A stretch of DNA of 64,000 bases, from the NCBI GenBank assembly GCA_904063045.1, contig CAJFCJ010000020.1:426916-490915 (forward strand), read 5' to 3'. This document shows positions 1 to 64,000 of this stretch, piece after piece. This DNA comes from Dimorphilus gyrociliatus. Taxonomy: Eukaryota; Animalia; Annelida. Position numbers and translations under genes: made by a program. The first letter of the stretch is position 1; the number at the start of each line of letters is the position of its first letter. Below the pieces are notes generated by a model that worked only from the letters and a program-made list of their open reading frames with translations, made no database searches and had not been told where the DNA came from.

Positions 1-2819
1 ACATTGTTTGTCTAAATTCTTCGAAGTAAATTCTGACTGCATGATTGTCCGAATCTCTGATTACGGTTGTCGTTAAATTGAAGCAATTTTCTGTATCGGA
101 ATGGAGTTGATAAACGTGTGACTGGACTGTTATGGGCTTTTATACTTTTCATGAGCACTTTTTAATTGTGAGAAGCTTTTTGCTAATGAGGATCTACTTT
201 CTTTTTCTACACAAAAAATGAGCTTTATAACAGTATAGAGATCGTTTGCCAATTGTCAGCTTAGAAAGTGAAAGTACTAGGTCAAGAATTGAGTTCAAAG
301 TCAAGTTGATTGAAAGTTGTTAAAGCTGAGGTAATGACCAAATCTCGATCAATAAACGTCTATTAAATCTATAATATAATTTTTATCCAGTATACACTAG
401 TCTTGAAGCAAAAAGACGAAATTTACAATAATTGAAAATTATATTAAAGCAAATATTCTCCTATGGCATTAATCATCTAATGCATGATAATTTCAACAGG
501 TTGTTTTACAAGATTTCGCACATAAATTACGATTAATTACTTGTATGGTTTGAAGATAATAAAGGAAAACCATGTAAAACAATAATTCCAACTTCTACAA
601 TATTATATTTTATTATTTTAATATTTATATTAGAAATAAATCCTTTCTTTTACGTAATCAATTATTGCTCTCATATTTAACCTGTATAATTTCAAAACAA
701 TATATACTTCTATATATTTTGTAGATAGAAAGTATATAGTATACTTACAAAAAGTCATCAATTTCATACTCTGGACATTTCAAGCTGTTAAGTTCTTTTT
801 TTATGTTGGAGTGTTTTTTTTTTAAATTTTAATTAATACAAATCGTGAAGGTTGATTAAAACTTTCACCGTATCTCTTTTCTCTTCATTTATTACAATTA
901 AAATATAGCAAGCTGTGAAAATAAGACATTTTGAATAATAAGGCTATAGTCTTATTTGATTATCATTTAAATAATTTATTATTTAATATTTATATTCGTT
1001 TAATTGCCTAATGGTATAGACTTGGGAAAATGGGTGAAAAAGAGGTAGACGATTGCTAAGAGTAGAAGGAACGAACGTGAAGTTTAAAAAGATTTATTTA
1101 CAGATTGAAATGTGCAAAGAGACTAGTATTACACCCTTGTGGTGTATCAAACTAAGTTGATTACTTTAATTAATTAATTAATTAAGAAATTAGGACAAGT
1201 AGTCAACTATTTGTGTAGAATATATAAAGCTCAAATTTCTTTGTATACTTAATATATATTTTAAGATATTTAAAATTACTATCTTCTGTTAAAAAAATGA
1301 ACTTAACAGGCAAAAATAAAATATCGTCAGGCTAGAAAACAGTACAACAGACAGTTAGGTTTACAATTTTGTTACATTCTTTTACATTGTAGCTCTTATA
1401 CTTGCATAGTATGATAAATAAACTATTAGTCTCTGCTTTATTCCTTCGATAATTATTAATAAGTTCTTCAATTAACTTATAATAAGGACCTGAATGAGGT
1501 TCCTCTACATTGTTAACAAACAAAAAAAAACACAAGTACTGTGTGCATAGAATAGTTTTTATTAGACTGATCTATTTGTTTTGAACAAATGCAAAAATAA
1601 ATTCTATTCACTACGTATGAATACGTAAGATTAAATAACATTGATTAAAAAAGCTAGTAATGTTTTTGGAGGAGTGAACTGAGAGGGAGGGGGCGATGGA
1701 AGGGTTTTGCAATTGTCGGCAATTATTATAAGAGTTATTGTAGTATTATAGCTAGCGGGAGGTCAGAGGGATAATATTGAATAGGATTATTACATTAAAA
1801 CGTAGTTACTAAAAAGAAAAGACATATTTATACAAAGTTAACCTTTCTTTTAAGTAAATAAAAGAGGAATAAAAAATTAACTAAATAGTTGTAATAATAA
1901 AAAGAAATAGTTAGTTTTTTTATTATAGAAAACTAAATGACAACTATATCTTTATGCTTTTTTATAATCTAATTTATGAGGTATTCTTAAGAGCTAAATA
2001 AAAGAAAGTATATGTAAATAATGTTGACATGTTATCTAATGTAATTGTTAGTATTTATAAAAGAAAGGAGAGAAGTTTACTATAACTTTCTTAATAAGTT
2101 AAGTTTTGTATTTATAACTTGCAAAATTCTGTAAAAAAAAACAAAAGAAAAAGAGTCAATAAAATACATATATAAAAAACATAATAAATTAAAAAAGAGA
2201 GGAAGATATCTATCTACTCAATCAATAAGGATCGAGAATATTAATAATGAAATAAATGTATAGATTCCACTCAGGCCGTATGTTTTTCTCCTTTTTTCCC
2301 TTTTTACGTCTCATTGTTTGATTACGAGTAAAACTTATACAAGCGTATAGTAATTTTAAATACTTATACAGTATTAGAGTAATATAATACTACAATTAAT
2401 AATCAGTCAACTTTACTTTTATTCGAATTTTATAATTATGATTGATATATAAAGTATCGGTTGCTCATTAGACTCAAGCTACTCTTCCTATCAAAAGTGT
2501 CGTTGGACAACTTTTCGAACATTAACCTATTATGAATGCTCTGTAAATCATTTGTTGAAAGCTTACAGGCGGATTACTGATCTATCTAGGCTTAGTACGG
2601 ATATCTATTGTTGAAAGGCTTCTTTTTGCAGTTTATAGAATATTACTAATAAAAACATATAGGAGTGCTCAAATGGGCAAATGTGCTATATGAGAGCAGA
2701 ATACTCTTTGGTTTATTAATTGGACGTCTCTATGATTGGAACACAAATAAGGCATAAATTAATTATTATATGTGAAACGTTAGTTAAAAAGATATAGAAA
2801 GAGATAAGCCAAGATAAAT

Positions 2820-3872
2820 ATGAGCGAAGGATCAACAGTAGAGAGAAGTGATCAATTGATGAGAGCGATCGGTAGAAATGTCAAAGAAATGAGGATATTG
2901 GAAACAAGCCTAAACAAATTGCATTTGGAAAAATCGTATTCTATGAGCCTTTTGAAATTGGATTCAAAAGAAATGCAAAGTTATCATAGAAGACTACGAC
3001 AAAGAGTTGACAGAATTAAATCCTATTTAACGGCTTCTGATGTTAGAAGATTTAAAAAGATGGATGATGATGGAAAGCTTTTACCCGTTATTTATCAACA
3101 TCATGTCAATAATTCGTTGAGAATATCAGCAGCAGCCTATAGACTAAAGGTAAATGAATATTCGAGAACAGAAACAAAGTCACAAAAATCAAAGAGAGCA
3201 ATCACAAAGAAGAAAAGGCGTCCCTCAATTCCATCCTCAATACCTGTTATATCGGAGGATACTACTTTGGAATTGCCTGCTAAATTAACAGTTGTCAATA
3301 AACGTCCCGCAACTGCTGCTGAGCAAAGTCTAAAACCTTCTGAAAAAGGCCATAAAAGAAGCGAAACAACGCTTGGCTTTTCATCCCATACGAGAATACA
3401 AGAGGAGAGAAAAGATGCTCAAAAGAGACCGTTAAAATCTAGGCGGGAACCTAAATTATTATCTACTGCAGTTAGTGATGCATTTACTGATAATATTCTC
3501 GATGGACGGGAAACTTTTATGAAAAAAAGAGAACAAAGAAAGCGTTTAATTAAGAGTGAAGAACGAAAAAATATTGGTACCCAGGAAGACATCAAGCGTT
3601 TTATTAATAAATTAGAAGCATATAGAAGGGAAAACGTTGAACTAGACGAAGAGGAATTCATTTCTTTGATATCCGATAACGATCGTTTTCCCAGAAGATC
3701 GTCGGATGGCAAACAAGTGAAGACGATGAACTTGGAAGAACTAATTAAAAACCGGGATAGTCTTAGCGACGAAACTAAAAGGAAGTTAATCGATTATTAT
3801 ATAGAATTAAAAGATTGCAATTATAGAGGTAAAAACGAACAGCTATTGAACATTTTTCAAGAGCCAGTCTAA
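2820..3872 (+). CDS. Single-exon 350-aa Lys/Arg/Glu-rich, probably coiled-coil protein of unknown function
   Basis: Uninterrupted 350-codon ORF in DNA where chance ORFs are mostly under 100 codons. There is an in-frame stop just upstream of ATG 2820. The N-terminal segment (RNVKEMRILETSLNKLHLEKSYSMSLLKLDSKEM) is helical. No domain recognised with certainty. Confidence 0.8.
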   Translation: MSEGSTVERSDQLMRAIGRNVKEMRILETSLNKLHLEKSYSMSLLKLDSKEMQSYHRRLRQRVDRIKSYLTASDVRRFKKMDDDGKLLPVIYQHHVNNSLRISAAAYRLKVNEYSRTETKSQKSKRAITKKKRRPSIPSSIPVISEDTTLELPAKLTVVNKRPATAAEQSLKPSEKGHKRSETTLGFSSHTRIQEERKDAQKRPLKSRREPKLLSTAVSDAFTDNILDGRETFMKKREQRKRLIKSEERKNIGTQEDIKRFINKLEAYRRENVELDEEEFISLISDNDRFPRRSSDGKQVKTMNLEELIKNRDSLSDETKRKLIDYYIELKDCNYRGKNEQLLNIFQEPV

Positions 3873-4499
3873 ATATTTACATGAAGAGCGCACGCCATCT
3901 GTTGTTTTGGGACAAAGTTTTTAGAATATTAATTGATTTTCTGTATTCGAATTATTGTTTAAGTTTAAACCTGTAACTATAGATGTATATAGGAATAAAT
4001 AGGTTACAAAATTTCTATACAGCAAAAGCATTATATCGTAAATAACAAATTACTTTAGACGCTTTAGGGAAAAATTCTGCATGCAATTTATATTTTATAG
4101 TATAGGAGAGAGAATTAGAAAAATTATCTCTATATATGTACTGTATATAAATATATATAAAGATATATAATATACAGCTTGTTTTGTATATACACACAAT
4201 ATATACATATGTATTTTTATACATATATTATATATTATAAGTAAAGGAATGAATCGACGGCAGATCGCAAACTGGAACGACACCTGGACGTAAAAGCTCA
4301 CTTATTTTATCCTCAGTAAGTACTGCGTTGTATTTCCGCTAAATTGATGAATGATTGCTTACAAATGAGGAATGCCTGTTAACAACTCTATCATTCTATA
4401 GATTACAAAACGTTAATTGTCATGAGGGTGCTCAAATTCTACAAGTTTACTAATCGGTAATTTGACCAAAAAAAGAAATTTTTTTCTTCTGTTACCTAA

Positions 4500-4760
4500 C
4501 TTCATCTTCCTCTGCTATTACTACTACTACTACTACTACCACTACGACTACTTCTTATTCTTCTTTTACTTCTTCTTCTCCTTCTTCTACTCTTCTTCTA
4601 CTTCTACTTTCTACTGAATCAACAATAAGTCTGAGTTTCTTTAAATAAACTTTTCTTCTCTCTCTGTCTTCTCGAAGCCACCATCATCGTTTTCTTCTTC
4701 TCCTTCTTCCTCTGCTTATCCTACTTCTGCTTATTCTCAATTTCCTCATTGCTTCTCCAT
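4500..4760. repeat. Low-complexity pyrimidine-rich tract built from ACT/CTT/TCT triplets
   Basis: Directly visible runs such as ctactactactactactaccactacgactact and tcttcttctccttcttctactcttcttcta. Confidence 0.75.
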
Positions 4761-6466
4761 AGTCTAACTTGATTCGCCTCTTGTATTTTCAACTACAATA
4801 TCTTGGTCCCTGATAAGGGATTAAAAGAAGGAGTAGAGATTAAAGTTTATAGAACAAAGGAAGGAAAGAAGAATAAAGAAAAAAGATTATAATGGGTAAT
4901 CTATGTACGCAACAAAAAGTTGGTGATGTAGCTGAAATGGAAGATAAGGTAAGGCTTACTATGAAAAATAAGGCAATTTATTTTTAGATATAAGAACTGT
5001 ATAATATAGTTATATTTTATTGATTTGACGCCCCACGTGGCAGCGCCTCTATTTGAATAAGAGCTATTTCAAATAAGCGGTGAAGGTGGAGCAAAAATTA
5101 CAGTGAAAATATGAAGTTTTAAGATTCACTTATTTCTAGATGAACTCTAGTCAGGCGCATGCCGTTATAATAGAGGATCGTGACATTTTTCACCTCATTA
5201 AATATTGACTAGATACACACAGTGGTATCGGATAAAGCACTTTAAGATCGTCCCATTAATTGTACAACCTTAATTGATCGCTTCTCTACTCATAATATTA
5301 CATTGCCCATTTTTAGTTCAACTGTCAATAAGTTTGAAAGAGTTCGAGAAGAAAGAAGCTTCGATTAGACGCTTATTAACTGTATAGATAAAAATGGATG
5401 TGAGAACTCGGCTAAATCCAGAATATATAAGATTGATTTTTCAATTGATTCCTTCCGTTAAAAAAATCGACCAGAATCGAAATCGAGGTTATCTTAATAG
5501 TGCTGCTTCAAAAACAATTTCCTAAGAATTTTTTTATGTAAGCAACATTCAAGTGCTGGATTGTATGAGCATGAAGCTTTGAAATTCATCAATAAACCAT
5601 ATTGATTTTGATATGCGTCGATATTTGCATTGACATTTAATTTAGATTTCCCTATTGTTCCTAACTGTGCAGTCAATAGATAATATATGCGAATTGGATG
5701 AACGTCGCTTATTTCTTTTTAAGGTATAGATTTCAAAAATTATTAACAGGAGGCCTCCCTGATACTGATTCTTTTACATGGTTTTTGTCGTTTTTTCTTC
5801 ATATTGGGGTTAAATATAAATAATAGCTATAGTTTCATAAAATGATATGAAGCAAAAAGGAAATAACACCCCGGGGAGTTCAATCCTCCGTTTAAAGAGT
5901 TGTTTTTTCATCACAAATGTAAGTTAATACTGACGTCAACAACTGTTCAAAATAGAAATCTCTAGAATCCTTTGCATCAGTAATAAACCTTTTCAATAAC
6001 ATAAATCGTTATTTCGTGCTCTGAGTGTTCATTAAAGGACTTAATAACGAGAGATGTCATTGTATCAGGCTACCAGTTGCCTGAAATTCGTTTCAAAGCG
6101 TGGGATAAATGAAATAGGCCTGCAAAGAGTGAATTTATATTTGTATATTTCATGAGGTAGATTTTCTATTCAAAGGCCAATTGTTGATTTTAATTATTAT
6201 AATGGTTAACGAAATTCAAGGGCAGTAGTCGAAAAGAGGAGCAAAAAAATGGTACTCTATCTTGATTTTTGTTTTCTCTTTTAACAGGGTTAAAGAAATT
6301 GTGACAGCTCTAATGAGCACTCTTTGCCGTATTTGCAAATGTGCTAGCTTTCGAATAATGCGCTTATTATTATTGAAATATTTAATGTTTTTTTCTCTTT
6401 ACGATAAAAAATAATTTTTTTAATAATCTCTAAATATTAAAATATTTATTTCATCTTCCGATTTAG

Positions 6467-7062
6467 GCTGATTATCCTCCTCCAGAGCAAATTAACAACG
6501 TATGTGGTACTGAAGTGAATCGAGACGAGAAATTATACTTATATGCCCTCTTTTGCTGTACTAGGCTAGCCAACGCCTATACTACTCATAAATTTCCAAA
6601 TATATCCTGTGAAGACCTCGATAAAGAGGATTACATCAACTTTTTAAACATTCTCAATGAAATGCAGTCCGATCTGGTTTACGAGGAGAACCTTTCTGTT
6701 AATGCAAAAGTTGATTCTCTCTATGATCAGTATGCAAAACAGTCACTTAAGGAATTAGCCTACTACTACGGAGGCTGCACAGATGAAAATAGCGGTATAG
6801 ACATGTCGGTTATATATGACGATACATTAAAAATGGTTATAGCTGATATGATTAGCGGGTTTGTATGGAAAACATCATCTCTAAAGAATGAAGAGGTTTT
6901 TAGCTGATAATTCTAATTAATTTATCTCTTTCATCCACACGTTAATATCATTACTTTTAATTGCAGTTTTCAAAACACTTGAGACTCAAAGAACCAGAAG
7001 TCCTTATTAACGCTGAAACGGGCGAATCTTCAAAGGACTGGGTGGACGAACAAGATTCCTGA
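6467..7062 (+). CDS. 3' exons of an unidentified spliced gene (about 6467..6895 and 6967..7062); 5' exons unresolved
   Basis: Acceptor tttag|GCT at 6467 opens a 143-codon frame (ADYPPPEQINNVCGTEVNRDEKLYLYALFCC...SSLKNEE). A phase-0 intron at 6896..6966 (gt...ttgcag) joins it to FSKHLRLKEPEVLINAETGESSKDWVDEQDS*. An alternative acceptor at 6485/6486 is possible. Confidence 0.6.
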
Positions 7063-7206
7063 GTTTACGAATATACAGAAGAGTATATGTTTTTATATAT
7101 ACAATATCTATAAAGATTCTTTATGTATTTACTATAAATATATACCATATCGTATATATTATTATATATACAATATAAATACATATACATATATATATAA
7201 ATTTAA

Positions 7207-7237
<31 letters not shown>

Positions 7238-10200
7238 AATTTATATTTAAACATTTTTACCTAAAATCCAATAATAAATAAGTCATTCAGTTCAGTAAAG
7301 ATAAAATAAAGCTTAACAAAAGCCTGAAAAAAATCAAAGATTCTTCTTTTTTTATCTAAAGCTTAAATATACATGTCATTTTAAGGAGAATATAAGTAAT
7401 ATATATATATATATTTCTTCTCTTCTATTGCAAATACATACTATGTTCAAAACCTTCTATATGAATTTACATATATGCGTTTGTGTGTGTGAAAGTCGAG
7501 GTATAGGTATATCTTACATTGTTTGTGTACTTTGTATATACATTATACATTCTATTTGCAAATGAATATGCTGCCTTTCAGAAATATTCTTCAAACAAAC
7601 AGCAAGAATTGCTTACTTTTTCAGTCTTTACTCAATTTTTAAACATAAAGAGAATTAACTAAATTTTAACAAAACAATTAATTATATTAACTATAATTTA
7701 TGTATTTAACAATTTTCAAGTTCATTATATACAAGTTACCTTAATAGAAAACAAATAATAGAAACTCTGTATATTAATTAATTATTAAAATATACAGCAA
7801 TATTCTTATTTTCAGACAAGTATTTTATAACAGTAAAATTGTATTTTAATGGATTAAGCCTATATTTTAATTAAAAAGTATTATAAATTAAGAAATATTT
7901 TTCATTAAATCTATTTAACTGATTAAAAACAAAAAAAACATACGAAAAACGAATTGATCGCTTGTTCTTTTATTTTATTAACAAAAAATCTAGTTGTTAT
8001 AAATAATAGAGCATTAATTGTGTTATACGTAAATTTTAATTTGAATAAGAGCATTAGGCCAATCTAATATCTAAAGATCCTTATCAATTATTACACAGAA
8101 AAATTCTTTACATTTCAACAGTTTGTAATTTTGTTCTTTTTCTATATTTTTCCAAATGTAGACATAAAAAGTATACCGCTGTTTATATATTGTTAATATT
8201 ATATTTTTTTCATTTTTCCAGCTCTTCGTATAGTTTAGGAAAGAAACGTTAAATTACTGATTATTCTCTTAATTGTGAATCCTTTGGAAGGATATGGGAG
8301 AATATATTCGCTTTAATTTTGTTTTTTTTTTTATATTTAATATTGATAGAATACAAACTGCCTAAGTAACCAACAAAATATTTTTCAGAGTAACAATATT
8401 ATTTATGAAATATTATTGTTTTTCTTTATTTATACTTCAACAAATATTAGTCTATAGACGCTCCCTTCATGATATGTATATTCTGTTATCCTCTAGATAG
8501 AGCTTGTCTACATACTGTGTATACAGTATATATGTATAATATTTATTTCAAATTACAATAATGACTCATTTTGATATAAATCACTTTAATCATTAATATT
8601 ATATCTCTAGTTACATAACTTTCTAAGAATTAGAAAAAAGACGTTAATCACATTCCGTATCTTTAAATAAAATATAACTTCACATCCTAAAGATCTAGAC
8701 CGTTTTCTTCTCAAGCTAATTATTATTGATAATTATTTCTTTTGAAGATCCTCTTATTTATAGTTCTATGATCTTGAATTTCTTTAAGCGTTTAACATTT
8801 GAAGGTTAAAGTCGTATGGAATAGAGAAACTTTATTTAAATACAACAGTATATGTATGTCTATATTTTATCATTAGTTGATCATTCATTAAGAAAATAAT
8901 GTTATTTATTAAGTTTTTTATGAATAATTTAAAGAACAGTTTGAATATTTTATACAAAGATTTTAGCTCCTTTTTTTGTTAGTTATCATTACCAAGTTTA
9001 CAAAATGTAGATTTTTCCTAGAACTACTTTAACAGAGATGACACTATTTCGCTGTTAACGACTAATTTTAGCCTCTTTAACTATTTGCCTTATAAAAACT
9101 GTATCGTATACAGAATAAATATAAACTTTCTTTTAGGAAAACTCTCATAGCGATTATAGACTATGGACATATAATTCAATAGAAAGGAAAGGTTATATGG
9201 TTCGCTCTGTTGACCATATACGATCTTAAATGGCTTTTTCTTTTTCTCTTTGTTCTGGGTAATGAGAATAATTTCCATTTTATATATAGATATAATAGTA
9301 AAGAAGATAGCTATTTATTCAGTATCTGCTATATGATAGTGGATATGAAAAATAATACATAGGACAAATTCACCGGTATATTCATTATTTATGCATAAAG
9401 AAAAGAGAGAATAAAATATTCTTTACACAAAACTACTTTATCTTATCGTTACTCAATGAAAAGTAGTTTTCTCTGCTGCACATTTGGAAAATTAAAATCC
9501 AAATATTCATTTATGATTTGTCACATAATGTACTAATTATGTATGTCACGTTCTCACGTATCCCATATTTAGAATAATAATCTAATCCAATTACATTTAT
9601 CCACTTCAGTCGACCTATTAACCTCGTTTTGAATAAATGTACTATACAGTATATGAAAACGTATTAGTTTAGTTTGTTATTGTAAATTAACATTCTGACA
9701 AGATTGTCAACAGTAAAAAAAAATCCATATTTTAACCTTTTACTTCTACAATTTCCTTATACTTTACTCTTTCTTTTTTTACGATTATTTATGGTTTGAA
9801 AATCTTTAAATATAGAGTAATATATTGTAAAACAAAAAAAAGAAATAATCATCCTCTCTTTATTATCCTTAATTATTTATAGATATATTCCTTTAATCGA
9901 AAAAAAAGCGAAAAAGGGAACGGTGTAGGAGGATAGGCTAGTGAGTGGGTGGATAAAAGAGCAAAAAGTAAGAAATGGGGAATCATCCTCTTTATATTCG
10001 TTTATAATCTACAGATTATAGACAACTGTACTAAATGTTCTAAATATTATTTTTAGTCATGAATAATTTAGATATTTAGAAAAAAAAATAAAAGTATAGT
10101 TTCAAATTGATTAATTCAGCATTTTTTGTTTAAATGTTAATTCAAATTAATTATTAAAAACTGCAATTAAAAAAAAAGAAAACAACAAAAAATGATATAG

Positions 10201-11617
10201 AAAAATAACAAAATAACAATATTTTTATTTCATTTAATAGAAGTCTTTTTTTTTTTTACCTTTTAAAGATTTGTCGACATAAATGGAAAAATTATTGGAA
10301 AATAGACCAATTACCACTAATCAATCTTTAAATTAAATGGAATTCACTGATGTTTGAAAAGTAAACGGTTATTTAATTCTCTATTTGGGTGGCAAACAGA
10401 TACTTGAAAATCTATTAATTAAATAATTTATTATATGTGAATATACAGTATATCAGAATATATATGCACACACACATATATATATATACATATTTACATA
10501 TTCATTCATTCATTCACTCATTCATTCATACGTACAAAGCATTGAATAGATCTAAACAACAAGTTTATTCAATTTTATTATATTGAATTTTTTATTGTTA
10601 AATGCAAAATACAGAATATTAATCTTTTTTAATTAGAACAATTGAATTTATTCAAAATTGATCTTTTCTTACCTATTATATAGTTATAATCGTTATTTTA
10701 TACATTGTAAAAAGCTTTTTGCACTCAACATGTTTATGATACGTACAATTTAGTCTTATTCAGAACTTTTTGAGAGATAGAGGTTTTGATTCTTAGAAAG
10801 AGCTACTTTTTACAACTTAAAAGACACGCTCTTTTTGATGTTAGCATTTTCTTATTCCTATTAATAGATGTTTCTGAAATTAACAGTGCAAATATAGATA
10901 AAATAAAAAAAAGCACTTCTCTCCTTCTATTTATAATTCAGAAATAGAATTTTATATAACTATGCCACCTAGTTGATAATAAACTCTCAAGTGCATTTTG
11001 TTCGATTACGTAATTAATTTATTAAACTTCTATTTGAAATATGTTATTGATTAAAGATAGCCAACAACAGTTAAATTATTTGATTATTAAAAATACTAAT
11101 GGAATTACCTTTTTAATCAGTACTTTATATTTTTTATTAAGAAAATTTAAAAGGCAGATGGTGCTTCTCTTCTGCTGGAAGGGGGCGTCATCTATAGGTA
11201 ATTAACCTACGTCATGAGTGAGAAGTACAATAGAGATCAGTGTTTTCTTTAAAAAAATAAAAGCAAACAATAGATAATATAGGTAATTTATTATTTGAAT
11301 TTGTTTAATAAAGACATTTACTCCGTTGAAAAGCTCTTTGTTAGGTAATTTACTATTTAAAAGCAATTTCCTCTAAAGTCGGAAGTAAACTATTAAATTT
11401 GTTTAAAAACATAAACAATTTGTAAATACTAATTGAAAAGTTAATATATGATTTGAATTTATCGGAAAAAATAGTTACTTTTCCTTTAATCTCTATTTCC
11501 TTATGATTTTACTTTACCTTCTATAAATGTCTCATTATAATAATTGATCGTTATTTTATCAGCGTTTGGAAAAAACATTAAGCTTTCATTCGTACGTTAT
11601 AGACTTTGGCGCTAAGT

Positions 11618-13585
11618 ATGAAAAAGATCAGCCTAGTTTGTCTTCTATTTATTTGCTGTCTGGTGAAAAGTCATCTTGCCGTAATTGATGGTAATGTATA
11701 ATGAGTTGCAATATTTTCTCTCATAATAAAATGTTTACAAAAATAATTCATCAGCTTCATCATCAGTGGATGAGTCGTATTTTTATAGAGAAAAGCGAGC
11801 GGCTGAACCTGAAACTAAGGTTGAAGGTGAACCAGAAACTAAAGTTGAAGGCGAACCAGAAACTAAAGTTGAAGGCGAACCAGAAACCAAAGTTGAAACA
11901 GAGCCAGAAAAAGAGACAAAACCCGAATCAGAGACCGAAAGCGAAACAAAACCAGAGAACAAACCAGAATCTGAGGTAGAAAGTGAAACTAAACCAGAAA
12001 CTACTGCTAAACCAGAGACAAATGCTGAAGGAACTGTCTCTCCAGAGGCGGAACCAGAACAGAGACCTTCGATGTGGGAAATTATTTTGCCACCTTTCAT
12101 TCTTCTAGTTCTGATTGTTTTAGGTAGGTTGATTTATCAAATACTACTATACAAGTAAGATGAAAAAATTAAACTCTTTTTTAGGTCTTACTGGCCTTTC
12201 TATATCGTCCCAAAGGCATGTTGTTCGAGCAAAACTACGTAAAATATTTGGCTTTTGCCTTAGAACTTCTTTCTTACCTGCTTGGAAAAATTTTAGTGGT
12301 TTGAAAACTATCCGAAAAATTAATGTTTCACCAACAGAATCCACAAGTACTTTTGAAACTTCGATATTATCCAGTCCAGATTCTTTAAAAAGAAATCAAG
12401 CAGAAGATGTTATACCTGAGGAGGAAGAGGATAAAACTTTTCTTTCCTCTTTTGACTTGGAAGTAATTCGATCAATGAATTCTTATCACAACCGACCTAA
12501 GGAGTTGTTTCGAATTTCCTTCCCAGCCCTTATCTCTTTGTCATTATGTCCGTTTACTTTATATTTATATCAACCGTTAATAGATATTTTCTGGCCAAAA
12601 TCATCTTTTGCAACTCCTCCAGATATCAACGAAGGTAGCGTCTTATTATTTTATGTGAATATTTTATTCCTTTTTTCTTTTCTACGTTAGCTATTGCTTG
12701 CTTTCTTGCCCCGGCTGGCTTAGTTTACGCGACATCATTTGGCTTCGCTTTCCAACAAGCTTTAGGAAAACAGGGGGAAGTTCTCCGAAAAATAACCTAC
12801 GAATTAGGCTTAATAGATCAAATTGCAACTCTTGCCTCAAAAATTCATCTTCCTAACATTCAAGATCGTATGGCAATCTATAGGGCGATTAAAGCGGAGG
12901 CGATCTTCATGATCCTACAAATCGAAGATAGAGAACCGGAGAGTTTTCAGAACAAATCAAGAATCGATGTAAAAAGTTGGTTAAATTGAATAAATGATAT
13001 AATCTAAAAACAGAAAAATAGTGAATAATCTAATAAATAAGTAATTAATGTCTTTATTTATTTTATTCAGCCGAAATATGGAATGTTTTAGATATTCTAA
13101 GAAGAATACAATCGGACTCAAAAGAAATATTTAGTATCGATAGAATTATAGTCGATAAAATCATTTCTCATATACTACACTTGAATAGCATATGTAGCGA
13201 TAGGATGGGACTACTTCACGCAAGAATACATCCGCTAAAGTTAGTTAAATATGACTATAATATATAAATATTTACATTTTTTATGCATTTGAACAATAGA
13301 TGGGCATTTCTGGAAACACTTGGATTTTTCTCCTTCTTTGGAATTCTTCTCTTGACAGCACAATCATACAGAATGGAATTAATTATGTGTATCATTACCG
13401 TATTTTCTATTTCGTTACTATGTTATGTAGTATCAGATTTAGATTCGCCTTTCTCCGGATTTTTTCGCATTGATCTCTCTGTTCTACCCGACGCCATCAC
13501 AAGAATTGAAAAGATGTTTTATATAGCTTCGTCATTCGGCTTAAATATCACAGCCAAGTATCCAACAGTAAAGAAAATGTTTTAG
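11618..13585 (+). CDS. DUF4239/bestrophin-like multipass membrane protein, paralog 1 (543 aa), with signal peptide, REKR site and EPETKVEG repeats
   Basis: Six phase-consistent GT-AG exons: 11618-11690, 11755-12123, 12185-12634, 12691-12975, 13071-13239 and 13300-13585 (1632 nt). Signal peptide MKKISLVCLLFICCLVKSHLAVID. About five hydrophobic helices. Motifs FLAPAGLVYATSFGFAFQQA and SDLDSPFSGFFRID. The family call rests on my recollection of the DUF4239 C-terminal LD-x-PF-x-G signature, not on a search. Confidence 0.8.
11805..11900 (+). repeat. Coding tandem repeat, 4 x 24 bp (EPETKVEG), decaying into further EP/KP-E repeats to about 12060
   Basis: gaacctgaaactaaggttgaaggt / gaaccagaaactaaagttgaaggc x2 / gaaccagaaaccaaagttgaaaca, read directly. 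Confidence 0.95.
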
Positions 13586-14240
13586 ATTTAAACTACAAAA
13601 CTTTTGAAATGTTAATGTAAAAGTAAATACAATAATACAGCGTTCAGTACAAAATGAATTAATATAATAATCACCTTAATTACTACTTGAAGGGAAAACA
13701 AAGAAACAACTCTTAAACAATAAACTATTTGCACATTTTGAGCACAAGCACTTTTAACCCCTCCTCTTTCTCACTATGTTCTACTTGATTTATCTACTTT
13801 ACCTAATAAATTATTATTGTATAAAATACATAAATAAAAGCTATTGACCAGACTAAAAAAGGAAAAATAAGGTCTCAAGTCCTAGTTATTAATCGTTTAT
13901 GCTTCTTTTCAAATTTATAGAGAGGTTTAACAAAGAAAACTGGAATGAGGAGAATATTTTTTATACTAATACTAATAAGAACGTAATGCTTACTCAATAA
14001 AATATGTATGGATTATGTATTTTATTAATGACAAAAAAGAATTTAATGTAAGAAAGAGACGTTCCTTGAAATGCAGAGAAAAGCTTTCTTGCTAAAAGTA
14101 GAATATAAAAATCGTATGAACCCTTCATACGTTCAATATTTCTATCAACTAATTAAACAACTTAGGAAGTAAACTAGCCACCCTTCCAGTATTTCCTTTT
14201 TGCTCTATTTTCTCCTTCTACACTCTCTCTATCCTTTTCT

Positions 14241-14248
<8 letters not shown>

Positions 14249-14280
<32 letters not shown>
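14249..14280. repeat. (CT)n microsatellite between the two DUF4239-like genes
   Basis: About 16 CT units, read directly. Confidence 0.9.
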
Positions 14281-14284
<4 letters not shown>

Positions 14285-14730
14285 CTCAATGTATCTATCT
14301 ATTTATCTATCTTCTATTTCTTTTACATTCCAAATTTCTGTATTATTCTTTCCTATGTTCGCATTATTCTATTGAATGAAATTACTCTTTTTTATCTATA
14401 ATTCGATCTGAATTCGAAGAATATTTGAAAAGACTTTATTTTATTTTTACAGCGATCTTTTCATTTATTGATGCAAGTTCCTGTCTTGTTACCAGTCTTT
14501 TCTTAAAAAATTCCAATATTTCCAATTTCTAATTTTGATAATAATGCATAGATCAAAAGTATTTATAATTCATTATAATTAATAGATCAAGAACAGCTAA
14601 AATTATATATGCATGATAATTAGAACCGCCTACTGGAACGAACGTCAAATCTATAGATTACAGGCTTGCAGTTACGACTACATATTTTTAGTATAAGCAG
14701 GTAGAAGTTACAACCTGTTTTCCACCAATA

Positions 14731-16791
14731 ATGAATATTTCTAAAGGATCTCTAAGACGTATTCTTGCTTCTAATTTACATATTCCCGAACCTGAGAGTG
14801 GCCAAAAAGGTTATTGTACTGGCAAATTGGATCCTAATGACAGACCAAGCCTATGGGAGATATTTATACCGCCTTTCGGTTTGACATGTATAATATTTTT
14901 TGGTAAGTTAAAAACAATTTGCTACTCTTTTGCATTTTACAGTCTGCAACTTCTTTCAATAAATGTTTGCTGTTTTAAAACTATAAAAACACTTAGGCCT
15001 ATTCTGTTTATGGTTGAAAGATTTCATAAAAGATTGTCAATTTGGAAGGAAAGATTTACAACCGACCTCCTACTCGGAAGAGGAAATTGAAAACATGAAA
15101 AGGGAATGTAATGGTAATGAAGTTCATAATGAAAACATTACTAAACGAGCTCTTTATTCAGATTTTGATTTAGAGGTAGGTTAACGAAAGGTTAATGAAT
15201 ATTAAACAAAGAGAATAGAATTATTCATATTCAATTATGAGAGTTGCAGATAGTGTAAAATATTATAAATTGATCATTAGTATTTTTGCAGAAAAGGAAA
15301 ATTTTCTTTTTTTTTTGTTGCATGATCTAAAAATGATTTCCTGGACTTATTTTTTTAGCATTTAATTAATAATTAGAGTGCTATTGATTTATTTAATATA
15401 TTATTCTGTCTATATGTATTAGATTTTTTTTTCTCTCTTTTCCAGGTATTAGACGATTTCATTCTAAATACAAACCATCCAAAAAATCTTATAGCAATAG
15501 CTATTCCACCAATTGCTTCTCTTGTCTGTTGTACTATCTTACTATTCATTTATACGCCTATGATTGATTGTTTATGGCCAGAAGTGAAAAAACCAGATAT
15601 CAATACAGGAATTTCATGTTTCCTAGGTTCTATATTTAATTAACTTGCGAAAAAATTTCATTTTTCTAATAATTCTAATTTTCTTATCTTTAGCACCAGC
15701 CGGTTTAGTTTATGCTTTATCTTTTGGTTTTATGTTCCAACAAACCTATGGCAAACAAACGGAAATTCTGACTAAAGTCACTCACGAATTTAGTTTACTT
15801 GATCAGATTTTAACAATGTCAAAATCGTTAAAATTACCAACTCAAAAGCATTTATTGGCTTTATACAAATCAGTTAAGAACGAAGCAATTTTCACTATTC
15901 TTCAACTGCAAAATGACAAAGATGTGGAATCGTTTAGAAATCAACCTCCCATTGATATCAAAGGTTTAGACTTATTTCCTATTAATTTTACCCCACTTGA
16001 AGATTACTTTAATATAATTTAATAACTAGTTCAAATATGGAACATTATCGACATCTTGAGAGACGCTTCACTTCATCCCGAAACAAAATTTAACGTCAAC
16101 AGTGTACTTTGCGACAAGATGATCAGTTACATTATCGAACTAAATAATATTTGTGTTGATCGAATGGGTACAATACATAGTCGAATTCACCCAATTAAGT
16201 AATATTTTTCCATAATTCATTAACTAGTATTTAATAATATTTCTCCATCGAAGATGGATATTTTTGGAAAGTTTAGGATTGGCTGCACTTTTTGGTGTGA
16301 CAGTCGTTGACGCCCAATCAAGAAGAATGGAATTGGCTATGTGTGAATTAACAATTTTCTCTGTAAGCTTTAAAGATATAATTTTTTTAACTAATATAGC
16401 ATAGTTAATTATTTAAAGTGGTTTTTTCTGTATTTCAATATTAATCGACATATATATATACCTTTATCATATGTATATATATACAGTATATACTTTATTA
16501 ATATAGATATATATATATATGTATATATAGGTTAGTATGCTGTGTTTTGTCCTGGCTGATCTGGATTATCCATTTCATGGTTTCTTTCGCATTGATTTAT
16601 CGGTACTGCCGGACGTTGTGAAGAGGATAGAGACTCTTTATGAAGAAGCTAAAAGCGTTATGGAGAAAGAAGAGGAAGTAATCCAGTGTTTAAATTCCAC
16701 AATGGCAAAAAAGTTTCTCAATGGCTATCAGGAATCAATGAACGTGAATAGAGGTGATAAAGAAAACACGGACGAAAAGTCATCGGTTTAA
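14731..16791 (+). CDS. DUF4239/bestrophin-like multipass membrane protein, paralog 2 (446 aa from ATG 14731; true 5' end uncertain)
   Basis: Seven phase-consistent exons: 14731-14902, 14997-15175, 15446-15626, 15694-15963, 16030-16198, 16254-16362 and 16531-16791 (1341 nt). Collinear similarity with paralog 1: RPSLWEIFIPPF vs RPSMWEIILPPF, FDLEV, CFLAPAGLVY, IWN-I-DILR, RIHP-KW-FLE-LG, and DLDYPFHGFFRIDLSVLPD. Confidence 0.8.
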
Positions 16792-19700
16792 AAAATCACA
16801 ATTTGAAAAGAGAAACCTGCACAAATATAATTACAAACTCTTGCACTTGAGAGTTTTTAACACTTAGCATTCAACGATAAAGAGAAATGTAAATGACGTT
16901 CAATAATATATAAATAAATATATTATATATAACTCTCTATGTTCTACGATAAATTCAATACATTTAGAAGAAAGACAAGCCTCTTTTACAAAATGACAAA
17001 GTGCAATTTATGATCAGTCTAGGCTTTTAAAATACTTATAAACGAATAAAAACAACAACAATTCTAATAATTAATTAAGGGATTTTTCTTGTTTATTACC
17101 TCTTAAAATGATATAAATAAGACAATAGTATTAGTAATACAAATCTTATCTTATTTAGGTCTTTCATTACATACAGAATATTTTCATATTCTTGAAAAAA
17201 TTTGAATCTTACCAATAACTCATGTAGTTCTATTTTCTATTTATTTTATCCATGTTTATTTACTCAAGTAGTATGTTTTACTTGAATAAATCAATAGCAA
17301 ATAGTTCAATTATCACTTGTGAAATACTGTATCTATATATGTATGTACAAACAAAAGCAAAGTAATAAAAAAAACAATACTTTCTTTGAAAAGGAAAAAT
17401 TAAAATATATTAAACATTCTTAATTCTAAATTTAGCGAATCCTCTAAGTGTAATACAATAATTATATATCAAACAGAAATTATCTCTAAATGGATATTTC
17501 TACTTTGCCTTATTTCTTTATATTATCTCCTCAAAAATATGTAGAAAGGTATATTTTCTGGTTCCTTCAACTTTTGTTATCTACTGAAAGAATATTTTAC
17601 TTAAGAGATTATATCAAATTTCAAAAGGAATTAGATAAGTTTTCCTTTTTACTTTGCATAAAGGAATTAATAATAGAATTCTCACTACTTACGTTCTCAA
17701 AAGGGAATATTCTTACTTTGAGAAATAGCCTTTTTTTATCCTTGATTATAGGTAGAAATACGTAATATTTGAAAAATAGGAGACTGTACTACGCATTATC
17801 TAAATGGACTCGGTGTTTTGTTATTTTAATTAAGATACAGATGTGAATGAAAAGGTACATTTTCTTGGTGTTTTTAAGTCATTACCTTAAGTCATTTACC
17901 GTCCCTTCATTGTAATACCATGATAATAGCATATTTACAAGTAAACTATATATATTTTACAGATATATTCAATTATTCTCTTCTAATTAATTTTCTCCAG
18001 TGAACAATTAATAAAGTAATTAAAAAAGTCTAAATCTAATTATTATGAACTAATAACTTTTCCGTTTCTTGTTTCCATGGCACCATATCAAAATACAGAT
18101 ATAATTCTATTTGCGGTATATATATACTGAATATATATATATGTTTATAACTATATGCAACCTAATCTTAATAGAGTGCAAAATTAATTATGAGCGTCAT
18201 AACCGTTGTCTTGAATACGCCATCTAGTATTTTGGAATGAAACTATTTTCCCCGTGTTTTCATATTGTGTAATTTATTTACATAAAGTTTTGTTAATTTT
18301 AGTATATAGCTAATTTCCAGTAATAGATATTCAAAAAATTTGAATATTTTATATTTTCAAGTGAATAGCAAATAGGGTCAATGTTGGTTTGTTGTTGTAA
18401 TATTCTTATTTTTGCGCCTGATATTTATATTCTATGGGAAAAAGTCGCATTGGAAACATAGTATTATTTTATATTTGAACTATGATGTTATATAAATTTA
18501 TTACTATTGAATTTGATAGTCGCCATCTATTGGAATTTTCATTCTACAGAGGAATAAAAATTTCTGTTCTAATTTCCCTCTTCATATGTTTTGTAATAAT
18601 GAACATAAAAAGTTTAAGATCAATTCGAAAACATAATTTGAATAGGTTTGTCAATTGTGTATGTGTTCATTGACGAAACGATCGGTAAACTTTTAAAAAA
18701 ACCGATAAATTCATGGAAGAACATTAGGTAGGAAAAATCTTTCTTCACTTTTCCCAATATTCTCTACTCCTTGAATTTTAGATCAATGAGTTATAAATTT
18801 ATGAAATTTTTCTGACCTCCTAATGTCCTATTTACTAAAATACATAACGTCGCTGGGTAATGCAAGTATAAAAGAGGTGACGAATAAATAAACTGTAATA
18901 TCAAGCTTTCTGGCAAAAGTAAATAGAAATAATTAATCATCGATCAGTTAACTATTGAAAATTTTACTGTATAGGTCGTTTCGATTAGTAAGGTATTTAT
19001 TTGTTTGAAAAACGTTCATTCAGAAAATGAAATTTATCCAACAATCGGGATAGTAATTTGAATATTATTATAAAGATATTGAATGATAATAAAGCCGACA
19101 ATAAGAAAAGTTTACTCCTTGAACAGCTCTACTCAAAGCTCCTTTCTCTTTCATTGATTATGTATGATCGTTTAAGGGAGAATATTAATAGAATTCCTTT
19201 AATATAGTAGAGTTTTTCAAACTGAATGTATTTAATTTGGCTGGTCTATGTTTATCTATATTTCTTTTATCTCTTTCAGATATTTGTTTCTAATCACATT
19301 GGCCTATTTACCCTTCTTTTGCATATTTAACAACAAATTTAATTCGTCAATATGACATTATATACCCTAAAATAGTCTTTGCTATATATTATATCTGTGT
19401 AAAATCTCGGTGGAATATTTAAACTTGGTCTAATAATTTTTAATTCATCAATATTTAATCTATAATCCTTTTATATGAGACAATCTACACTCCCAGACGT
19501 ATATTTGCCATTATATTCAAAGTAAGACGCAAATTGATCCAAAAAAAAAGAAATTAATTAAATACAGAAAACAGAATGTTTAGCCATTAGTTTATTCATT
19601 TTTTTGGAAATAGTTTATTAATATTTAAAGTATAAGATAACCTATTTTGTATCTTTTGAATTATAATAAATATTTATGCTTTGGGAATATATTCAGTTTT

Positions 19701-20961
19701 TAACATTTAAGACTACTATCATGTGTACTATTACATTTTTATGATAAATGTTCTCTTATTGATTGATGTATCATCCTATTTGTTATTATGTTATGCAAAA
19801 AAATAAACAGGCCTATAAATGTTAACTTTAACAATTTTTTTATATTATTATATATCTCCTTATGACTATTATATACATTTTAATATTCTTATCTAGATAT
19901 TCATAGTCTATTCATGGTCGTTTGTCGCTTGTTAAACAAATTGAAAGAGAAGCAATTGCTTCATAAAATATTATTTGGTTAACCTAAATAGAAATAAAAT
20001 AAAAAAATAAGAGATAATAATGAATATTAAATATTTTTTCATTGGATTTTTAACCTGAGCGAACGGTTGGCAAACATTTTTCATGGTTTTAATATTCGGA
20101 TTAACTCCCATATATTCTAGAATGACTGAATTTTCATTTCTTAACTTAAAGCTCAGTGGACACTTTCATCTTTAGTCTCTTTCTCTTAGCTTATAATATA
20201 TTTCATACTTCTATAGAAAAATGTACAGTTTGACTTAATATACAGCAATAAACTGGAACAGTTTTAGGAAAAAGATAGAATAATTTAATACACCTTGAAA
20301 ATAATAATAATAGTAGAGTGTATATATATATATATATATTTATATGTAAATGTATATACTTTATATATAAATATACATTTGTTTATATAAGCAAAAAAAT
20401 CTAAAAGGAAGACAAATGAAATGCTTTGATCACACACAATTTCATTGCGTTTTTGAAGTTGCTTGTGCAGTATTCAAGATTTTGCACTACGTAATACTCT
20501 CAACAACGTAGCAGTCTATGATTTCTGCATTCAGAGTTTTTGTAAAGAAGAAAATTTCTTATTTTTTTTTGTTTGTTTTGTTTGTGTTGTTTGTTTTTGT
20601 TTTTTAATAGAATTAAACTAAAAAAATTAAACATATAATCGCTTCATAATTTTTCCTTTTTCTTGTTATTTTTTCCCTTCTCTTCGTCACTTTTTGTTAA
20701 TTTTTTGAAAAAAAAGGATAACAAAGAAGAGAAAACGAGGAAAAAATGAAAAATGAAAAAGAAACTATTTGATAAAGAAAAAAAAAGAGAAAAAAAATTA
20801 ATAGTTTTTTTGCTGCAGGACAAATTTTGTTTCTCCTTCTTTTTTAGTTAGTTTGTTTCGTTTTTAGGTTTATCTTCTTAGATTTATTATTCATTAGTGT
20901 AAATATATCTTTTTTTTCACTTGAAACTCTTCTCATTTCTATTTTGTAATCAATTTTTATT

Positions 20962-23900
20962 TTAGAGATCATCTTCATTCTTCTCTGAAGGCAATGATAT
21001 ACTTGTATCAGCTGTCGGTACTTTAAGCCTATTTGATAGTTTAGACGCTCTTCTTTGAGCTATTGCAAAGCTTCCTGCTTGCGATGCTTGAGAGTCTCTC
21101 CTCTGACTCCAGATACTAGATGATCTGGTTAGGCTTTTATTTTTTTGATCCATAGCCATCTGAGTAATCCTCCTAATACTTACCTCGGCTTTGTGCTTTT
21201 TCCAAGCTCGTTGCAAAGTTCTAGCAGCTACATCTTCTTTTTTCCTTCTCATTGTAGTTGTCGTTTGAAGGAATTGTACTCGTGTTGGGAATTGTTCCTT
21301 AAATTTGCTCTCCATTTGTTGTTTAAGTTGTTGGAACTCGTTGGTCACTTCTACTTCTCCCAAAACATGACGAACCAATGCAATAAGTATATCTAAACAA
21401 TGGAGACGGTCTCCTTCCACAATTGGTAAGTCGAAGGACACTAATGCTATTTCATTTGGCTTAGAAATTCCTAAAGGTGGATCTAAATCACCCACAAAGT
21501 CCGACAAATGTTCATATTTAATAAATTGGGTAGCATGCGGATCATACTTCTCCCAAACCATATAAAACATGTCAAAGTCATCTTCGGTAATACCAACCTC
21601 TTCTTGATCGTGAGCTTGGTGGAAATTTTCAAGTATTATAGCAATGTACATATTAATTATAATTAAATAAGTGATAAATATATAGGACACCATAAACGCA
21701 ATGGCAATAAATGAATTGGAGCAATTTCCCCCATTGGTCTTTTCCCATCTACCATCCGGCCTTTGCCAATGGGTTGTATTACAATCAGGAGCCTCCGATA
21801 CCAGCATGGGATACAAAACATCATTCCATCCAGCCGCCGTTGTTAAACGGAACAGCAGTAACAAAGCATTGGGGAATGTTTGAAAGTTCATAATGTCGTC
21901 AATATGATCTCCATGTTTAATTTTCCCAAATTGACTCATACCAAAGATAGCATAGATAAACATAATCAAGAATAATAGCATAAATATGTTGAATAAAGCT
22001 GGAAGAGATATTACGAGGGCGAACAATAATTTCCTTATTCCTTTTGCAACTTTAATAAGTCTTAGAACTCGGCCAATTCGGAATACTCTTACTACTCTTA
22101 ACAAAGTTGGATTTATGAAGACAGATCGAAGAACATCCGATAAGACGACACCTAAAAGAAAAGATAGCAAAAATTTTATATTATGTTATCGCTTGTTGTT
22201 CGTAAATGATAAGCATTCATTCATTCACTCGTTCATTCATCTTTCTTCTCTTCTTTAGACGCCATCGAAAAAAAAAACTAAAAAACATATAGCACTTTCA
22301 ACAAAGCAACAACAACATTTAACAATTAAACCAGTACAGTTTGTGAATTGCTTATAACGTGTACTTAACATACATAGGCTGTAACAATCTTGTTTGTTTC
22401 ACAATTGCAATAAAAAATATTGTACTTGTAATAGTGCTTGTATAGTGCGCCACCTAGTGATATAAACTTAAAAGATTTAAGAAATTTTAAATACTTGTTC
22501 TTTTTCAATTCTTTTTAATGCATAAAAGTTATTTTTGTTTTTTTTTAAAAAAAACAAAGCCAAATTTGAAAAAACAAAGAAGTGTAAAAAAATTTCCATT
22601 ATTGTATCAAAGTCTCTTTTTTTATAGGGTAAAAAATATAGAAAGAGGCTATTTTGTTATTCTCTTCTTTTCCTTTCAATAGGAAAAGGAAAAGAAAGAA
22701 ATAACATTGAGAGATTAAGAAATTTGAGAGAGAGAGAGAGGAATAAAAACACAAAAATTCTAAAAAATAAAAACAATAAAAGACGTTTAATGTTTACAAA
22801 TATACGTTCAAAGCATGTTTTGCGGTGAGACAACTCTTTAGTATATATATATATATATTTCTATATATATATATATATTGGTATATATACAAACATATAT
22901 ATTGATATGTACAATGACAAAAAATTGTATAATTACCAGCGGCACTATCTGCAAAAATTATAGTGAGGTATATATTTTCTTATGTATATCTTTTCGTTCA
23001 TTTGTTATATTTTGCTACTTAATTATATACTGTATATATATACAGATGAAGGTAAAAATATCTACTATATACTATATACAAATAATATGCTAAATTTGTA
23101 TAGAATACCATAATTCTTTAAAAGCATACAAGTTAAACTATCATACAAAATAGAAATGAAAAACAGACGAAGATGTTGAGAATCATTTATAGTTGACATT
23201 ATCATGACGGTAGTAATAGCTCTAAATTGAAAGATTCATAAAAGTAAACACATCCTTACCAACTATTGATAAGACAACAATTATAAAATCGAAAACGTTC
23301 CAAGCTCTTCTAAAGTAATGCCATCTTAAACCGAATATCTTTACTGCAGCTTCCAAAGTAAATATTGTTACAAATATTAAATTAATAACTTCTAAAGCAT
23401 CTGTAACTGCTTGAGATTGCTTGTAGTGTTCAATTGCCATACAAAGCATGTTTAATAGAATTAGCACTACAACAGCTAATTCAAATTTTGTGCTAATAGC
23501 AACATCAAAGATAAAAGCTTGAATTTTATGCTAAAAATATAAAGACAAAATGATATGTTAATCGTTATGAATTACATAATACATAAAGTTGTTTTTTTCA
23601 TAATTATTATAATTAACAATAACCTTTGGGCGTTTAATGGTTTTCTGAGGTTTTTTATTGCCGAGTTTCTTCATTGTATTCATGTAATTCTTCTGACTTG
23701 AAGTTAGAAACATATCTAAATAACTGCCTTCGTACTGACAAAGGGATAATAAATCAATTATTAGTTGATATTTAAAAGGAAGATAAGTAAACTTACTTTT
23801 TTCTTGAGCATATTAAAGTTATCAATAATAACACCAATGAATAAATTCAAAGTAAAAAACGATCCAACCAGAATGAATACTACAAAATATGCATAGTAGC

Positions 23901-26900
23901 CTAAATTATTTTCTCTAATCGGTTGTAAGTCAATCTAAAATAAAAATAATACAATTAATAGCAATAACAATAATAATAACAATGATGAATAATTGAAAAC
24001 AAATGAAATAATTTGTTACATCAGTTGAGTCTACGGCATCCTCCATAATTTCCATCCAACCTTCAAAGGTCGCTACTTGAAATAACGCTAGATAGCCGTG
24101 TAATACATTATCAAAATGTATTGGAGCATTTTTCCATCGTAGACCTTCAGCAAGACATGTCTTTTTGTCGGGTATATAGGTTGTATTTGCTATTTTCACA
24201 TCATTGCTATCAACACATCTGTAGAACTTTCCGCCGAGTAGCTAATTATTAAATTTGCAGAAAATTTTAAATACCAAAGAATTATTAAATACAATATGTA
24301 TGATATAATACCTGAACACCTGCAATACTGAATACCAACCAGAATACAAAACAGACTAGCAATACGTTAAAGATGGATGGAATTGCGTACATCAAAGCAT
24401 TAACAACGATCTAATTGAGCATTTTATTAGAATTTATATCATCACATACAGATTTTACGTACTCTCATTCCTTGCCATCGCGATATAGCTCGTAAAGGTC
24501 TTAAAGCTCTTAATGTTCTCAACGATTTAAAAGAGGAGATAGACGATGCACCAATTGAGTCAGCTGCCAAACTGATAATTGATATCTGTATAATAATGTA
24601 ATAGTTTATTGATAAAAGAATTCGTCTAATGATGAAAAGTTTTAAAAATGATTAATTATTATTACTGACCACAACAATAGCAAAATCTAAAAGGGTCCAA
24701 AAACTACTGAAATATTTCTTAAATCCAATGGCAACCCATTTAAGTAACATTTCAACTGTGAATATTATTACAAAGATAATATTTAAATAGTATAGAGCAT
24801 CCTTTAATTGCTTTCTATCCGGGTCATCCAGGTATACATCCTCAAAGCACTTGAAATAATATGACAAAAAATATATTAATTAATATTTATTAATTGATTA
24901 ATTTTGAATTCTTACCAGTGAAATACTACTTGCAAAGATAATAAAGAGGATTGTATATTCAAATATTTTATTCTCTGTAATCGTAAAGCATATTTCCCTC
25001 ATCTTATTCCACTTCGGTGCGTGTTTAGAATTTTGAAGAGTATTGCATAATTTTATTCTGAGAAAATTGTAAAATATTAATGAATTTCTTAATCTATATG
25101 ATATATTTAATTAAATTTAAAGAGGAAAGATAAGATAATAAGCTAGGAAAGAGTGAAAGAGAAAAAATCGAGTCTTACTTTGAATAGCATATTGCAGGAC
25201 AACAGTCTTGTATTGCTTTGTCTTGTTCCTCTTCCTCTTGTTCGTTTCTTCTTCTTTCCTCCTCAATTTCAAAAATAGAACGAGGTGTACTACTCGATTT
25301 TGCGTCCGTATTCTCCGAATCGTTAGAATTTTCTATCTTGCTCTGTTGTAGGCTTAGAAACAATTTACTCTTTGTGCTTTTCATCTCTTCATTATCCTGG
25401 TGGACAGAACCATTCGCAGGGGAAGACTGTGGTTGACTAGTATCTAAATCACTAGTTGGAGTGACTTCCCCATTTTGTTTTGGTTTATCTTTACTAGTTT
25501 CTGTAAAAATAATTAAAGCATTTCAATTGGTATGTGTAGAAAAAGAATAAAACGGAAATAGAGATAATGTTTACCGTCAACGTTCGTGACAGATACGGAC
25601 GGAACTAAATTGTTTATGGACGAAGAATCAGTTACGTTAAGCTTTTCACTTGATTTTGAAAGTTGATTCTGTCGTAGGACCTGTGCAATATCGGCTACCG
25701 ATAACTTTTTTGGCTTATTATTATCTGGTTCGACGGATCTCTTTTTAAATAGAGATTGAATTCGTTTCCAACCCTGTCTCATCCTTGAATCCTCTTTAAC
25801 ATCCTGGTCTCTCTTTAGGGAATCGCTGGCGAAAGAGTTGAGCAAGAGAGCAAGGAAAAGACTCAAAACCATAAAATTACCCAAAATTAATGTTGGCATA
25901 AAAACAACCATACAGGTTTGTCCAGCCGCTCTCATACAATCCCACAAGGGTTCTATCCATTCCCCACACAATATCCGAAAAACTAGGATAATTGAATGGC
26001 CAAAATCGTCGAAATTCCATCTATATAATATAAATTGCAAAGAAGAAATATATATATATTATTTGTATGTTAAAAAACGGAAACAAAGGAATAAATAGAA
26101 ATCGATATAATTAATCAAAGATAATCTTTGTTGAAAAGCGATTTTTAAATGCATATTTTTTTTGCTATAAAAAAGGTGGAGAGGAGGAGAGAAAGAAGTT
26201 ATTATTGTAATTGTCGCCAATCAATAAAGATATTTTATTCATTGACTATATCAATAATTACCTTGGTTTCTCATCTGGATAGAATTTACTGGGTGAGTAA
26301 CTATCTCTAAATAATTGCATACCAATTACTGCAAATATATAGATAACAATGCATAAAATAAGCGTCAAATGTCCCAACGCTCCAAGAGTACTTAGGATAA
26401 TCTGAAGTAACATTCTCATTGTCTGCCATGTCTGAGCCAATTTGAATACACGTAACAAACGGAGTAGACGAAAAGTCCTAATTACACTTAAGCCTTTTAC
26501 ACTCTCGAGTCCTAAATCAATGATACTGGCAATTACCACAACAGCGTCAAAGAGATTCCAAGCCGACTTGAAGTATACTTTGGAGTAAGCGAATAGTTTT
26601 AATAGAGCCTCAGCTACGAATATTGAAGTAAATATATAGTTGGACACTTGAAGAGTCAAAACGTAATGACTATTCATTTCGTGATGTTCTAAAGCCATAA
26701 TTAACGTATTAGCCAAAATACAAATAGTGATGAATATTTCAAATATAACATCGGAGACAATTTTGAAGAGAAAATTTTGTATTCTCAGCCACGTTACAAA
26801 ATTCGAAGAGCAACATGTCGAGCAGCACTCGCAGTTTCTATCTAATAGTTCATCATCCGAATCAGCATCTATATAAAAGAAACAAAAACCAAAACATACA

Positions 26901-29900
26901 ATTTATAGATATTAATATATTCCGTATATTTCTATATTAAGTACATTAAGCATTTCAAAAAAATGATTATAAAATATAATTTTAACAATACTTATTAATA
27001 AATTAATTAATCAATTAATTAATAACTTTTTAATTAATAATATTGTTTGCTGTGATAAAAAAAGGTAACAATTTAAGCACTGCAAGATGTAAATTTAACT
27101 TAAATGAAACAACCAAACAAACGAAACAAAATAATAATAATAAAACAGCACATCATATAATTAGCACAATAAGTAATTGATTAATCTTATTATTCCTCTT
27201 GAAAACTGAATCGCTAGATAACGTTATTGAATAAACATAGACCTACTGTCTTCCACTTAATTTTAAATTTAACATATTACTTTTAATTAATTTATAAATT
27301 ATTCATAATATTCTCTAATCGATATTTAAGATAATCTAATATATACATATATAAATTTATATACTGTATATATAGATATTAATTAAAAGCTAGAAATCAT
27401 ATATAATTATAATTCAATAATAAAAATTGTTGGTTAGTAAACATGAAACTGAAATCAAGAAGAAAAATAAACAGCAGGTGAAAAAATAGCGGTCTGTGCT
27501 TATTTTTATTCTACCCTTTATTTCTTTATGAATTAAAATTAGAAATATAAATATATACATTCTTATAGAAATTATTATCATTAATCTATTTATTTATTTA
27601 TTTTATTAATTTTTATATTTTATGTTTCTAATTTTATAAAATAAGAAGCAAAATTAAGATTATAAAAAGCTCATTTCATGCAAGAAAAAACTGCACCTGA
27701 ACCGAGATCACTGTCTTCGTCCGAAGAAGTTGCTGTAGTGCGACATAGAAAAAAGCTCAAAAAAAAACAACAAAGTAAATAAAATGATACCAAAGATACC
27801 AAAAATATAGAAATAAAATAATTAAGGAAATCATATATAATTCTTTTGTTTCTTTTTTTCTTTATATAAAGCAGAATAATAATATTCTTAGTCATTTGCG
27901 AACAAAAGATGGCGTTGTAGTCTATTTGCTTTTATATTATCCATTAAAATTATATTCGATTTCCATCCCATTTATTAATACTTAGTGTATATATAAAAAC
28001 CTCGTATAAAAATTTATATAACGGATATATAAATATTTGAAAGAATTTTGAAAAGTTGGAAAAATATTCGGTATACCATATAATTCACTGATGAATGAAT
28101 AGTTTTTGTTACCAATATGAATAAAAAGAAAAGACAAATGAGAAGATTTCCTAGGATAGAGTGCAATTTTTGAAAAAATTAAATTTAATATAAAAAAAAA
28201 ACTGAATAAGTTATTAAAAAATAAGAATTTAAAAAAAATAATAAAGTAACCGGGTGCGATAATAGTAAAAAATATTGAATGAAAAAAATGGAAATATTGA
28301 ATGAAAATAAATAAAAAAAAACATTCAGAAACTAAATGAAACCTTTACATTTTATAATATAATTGGTTCGGGAGTCTGTAGATTCATTTTTCTGCGCTAT
28401 TAATAAAAACAGCGTACCGAAAATTTATATTTTATTAATTTAAATTTTATGAATATTAATATTTTATATTTACATATACTCGTACGATAATACACAATAT
28501 ATATATATATATATATATATATTGTATATAAACGTATATATAAATATAAAACAGTTAACTTATTCTTATATTTATTTATTCATCAATTTTTTTTTCTTCT
28601 CTTTCTTAATTTTTTTCTCTATTTTTACATTTTATTTCTAATCCTTTTTATCTTTTTATATTATTAATATAAATATTTTTTTTTAAAAAAAAAAAAGAAT
28701 TAAAACAATGAAAGATGTAAAAATAATAAATAAATAAAAATTAAAAAAAAAAAAAGGACGTCTTACACAATTATTTTTTTTAATACTTTTTTTTATTCTT
28801 TCTTTTGTTTTTTTAAAAAAAAATATTTAACAATTATATCTAATATTAAGATATATTATTTACTTCTGAAAAGAATCTTCTTAATAAAATGATAAAAGAA
28901 GGAAAAGAGGGAATAAAGTTTTACAAACCTCTTATTTTTACTTTTGGAATTTTTTGGGTATGGGATTTTTTCTGTTTAGAAAGAAAAAAAATAAATTAAG
29001 AAAAGATTGAGGAGTGGCATTTATAATGAAAGGCCTAAGTATTTATCGAACGCGAGAAATAGAAATTATAACAAAGGTCATGGACGCTGTTAATAGTCTT
29101 TAAAAAGACAATAAGAGATAAACAAATACCTTTTCTCCATCAGTCTTATTGAATTTACTATCGTTATTATCTGCTTTGTCTAGCTTGTCATCACTACCCA
29201 TACCAGAGTCCATAGTACCTTGATTCTTCATTCTCTCTTTTCGTTTGTCTTTAGCAGATTTTTCAGTATGCGTATCATCATCTTCAGGCTATTAAATTGA
29301 AAGACGAAAAAGGATTGAATATGTTAATTGGAGTGATTAATTTTCGAAAAGAAAAAATCATTCACTTTAGAGTTAGGAGTTGGCTGATCTTTTTCAGTAG
29401 TATTTTTAATTTGATCTTTCTCCTCACTCTCCTCGTCATTCTTCTGAGCTGACTCGCCAACAGTTTCATCAGCAGTAGAAATTTTAGATTTTTCTTTTTC
29501 GCTCTCTCTTTCCTTTTCCTGTGAGAATACACCAGGACGCTGAGTTAATCATTCTTCAATTCCTTATCAATTATTGTATAAAAATTGACATATATTGTGC
29601 TAAATCATGCACGATAAAAAAAATTTACTCTTTGATTTATCTCTTAAAACATTTAAACTAAACTTCATTTAGCATGCTTATTTTTTTCTCCAATTGTTAT
29701 CTCTATTATTTATAATTCATTCAATAATAAAAGAAAGGAATAAGGAAATATAAAGTTTCCCTCTCTTTCTACTTTTATTATCCTATACTTTCCCACTCAC
29801 TTTATAATTTACAATTCACAATTCTATTTCTTCTTTTTTCTTTTCATATTAAAATCAATTGTAATTAAAAAAAGAGGAAGCTACTCTTCTATATATAACA

Positions 29901-32900
29901 CATATACTTTATATATACAGTATATACACATATATATATACTGTATATATAAAGTATATAAACAAACGTGAATTTTTCATTTAAATATGTCATTTTGTGA
30001 CCAACATACGCATTCTATAAACTTATCTTTTGCAGACACTATTATTATAATAGATGCAAAAATTATTCAAAATATAAAAAAGGCGGGGTCGAGGAATGGA
30101 GGACATAGGTCATAGCTCAATACGTAATAATAGTTATAATGTTTAGAATAACAATAAGTAAGTATATGCGTTAATAATATCATGCTAATCAGCTTCGTAG
30201 TAAATTTATACGTACATATGGTAAAAAAGAAACATGAAGATCTAAATCCTGTCATAATATTCGTTTACTATTTATAGAATGAAAATTGTGTTTGGCTACA
30301 AATAAGTGAAAGGAAGAAGAAGGTTAAACAAACCTTTCCGGCGTTCTTCGCCTCCTCTTCGTAGGCCATTGATACAACAGCTAACATCAAGTTGACCAAA
30401 TAGAAAGATCCAAAGAAAACGACGAATATAAAGAAGACTATATTCCATGGTCCGTTCGCGTGAATAACTTTATTATAAGGATCTTCCCAAAAATCTAGGG
30501 TGATTAGTTGTAATGAATTGAGCATAGACCATCCGAAATGGTCGAAATTCGTATAGCCCCAATTAGGATTTTCTCCTATATCTGGTAAGCAAGTGTAATT
30601 CGACGGACACGCTCTAGATTAATTAAATGAAAAAAATATATTTTTGGATAACATTCCTATTCATACAAAAGCAATCTCTTGCATAATTCAAAGTGATGTT
30701 TGCCTACCCTGCACTACTTATGTTGCCACATATGAAATATTGACCTTGCTGATCGATCTGCCAATTGGACGAATTCTTTATATGTAAGTCATAATCTCCA
30801 TGTGAAATAGGATAAATTGGGTCTTTAACGCATTTTTGCCTTAAAACTCCCAAATATACTTGCAAACCAAACAAGGCAAACACCACCATACAGAACGAAA
30901 TGAGTATAATGACTTCAATGATCATGCGCATAGACTTCAATAAAGCACCAATAATAGTCTTGAGATCTGTAATTCGAAAATAGTGAAGTTAGTAATTTGA
31001 AAGAATTCGCTAATTATTTAGGCAAGCATCTTAGTCTTCCCGAAAATACCCGGATATAAAGACTTTTGTTTGCTTGTTTGCTAAAAAAATTTAGGACAAC
31101 TTTCTAAAGTAAATAACTTTAATAGAAACAAATCGATACATTCTAGAAATTGAATGTAATGTTTTTTGAAAGGTGATTAGGTACACGTTAATATTTTTAT
31201 AACATATATATTTAGCTTAGATTGATCTGTACCTGGCACAATTGAAACCGTTTTCAATATTCTGAAAACCCTAAACGTTCGTAGACCCGCGATACTTCCG
31301 ATATCCAACACTTTAAGCGATTCGAGTATTATCGTTAGATACCTATAAAACAATTAATATATATATACAGTATATACATATGTATTTATATATAATTATT
31401 AAATAGTTTACTCTATTTAATTCTAATTTTACTTACGCGCTGACTATTACTAAAAAATCAAGCCAATTCCATCCATCTCTCAAGTACGTAAATCTATGTA
31501 CAAAAAATCCTCGCGCTGTTATTTTAATAATTGCTTCCAATGTGTAAATTGCAAGAAAGACGTACCTATATTTTTTTTTAAAAAAAAAGAAGAGAAAATT
31601 GAATAATCAGTTATAGAATCAATTATACTAGACGTTTTATATCTTATTGAACAAAGAAAATAATTATTTTTTTTGTTTTGGTTAATTAGTTGTCAAACGG
31701 CGTCTCTGTCTATTTTTTATTATGAAACAGTAAAGTTTAGACGTATATGTACTTTGGTATATTTTAGATCAATAGAGTTTCAAGAAGAAGAATATAGAAT
31801 GAAATTATAAGAGTGTAAAGGAAGAGCATAAGTATTAATTAATTAGGACTGTCTATGAATATTAAACAGAGTTGAAGGCCGAATTTAGTTCTAATGGCCG
31901 CAATTGGAATGGGAAAATTCGTGTGAAATCCAACACTGGAGTTGTGTGATGGATGATTGCGGTGCAGCAGCGATTTCGAACTGCGTTTTTATTGCTCCAT
32001 CTATATAATATTACAAAACCGCGTACATAGAAACTATTAGAGAAATTGCCTATGAAAGAACGTAATTTTGTCAAAGCCGACCCATGGGAGATAGCGACAT
32101 TTTGCAGAACGTTCAGTTTTTGTAGTTAATTGCTTCGGCTTCATAACAGCATTACCCTAGTAAGCTTCTCTTATATAGATAATTATTTTCCATTCATTTA
32201 CTCCGCTTAGAAGAATGATTAATAGGGACCATATGTTAAATTGAATACCATCAAAAAAGAAATCTTATCATCTCTTTCTTGTAAAAATCTTATACATGCC
32301 CTCCTCCCTTCACTCATTAAATAAATAACATTTAATAGAAATTTACTTACTCAGCGATTCTTGTCGTCTGATTCTCATTCAGTGCGAGAAAGACGCAATT
32401 GACGAGGATGGTCAACATGACAAAATAGTCAAAGTATTGGTTTGTAGCTATATAAATGGCCAATCTGCGAAACGGATTCCATGGACTAAATATAAAGAAG
32501 GAGTTGGTTGCCGAAAATCGGAATATTGTATTTCTTTTGAAGCGTTTTGCAATTACGATGAAAGTCTGTGGATAAAAAAATAAATATAATTACTATGCAT
32601 AATAAGAGAATTATACATTAAATAATTTTATTTAATAAGTTATGGCTATGAAGAACGAAAAGAAAAAGAAAAGTGACGCACACAGTAGTAATTACTTTTA
32701 GGTAGACGCCACAATTTTTTTTTAAAACAAAACGACGTCTCCTTTCCGTTAGTTTTCTATTATCCTTTTAAAAAATATATACATTTTCTTTCTTTCTATG
32801 CGTTTGAAAATATATGAATTCTTTTTGTCTGTTTCACTCTATGAATTATATATTATAACATTTTCTTGAAACTTATTTAATTATGTAAACTATTGTCAAT

Positions 32901-35900
32901 TAAAAGCCTTGTTATAGTCAACCGCATTGGAATCATACGATACTTACAATCAACTTTCCAAATGATCCTACCACACGTAATTATGTCATTTACTTAATAC
33001 TAATAGTACAGTTAATGATAGGGGAAAAACTCTATGATTCCTTTACAAATACTTCGTCAAGTTTTCAAAAAGAAAACACTCAATGATAGAAGGATATTAT
33101 TATTTTTGTTCTATCGATATTCCGTATACTTTTTAATCGCTTTTTAACATTCCTTCATTTTATGTTTCATATAATAAAATTATTCTACATTTGTTGCCTA
33201 TTTTTTCATTTTTTTACGATATACAATATATATTTTAGACATATGTATAGTTTTGCCTCTCACCCCTGGTTGTCGGGGAGGAAATTCGAGCTCTGGCCAT
33301 GTACAACCGCACCATTGAACAACGTCACCATCATCATCTGTAGTTATCTGTTCCATATCCCAGCCTGCCCTCCGTTTCCTCTTTTTTCTTTCCTTTGTCG
33401 CTAAAACTGTTTTTACCTCTTTACCGACAACTTTAACTTCCATCTCTTCGGGACTAACTATCGGTGGTACGTAATACGAAGGAGATTCAACTGGTATCGA
33501 TATTATTTTATTGTTGTCATCTTCTTCTGTATTTGTAACTTGAAGTTCAACGTCTGCAAATCCATCTGTTAGTTTTGAGGATTCATCGCAATCAATTTCC
33601 TCTAAAAGATCCGATCTCACTGAGCTAAGTTCAAATTCCATACTGGCTTATTCTCTATTTAAACTATAAGCTTTATTCATAATTTACAAACGCCAGTTCT
33701 TCTTGCCAACTTGGTTTTTTTTATTAACGATTTCTTGTTTTAAATGTATCGTTCTCTTTTTTAATAAGTATTAAATAAACGAATAAGAAAGAGTATATTT
33801 TCCTCTATTTATTGTCTTCTTATTTATCCGACGTGACAAACTCCGGCGACTGCCCAAGCGTCGACTTATAGACGGCGCTGGACGTCCATGATGTATATCA
33901 TCAGAAACAATAAGTTTTAGAAGTGATCATTGATTATTGCCTGGTTAATGAATGAGCGTTACAAGCAGATCCAGTTCACATTGATCTAGTTCTTCAACAT
34001 GTTTGTTAATTTGAGCTTAATTACTAATCATATTCTCACTTCTAGCTTTTTTTGTGCTCAACTCTGCTTAATTAATATTCTTAAGGCCTATTTACTTACT
34101 TAGCACTTTACAACAGCTTGAGTATATATTTTTCTAAATAATATAAACTAAATAGCTATCTCGTCAGAACGTCGCTGCCGCCGCAAACATTGTCATTGTT
34201 GGAAAACACCACCGCCGAAAACCAGTCAGCCCTTAACCGACGCATCCGTTATCATCATAAGTACTTATGCCCGCTTTTTCACTACTCCCCCAACTTTTCC
34301 ATGGAGAAAAGCTTTCCCCTAAACATTTCACCATAAACCCTCAACTTGTATTCTCGCTTGTTATTCTTTTTTTGTCCATTTTTGACAAATATTTAACGAA
34401 AAAAGCGAAAAGAGGGAATAGAGTGTTTACAATCCCCTTGTACAAGCGTAATGCGTTTTTTTTTTTCATTGGTTTGTCCCCCTTGCCAATCTACTTTTCA
34501 TTAAACAGACAAATTATGAACAATGTCGTTGTACAAAGCATATATGGAAAATTATTCAAATGTATGCCGTATTATTGTCGACTAAAAGAGAATATATTTT
34601 TAATATTGTTTTTACTAATTAGTAAGTAAATAATAAGAAAATTGAATAGAGGGAAATGCATTCATTTTCTTCCAATGAGTCAGTAACGATATATACATAT
34701 ATATATATATATTTGCCAAGAAATAAACAAGTACGGAGTGCCTATAAACGAGTAATAAAATAAAAAGAGCATTGAAATCTCTATTTTGATTTATTGTGGA
34801 TACAAAAATCGATTTTTTATTAGTTCAGAAAGGGCCTCTCGACTAACTGTTATAAGTAAAAGTGTTTAAGGCTCCCTCTTAGCGTATTTGTTTAAATGGG
34901 CATATATTTTATAATCCGTCTAAAGTCGCATTTATTCTTTTCATTTCTATAACGTTCCAATGTACGTTCGATAAGTTTTATTCAATAGTCGCACGCACTC
35001 TGTCTCATTCTTTAGCTCTTAAGATCCTCCTAATTATTTGTTAATCCAATAAAATTAATATATTTCTATGATACATATTTTTAAAATATTTATTAAAAAT
35101 AAATATATATATATATATATATATATATTGCTCCCAATGTAAGCCTAGTTGAAATTAATGCAGTGTATAAATGTATATTTAGATATCTATTCATAAATAT
35201 AAATTTATATATATATATATATATGTATTATGAGAATACTTTATACTTTTTAATAGATACAAAGTCTTTGATAAAATTAGTTTTAATTACCTAATTATTT
35301 ATTTCTAACGTGGATTAGTTTTCATTTTCAATATTTAATATTTTTTTTTATAAAAAAACAAAATATTTATATTTCTCCTACATTACTTAGTAAATATATA
35401 TAACTATGTAAACAAGCGGCAACTCTTAATTGAACAAAATATTGTTTATTTAGTCTGTACCAGACGTAAGAAAAAAATGAAAAAAAATGGACAATTGGAA
35501 AAGAATTCCAGTTGCTCGGCAATTTCAATGCAATTTTTCGTTCTTTGATATAATCTAGTTTACACTACCGACCAGCCTGTACTTGAGTTTAATTTATAAA
35601 GTCGGCTAGGCAAATATATTGTAATATGTTTTCAAAAATCTTGGAATATTATTAATAGTAAAATATAAATTATTAAAAAAAGAACCTTTAAAAAAAAACA
35701 ATTGAAATATTTTAATCTATTAATATAAAATGTTTTTAATGAAAACAAAGACTTCATTAAACTAATCTATTGATAATCATATTTCAAAGAAAAGGATCAT
35801 TTGAGAAAATTAATTAAATATAAACTTATAAATTGGCGTCCAACAATTAATTAACTATTGAAAAAGAAACGTCTCATCTTCAATTGGATACTGATTTAGA

Positions 35901-37247
35901 GTCGCTACATGTAATAAGAAAATGACGTAAAATGAAACTGCATTTAATGACAATCTTTTATTCAGACTAGATCCGATTATCGATCTCCAATACCTTCACC
36001 ATGGCACTACTATATGCTTATACGTATTGGTTATAGAAGTTAGTTCAACAATCTATAATAAGACAGAACTGAACAGAACAGAGCTTTTTTCTTAGTTTAG
36101 CACTAACATATTATTTATATCTATGTATAATGAAAATTTTCGCAATGTTTCTCTCCCCGAGTACTTTATTGATTACTACAAGTCGGTTTAATATATCAAG
36201 TAAAAAGTCTATTAATAATTTCTGCATGAAGAAGTCACTTTGATGAATTCATTTTATAGAAACAATCGTCACATATCGAATTAAATCCATAGGGAAGAGG
36301 GAACAACTAAAAATCAAAAGCAAATATCTCGAATAGCAAATGCCAAAAGAGTTGTTCGTATAGATAATTAATACGGTTATGAATCCATCTAAATGATTCT
36401 TCAAACATCGCAAAAAGATATAAAAGAACCGATTGAATAGGGTAAAAAAATGACATAAGATAAAATAGACTAGAAATCAGGACGCATACAAAGAAGGAAG
36501 AGATAAAGGAAGCAAGGATGAATAAAAATGTTAAATTAATTGAAAAAAAACCGGCAATTTATGAAAGTTTGCTGACTTTACAAATAACGCTTATGGGCGT
36601 TGACTAATCAATAAAAAAGGCGTTTTTATTCGAAAAAAAACTTTTTTTAATTCTTTTTCAACTCATACATATGCATATATATATATTAATCTATACATAT
36701 ACACGCATATATATGAAAATTTATTCACCATTACTTTAATTGCCTATTATAAACTTCAAAGCGGACGATACGTTATTCCTCTATGCTATAGTTAGCACCT
36801 TAGGCCTACATTAAAAAATTCGTTCTCTGACGTAGGTGAAAGAAGAGATTGTACATATACATTAATAAAAAAAGCGATCAATTAATCGACTGAATATTTT
36901 TTGTTAAAAAATACTTTAACGGAATTGTAAATGAAGAGAGGAAAAGGAAGAATTTTTAAAATGGGTAAGAGCGATTGATATAAGGGTTTCTCTTAAAAAG
37001 AGAAAGGGAAAAGAGGTTAAGAAATTTATAAAGACCCATGATAGAAAGAAAGGAAAGGGATAATACCTAAGGAAATGCACTAAATTAAGTGATTTTTCAA
37101 CATTTAATAAGATTTCACGTGCTAAATTATTTGTTAAAGAGAAGAAAGAGATATTCTCTATTCTTCTAAGTTTAAAACTGAAACGTCTAGCCAGAATGGA
37201 AAGAGAATGGTGAGAAATCATGAAAAGCTAACGATCCACATTTAATA

Positions 37248-37288
<41 letters not shown>

Positions 37289-39246
37289 GTATACAGAATA
37301 TTCTATTTAAATTAATCATTATCCTCTTTTTCTTTCTTTTAAAAATTAATAAAATTTTAAATTATAATCTCTTTCTTCTTTTCTTTTACACTTATACAAA
37401 GAGACAAACTAAATGATATTACGTCTATCTATACATAGCTCAACCCTCTCTATTCTTTTCTAGGCCATTTGTAATCAATTTGATTCTATAACTGTCTTCC
37501 TATTTATTTGTATTTTATACTGCAAAATTTCTGAAGAACTTGGTTAGCCTATCAAGTAACAAAGAAAAAGTAAATCAATAATTAAAAAAGATTGATTTCT
37601 TCGAAACGACTGCTCGAATCGCTAGGATATCGTAATGATCACATTACGACATGATTGAACATGATTCAAAAAAAGGGGTGAAAAAGAAGGAGAATATAAA
37701 AAGGTGTAACTAGAAGTTTTGAAGAGGGTACAAATTAAAAGAGATTTGTTTATCATTTCTTCAATTTCTCATTGTTTATTTGAGTTTTATTCATATTTTA
37801 ATATTTGTGAATATAAAGGAAAATATGTCTAATAAGATTTTATAAAGCAAGTAGAGAGTTTCAATATGTTTCGTAAATAATCGTTCTCAATTTTCAAAAG
37901 GAAGTTATGAAACGCATATGTTTTGTAAACTGTTTCATGTCTTTTATTTTTTATCTGACAAATAGGCTGGACCTTAAGGAACGAGATCTTTAGGAATGTT
38001 AAATCTATTCCCAAAGGTATATCCCTGAAGCATAGATTAGAGGATAATCATCATTATTAAAGGAACTGTATTCTACTCTGTTTTAAAGAAAACTTGCAGA
38101 GTTCTTTAATCTGTTAAAGTCTATTCTTATAGAAGATTAACGAAAGGAATAAGGGTAGCTATTTGGCACTTAGTATTAAAAAAAGTGGGTGTGGCTTCAT
38201 ACCTAAAAACAAAGACTATGATATACGGAATAAAGATATAAATTATAGAAAATAGGAACTTGGAGAAGATTGACAAGATTCTGTGAGAGAAAATGAAAGG
38301 AAATTCACAAAAAATAAATGAGTAAAAGAATAACACTAGTGACGTAAATATTTGTAAAATTACAAGACTCTCTTTCCTGGCCGTATATTGAGGCCAAGAT
38401 TTCTATTCTCATTAGCTTTATACCGGTTGCCATAAAATTATACAAGCCGGTTAATCCCCTGTTACAAAAGATTAATAAAATAATGTGATTGAACGCAATT
38501 GCGGCACCTAGGTAATTATTGACACGCGCATGTATAAACAGCATCATATTGCAGTATTGGTATGCTTTACGACAGACTGCAAAAAAATTTTAAACTAAAT
38601 ACAGACGTTAATTTTAAAATAACAGTCGTATAGAATGTCATAAATTAATAGGTATAATCCAATGTTGCTCAGTTGAACTGAACCATCAGCAGTAAGTGCT
38701 TTACACCTAAATAAGGGGCTTTGTTAGCGAAAAATGAAATTTTAACGCCATAGATCTATAGGGATAGATATAAATTATTAAAAGGCTTGCCTTATAATGG
38801 AGATAAGGGTCAATCTCTTCCATTGGTACTCCATAACCATCCTCTGGAAATAAGTTTCCATACTGATCAGGTAGTGGGTTTCCTTCGAATAGCGCTAAAT
38901 CTCTTTCTGGAGGGGGATCCTTACTCCCTTCGTCATTACCGAATTTCAATTCACCATCAACAAGACGGCCTTCTTCATGTTGATTTTTTCGTTCCTTTTC
39001 TTCCTCTTCCCATTCAAGTACTTTCTGTTCAAGATTTATTCGGGATTGAGTACCAAAACGACGGAACACTGAGCTCTCTTTATCCAAGTCTTCGTTTACA
39101 TTTGTGCCAGCAATCGACGCGGATGATTCGGCTCTTTCTTTGAGCGTATTATTGTCCTCCAGGTCGCAGGCACCTTCATCTCTCTCATCCTCGGCCGGTA
39201 GGACATTAACTGTTGGGGGTCTTGGTAAGGTTGGTTTATCCGTCAT
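20962..39246 (-). CDS. Voltage-gated sodium channel alpha subunit of the Nav2 (DEEA, BSC1/DSC1-like) class, about 1884-1914 aa
   Basis: Exons: 39246-38791, 32565-32351, 31565-31437, 31342-31233, 30966-30708, 30613-30334, 29518-29366, 29288-29130, 28971-28929, [28396-28343], [27732-27697], 26868-26262, 26020-25575, 25500-25179, 25057-24916, 24849-24670, 24585-24463, 24410-24312, 24241-24020, 23934-23797, 23734-23624, 23530-23260, 22151-20962. All phases close. Pore loops TLDFWE / CGEWIE / TFEGWM / TAAGWN give D-E-E-A. Four S4 segments. III-IV linker [26 protein letters not shown]-terminal EF-hand-like region and IQ-like [13 protein letters not shown]. Confidence 0.97.
22447..22459 (-). promoter_or_regulatory. 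CTCF-consensus-like motif CACTAGGTGGCGC in the last Nav2 intron
   Basis: 13/13 match to CASYAGRKGGCRS on the minus strand. Confidence 0.35.
33264..33641 (-). CDS. Putative alternative first coding exon (1b, 126 codons) of the Nav2 channel
   Basis: ATG at 33641 with an in-frame TAA three codons upstream. The frame is open to CCA GGG|GTGAGA, a canonical donor at 33263 in phase 0, which matches the phase-0 acceptor at 32565 (TFIVIAKR). CpG-rich patches lie upstream at about 33830-33890 and 34160-34255. Confidence 0.7.
33830..34260 (-). promoter_or_regulatory. Candidate internal promoter/5' UTR region for Nav2 exon 1b
   Basis: Locally GC/CpG-rich segments (cgtcgctgccgccgc; ccaccgccg; ccggcgactgcccaagcgtcgac) inside an otherwise AT-rich 6.2-kb intron, directly upstream of exon 1b. 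Inference only. Confidence 0.4.
37249..37284. repeat. (TA)n microsatellite; similar runs at about 7211-7235, 35103-35128, 45603-45630 and 46168-46201
   Basis: Read directly. Confidence 0.9.
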
Positions 39247-39710
39247 CTTAAGACGGCAAATTTGCCGTTCATATTAAAATTTCGAACAACGTCGTATCCT
39301 TTTTTGATAAAAGTAATTGACCTTTAAAAAGTCGCTGCTCTCAAAAATTCCTTACTTTGTTTTTTTATTATTCAAAATTCCACTTGGTCTCTCTGATTAA
39401 TAAAGACAATATTCTACTAAATATTCACAAATTGAGTTTAACGTGTTTTGTCTTGTTAAATTTTTTTATCCTGTCTTTTTAATATATCTTTTATCCTAAA
39501 CAAATGAATTATCTTCTTCAACAAGTAAAGCAGTATAATATTATCGAAGCCAAAATCGTGACCAGCAAGTAAAACCTGTTGTTAATCGTTAGCCTAAAAG
39601 CACCTTGTGGTTTATGAATGAGGATATGTCAATGTCCATGGATAATCGTAACCCTGCTGCTTTAGCGACCAGATAGTTTTCAGCCAATCAACACCCAGAG
39701 CCTTCTTTGG

Positions 39711-39723
39711 CAGCAGATGGCGC
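39711..39723 (+). promoter_or_regulatory. CTCF-consensus-like motif CAGCAGATGGCGC about 470 bp upstream of the Nav2 exon 1a ATG
   Basis: 13/13 match to the degenerate CTCF core CASYAGRKGGCRS. The binding protein is unknown. Confidence 0.4.
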
Positions 39724-41126
39724 GCCCCATCTTATTCAAAACCTAACGTTCTACGTAACACTAAATTGAACAGATATGCTTAAAAAGAATTTCCCAGACA
39801 CTATAAATTCCCATAGTTAGGTGAAAAGGCATTTTCTTAAATACAAATGGTTAATAAAAGGCACTGATATGAATGACTTATTAAATTGCTAAGTGATCTT
39901 GAACAGGTAGAGGACACCTTCAGCCACACCCAAGCAATTATTCCCCTCGCTATCTCACTAATATTTATTCAAGATAGCAGCATGTAGAAAAAGGCGTCAC
40001 CTTTACAAATGTATATATCGTCTATTGCCCTGAATTAAGTGCTCGTGAAAGTATGGTGACTTTGAAATTTAAGTCATTAAACGAAATATCATTCGTTGTT
40101 CTATGCTCCTTATTTATTAAATATATAATGCAGGCCTATTTAATTCGTCTATAACAAGTTAAATATAATCGTGTTATATACATCTGTATATATTTTGTTG
40201 TTGTTTACTTATATGACTTTACTCATAGAACTCACATTTGGACGCTATTGTTTTGTAATTCAAACTGTTTTCGAGTGCAAATGTTCAAAAAGGTTTTCCT
40301 TTCATAAACGTAGTAATGTAAAATAGATGTGTTTAGTTTGACTGATTGAATACAAAAATTTTTATAAATGACTATTACTCATAATACTAATTTATTCATG
40401 AAATTGCATTTACTCGTATAAATGTATCTCTTGTAAATGTATATATAATCTATAGAATGGAATCAATCTCTACTCTAAAAGCACTGTGTGTACATTTGTT
40501 TCAGTTATGTACCCGTGTATATGTAGAAAATAGAGGGCGCCTCTATTTATCTCTCCAGAGATGGTCTTTGAACAAGAAATACGTTTCCTTTTTTATTTAT
40601 TATATAGTTAGTGGATAAAGAAAAACACACAGGAACGAGGAGATAATCTTCCTCTTTTTTTTTTTTGTTCTATTTTTACAAATAGTACAAGTATATGTAT
40701 TTAAAAAAAACGTTAAGCAGTTTCATTCCCTTTCTTCTTTCTTAGTCCTTCGTATTTTGTTCTTCTTCTTTCATTATCTATGTTCTTATATATCCTTTTC
40801 TTGAAATATAGAGAAAAAAAATCAGTTTCTTAGATGAGCATATTGAAATTTTTTCTCTTATTTCTTCTTTTATTTCAAATTAGGAAAATTCTTTGATTTC
40901 GGTTTCTTAGCAACATTGCAAATTCGCATCAGTCTCATTACAAATGATAAACGGTCGAGAGAGGTATCCTCCGATGACCAAAATAATAAGAATCGTGCGC
41001 CTTCTCGCCTCGGACTCCTTCATGAATTTACAATGAGGATGGGAGAGAGAGAGAGAGAGTTTTGTGAGTGGAAAATATATTGAAGGAAAGACTGCTGTAG
41101 ATAAAACAATATGAGTAAATGTAGAT

Positions 41127-41468
41127 TCAAAGTTTTCCATAGTCGTATCTTGGCTTCTCCAAACTATTCAAATGAGCAGACGTAACAAAAGTAGATGGTC
41201 TAGTCGGTCTTATTCTTCTATTAACCCTTCTTCTTCTCTTTTTTATTCTTCTTGATAATTTTTTCACGCGTCGTGGCATTCCATAGATTGGGGTTGGCGA
41301 TGCTACTTGAGACAGTTCTCCTCTGACCCCATTTATCTGAGCCAAGCGTCTTCCCATAGGCCTAAAGTCTTCAGCGGAACTCTCTAACTCTTGAAATTGC
41401 TTCACAAAGATTACCGAAATAAGAAAAAAAAATACAACTGCATAAATTCTATTCCTCGAAATGCTCAT
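41127..41468 (-). CDS. Small orphan protein (113 aa from ATG 41468): N-terminal hydrophobic signal or anchor, GRR site and a very basic segment
   Basis: Part of a 147-codon ORF that is relatively GC-rich. Sequence: MSISRNRIYAVVFFFLISVIFVKQFQELESSAEDFRPMGRR...PRRVKKLSRRIKKRRRRVNRRIRP...YDYGKL*. A possible 70-nt intron at 41164..41095 would give an alternative C-terminus ending at 40907. Confidence 0.55.
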   Translation of the reverse strand: MSISRNRIYAVVFFFLISVIFVKQFQELESSAEDFRPMGRRLAQINGVRGELSQVASPTPIYGMPRRVKKLSRRIKKRRRRVNRRIRPTRPSTFVTSAHLNSLEKPRYDYGKL

Positions 41469-44400
41469 TAACAAAAACAACTTATTCAAAACGGTTAATC
41501 TTGAAAAAACAAGCCATAAATCTGTTGATAGAAGCCGTTTAAACCGAATGGCGTATTTACGAGACAACAACGCCGTCTAGCGTAAAAGCGAAATCCAACC
41601 CGACTTTGGTGATTAGCTGTAGATGACTGATTGCCATCTGGGAATTGTCTATGTTTATTCAATTTCTTTTCTTTTTCATGCAACTAACGGAGGGAGGAAA
41701 AATTGATAGAAAAAGTAAAACAGAAAAACTGGAAAAATAGGAAGAGTGGCAACTAAAAATTTATTAGACACTCATCCGTAGGCCTACTAAAGCTAGTTTT
41801 ATTATCGAACGCTTAAAAAACACGAGCATTGTCTAAGTTTATTTATAAAAGTAACATTCGCAATAACGACGTTGATGAATATTGATATTTGCGGTGATGT
41901 CATCGCTTATAATATTGCATATTGCTAAATTTACCATTGCCGTTAACCTTGTTATATATTACTTTTTCCTTTGTAGAGTACTCGCTGATTCTTTATCCGC
42001 ACCTATCCAACCTTCTCATATCTTCTATTCTCTTTTTCTTTTTTCTTTCAACTCATTTCAGTTTTCAAATCTTTTCCTTTTCCAAAAATATCTTGTAGTT
42101 TAACCTTCAACTAAAAATATAACAAAAATTTATATAGAAAGATGGGCGTTACATTTGTTGATTTTATAGAAGAATAATTTAATGCTATTTTTTATATCAT
42201 AAAAGAACTAAAAAGCGTCCTTTTATCATTATGGATATAGTATACATTATACGTAATCGTCTATGTATACAATATACAGTAAGTTTGTCTATATTTTTCC
42301 TATGTACAGTATATATCTTAGCTGTACGGCGTTCTTTTTAAATATTCACGAACGGCTTCAATTAAAACCCGTCAACGTCCGCAACGGCTGGGGGGCGCAT
42401 GAGGTACATACATGCATATATAATATTCTTTTATACGATTTACATATATATTAGTAAAGTATATATTCTACAATAAAGGATTAAATTACGCTCGCCTCCT
42501 ACAAGCATGTAAGTGTCAATCAGTCCAAGTGATATGTCAAGCGAAGCACGTGACGACGTCTATGAGAAAAAATATTTGAAAAGAATATAGGAGAGGTCTG
42601 GAAACGACGGAGAATCTCTGAAAATAACTAATAGGCTTTACAGAAGCGTAAAGGAAATAAATTAGCTTGTTTGGACAACGGAAGAAGAGAAAAAGGAAAC
42701 GACGTTTGCAAGCATAAATTCACTCTCTTATAACAAGTCTTTAAGTCAAAGGAAAAAAGAGAGAATGGAATGAAATGTCTTTACTAATCGTACTCTCTTC
42801 ACTTTCTTTCTCTCTTTTTTTATTCTCCACTATCCAATGCTGTTTGCTAGTAGTTTTTTTTGCATTATTCACTCAATATCTCTTGTAAAAATTAGGCTGG
42901 GTTGAGGGGTTACTTTTCTCCCTTGAGTATGGGGCCCTACTCGCACTCTAATTCATTACGTTTTGCCAACTGTGCCAACCCGCCGTGGCTTATTCGAAAA
43001 TAAGGCTCTTTCATTTCCTATCTGTTTCATTCTAATTTACGCACTTCATATGCTCTCTTCTCTCCAGTCAAAGAGACAAACAAAATACTGTATGAACTTT
43101 TCTCAGCTTCTGTTCTGTAGCCCCTCCCCTTCTTCATCTTATATCGTTTCTTTGAAAAGAACGTTAAGCAAATTATAAAGACAAATGCCACGTGATTTAA
43201 TATATCATTTTAGCCCCATTACCTTTCCAACCGAAAAAAAATGTTTATAATCGTTCTAATGGATAAAGTAGTCCGTTTGATTCGCGTGAGTTGTTCAATA
43301 GACCGAAACTATATACAGAATCCAAATGCACACACGAGCTTTTCCTGTCAATAACATTTTACGGAACATTATCGATTTAGAGGCCGCTCTCCATGCCATT
43401 TACAACCCACCAAATACCCTTATACCCCTCCTCTACCACTCTTATCTTCAATTCTTTTCCAGAGAAAAAAATCCCCTCTATTATTTTAGACGAAAGACGC
43501 TCTTGACAAGAGGAAATAAATAGAAAAGATACTTTCAGACGTCAACAGCAGGACAAAAAACTGGGATCCAAACCAAGTAATAAAGAGACGGCAATCAATC
43601 GTTTATAGTACTAAAGAGAACGCTCCGCTTGACAAAATTATTGGCGATTGTCGAAATTGGCTTGCTGTCCGATTGCGGTCTTTTATACCCGTTTAATCTT
43701 ATTCTCTTTATTTCCTTTTTATTATTTTTTCTTCTGTTTTTTTGTTTCACCCTTGACCTTATTACGTTGAACTTTTATTTTAGACTTTTCTCATAGCATA
43801 ATAAACGCTCGTTTTCTAGTCTCCTTTGTAGATTTTAAAAGTTCCTTTCCGCCTTCAGACAATCAATATGTCGATTGGTTTCCCACCACAATTTACAATA
43901 TTATTACATCCGATTGCTATTGACATTTTATATATTTAGGCCATTTAATTTTTGTTTTTGCTCTTTTGTTTCCAACTATATTGAATAAACGATATAGCAC
44001 ATCATATTTTATTTTTCATTAGTATTCTGCTTATTAGCGATTATCAACAGATGGCGCTTAATACTAGATCAATTTAATACAAGCTTTCCCTCTCACGTCT
44101 TTAAAAGGAAAGCAAAGAAAACAAACGAAATAATAAAACAGAATGTTTCTTTTACTCAATTTCAACCATCTTCATAGAATTGTCTATTAAGGAAAAAAAG
44201 ACAGAATATGTTTTGGGAACGCTTAACGGTGCGTTAAGCGAAAGACGCCCAAGCGAGACTGACGTCCAATGCATTTAAAGTAACTCATGTAATGAAATAA
44301 AAGCACTAACCTTGAAATTGTGAACTTTTTGCGAATATTAAACGAATTGTACAAGTATTAGCTTGACTATCTAATTATAGTAATTTTGAATATTTATCAT

Positions 44401-45598
44401 ACTTATTTAAAGCTTTTAACAGGATCCCACGTGACCTTATTTGAGAAGTATACGTTAGATTACGTTCTTAAAGACGCTGTCGATCTATAATGCATGCAGT
44501 CAATTAATCACACAACATCGACTTTAAGTGCATTACACTTCACTTCATATAAGGATTATTTATTTTGTTACCTTATTTAAAAAAATCCACCTCTTTTCTC
44601 CCTTTTCTTGTAAACTTTAACCCAATTTTAAAGTTATTTCCGCTCCATATTTTGCTATTATGGATTTTGTCTATCGGTCAAAAAGAGAACGTATTATTTT
44701 TCTCAATAAATAATTTAGAAGACAAGAGCAAAGTGGGAAAAGAGTATTAATTAATAAATCAATAAATGAAGAGCATAAGCTTAACAATCTATGTATCGTG
44801 ATATATTATTAGGTAAATCAAACAAAATAAACTCAATCAAAATAGACAAAAAGCAGGAAAGACAATATAAAATAATGTATATGTGTCATAGAAGTTATAA
44901 TACAAGGTTAAGATGCTATATCTTGTAATAAAGAGGGGATTTGAAACTAGGTAAAAATCCTCCTATATATTTATATTTATATTTAGTATGAAGAAAGGAT
45001 TATATAAAATAAATATAAAACGAGAATGATAAAATGATGATTTGTCTATCACAAAAGACCTTTTAGCGGTCTGCTATTTATGATTATACAATAACCCGTT
45101 GAAAATCCATTACTTTGTCATTTAAGGGGGGGAGGGATTGAATCGAATTTCAAATGATCTGAATATACGTATTGATCGTTTTTAAAATAAGAATCATATA
45201 AAAAAAATGATTTATATTATATTATATTAATAAATTATTAATAATAGGTAATTATGTAATTTACAACTGAAAAATTGCTCATAACTGGATTATATTACAA
45301 ACGAATCAAGTTTTGCAATCGAATTGTTATCTTTGTAAATATTGAAATATCCTGCGATCTATCATTTTATAAATTTCCTATAGAGATTACTCACTCTATT
45401 TGATTGATGAAATAATAGAAAAAAGCTTGAAATTTTACTATTTCTCTATCTATCTATCTATCTATTAATAATCCTCTTTTAAAACTAACACATCGGGTTT
45501 TCTATAGAATGGTTGGCAGCAAATTGGAAGAGGAATTTTGTATTTATATAAATTAATTGGAAATTGAACATTAGTGGTGATAATGGGAGAAATTATCA

Positions 45599-45636
<38 letters not shown>

Positions 45637-46164
45637 ATGTATTAAGTGAGTGTGGAGGAGAAGAAATATAAATCTAGTTCACTATTAAACCCAAGCTATT
45701 AATTTGTTAGAGAAATCTAATATTTTTCACACACTTCCATGTAATAGAGTTAATTAAAGAGAAATATTTAAGTTAATACAAATTTATTTGATATTTACAA
45801 GCATTAATACAATAAAAGAATATTATATAGGAAATTAACTAGCTGCCTAAAAAGAACGATATATTAAGTATGATATATGTCTTCCTTCATGATTTACTCC
45901 ATGACCTTTCAATATCTTTGTCTCTCTAGTCCCCATTGATTGAATACTGTTTAAAGTTTTTATTTCAATGTTTACTTCCTTATTGAGATTAGACCATAAA
46001 TAGAAAATGACAATATATAACCAATATGGATATATCAATTAGTATTGTTATTAAAAAAAAGAACTATAATAAATATTTGAATGTAAACTTTGTTGCCAAA
46101 CACAGGATCAGAATATCTACTAATAATAAAAATTTATAACACTAGTCGCAAACATAAAGCAGTC

Positions 46165-46204
<40 letters not shown>

Positions 46205-47274
46205 AATATGTTTATTTGTGGTTTGGTTTATAGCTACTAGATGTCACTATACGGAGAGAATGTTACTTTTTAAATACTTGTATATTGAAGAGCTTTCACA
46301 TATCTATTAATAATCTAAAAAGAAAGGTAATAGATTTATCAATTGGCTCTACATGTATAGTATTTTTTATTGATGTTGCAATAGTCGAAAATGCTGTTAA
46401 GTTAGAATGTTAGTTAGTAAGAAAAGAAAATGAATTAAAGTTTTTTGAACTCTAATCAATGAATTAGTTGAAAAGAATATGTTGTATTTTCCTCATAAAG
46501 TCTAATGTTAATGATAATAGTAATAATAGTAATAAAATACTAAAATGAATATAAAATACCCATAAAATATAGAATAATTGTTGTTTGTTTCCAATTAGTT
46601 CGACTAAGTCTATGCAAAAAGGAAGCAAGGGAAGAAAGTTCACCTCAAACTATATCTATATCATTCTATATACATATATATGGTTAACTTGTTACATAAT
46701 ATAGTATATATTAATAATAGATCATTAGAGTGTACCACTTTTATTTTGATAGTAAACCATTATGAAACAATTAAAAAAAAACCATAACTAACTTTCAACA
46801 TATCTGTATACTATTACAGATACTGTATATACATTATATACAGTATATCTATAAATTTATATAAGTATACAATTTACTATTTTCCTTACATTACAAAGGA
46901 AATAAAGACCTTCTTTTCAACAAAGTATAAATTTAGTACAACTTTCTCAATTCTTTCCAATTCAGCTCACGAATTTTGTTCGAAGGAATAAAAGAAAAAC
47001 AAAAAGCTTTGTATATATAGTTACATATTTTTTATTGTACTTATTTACATAAGTAAATTAAACGATAGTAAGTTTTATTTCAGACTGATTTTCTAAATAA
47101 AAAAAGAATTTAAAGTTACGTAACACGTACCACAAGTGATTCCTTCAAAATTACTGCATCTCTGCCATTGTAGATAGTTCTATATACAAAAATTGTACTA
47201 GATATATAAAATGTACAAACGTGCACATTTTACTGAAATGTAGTTTTCTTTTTTCTAAGGGTAAATATGCACTT

Positions 47275-50200
47275 CTATTCTTCAACATGTTGTTTGGGTT
47301 TCAATGGTGGTGATGGAGGTGATGGAAGAGTTTTGGTAAAACCTGTTTTGCCTAATAGCCAATATGTTTTCATTGTTCCCTTTCCCTTAATTGATACACC
47401 TCCCCTCTCTTCAAGAGAGAAACTTCCATCCTCTCTGAGAAAAAACCCTGTAGTCTCACTTACTTGAATCCGAAGAGCTTTTAAAATTGTAATACAGAAT
47501 ATAAGAGTATATTCAAAAGGGTGTACTTAGATTAATATACAATACCTAGACTTGTGCTCTCCATTCGCGATGCAGTATTAACTGTATCACCAAATAAACA
47601 GTATCTAGGCATCTTTTGCCCAACTATACCTGTATGCATTTATAGTGTAACATAGACTTTCTATTAAAGGAGAATCATAATGATGGAAATTCGTGAGCGT
47701 TACCTGTAACAACCGGACCTGAATGAATTCCAATACGAACGAACACTCTCTTTTCCTCCATATGTTTTATTCGAAAAGTTGTCAAGCAACTTAAAATATC
47801 AAGTGCCATTGTTGCTATTTCAGGGGCATGAGTAGAGAATTCCTGAGGGACGCCGCTAGTTACCTAGTTATTAATGAATCATATTACATGAGTAGCCGAG
47901 GAAAAAAATCACTGATTTATTTATACCATGTAAGCATCTCCAATAGTTTCTACCTGTAAAAAAAATCAGGAGATTTATAAGTAGCTCTATTTAAATGCTA
48001 AAAATCCTCAATGCTTCAAATCAACTTTTCCTAGTATCTCATCTAGAAAAAATTTCAGCTAAACGAATCCCAAAAATAGATACCTTATAAACCTTGTAAT
48101 TATCTATAATAGTGTCAAAGTTTGTATAGAGCTCGTTGAGAAAATCCACAACCTAAATAGAATTATTTTTATATAAATATCTTTTAGAATATTTGAGTAA
48201 ACAATATAGTTTTAGTATATATAAAAAAATTATTTTACCTGTAAAGGTGTACTTTCGGAAGCCATTTGTGTAAAACCAACAATATCTGAAAAGTATATAG
48301 TAACACTCTCGTAAGAACGCGGTGTAACATCCTCATTTGATTTTAAGGCATCTGCAACTTGCTTAGGTAGCATCCTATATAAAAGCATGTCAGTTTTCTT
48401 CTTTTCCTCAGCAAGTTCATTAGTACGCTCTAGTACTTCACTTTCTAATTGATTGGCGTATCTTTCCAACATGTGTACCATCTTGTCCATCACATTAGTT
48501 TCCCTATACGTAAAAATATATTCATAAAGTATTATACAGTATATAGATGGGGAACAATAAATACTTTCCGCCCGACATTTTCTTTAATGCCTTCTTTATT
48601 TCTGAAAAAGTTGGTCTCTTTTCGGGTTCCTCCGACCAACAGCTGATCATTAATTGTAATAGGCTTGGGTTGCAATTAGTATCCGTTAATCTTGGTCTAA
48701 ATGGATTACCAGTTTTATGCTTAATGCATTCAATAATTTCTAGTGAAAAGAAGAAATAGTTGGGTGTTATATTAACTTTATAAATTTAACTGAGAGAATA
48801 CAAGTGCTTGGTTTGTCCTTTATTTTTTACCTTTTGGACTAATAGCGTTTTCGGAATAGAATGGAACATTTCTGGAAATTATTTCCTGAAGAATAATTCC
48901 ATAAGAATAGGCGTCGCCTTGCTGAGTTCCTCTTAGTGCGGAGCAACCGTCTCTTAATAGCTCGGGAGCCGTCCAAAAATAAGCTTATAATAACATCGTT
49001 AGTGAATATTTATTATATACTATATATATTGATGTATACCTTGGTAGAAACAGTCTTCTGAGCCTAAGTCGTTTTTTCTTAGCCAAGGACACCCAAAATC
49101 AGATAACTTTACAATCCATCGACTGTCAACAAGACAATTTCCACTTTTTAGTCTTCCGTGGGAATGTAAGGGACTATTATGCAGGTAGGCCACACCCTAT
49201 ATATGAAATATGAAAATAAAATCTTCAATTTCATCAAATTTCATTATTAGTACGAAAGAATTATAAAAAGTCCTTCCTTACACTTGCTATATCAATTGCA
49301 AATGAAAATTGAAATTCATCTATTAATTTATCATCTCTGGCTAAGACGTCTTGAATACTTCCTCTAGGGCAGTAGTTTTCAATGAAGCTTACATGTGGTT
49401 TCTCAAGACAAAGACCAACGAATTGATTGATATTGTCATGAGTTAAATCTCTCATCTGTAAAGAAAAAAATATGTATAACTCCGATTTATTAAAATATTT
49501 TGCAAGATTGAATTTATTTAAATTAATATTACCGCTTTTAGCTCTACTAACAGTTGTCTTGTCAATCTGATATCGTCATTCTCAATATTCTTTATGGTCA
49601 CGGTCTTACCCTTGTAGAAAAAAGACATTTGAAAAGTAACTCTTTATTTTTACTGCTATATCAAAAGTCATTGACATACCTTATATCTAGCAATACATGA
49701 GAATATTTGCTGAGATGTTTGTTCCCTATAGCTTGTATCATCGTTACTGGAATCATCTGTCATTCTGGACATAATTCTACTAGAGCTTGCGGTTCTAATA
49801 ATTCCTCCCTATTTATTTTGTTGTATTTTTAATATTTTATTATGTAACTAATAATTGAATTGTAAATGACTTTGTAATTTTTCACGTTTTTAGCATCAAT
49901 CAATTCTAGCTGATTATAATTAATCTTCCATAATTCGGTTTGTTGAATTTGATGTTCGTAGTTCTTTTTTCTTTAATGGAAAAATTCAATAATTCGATAT
50001 CTTTATATTATAAAAATTCAATAATTAACAATATTAAATTATACTTTAAGTATGTAGTAACGCCGATTCCAAGTATTGTAAACGATACTGCTATGGCGCA
50101 AACAAAACTAATTATTATTGTGATGGAACTTTTATCTGGAAAATAAGAAACATTTTTATGAATAAGAGAAATATTTCGTCTGTTATTTTAACCCTTTTCA

Positions 50201-51887
50201 TCTGGACAAAATTCATTGTTCCATCCACAATCGGGACCGTCTTTTGGAGGAACGCTTTTATTTCCGGGAAAGATTATCAAAATATCGGAATTAACTGTAA
50301 AAGTTTTTGTCGAATATATATATTCGGCGAAATCTTCGAATAAACCATTTTTGAAATCTTGGAGAGAATAATCGGGATTTCTATCTCCTGTTTCATCGAT
50401 ACTAACTAATCCATCAATACCTTAAGTGTAAATTGTGAAGATGGAAGAAAAGGAAAGTATGGAAGAGAGGAGAGGAGATTATTAAAAAAAATGTATTATT
50501 GAACAGATAAAACATGATCAGAATTTACCTGGATATGTTAAGTTAATCATATTTTTAGCAACTAAACTGCCATTAAACTCATCTCCTCCCGTTTCTAAAG
50601 TTTTGTTCAAGCCAAAAGCATAAAGATAAACCGCATCGTACAAACTTCCAGCATGAACGTCGATAGTTTCATAAAAATTTCCTTGAAAAGGATCTTCCTG
50701 ATTTCGTATTCTCACAAGGTCTTCGAAAGCCTTATATTTTTCTGTATTGGGTTTATTAATATGGACGTTGAGTAGACCTATAAATGCTTCGAACGCTTCC
50801 TCGTCTCTTCCATCATCTCCCATCCAGCTTGATTCTCCTATATAGGCACCTATAATTAAATAAAATATAATGATTCTAATAACGATAATTATTAGATTTT
50901 CTCATTTGAATCACCTCTCTGTAAATTAATAGTAATAAAAGCATATTTTCCGGACGAGGTCATATTTAGACCTTTAGCGAAAAGCATCATCTCTCTAATG
51001 TCTCCTCCGTACGCACAGATGATTACAACTAAGTTGAAAAATATTTCATTATCAATATGTGGATGTTGATTGTAATTAGTAAAATGTGGTTTTGATATTT
51101 AAAAAACCTTTTGATTCTGTGAGTATTAAAGAGAAATAATATCAAAAATATTATGCTATTAACGGTTAGAGTCTATTTTTCTATCAAAAGATAATTATTA
51201 AAATAAAGGTAACATATTACTTCTCGCCTTCTCTTTAACATCTTTCAAGATGGCACTATGAAGAGCTTTTTCTTTTCCTGTAATCTTTACATGACCAGGA
51301 TCAAAACTGTGAAAAACAGGAATATGAACTCCACTAGCTTCCAATTCAACTTTTATCTGGAAAGATGTCAATTGCCAGACATTTTCAGTTGACGAAATTA
51401 TCGCTATGCGCCTCCAATTGAAATATTGAGCAACCGCAACCAACATTGGACTTAGCTTTGAGAATGGTCCAACAGTTCTACAGACTGTTGGATAGCTATT
51501 TTTGTTTGATAGACTGGAGCTGGAACAGCCGTAGGATATTAACGGTAAATTCCAGTGGCTGGCTAAAAGTCCAACAGGCTCGCATACAGCATCACAATAA
51601 CCTCCAATTAAGGCGTGTAAATTTTTTCCATACTTAAACCACATATCAACAACTTTATATAAACCTTGTCCTGCTGAGCATGCTGTATCAGTCCAAAAGA
51701 ATTTTATCTCTCTATCAGGTAATAGATTCTTGTCAGAGTTGATTTTATCAATTGCAATACGCGAAGCACCGGCTATACTCTGACCGATATCCTTTTCTGG
51801 TCCAGAGAATGGTAATAATATGCCTAAATTGATATCCTTAGTAAGAACTAGAGGCCATAGAAATAGAGTATAGCCCAAACGAAACAT
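47275..51887 (-). CDS. Receptor (membrane) guanylyl cyclase, natriuretic-peptide-receptor-like architecture, 1064 aa
   Basis: 18 phase-consistent exons: 51887-51221, 51028-50915, 50849-50529, 50420-50193, 50135-50045, 49970-49871 (3' end could be 49886), 49808-49680, 49610-49533, 49455-49282, 49196-49040, 48983-48831, 48739-48565, 48503-48239, 48152-48084, 47953-47927, 47863-47704, 47629-47546, 47477-47275. Domains: signal peptide, ANF-receptor ligand-binding domain, TM, kinase-homology domain ([31 protein letters not shown]), coiled coil and cyclase. The cyclase has [19 protein letters not shown] and [17 protein letters not shown], with the Glu and Cys that specify GTP. Confidence 0.97.
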
Positions 51888-52564
51888 TTTACTTTTAAGG
51901 ACAATGTTGCTGTTAGGAGAGACAACGCTGAAATGGTGCGGCGGTAAGACGTTTGTGGTTGCGTATAGACGTCACTAACATAATCGTCTGTCACACCTTA
52001 GTAGAAAAAGAAGTATATGGATAATAAGCCCTTGTGAAGCAAGTACTTACTAATTAATTTGGTTTTATTAAGAGGAAACAATAAATTGAAATAACTTTTC
52101 ATGATGTAACGGATAACCTTGCTTTTGTACATCATCCCTTTGAAAGTTTTTGATTTGACGAAAAACCCTTATTCACCTGATAAATTTATATACAATTATT
52201 AAAAGACTTGTTCTTTCGGTTTAGCCGAGTTCTAACTAAAGACAACTAGAAATTATGTAGTATAGCATGCTGTGACAAATCCCTACTAAGTAGAGAAGAA
52301 AAGCGAATATCTTTATGGTATAGGGGGAAAAGTTCTTTGTGCATAGTAAAACGTCGCAATTTTTTTTTCTTTAAAGAGACACACTTTCAACTAAGCGATT
52401 GCCTAACAACAAAAAAAGTGATCTTTGTAAAAAAGTCAAAAAGCCTTGAAGCCAATCTTTCTAAAGCTACTTTAGGCAATAAGAACCAATTCAAGTTTTA
52501 TCCAGTCTTCATCTTAATATCGATATTTTACTCTATTTTTCAAAAATTTCTAACAGTGATTCCA

Positions 52565-53772
52565 ATGGAGAATGAAGGTCGGTCAATGAAACTAGAGAAA
52601 ACGTGGAAGCCTAAAAGCATTCATTCAACAGCAGGACTTGTAGAGAAAGAGATAGATAAAGAATTAACTCAGGTTACTGTAGGATACAATGGAGCGGACC
52701 TATCCATCATTCTACATGTATTTTACGCATGCATTGTGGATAAATATAAAGTCGTTTCCTTATATAATAAGGAAAAAGAATCTTTAAAAAACGAAATCAC
52801 CAATAAAGTCTCAACGCCAGGTTTAAAAAAGAGCTTATTTCCTGGTTTTATTTTAACTTTTAGATTAATCATTACTTTACTATAACGATTAAAAAAAGGT
52901 ATGTCTCTTTATAGAGTAATGATTCCTTATTTATTAAATTAGAAATCAGCCCTACAACAATATTAATAAAGATATTGTTTTGTTTTGACATATCTGTATT
53001 ATTATAAAAATACAAATAATACAACTTTATCCATATATATATACTGTATATAATTTTACCGTATAAATATGATAGGCAGGCATATAGCATACATTAGCTT
53101 GATAGTTAAAACCATATTGGTTAAAATTTGATTCAGATCTATAGAGAATCTTGTTCACCGTCTTTCGTATTTCTTTAGTTTCGTTATTTCAATCCGCTGT
53201 GTATGTTCTTATACAGATATTGAATTCTTTAGTAGAGTAATGATAAGAAAAAACTAAAAGATAATCATTGCTTCTTTCATCTCTTAATCATCACAAAATA
53301 ATTAATACATTAGTAAACATATACATCAATATCTAAGCTATACAGTATATTAGTATATACTGTATATATGTTTATAGATTATTGATATGTCTGTTGATTT
53401 TCTATTGTCCTTGAATTATTTGCCAAACGTCCTTCACGAAACTAAATGCTTCAAACCAATCCTGCTTGAAGAATTAGCATATATTTTTCTACTGGAAAGA
53501 CATAAAGGTAAAAGGTATTATTGTGTCTAATATATACCAGATATATATATATATGTATATATACTGTATATATATATATAGAAAATAAAAGGCAAATTTG
53601 CTATAGTTGTTACTCTTTTCTACTATTTTCACTGGAAATAGAATTACTTGAGATGGATATTAAAAAGTACGGAATTGACTTCAGGAAGCTAATCTTCAAC
53701 ATAATCAACTCCTTTTCAAGGAAGCCTAGACCAAAAAATGGCTTTTTGCAGTTTATTCATGAGAGAATTTGA
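52565..53772 (+). CDS. Unidentified spliced gene (about 210 aa) head-to-head with the guanylyl cyclase
   Basis: ATG at 52565 lies in a long ORF. A phase-consistent downstream chain runs 52864-52898, 53137-53236, 53378-53507 and 53642-53772, ending ELLEMDIKKYGIDFRKLIFNIINSFSRKPRPKNGFLQFIHERI*. The exon-1 donor is uncertain and no domain was recognised. Confidence 0.45.
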
Positions 53773-56700
53773 CTATTTTATAAAACTTAATTGTGTAGTA
53801 TATACAGGTAATGATACACGATAAACTGTATTCTAGAAAATTAGAATTTAATGTTATTATTGCGAAAAAAAGCCGACAGCAATGGAAAAAACTACTTAAT
53901 TATAATTCAAAAAATAGCTTAATTTCATCAAAAGTCATAGGCTAGCAGTATCAGATGTTTACAAATTATATTATGTAATATGGCATATCATTGTTTTGCT
54001 TATGCATTGAAATTTTGATAGCTAGGAAAATTGAAAAAACATCAAGTAAATCATCGTAAAGATAAAAAGAAATAACTTTGAAAGCAAGCTATAAAAAAAT
54101 AGTAAGAAAGGAAATATTCATTGTATTATTTTCATTGAAAGCCTTCTCTATTACATAATTCTTGAAATAAAAAGTCCTCTTATCTTCAAACAATATAGAT
54201 GATTAGTAAAAGCTGACTAATGAGTGTATCGCGTAAAAAATAGACATGTATCTTTGAAGTAAACAACTGAACACATTTTAAGAGTTTTCTTCCAAGAGGA
54301 AACCTTACTTTTTTCTTTTCTTATATACTTGAATGTGTATTTATTAATGACGAAAGAAAGAGGTAATTGTGAGCTTGATGATGAGTATAAAGAAAAAAAC
54401 CAATAAAAAAGATAATGAAGAGCAAAAAGAAGAAAAGCTATAAAGAGGAAAAGAACAAAAAAGAAAAGAGGATTAGAAAATCTTACAATAAAGATCAGAC
54501 GAATAGTATAATAGAAGTATAATAAAAAAGATGAGAAACTTTGATTTTTTTTCATAATTAGGCTAACTCTTTAGACTTTTTATAACTTTTTTCGTTATTT
54601 TTTTACTTTCTTTCTTTTATTAATTAACTTGTAGTTTAAGACTAAACTTTCTGTTTTTAAAACTTTATTTACCTTTTATTGTTTACTCTAATTCCTTTTA
54701 TAAAAGCAAAATCTTTGTTTTCAGTTAATTACCAGTTTATTTTATTGGAAAAACTTACCTTTTAAAAAGTACCGATAAACAAAAATAGGTTTATTTTTTA
54801 ACTAAAAGATTATACCTTTAGCTTATCAGAAGTATTATTTTTCTTCTTATTACGAGATTATTAATAAAGTTTTTTTTTTCCTAAGTAACGAACTTACCAT
54901 CAAAACAGCAATGTGAGATAAGTCTGCTGTATATATGATAAACTTTGTAAACAAATATTAAACGGCCTGTATTGTATTACTATTTTTAAATAGCGTTGTT
55001 CGTTGTTTATTATTATAATTATAGCTAGAAGAATAAAGGCGGGAAAAGTAGGAGAATAGAAAAGGAAAGGTAAAAAAACTTGTATATGTGTATTTCTAAT
55101 ACAAACAAAAATACATATATATTATATATTTACTTGTCTGGAAATTATTTCAAAAATACAAACACTAAGTTGCATAATCAACGGATGCTAAAAGGATAAC
55201 TAAGCGTAAATAAATCATTGTTACATATCATACGCTATAGTATATAATGAAGAAAATCAAAAGAAAGCAGAGACTATTACCAATATTACAAGAAGCTAAA
55301 TCCGTTTGCTAAGAGTATAGGAGTTAGTTTGTTAAGGAAATATCACATAGTAGTATTCTGTTTGCATAAATTTATCAAGTATAATTAAAGTTTGTAGTTT
55401 TCCATAAGAAATAAGTCTTATTAACATAAAATACAGTTTTTAAAATACACAACGATAGTTTAAAGTATAGAAATAGACTGTATATTCTCATTTACAGCAC
55501 TCGTGCCTTTCCTCTTAATAAGAGAATGCAAGTACGCTAAACTACAATAGAACGTTCTTATTTTAATGCGGTACTTTTATTTTTCAATTTCCATTTTAGA
55601 AATAAAATTGTATGCTTCATAAAGAATTTTTATATAGCAGAGAATCTTAATAAAACAGATATATTACTAATTTATAGAAATAGTCTATAACAAGTCCATA
55701 AAGATAGATAACAGAATCTAATTGGAAAATCTTAGTTTCAAGAGTTCGTTATAGTGATTTGAAATATCTTGAGAGAGAGAAATTGATAAGATTTCGGTTT
55801 ATACTTGAATTAAAAAAAAATTTTTATTTCTTATCTTATCTCTTTAGTCATCTTTTTTTTTATTTGATTTCAAGTTTTATTCAAGAAGAATTGAAATAAT
55901 ATTTTAAAACAATCTTTTATTTTTTTATGGTTTGATAAGACGGATTATCCATTCGTTCATTCGTTCATTCATCAATTTGTTAATGCATTTATAGGGAAAT
56001 GTATTAACGTTATTCCCTCATTTCTATTTATCATTAAAATTTGAAATATCCTAATTTTTATTTAATACTGCCATATTAATAATAAAATAGTGCTGTTTTT
56101 ATCATTTCTTATCTTCTTCTTAGCCTAATTTTTAAGATTTTATTGGTTATAAATTGTTTAATTGAGTACCAAATAGAAAAAAAATCCGCAGGCGTAAGAA
56201 TGAAGGAGTTTTTAGTATCAAGTTTCAAGAATCACCTTTAAACCCATATAATATAATTAATCAACAACTTTTAAAGGATTTAAATAAAATCAGATTATCT
56301 AAAGATATATCCAAAGAAATAATTATTGGGGAAAAGCTGAAACTATTAGAAATACCTTAGATCACAAACATAAACACATTGAAGAAATTATTAATAAAGC
56401 TGAGAATAAGTTTGACAAACTTTAAGTTAAATAATTGACAAACTCTAGCAAAAGAATCTCAAGTTTCGAAATCTCTAAAGAAAATGATACTTGTTTATTT
56501 TATAGTTTTAATAAGAGGAGAGAAGAGAAGAGTACAACATTAAATTTTTTTTCCCTTCGTTTCTTCCTTTGTAAATGTTAGGCTTAAAATTCCGAGAAAG
56601 AAGCATTCTGCAATCGAAATGATAGACAAACAGAACAGAGTTGCACGAAGAAATTACAAGGTGAAAATAGAAAAAAGAGACGAGAAGACCGACCAAGTGT

Positions 56701-59700
56701 GATCCGGATAATTGGTCATCCTACAGGTATCTTCAAATGTATAATAAGTATAAAATTCCACAGCATCTTAGAAACTGTTAATACATTTCGTTCTTCAAAG
56801 GTGCAATATAACATCAAAAGTGTTATGTTAAACATAAGATTTGCTTATATGTTTAGAGCTATGATCGAAATTATTCCGAAAGTTATATCACCTGCAAAAT
56901 AGAAGAAGACTATCATAATTGTATGAAGAACTATAATTTTCATGACAATTCTGTTAGGGTTGGTAATTTGCTTTTAATTAAACAAGGTAATGAAAATTTA
57001 TCAAACGTTTGTAGTATAAATAATATATTATTTCAAGTTAGTTATCTTTCTTTTCTTGTTCTTAAATCTGCTAGACTCCAGTCATTATCTCTTTGCCATG
57101 TAAGCATTTCAAAGATAACAAAAGTGAGTCGGTTCTGAGAAATTCTAATTGATAATAATTGGACGGATTTAGGCTATATTTCACAGAAAAGTTTACTTTG
57201 TTTCTGACATTCACTCTGTGAAAATGTATCCACAATACGAGATGCTTGTGCATAATTTTAAAATTCTGTTATTGACAGCATAGACTCGTCCATTTTTATA
57301 TGAAGTCATTTATACCTCGTCAATATGTAGTAGTCCTTGTCCTTGTTGAAAAGATACAAATTAAGAGAAATGATAAAAGCTTTCTTACTTCTATCATTGA
57401 CAGACGTGTTTCTTCAAGAATCTCTGAGAAGGTCTTTAAACTTGAAAACTCGATAGCAAGTTTTCAAATTTTACAAGCTAACGAAGATGTTTCACAAATG
57501 GTACGTAAGAATATTTTATAGACCCAAGTCATGTAATCCTTACAACCAAACTTTCTTTACCACTTACCGATTTTTCAACAAATAAGTAGCTAAGTTTGAA
57601 ATCCGTCTTAAAAGGAGCTGAAAGGTTATTGGCTGTGGTAAAATAATCGAAAAATATATGTAAAATCATAACAACTGTTTCCAGGACTTGGTAATGGAAT
57701 GGTGCAAGTTTTGAGATATGAGAAAGTATTAAAAGGTTTTCTTTCTAATATGTTCTATATAAAAATCTGCTAGTTTAACTATTTTTTACTAATTTCTTAC
57801 CCCTACTTTCGCTCTCTCTCTTTCTTTCTTGAAATTGAGAATTGTATAAAATGTCAAGGAAAATGTTTATCTTAAAAACAACATAAACCTCTTTAAATTA
57901 CACTTTTATAAAAGATAAACCCTTTCTTATGTTTACTGACTTGCAATCTATGGATATATTCGGTCAACACGCAAGAAAGTCCTATTCCGGAACTTTAGAA
58001 GTCGATAATTCTTCTATGATGCTAAATTAAATTTATAAAAAAAAAACATCTCACCTGTACATTTTCATTGTTGAGATGTGTAATAGATTTGCAGGTATGA
58101 AACTAATGAAGAATATACTTTTATTGATAGAGAAAGGAATTGAACAAAAGCTGCGAATTGTTATTCATTTATAAAAACCAAGAAAATAAGTTTTTGAATT
58201 GATGCTATTTGCCAAACGCCTTATTTAATCTATCGGCTTGTGGCGTTTCTTTGTAGATTTTCTCATCGAAAAAAAACACAATTCCCCTTTAAAATAAACA
58301 TTAAAACAATATTCTGAATGAAGAATACCTGCATAAAATTTCAGCCACTATAGGTAAAAAGTAGAGAGTTCTAGCGAAATACTTGAACAAATGTGAAACA
58401 ATAATCGATAGTATTGAAAGAACATGCACCGACAAACCGATAATCGTTCGCTATTTTAAAACAATGAATAGTTTAGCGTCAATGCGTTGAGCAGATGATG
58501 GAGTTTGCAGCAAAATATTTAAACTCTAACAAGTTTTTATCTTACAAATTACATTTTCCTGCAGCGGATGGAAGAACTATAAAACTCTCTCCAAAAGAAA
58601 ATTTATCATTATTAGCATCAGTGCTTCTTCAAACAGTCGTTATGATAGTATAATGGAAGAAGAATGGAAAAAATGCAAGATAGAATATTCAATTTTCATT
58701 CCAGAGTTAGAAAAGTATAATACTATTCATATCTTTTATTAGATAGGGAAGAAGTTATCGATAGTACGGGTAATAACATAAAAACAATGCTAGTTCAAGT
58801 TCTTGGCATATTGAAAGTGGAAAAAAAAGGTCAATTAAAGGAACTTTATTGTATTTTGTTTGATTTTAAAGGTCTACATAACATGTTATAAGTATTTGAA
58901 TAGTATAAAACAATATTTTAATTTTATGTTATATCTCTTTCTTCTCTTACTTACTTTTAGCATATTTAAGAAAGAATTGTAAGATTCTCAACTTCTAAAG
59001 CTATCAAGACGATTTCAATTCTTTCATTATGAATTAAAGTATTCAATTGTTTAATTATTTGATTAAAATACTAAAAAAAAAAAAGAAAGACAGCATTGTG
59101 TTATATATTTTGAGAAGCAGATGTTAACGACCTACTTGTATTTATTCATTATAATACGAGTATTGTTGTCATCTATAATATAAGCATATAGAGTATAGCA
59201 GCTATTTAAATAAAATAATCATAATCAATAACACGAAATATTTGCTATTCAGAATTCAAATGTCATCATTGTGCAAGATTTGATTACCATAACCATAAAA
59301 TATCTAGGTATAAAGGAACTATTAAACCATGACAACGCTAAAAAAATTATAGCCTGTATTGTGTACAGGTGTGTATAACTAACAATAAAAGAATGCTACG
59401 AAGAATGAATGAATGAGAACAAAAAAATGAAAGCTTTGTCTTTTTTTTTCTTATGTATTTTTCTAAAAGGTTAATCTCTGTGAAAAAAAACATACTATTT
59501 CTTATTTATGTTGAGCACATTTAACTGGATCAAAAGTTGAATAACCAAAAAATTCGATTAGAGAGATATACTTATTTATCATGAACAATAGCGGGATAAT
59601 AAAAAACGGGAAGTAGAGCAGAAACATGTTGAAAAAATGAATGAAAAAATCAAGATGGCACGGAATGAAAGGAAGGAAAAAAGTAGCATATATATATTGT

Positions 59701-62700
59701 ACATAAAGGGTAGGAAGTGAAAGAGAGAGACTAGGAAGCAGGCGTCTTGAAAGAGATTTTTAATTTAACTAGGTAAAATGAAATATAAATATTAAATTTT
59801 AATATCAAATAAATACAAAAAGTTACAAAATGTACAGCATTATACATAGCTGAAGAAAAATCAAAGAACTCTTTATACAAGTTTAAAAAAATAAGCATAC
59901 CGTATCAATACAAGACATAACCTTTCTCTCTTTTCATTCTCTTCGTTGTCTTTTATTTAAAACCTTTAAATTTCCTTTTTCAACCTATTATAATTGCTGT
60001 AATAGACTTCAAACAATAGAATTTGGTACTTGCAAATAACAAAGTTAAGATCAAGGTCAAAACATCAACAATACGTTTCTAATTGCAAAAAAAAAGGTTT
60101 ATGCTTCAGGCTGTATGTATACATATCTATACATGTTATCATATTATATATATATACAGTATATATCTTTTAAGGTCGCTTCGATACTCCTTTTCTTGAT
60201 TAAAAATTCTGCTATCTTGTTGATATATTGATATATATATATCTGTGTGTAAATTGAAATAGATAAGGGTAATTCCTATTCATTTTATCAAGTTCAAGTT
60301 CACCGTTTAGGGATATTAGTACTTTCGATTAATCAATAGACACTTAATAGCGGTAGCGAATTCCAATCGAAAATTTGATAAGATAGCAATCCACTCAAAA
60401 AGAGTTCAAATATTTTTACGTATCAGTAGGTAGGTAAAAATCCAAAAATGACCATTATATTAAAAACAAACGTAATCTTTTGTAAATTGCCTAATAAAAC
60501 TTTCAAATTGCACATTAAAAGCTTTTTATCTGTAGATAATAATTCTATTATTTAAAAAAAAACAAGAGCAGGATAATTTATAATATAAATGTACATATTG
60601 TCAACTGTAGTATAAACATCTAAATACTATGTATATATATATATATATATATCTATGTATATCAGGGAGAGGGAGAGAGAGAAAGGGTACAATACTGTAT
60701 AAAGAATGCAATTAGAGCATTTTATATGCGTAAATAAGTATCGTTGTTTGTTTTCAATTTTTTTATCTTTCTTCTCCTTTCCTAAAAACTTGTAATCATA
60801 ATGATCTATTTGCAGTAAGGGGAAGAGTAAACAAATTACACAAATTAAAACCAATTATAACAATAATTTGGCTTATTTAAACACAAAAGACATAATATTA
60901 AGGTAGCTAATAGACGTTTATTATTATTTTATGTTGTTATTTGTTCACCTTCTTTCGATTTGTAACAACAAAAAGAAACAAACAAAATATGTAATTCATT
61001 CTATAAAGAGAGAAAAAATCTGTTAATAGGCTTAATTTACTTTCCTCTATCACCTTAAAAACTCTCCAAGATAATATAAACATGTATAAAGTGTTTACTT
61101 TTCCCGAGTACAAAATGATTCATCTTATTTAAATAATATATAGTATATGCAGTATAGAGTGTATTTATACACAGTTGCTGCATGATTGTATATTTCTCGG
61201 TAATACACATATCATTTAAAAGAAGGATTAATCATATTAATCATTTATGCATGAATTATGGATTAAGCCTATAAATTATCTTAAGCGTTTATATTTGTTA
61301 TTTATATACATATATATAAAGAATAAGCAGATAATGAAAAAGGTTTATTGCACCGGATGTTAGAAATATGTTTATCTATTTAAAACGGGAGTGATGAGGA
61401 GGAAGCGATGGAGGGGGGAGGGGAGATGCCAGAGGGAAGCAAAGAAGCAAATCAAAGCTCATTTTTTTTATTAACAAAGAATTTTTTTATTATCATTATT
61501 TTTTATTTAAAATGATTATCAAAAAAAAATACTTATAGATAACAAGTTTTATTATTATTGTAGATAGTATTCTATGTATTGCTGTATTGTACTATTATTT
61601 TTAATCTACACGTCTCTTCAGAATGATAGAGAGCAGGAGAAAAGAGAAAGATGATAATGATGAAATAGATTATTCTCATTTTAATGTATAAACAACCCTT
61701 TTTTATTTATACTTATATATAAAGTTGTATATATATATATATATAATTATATTTACAAAAAAAAAAGATCTATTATTAAGTCTTTTATCATTTATATATC
61801 TTTCTTAGCACGAATAAAAATTAATTTGTCACTTGGACAAGTTAATTACTTTGTCCTTTAAATGCTTATCTCTTCTGCAAAATTAACATAAGCAGATTAG
61901 AGATAATTACATTAAACAAAGGCAATTTGTAGATTTCCCCTTATTTTAATACAAATAAAACGTTTACGAAAATGTAAAGACGACAGAAGAAGGTCACAAA
62001 AGAGATAATTTTATATAAATAATAAGTTAATAATATGAGAAGGAAGCTGTTTTAAATAATTAGGCTGTCAAAGAGGAAAGGAAACAGAAATGTCCCAGCT
62101 AAAAGTTGACTGAAACATGTCAAATTACCTTAATGATGTATGTCTACATTATTTATTAATTCAACGAAAGAATTTCAAACTTTGATCAAAATAATTAAAA
62201 TTGGAAAGCAAATCATGAGTTACGTATTCTAATTGCATTGGTAGTCGTTCCCTTTCTCATTATTTACTGGGTTTAAAGAAATTAACAATGTAAAGCGAAT
62301 CTATTTAATAATGTAAGAAATCAAACAGGAAAAAACATGATTCTCTTTTATTTACAGCTTATTTTAATAATTCATAAACTATTCTTTACCCTAATTAATT
62401 ATTCAATCAGCTTTTTTTCTAGCTTCAATAATCATTCAAAAAGCCACTAGAGCGTTTCAATAAATGTTAATAGAATTCCTGTCTAAATAACTTTCCTTTA
62501 CTTTCAATAGTCATAAAAAAAGAGAAAATACAATTGAATATTATTTAATATTTGAAAAAAGTAAATAAAAAGAAGAAAAGAGAGTAGAAAAACACCTTTC
62601 CTTAATATTTTCTTTATGGATTAATTGCTGAATTCCAAAGACCAATGTTTTTTTTTATCTGCGATTAGCTTTGTTAATTGATTTCATTATTATATATGTT

Positions 62701-63321
62701 AAAGATTACTTTTAAACATAGTTGCAAAGAAAAATGATAGAAATAGAAACATTGGAGAAAAATTGAAGAGTGAGCATCAGTATAGTATAATATATGTATA
62801 TATAGTATTAAGTATATTATATATATATGATATTTATTTAGGCCTCAAGAAATATAATTGAACAAAGATATATAAGTAGTATTAGGAAATATATGCATTG
62901 TCAATAAATTATTGTATAAAAACTGAAAAGGTTATTGAAAAAAGCATTAGAATTAGTTTATAAACTACTTGAGGGTTTAAGTAAAGAAACAGTATATCCC
63001 ATACTTTAAAAAAAAAATCCTTTTAATAGAAATCAAGAAATATTAAATAAAAAAAAAACAAGAAAGAATAAAATGTGTTTAATTGACCTAGTTTTCTTTA
63101 TCTGTTTCTTTATGCCTTTTCTCTTCTAAATAATTTAGATTTTACTAAATAATATTTTTTTAAAAAAAAAAAAGACTTAAAAAAAAGATATACATCAATT
63201 TTGTATTGATAGTTCTTGTGGACTTAGTAGAAAAGTAAACATTCTTTTGAAAAGTACTATTATAATAATAATAGATTTTAATTCTGGCTTTATATTTATT
63301 TAATGAGAATTACATTGTCCA

Positions 63322-64000
63322 TCATCTTAAGAATTTCTCAACTTCACCTGTCGAATAAAAAAAGTCTATTGAGAATTACGTAACCTTTGTACTCTTATAC
63401 TATAAACAAGAATGGGAGAGCTACTTACGTGTTGCCGAATGTAATTTAGCCCTCTTCAACGCTTTATATAGAAAGTGAATTTCGGCACCTTTTCTTTCCT
63501 TCCAGGCTTCAAGTACCCTACTGACCCGTTCCCTTCTCGATTCTATAATCTCTAAATCATTTAGCTCATTATCTTTCAAACCCAATTTAATGGCCAACTC
63601 TTTCCATTGTTTTTGCACTTCGAAATCCCCAACAACTCTTCGCACGATGTCTTTTAGCACTTTCTCTTGCCTTTGTTTATTCGTGGCCTCACGTATTTTC
63701 TCATACTCCTCTTCTAGATCATCTGCTAATAGAGCGTATCCATTTTCGTCCAATGCCAGAATGAACTGTTGTAGCTATTCAATTCAAGTGAACAAAAAGA
63801 AGTGAAAGCGATGATCCAAAAGATAAAAATTTTAAAGAATTAGCTAAAAGTCTTACGCAATCGTCGTTTATGGCGCATAGACTATACCACGCTTTTAAAG
63901 CTGAATAAGCTCTCTCCTCATCCGTATCTTTCTCTTTTGTAATCCTATCAATTGTAGCCGTAGATAATTTGAGACTTTCGGCTATGTTCTTCCAGTTTGT
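63322..64000 (-). CDS. 3' part of a protein ending in two tandem death domains (5' end lies outside the window)
   Basis: Exons 64000-63857, 63774-63429 and 63347-63322, with closing phases. DD1: NWKNIAESLKLSTATIDRI...EERAYSALKAW...FILALDENGYALLAD. DD2: QWKELAIKLGLKDNELNDLE...ERVSRVLEAWKERKGAE..LYKALKRAKL. Both show the W-x-x-L-A-x-x-L-G/K-L and L-x-x-W death-domain pattern. Confidence 0.85.

Follow-up and report, generated by a model that had tools for sequence, protein, structure and literature searches.

In this study, we found that the first intron of the Nav2-type channel gene of the miniature marine worm Dimorphilus gyrociliatus harbors a conserved open reading frame, here called exon 1b. 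It probably serves this gene as an alternative first exon that codes for protein, so that two N-termini are predicted for one gene. In the proposed mechanism, transcription of the second form would start inside this 6.2-kb intron, probably within or just 3' of a conserved block at 34033-33803, and its translation would start at position 33641. The GTGAGA donor at 33263 would then be spliced in frame to position 32565, the acceptor of the constitutive exon 2 (junction 33264->32565). By this, the first 152 residues of the Nav N-terminal domain would be swapped for a lineage-restricted segment of 126 residues, whereas everything from exon 2 onward, including its share of the N-terminus and the entire channel core, would be the same in both forms; the two may differ in trafficking or regulation. 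The two N-termini are expected to be mutually exclusive because exon 1b has no usable acceptor.

Identity of the channel gene

The window, which is the whole 64-kb stretch of DNA analysed here (assembly GCA_904063045.1), carries a four-domain channel gene on its minus strand, and all of the features described below lie on that strand. The main part of the gene (domains I-IV, the D/E/E/A pore and the C-terminus) was placed at 20965..32350 by translated exons and by profile and protein matches; the places 31363-31403 were left out of the database searches on this region. In the translated exons, the pore letters of domains I to IV are T-L-D-F-W-E, C-G-E-W-I-E, T-F-E-G-W-M and T-A-A-G-W-N, giving D-E-E-A, and Ion_trans (PF00520) matched a part of each of the four domains with E values from 4e-12 to 2e-42. 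The last exon matched Nav1.7 with an E value of 1.6e-121, compared with about 4e-51 for Cav1.2 and 4e-21 for NALCN. Exon 2 gave 16 near-full-length matches at 62-69% identity, of which two were named insect "sodium channel protein 60E", the best named match; the others that carried a name were unnamed insect proteins. Nav2 channels are defined by a selectivity filter of D, E, E and A in domains I-IV, with no lysine in II or III (PMC6259924). On the translated sequence, the pore, the four Ion_trans domains, the better match to Nav1.7 than to Cav and the 60E matches confirm that the gene is of the Nav2 type, as the preliminary description of this DNA had proposed; in sequence it lies nearer to Nav than to either Cav or NALCN. 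The database gene calls fragment this channel gene and miss some of its exons.

The Nav2 channels include DSC1/NaCP60E of Drosophila, BSC1 of the cockroach, CaV4 of the honeybee and the Nav2 channels of cnidarians. The D. gyrociliatus channel resembles them in its four Ion_trans domains, its D-E-E-A filter and a sequence closer to Nav than to Cav.

Exon 1a and the first intron

The coding part of exon 1a (38791..39246) starts with the ATG at 39246, ends at 38791 in phase 0 and encodes the canonical Nav N-terminus in 152 codons; on re-reading the sequence, both the coordinates and the nature of this N-terminus were as previously described. Its end coincides with an intron position common to insects and a distant annelid-like genome. 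The donor at 38790-38789 is GC, not GT (AAG/GCAAGC), and the related species has AGG/GTGAGC at this place; the GC donor was absent from the preliminary description. Exon 1a is 84% identical to that of the related species (dN 0.098, dN/dS 0.08) and 39% identical to that of the distant genome, and weak colinear matches to the N-termini of Nav1.5, NavPaS and Nav1.8 were obtained. The canonical Nav N-terminal domain is conserved from annelids to insects.

The first intron measures 6.2 kb, whereas the median intron of this species has 66 bp, a roughly 94-fold difference. In the genome paper of D. gyrociliatus, regulatory introns were noted to be the large ones, and trans-splicing and operons to be absent (PMC7854359). 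We suggest that this intron is long because it contains functional sequence.

Structure of exon 1b

The coding part of exon 1b occupies 33264..33641, with 126 codons from the ATG to the donor. The ATG at 33641 lies in a good context, with A at -3 and G at +4, and an in-frame TAA is found 9 nt 5' of it (33650-33648). This TAA, conserved in the related species, is also the stop of a 10-codon upstream ORF (33648..33680), which that species has at the same place and with the same length. At the 3' end, the boundary is GGG/GTGAGA, with the donor at 33263 and the coding part ending in phase 0; if left unspliced, the ORF extends to 33198 (147 aa). Coordinates, ATG, upstream stop, donor and phase all agreed with the preliminary description. 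The first 80 residues of the encoded peptide are acidic and are followed by the polybasic KERKKRKRR and by a last part of 46 residues with W-C-G-C-T-W. The GC content of exon 1b is 0.41, that of exon 1a is 0.44, and that of the flanking intron is 0.25-0.28. When the 6.2-kb intron was simulated 1000 times by a Markov model, 149 or more consecutive codons free of stops arose in 5 cases, and the length of the ORF by itself is thus only moderately unusual.

Exon 2 (32351..32565), common to both forms, encodes the pre-S1 segment and the start of S1, and its donor is GA/GTAAGT in phase 2. Its acceptor at 32565 (cacag/ACT) is strong, with 13 pyrimidines in 17 positions, and the phase 0 ends of exons 1a and 1b both match it. 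As exon 2 ends in phase 2, a transcript in which exon 1b skipped to exon 3 would lose the reading frame. The intron between exon 1b and exon 2 (32566..33263, 698 nt, 25% GC) is essentially unalignable with the related species except for one 70% patch, and no conserved ORF was found between the exon 1b donor and exon 2 when the window was compared with that species.

Inside exon 1b, no in-frame AG is preceded by more than 9 pyrimidines in 17 positions, and no AG of any phase between 33700 and 33290 reaches 12 of 17. The earlier statement that exon 1b is not an in-frame internal cassette was borne out, as no plausible acceptor lies before or inside it. We rejected the in-frame cassette and also a poison exon, given the lack of a credible acceptor and a dN/dS of 0.11, which is not expected of a non-coding exon.

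Conservation and coding constraint of exon 1b

Four genomic contigs of the related species carry the exon 1b ORF, which is 82% identical to that of the window. The 66 nucleotide differences are distributed 15/7/44 over the three codon positions. Substitution rates, calculated by NG86 between the window and the related species, were dN 0.093 and dS 0.83, giving a dN/dS of 0.11, and the two off-frames gave 1.1 and 2.0. Selection on exon 1b is hence comparable to that on exon 1a. The last 46 codons, which adjoin the donor, are almost invariant (dN/dS 0.05), and the sole indel is of 3 nt and keeps the frame. The two species share the donor GTGAGAGGCAA, with the donor and 5 further bases unchanged, and the alignment fades about 25 nt 3' of it. 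The read-through stop lies 5 codons past the donor in the related species versus 21 in the window. The distribution over codon positions, the dN/dS, the 3-nt indel, the identity of the donor and the loss of alignment beyond it show exon 1b to be a true coding exon, in phase with exon 2, whose end is a conserved and presumably functional donor. Together with the lack of an acceptor, they also uphold the anatomy of a second coding first exon with its own N-terminus, as had been proposed. Both the polybasic and the Cys-Gly-Cys segments are conserved in the related species, which would indicate only that both segments matter; the roles in membrane binding, palmitoylation or nuclear import that had been proposed for them are putative.

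The frame of exon 1b had been expected in relatives, and this held for the related species. In the more distant genome, exons 1 and 2 were found, and a 1b-like ORF in this intron was absent or unrecognisable; the conserved blocks and the 15-mer were not found there either. An exhaustive HMMER search of 1.84 billion protein representatives matched the exon 1b peptide only to the close relative; two other hits were rejected as tandem-repeat proteins that matched via a short low-complexity stretch. Searches with this peptide gave nothing above threshold in Pfam, no match among PDB sequences and no usable match in the ESM Atlas. AlphaFold2 modelled it with a mean pLDDT of 43, and the segment is probably disordered. 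Exon 1b was also rejected as a duplicate of exon 1a (BLASTP E value 5.6, hhalign probability 0.2%), and no second copy of it was found in the 64-kb window.

Transcript-derived proteins were found with neither of the two first exons, and the matches to exon 1a and exon 2 were all genomic read-through ORFs or proteins of other species. A protein joining exon 1b to exon 2 was absent from the databases, which says little because the product of exons 1a and 2 was absent from the same searches. Only one public sequencing run matched part of the stretch, with 35% of the sampled words.

A candidate promoter upstream of exon 1b

A noncoding block at 33803..34033, located 160-390 nt 5' of exon 1b, is 95% identical to the related species (221/232) and may be an internal promoter or a 5' UTR. 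Within it lie CTCATTCATTAACCA at 33956-33942, a TATA-like TATAAG at 33870-33865 and GGCAGTCGCC at 33854-33845. A further conserved noncoding block at 39576..39695, about 330-450 nt 5' of the exon 1a ATG, has 92-100% identity to the related species in 60-nt windows and contains the 15-mer CTCATTCATAAACCA at 39622-39608. The 15-mer is common to the blocks upstream of exons 1a and 1b, a coincidence seen in 3 of 1000 shuffles; it occurs only twice in the 64 kb and is intact in the related species. The conserved block, the TATA-like element and the common 15-mer are consistent with a second, candidate promoter. Noncoding blocks at least 95% conserved against the related species are common around the Nav2 gene, and because of this the block at 33803..34033 may instead be an enhancer. 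A non-coding RNA in this block was rejected, as the block had no match in Rfam and showed no excess of RNA folding (z -0.95).

Alternative explanations

Exon 1b could be a small independent gene nested in the intron, encoding an unspliced protein of about 130-147 residues with an acidic part and an NLS-like cluster, in which GTGAGA would simply code for Val-Arg. We consider this rather improbable. An unspliced product is possible, since the ORF closes 5 (related species) or 21 (window) codons past the donor, but neither the stop position nor the tail is conserved between the species, and similarity is gone about 25 nt past the GT, as expected of an exon-intron boundary. The database gene calls list exon 1b as a separate gene of 147 aa; this carries little weight because the same calls fragment the channel gene and miss exons. 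The basic cluster K-K-R-K presumably resembles a classical nuclear import signal, and such an NLS-like cluster would suit a nested gene; however, the peptide has neither a fold of its own (pLDDT 43) nor a family match. The strongest constraint (dN/dS 0.05) is found in the last 46 codons, next to the donor, and the phase agrees with that of exon 2, for which the chance is 1 in 3.

It also seems unlikely that exon 1b is transcribed and spliced without giving a working channel, whether through another acceptor, promoter competition or short N-terminal peptides. Among the acceptors further downstream, only the one in front of exon 2 is at once conserved, in phase and strong, and exon 2 would still supply the pre-S1 segment. 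The conserved 10-codon upstream ORF hints at translational control, and the domain to be replaced is conserved from annelids to insects, both of which would fit such an explanation; against this, purifying selection on the amino acids equals that on exon 1a, and constraint of this strength suggests that a translated product of exon 1b is under selection. A chance ORF in conserved noncoding DNA, without coding function, is very improbable. The locus is indeed rich in conserved noncoding blocks, and the length of the ORF (5/1000) is only moderately unusual, but the nearby blocks that are truly noncoding are 95-100% identical and show no periodicity, whereas exon 1b has a third-position excess (15/7/44), a dN/dS of 0.11 versus 1-2 off-frame, a frame-preserving indel and an exon-like GC content. 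Our preferred explanation of exon 1b is therefore the alternative coding first exon.

Comparison with known channels and significance

Alternative first exons are documented by cDNA in the mammalian Cav1.2 gene (CACNA1C), where exons 1a, 1b and 1c give N-termini of 46, 17 and 10 residues (PMC3634016). These N-termini are unrelated to one another and are spliced to the same exon 2; their use differs between tissues, and they alter how the channel behaves (PMC3634016). As in Cav1.2, the D. gyrociliatus gene encodes a four-domain voltage-gated channel, with a first coding exon that would be chosen among alternatives and a common exon 2. Unlike in Cav1.2, the segment has 126 residues, would replace the conserved Nav domain and is known from comparative sequence alone, and the channel is one of the Nav2 branch. 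One study on Cav1.2 reportedly described how the N-terminus affects function. In vertebrates, Nav1 genes (SCN5A and SCN1A, for example) have alternative non-coding 5' exons, which leave the protein unchanged. The D. gyrociliatus gene would be similar to them in having several promoters or first exons for one sodium channel gene; unlike their untranslated exons, exon 1b brings a start codon of its own, and selection acts on its 126 codons. A limited literature search gave no earlier description of alternative coding first exons for the Nav2 family, and the review PMC6259924 does not mention a first exon, an alternative promoter or the N-terminus. The mechanism of alternative first exons is already known, and the Nav2 gene of D. 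gyrociliatus is likely to be a new instance of it.

More tentatively, exon 1b might be a possibly de novo-born N-terminal module, under selection as strong as that on the ancient Nav domain and transcribed from an internal promoter with a cis-element in common with the main promoter, and its basic cluster and Trp/Cys motif might redirect the address or the regulation of the channel; we find this fuller proposal doubtful. The basic cluster and the Trp/Cys motif could, for instance, act in retention in or release from the ER, anchor the channel to lipids, or direct a fragment of it into the nucleus.

Nav2 channels such as DSC1 and honeybee CaV4 are poorly understood, calcium-permeable sisters of the action-potential sodium channels, and the cytoplasmic N-terminal domain has been implicated in the folding and trafficking of vertebrate Nav1 channels. 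If the proposed alternative first exon is true, D. gyrociliatus would present a natural replacement of most of the Nav N-terminal domain by an unrelated orphan sequence that has been kept under selection. It would offer a direct way to ask what the function of the Nav N-terminal domain is, and it would stand as a clear example of an ancient gene that has a young coding first exon.

Channel gene and exon structure

In this Dimorphilus gyrociliatus genome (assembly GCA_904063045.1), a four-domain voltage-gated channel gene occupies the minus strand between 39246 and about 20965. Pfam Ion_trans matched parts of each of the four domains, and the last exon gave an E value of 1.6e-121 with human Nav1.7 versus about 4e-51 with Cav1.2. 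In the translated exons the pore residues are D, E, E, A, the defining trait of Nav2 channels (review PMC6259924), and the best named database matches of exon 2 were insect 'sodium channel protein 60E' (the searches excluded window places 31363-31403). The recorded gene calls of the window assembly (locus L005; window position equals 43642 minus locus coordinate) break the Nav2 gene into four proteins (179, 147, 281 and 1226 aa) and leave out exons between 33198 and 30889; the 179-aa and 147-aa calls run through the donors.

All exon features listed in the preliminary description were found in the sequence. Exon 1a (39246-38791, minus strand) encodes 152 residues. Its motif Y-G-x-P-(M/L)-E-E-I-D is also present in the close relative, the distant annelid-like genome and an insect model, and its boundary before T/S-F-x-V is identical in all three. 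Matches of the peptide to the N-terminal parts of Nav1.5, NavPaS and Nav1.8 were weak but colinear (E 0.1-0.6). The donor of exon 1a (38789-38790, minus strand) corrects the earlier account, as it is GC (AAG/GCAAGC), while the relative has the usual GT (AGG/GTGAGC); this GC might conceivably be an assembly error. As it stands, a GC-AG intron lies at a conserved Nav intron position, immediately upstream of the putative alternative first exon.

Exon 1b (33641-33264, minus strand) begins with an ATG, with A at -3, G at +4 and an in-frame TAA nine bases before it, and ends in phase 0 at GGG/GTGAGA. Exon 2, on the same strand, starts behind a strong acceptor at 32565, and its end at 32351 is in phase 2; from these phases, both 1a and 1b join exon 2 in frame, but a junction of 1b to exon 3 would not. 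The preliminary description held that 1b is not an internal cassette, and this is supported: no AG with a credible pyrimidine tract was found inside or just upstream of exon 1b, so that it cannot be entered from exon 1a. The 698 bases from the 1b donor to exon 2 (25% GC) contain no conserved ORF and only a single weak patch of 70% similarity to the relative, and downstream of that donor no strong, in-phase acceptor in constitutive use comes before that of exon 2. A ten-codon upstream ORF (33680-33648, minus strand) ends 6 nt before the 1b ATG; the relative has it at the same position and with the same length, though half of the residues (5 of 10) differ.

Coding constraint on exon 1b

When the 1b peptide was used in a word search, a single other protein came up, P0002 (82% identity), which is encoded on short contigs assembled from four sequencing runs. 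These contigs are colinear with the window genome and continue through the 1b donor, and the same runs also give contigs of up to 8.8 kb with unspliced exon 1a, which indicates that they are genomic DNA of a related species. Over the 126 codons of 1b there are 66 nucleotide differences from this relative, distributed 15/7/44 over codon positions 1/2/3, and the sole indel is of three bases. The dN is 0.093 and the dS 0.83, a ratio of 0.11, versus 1.1 and 2.0 in the other two frames; in the last 46 codons, adjoining the donor, the ratio is 0.05, with about a dozen synonymous changes. As exon 1a showed similar values (dN 0.098, ratio 0.08), constraint on the protein sequence is equal for the two N-termini. 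The 1b donor and the next five bases are identical in the relative; past them a stop follows after 5 codons in the relative and 21 in the window, and the alignment dissolves.

This pattern is the signature of a coding exon ending at a splice donor. Judged by length alone the case against chance is moderate, since 5 of 1000 intron simulations gave an uninterrupted frame of 149 codons or more; the comparison with the relative is the decisive evidence, and a fortuitous ORF is highly improbable. The conserved coding pattern stops at the donor, and we regard a stand-alone small gene nested in the intron as unlikely. It is likewise doubtful that exon 1b is spliced into a non-channel or regulatory product, the first strong acceptor in phase being that of exon 2. 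Exon 1b is therefore best described, on the evolutionary evidence, as probably a second, mutually exclusive coding first exon of the Nav2 gene. It forms the core of the earlier proposal, in which a second promoter would make an isoform whose polybasic and di-Cys segment replaces the canonical Nav N-terminal domain, and it is this core that the evolutionary evidence supports well.

In the protein databases neither a 1b-exon 2 product nor a 1a-exon 2 product was found. As the window's ORFs in these databases derive from the genome assembly only, the missing 1b-exon 2 product is uninformative. The only public run found to contain part of 32420-33700 is X1 (2017, 60 million letters, possibly RNA), in which 35% of the sampled words occur; this figure is near the portion of the stretch that exon 1b and exon 2 together occupy, about 41%.

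Upstream conserved blocks

A block upstream of exon 1b (34033-33803) is identical to the relative at 221 of 232 positions (95%), more than exon 1b (82%) and ordinary alignable noncoding DNA here (72-80%). It contains a TATA-like TATAAG at 33870-33865, had no Rfam match and folded no better than shuffled sequence. The conserved blocks upstream of the 1a and 1b ATGs have in common a 15-mer, CTCATTCAT(A/T)AACCA, with only two copies in 64 kb (39608-39622 and 33942-33956, both on the gene's minus strand). The copies lie 300-376 nt upstream of their respective ATGs in near-100% conserved blocks, the 1a block being about 360 nt from its ATG, and are intact in the relative; the 15-mer was not found in the distant genome L009. 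A shared run of this length occurred in 3 of 1000 shuffles, for a motif chosen post hoc. We consider it a candidate shared cis-element, and together with the blocks it hints at two related promoters. Since blocks at least 95% identical are frequent around the Nav2 gene, the 34033-33803 block could also be an enhancer. Other blocks of 95-100% identity, noncoding or unassigned and exceeding the coding exons in conservation, occur at 38410-38590 (200-380 nt into intron 1) and, several of them, in 40800-44600, where some may be exons of a neighbouring gene.

The median intron of D. gyrociliatus is 66 bp (PMC7854359), so the 6,225-bp intron 1 is about 94 times the median. It was also reported that intronic open-chromatin peaks in this species are located in unusually large introns, and that its genome is without spliced-leader trans-splicing and operons (PMC7854359).

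Nature and age of the exon 1b peptide

A search of 1.84 billion cluster representatives gave no relative of the 1b peptide except P0002, two further protein matches being tandem-repeat artefacts, and there was no match in Pfam, PDB or Atlas. Nor is the peptide similar to that of exon 1a. Residues 92-100 of 1b (A-G-W-D-M-E-Q-I-T) resemble residues 138-146 of 1a (Y-G-V-P-M-E-E-I-D), the most conserved Nav N-terminal motif, but the hhalign match, over 9 columns, is not significant (E 0.31), and in 1b the segment is 26 residues more distant from the junction. AlphaFold2 gave a mean pLDDT of 43 with an alignment of only two sequences, consistent with a disordered peptide. The basic cluster KERKKRKRR is conserved in the relative, with N for one K, as is the C-terminal end of the 1b segment; palmitoylation, lipid binding, ER retention or nuclear import through these segments are guesses.

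In L009 the counterparts of exon 1 and exon 2, with 39% and 59% identity, are separated by 3.8 kb, and nothing resembling 1b or the conserved blocks was found in this interval. It suggests that exon 1b is restricted to the Dimorphilus lineage and near relatives. No report of alternative first exons with different N-termini in Nav2 channels was found in the literature searched. Cav1.2 is a documented case in which the choice of first exon changes the N-terminus (PMC3634016), as we propose for this Nav2 gene, and the mechanism of an alternative coding first exon is a familiar one.
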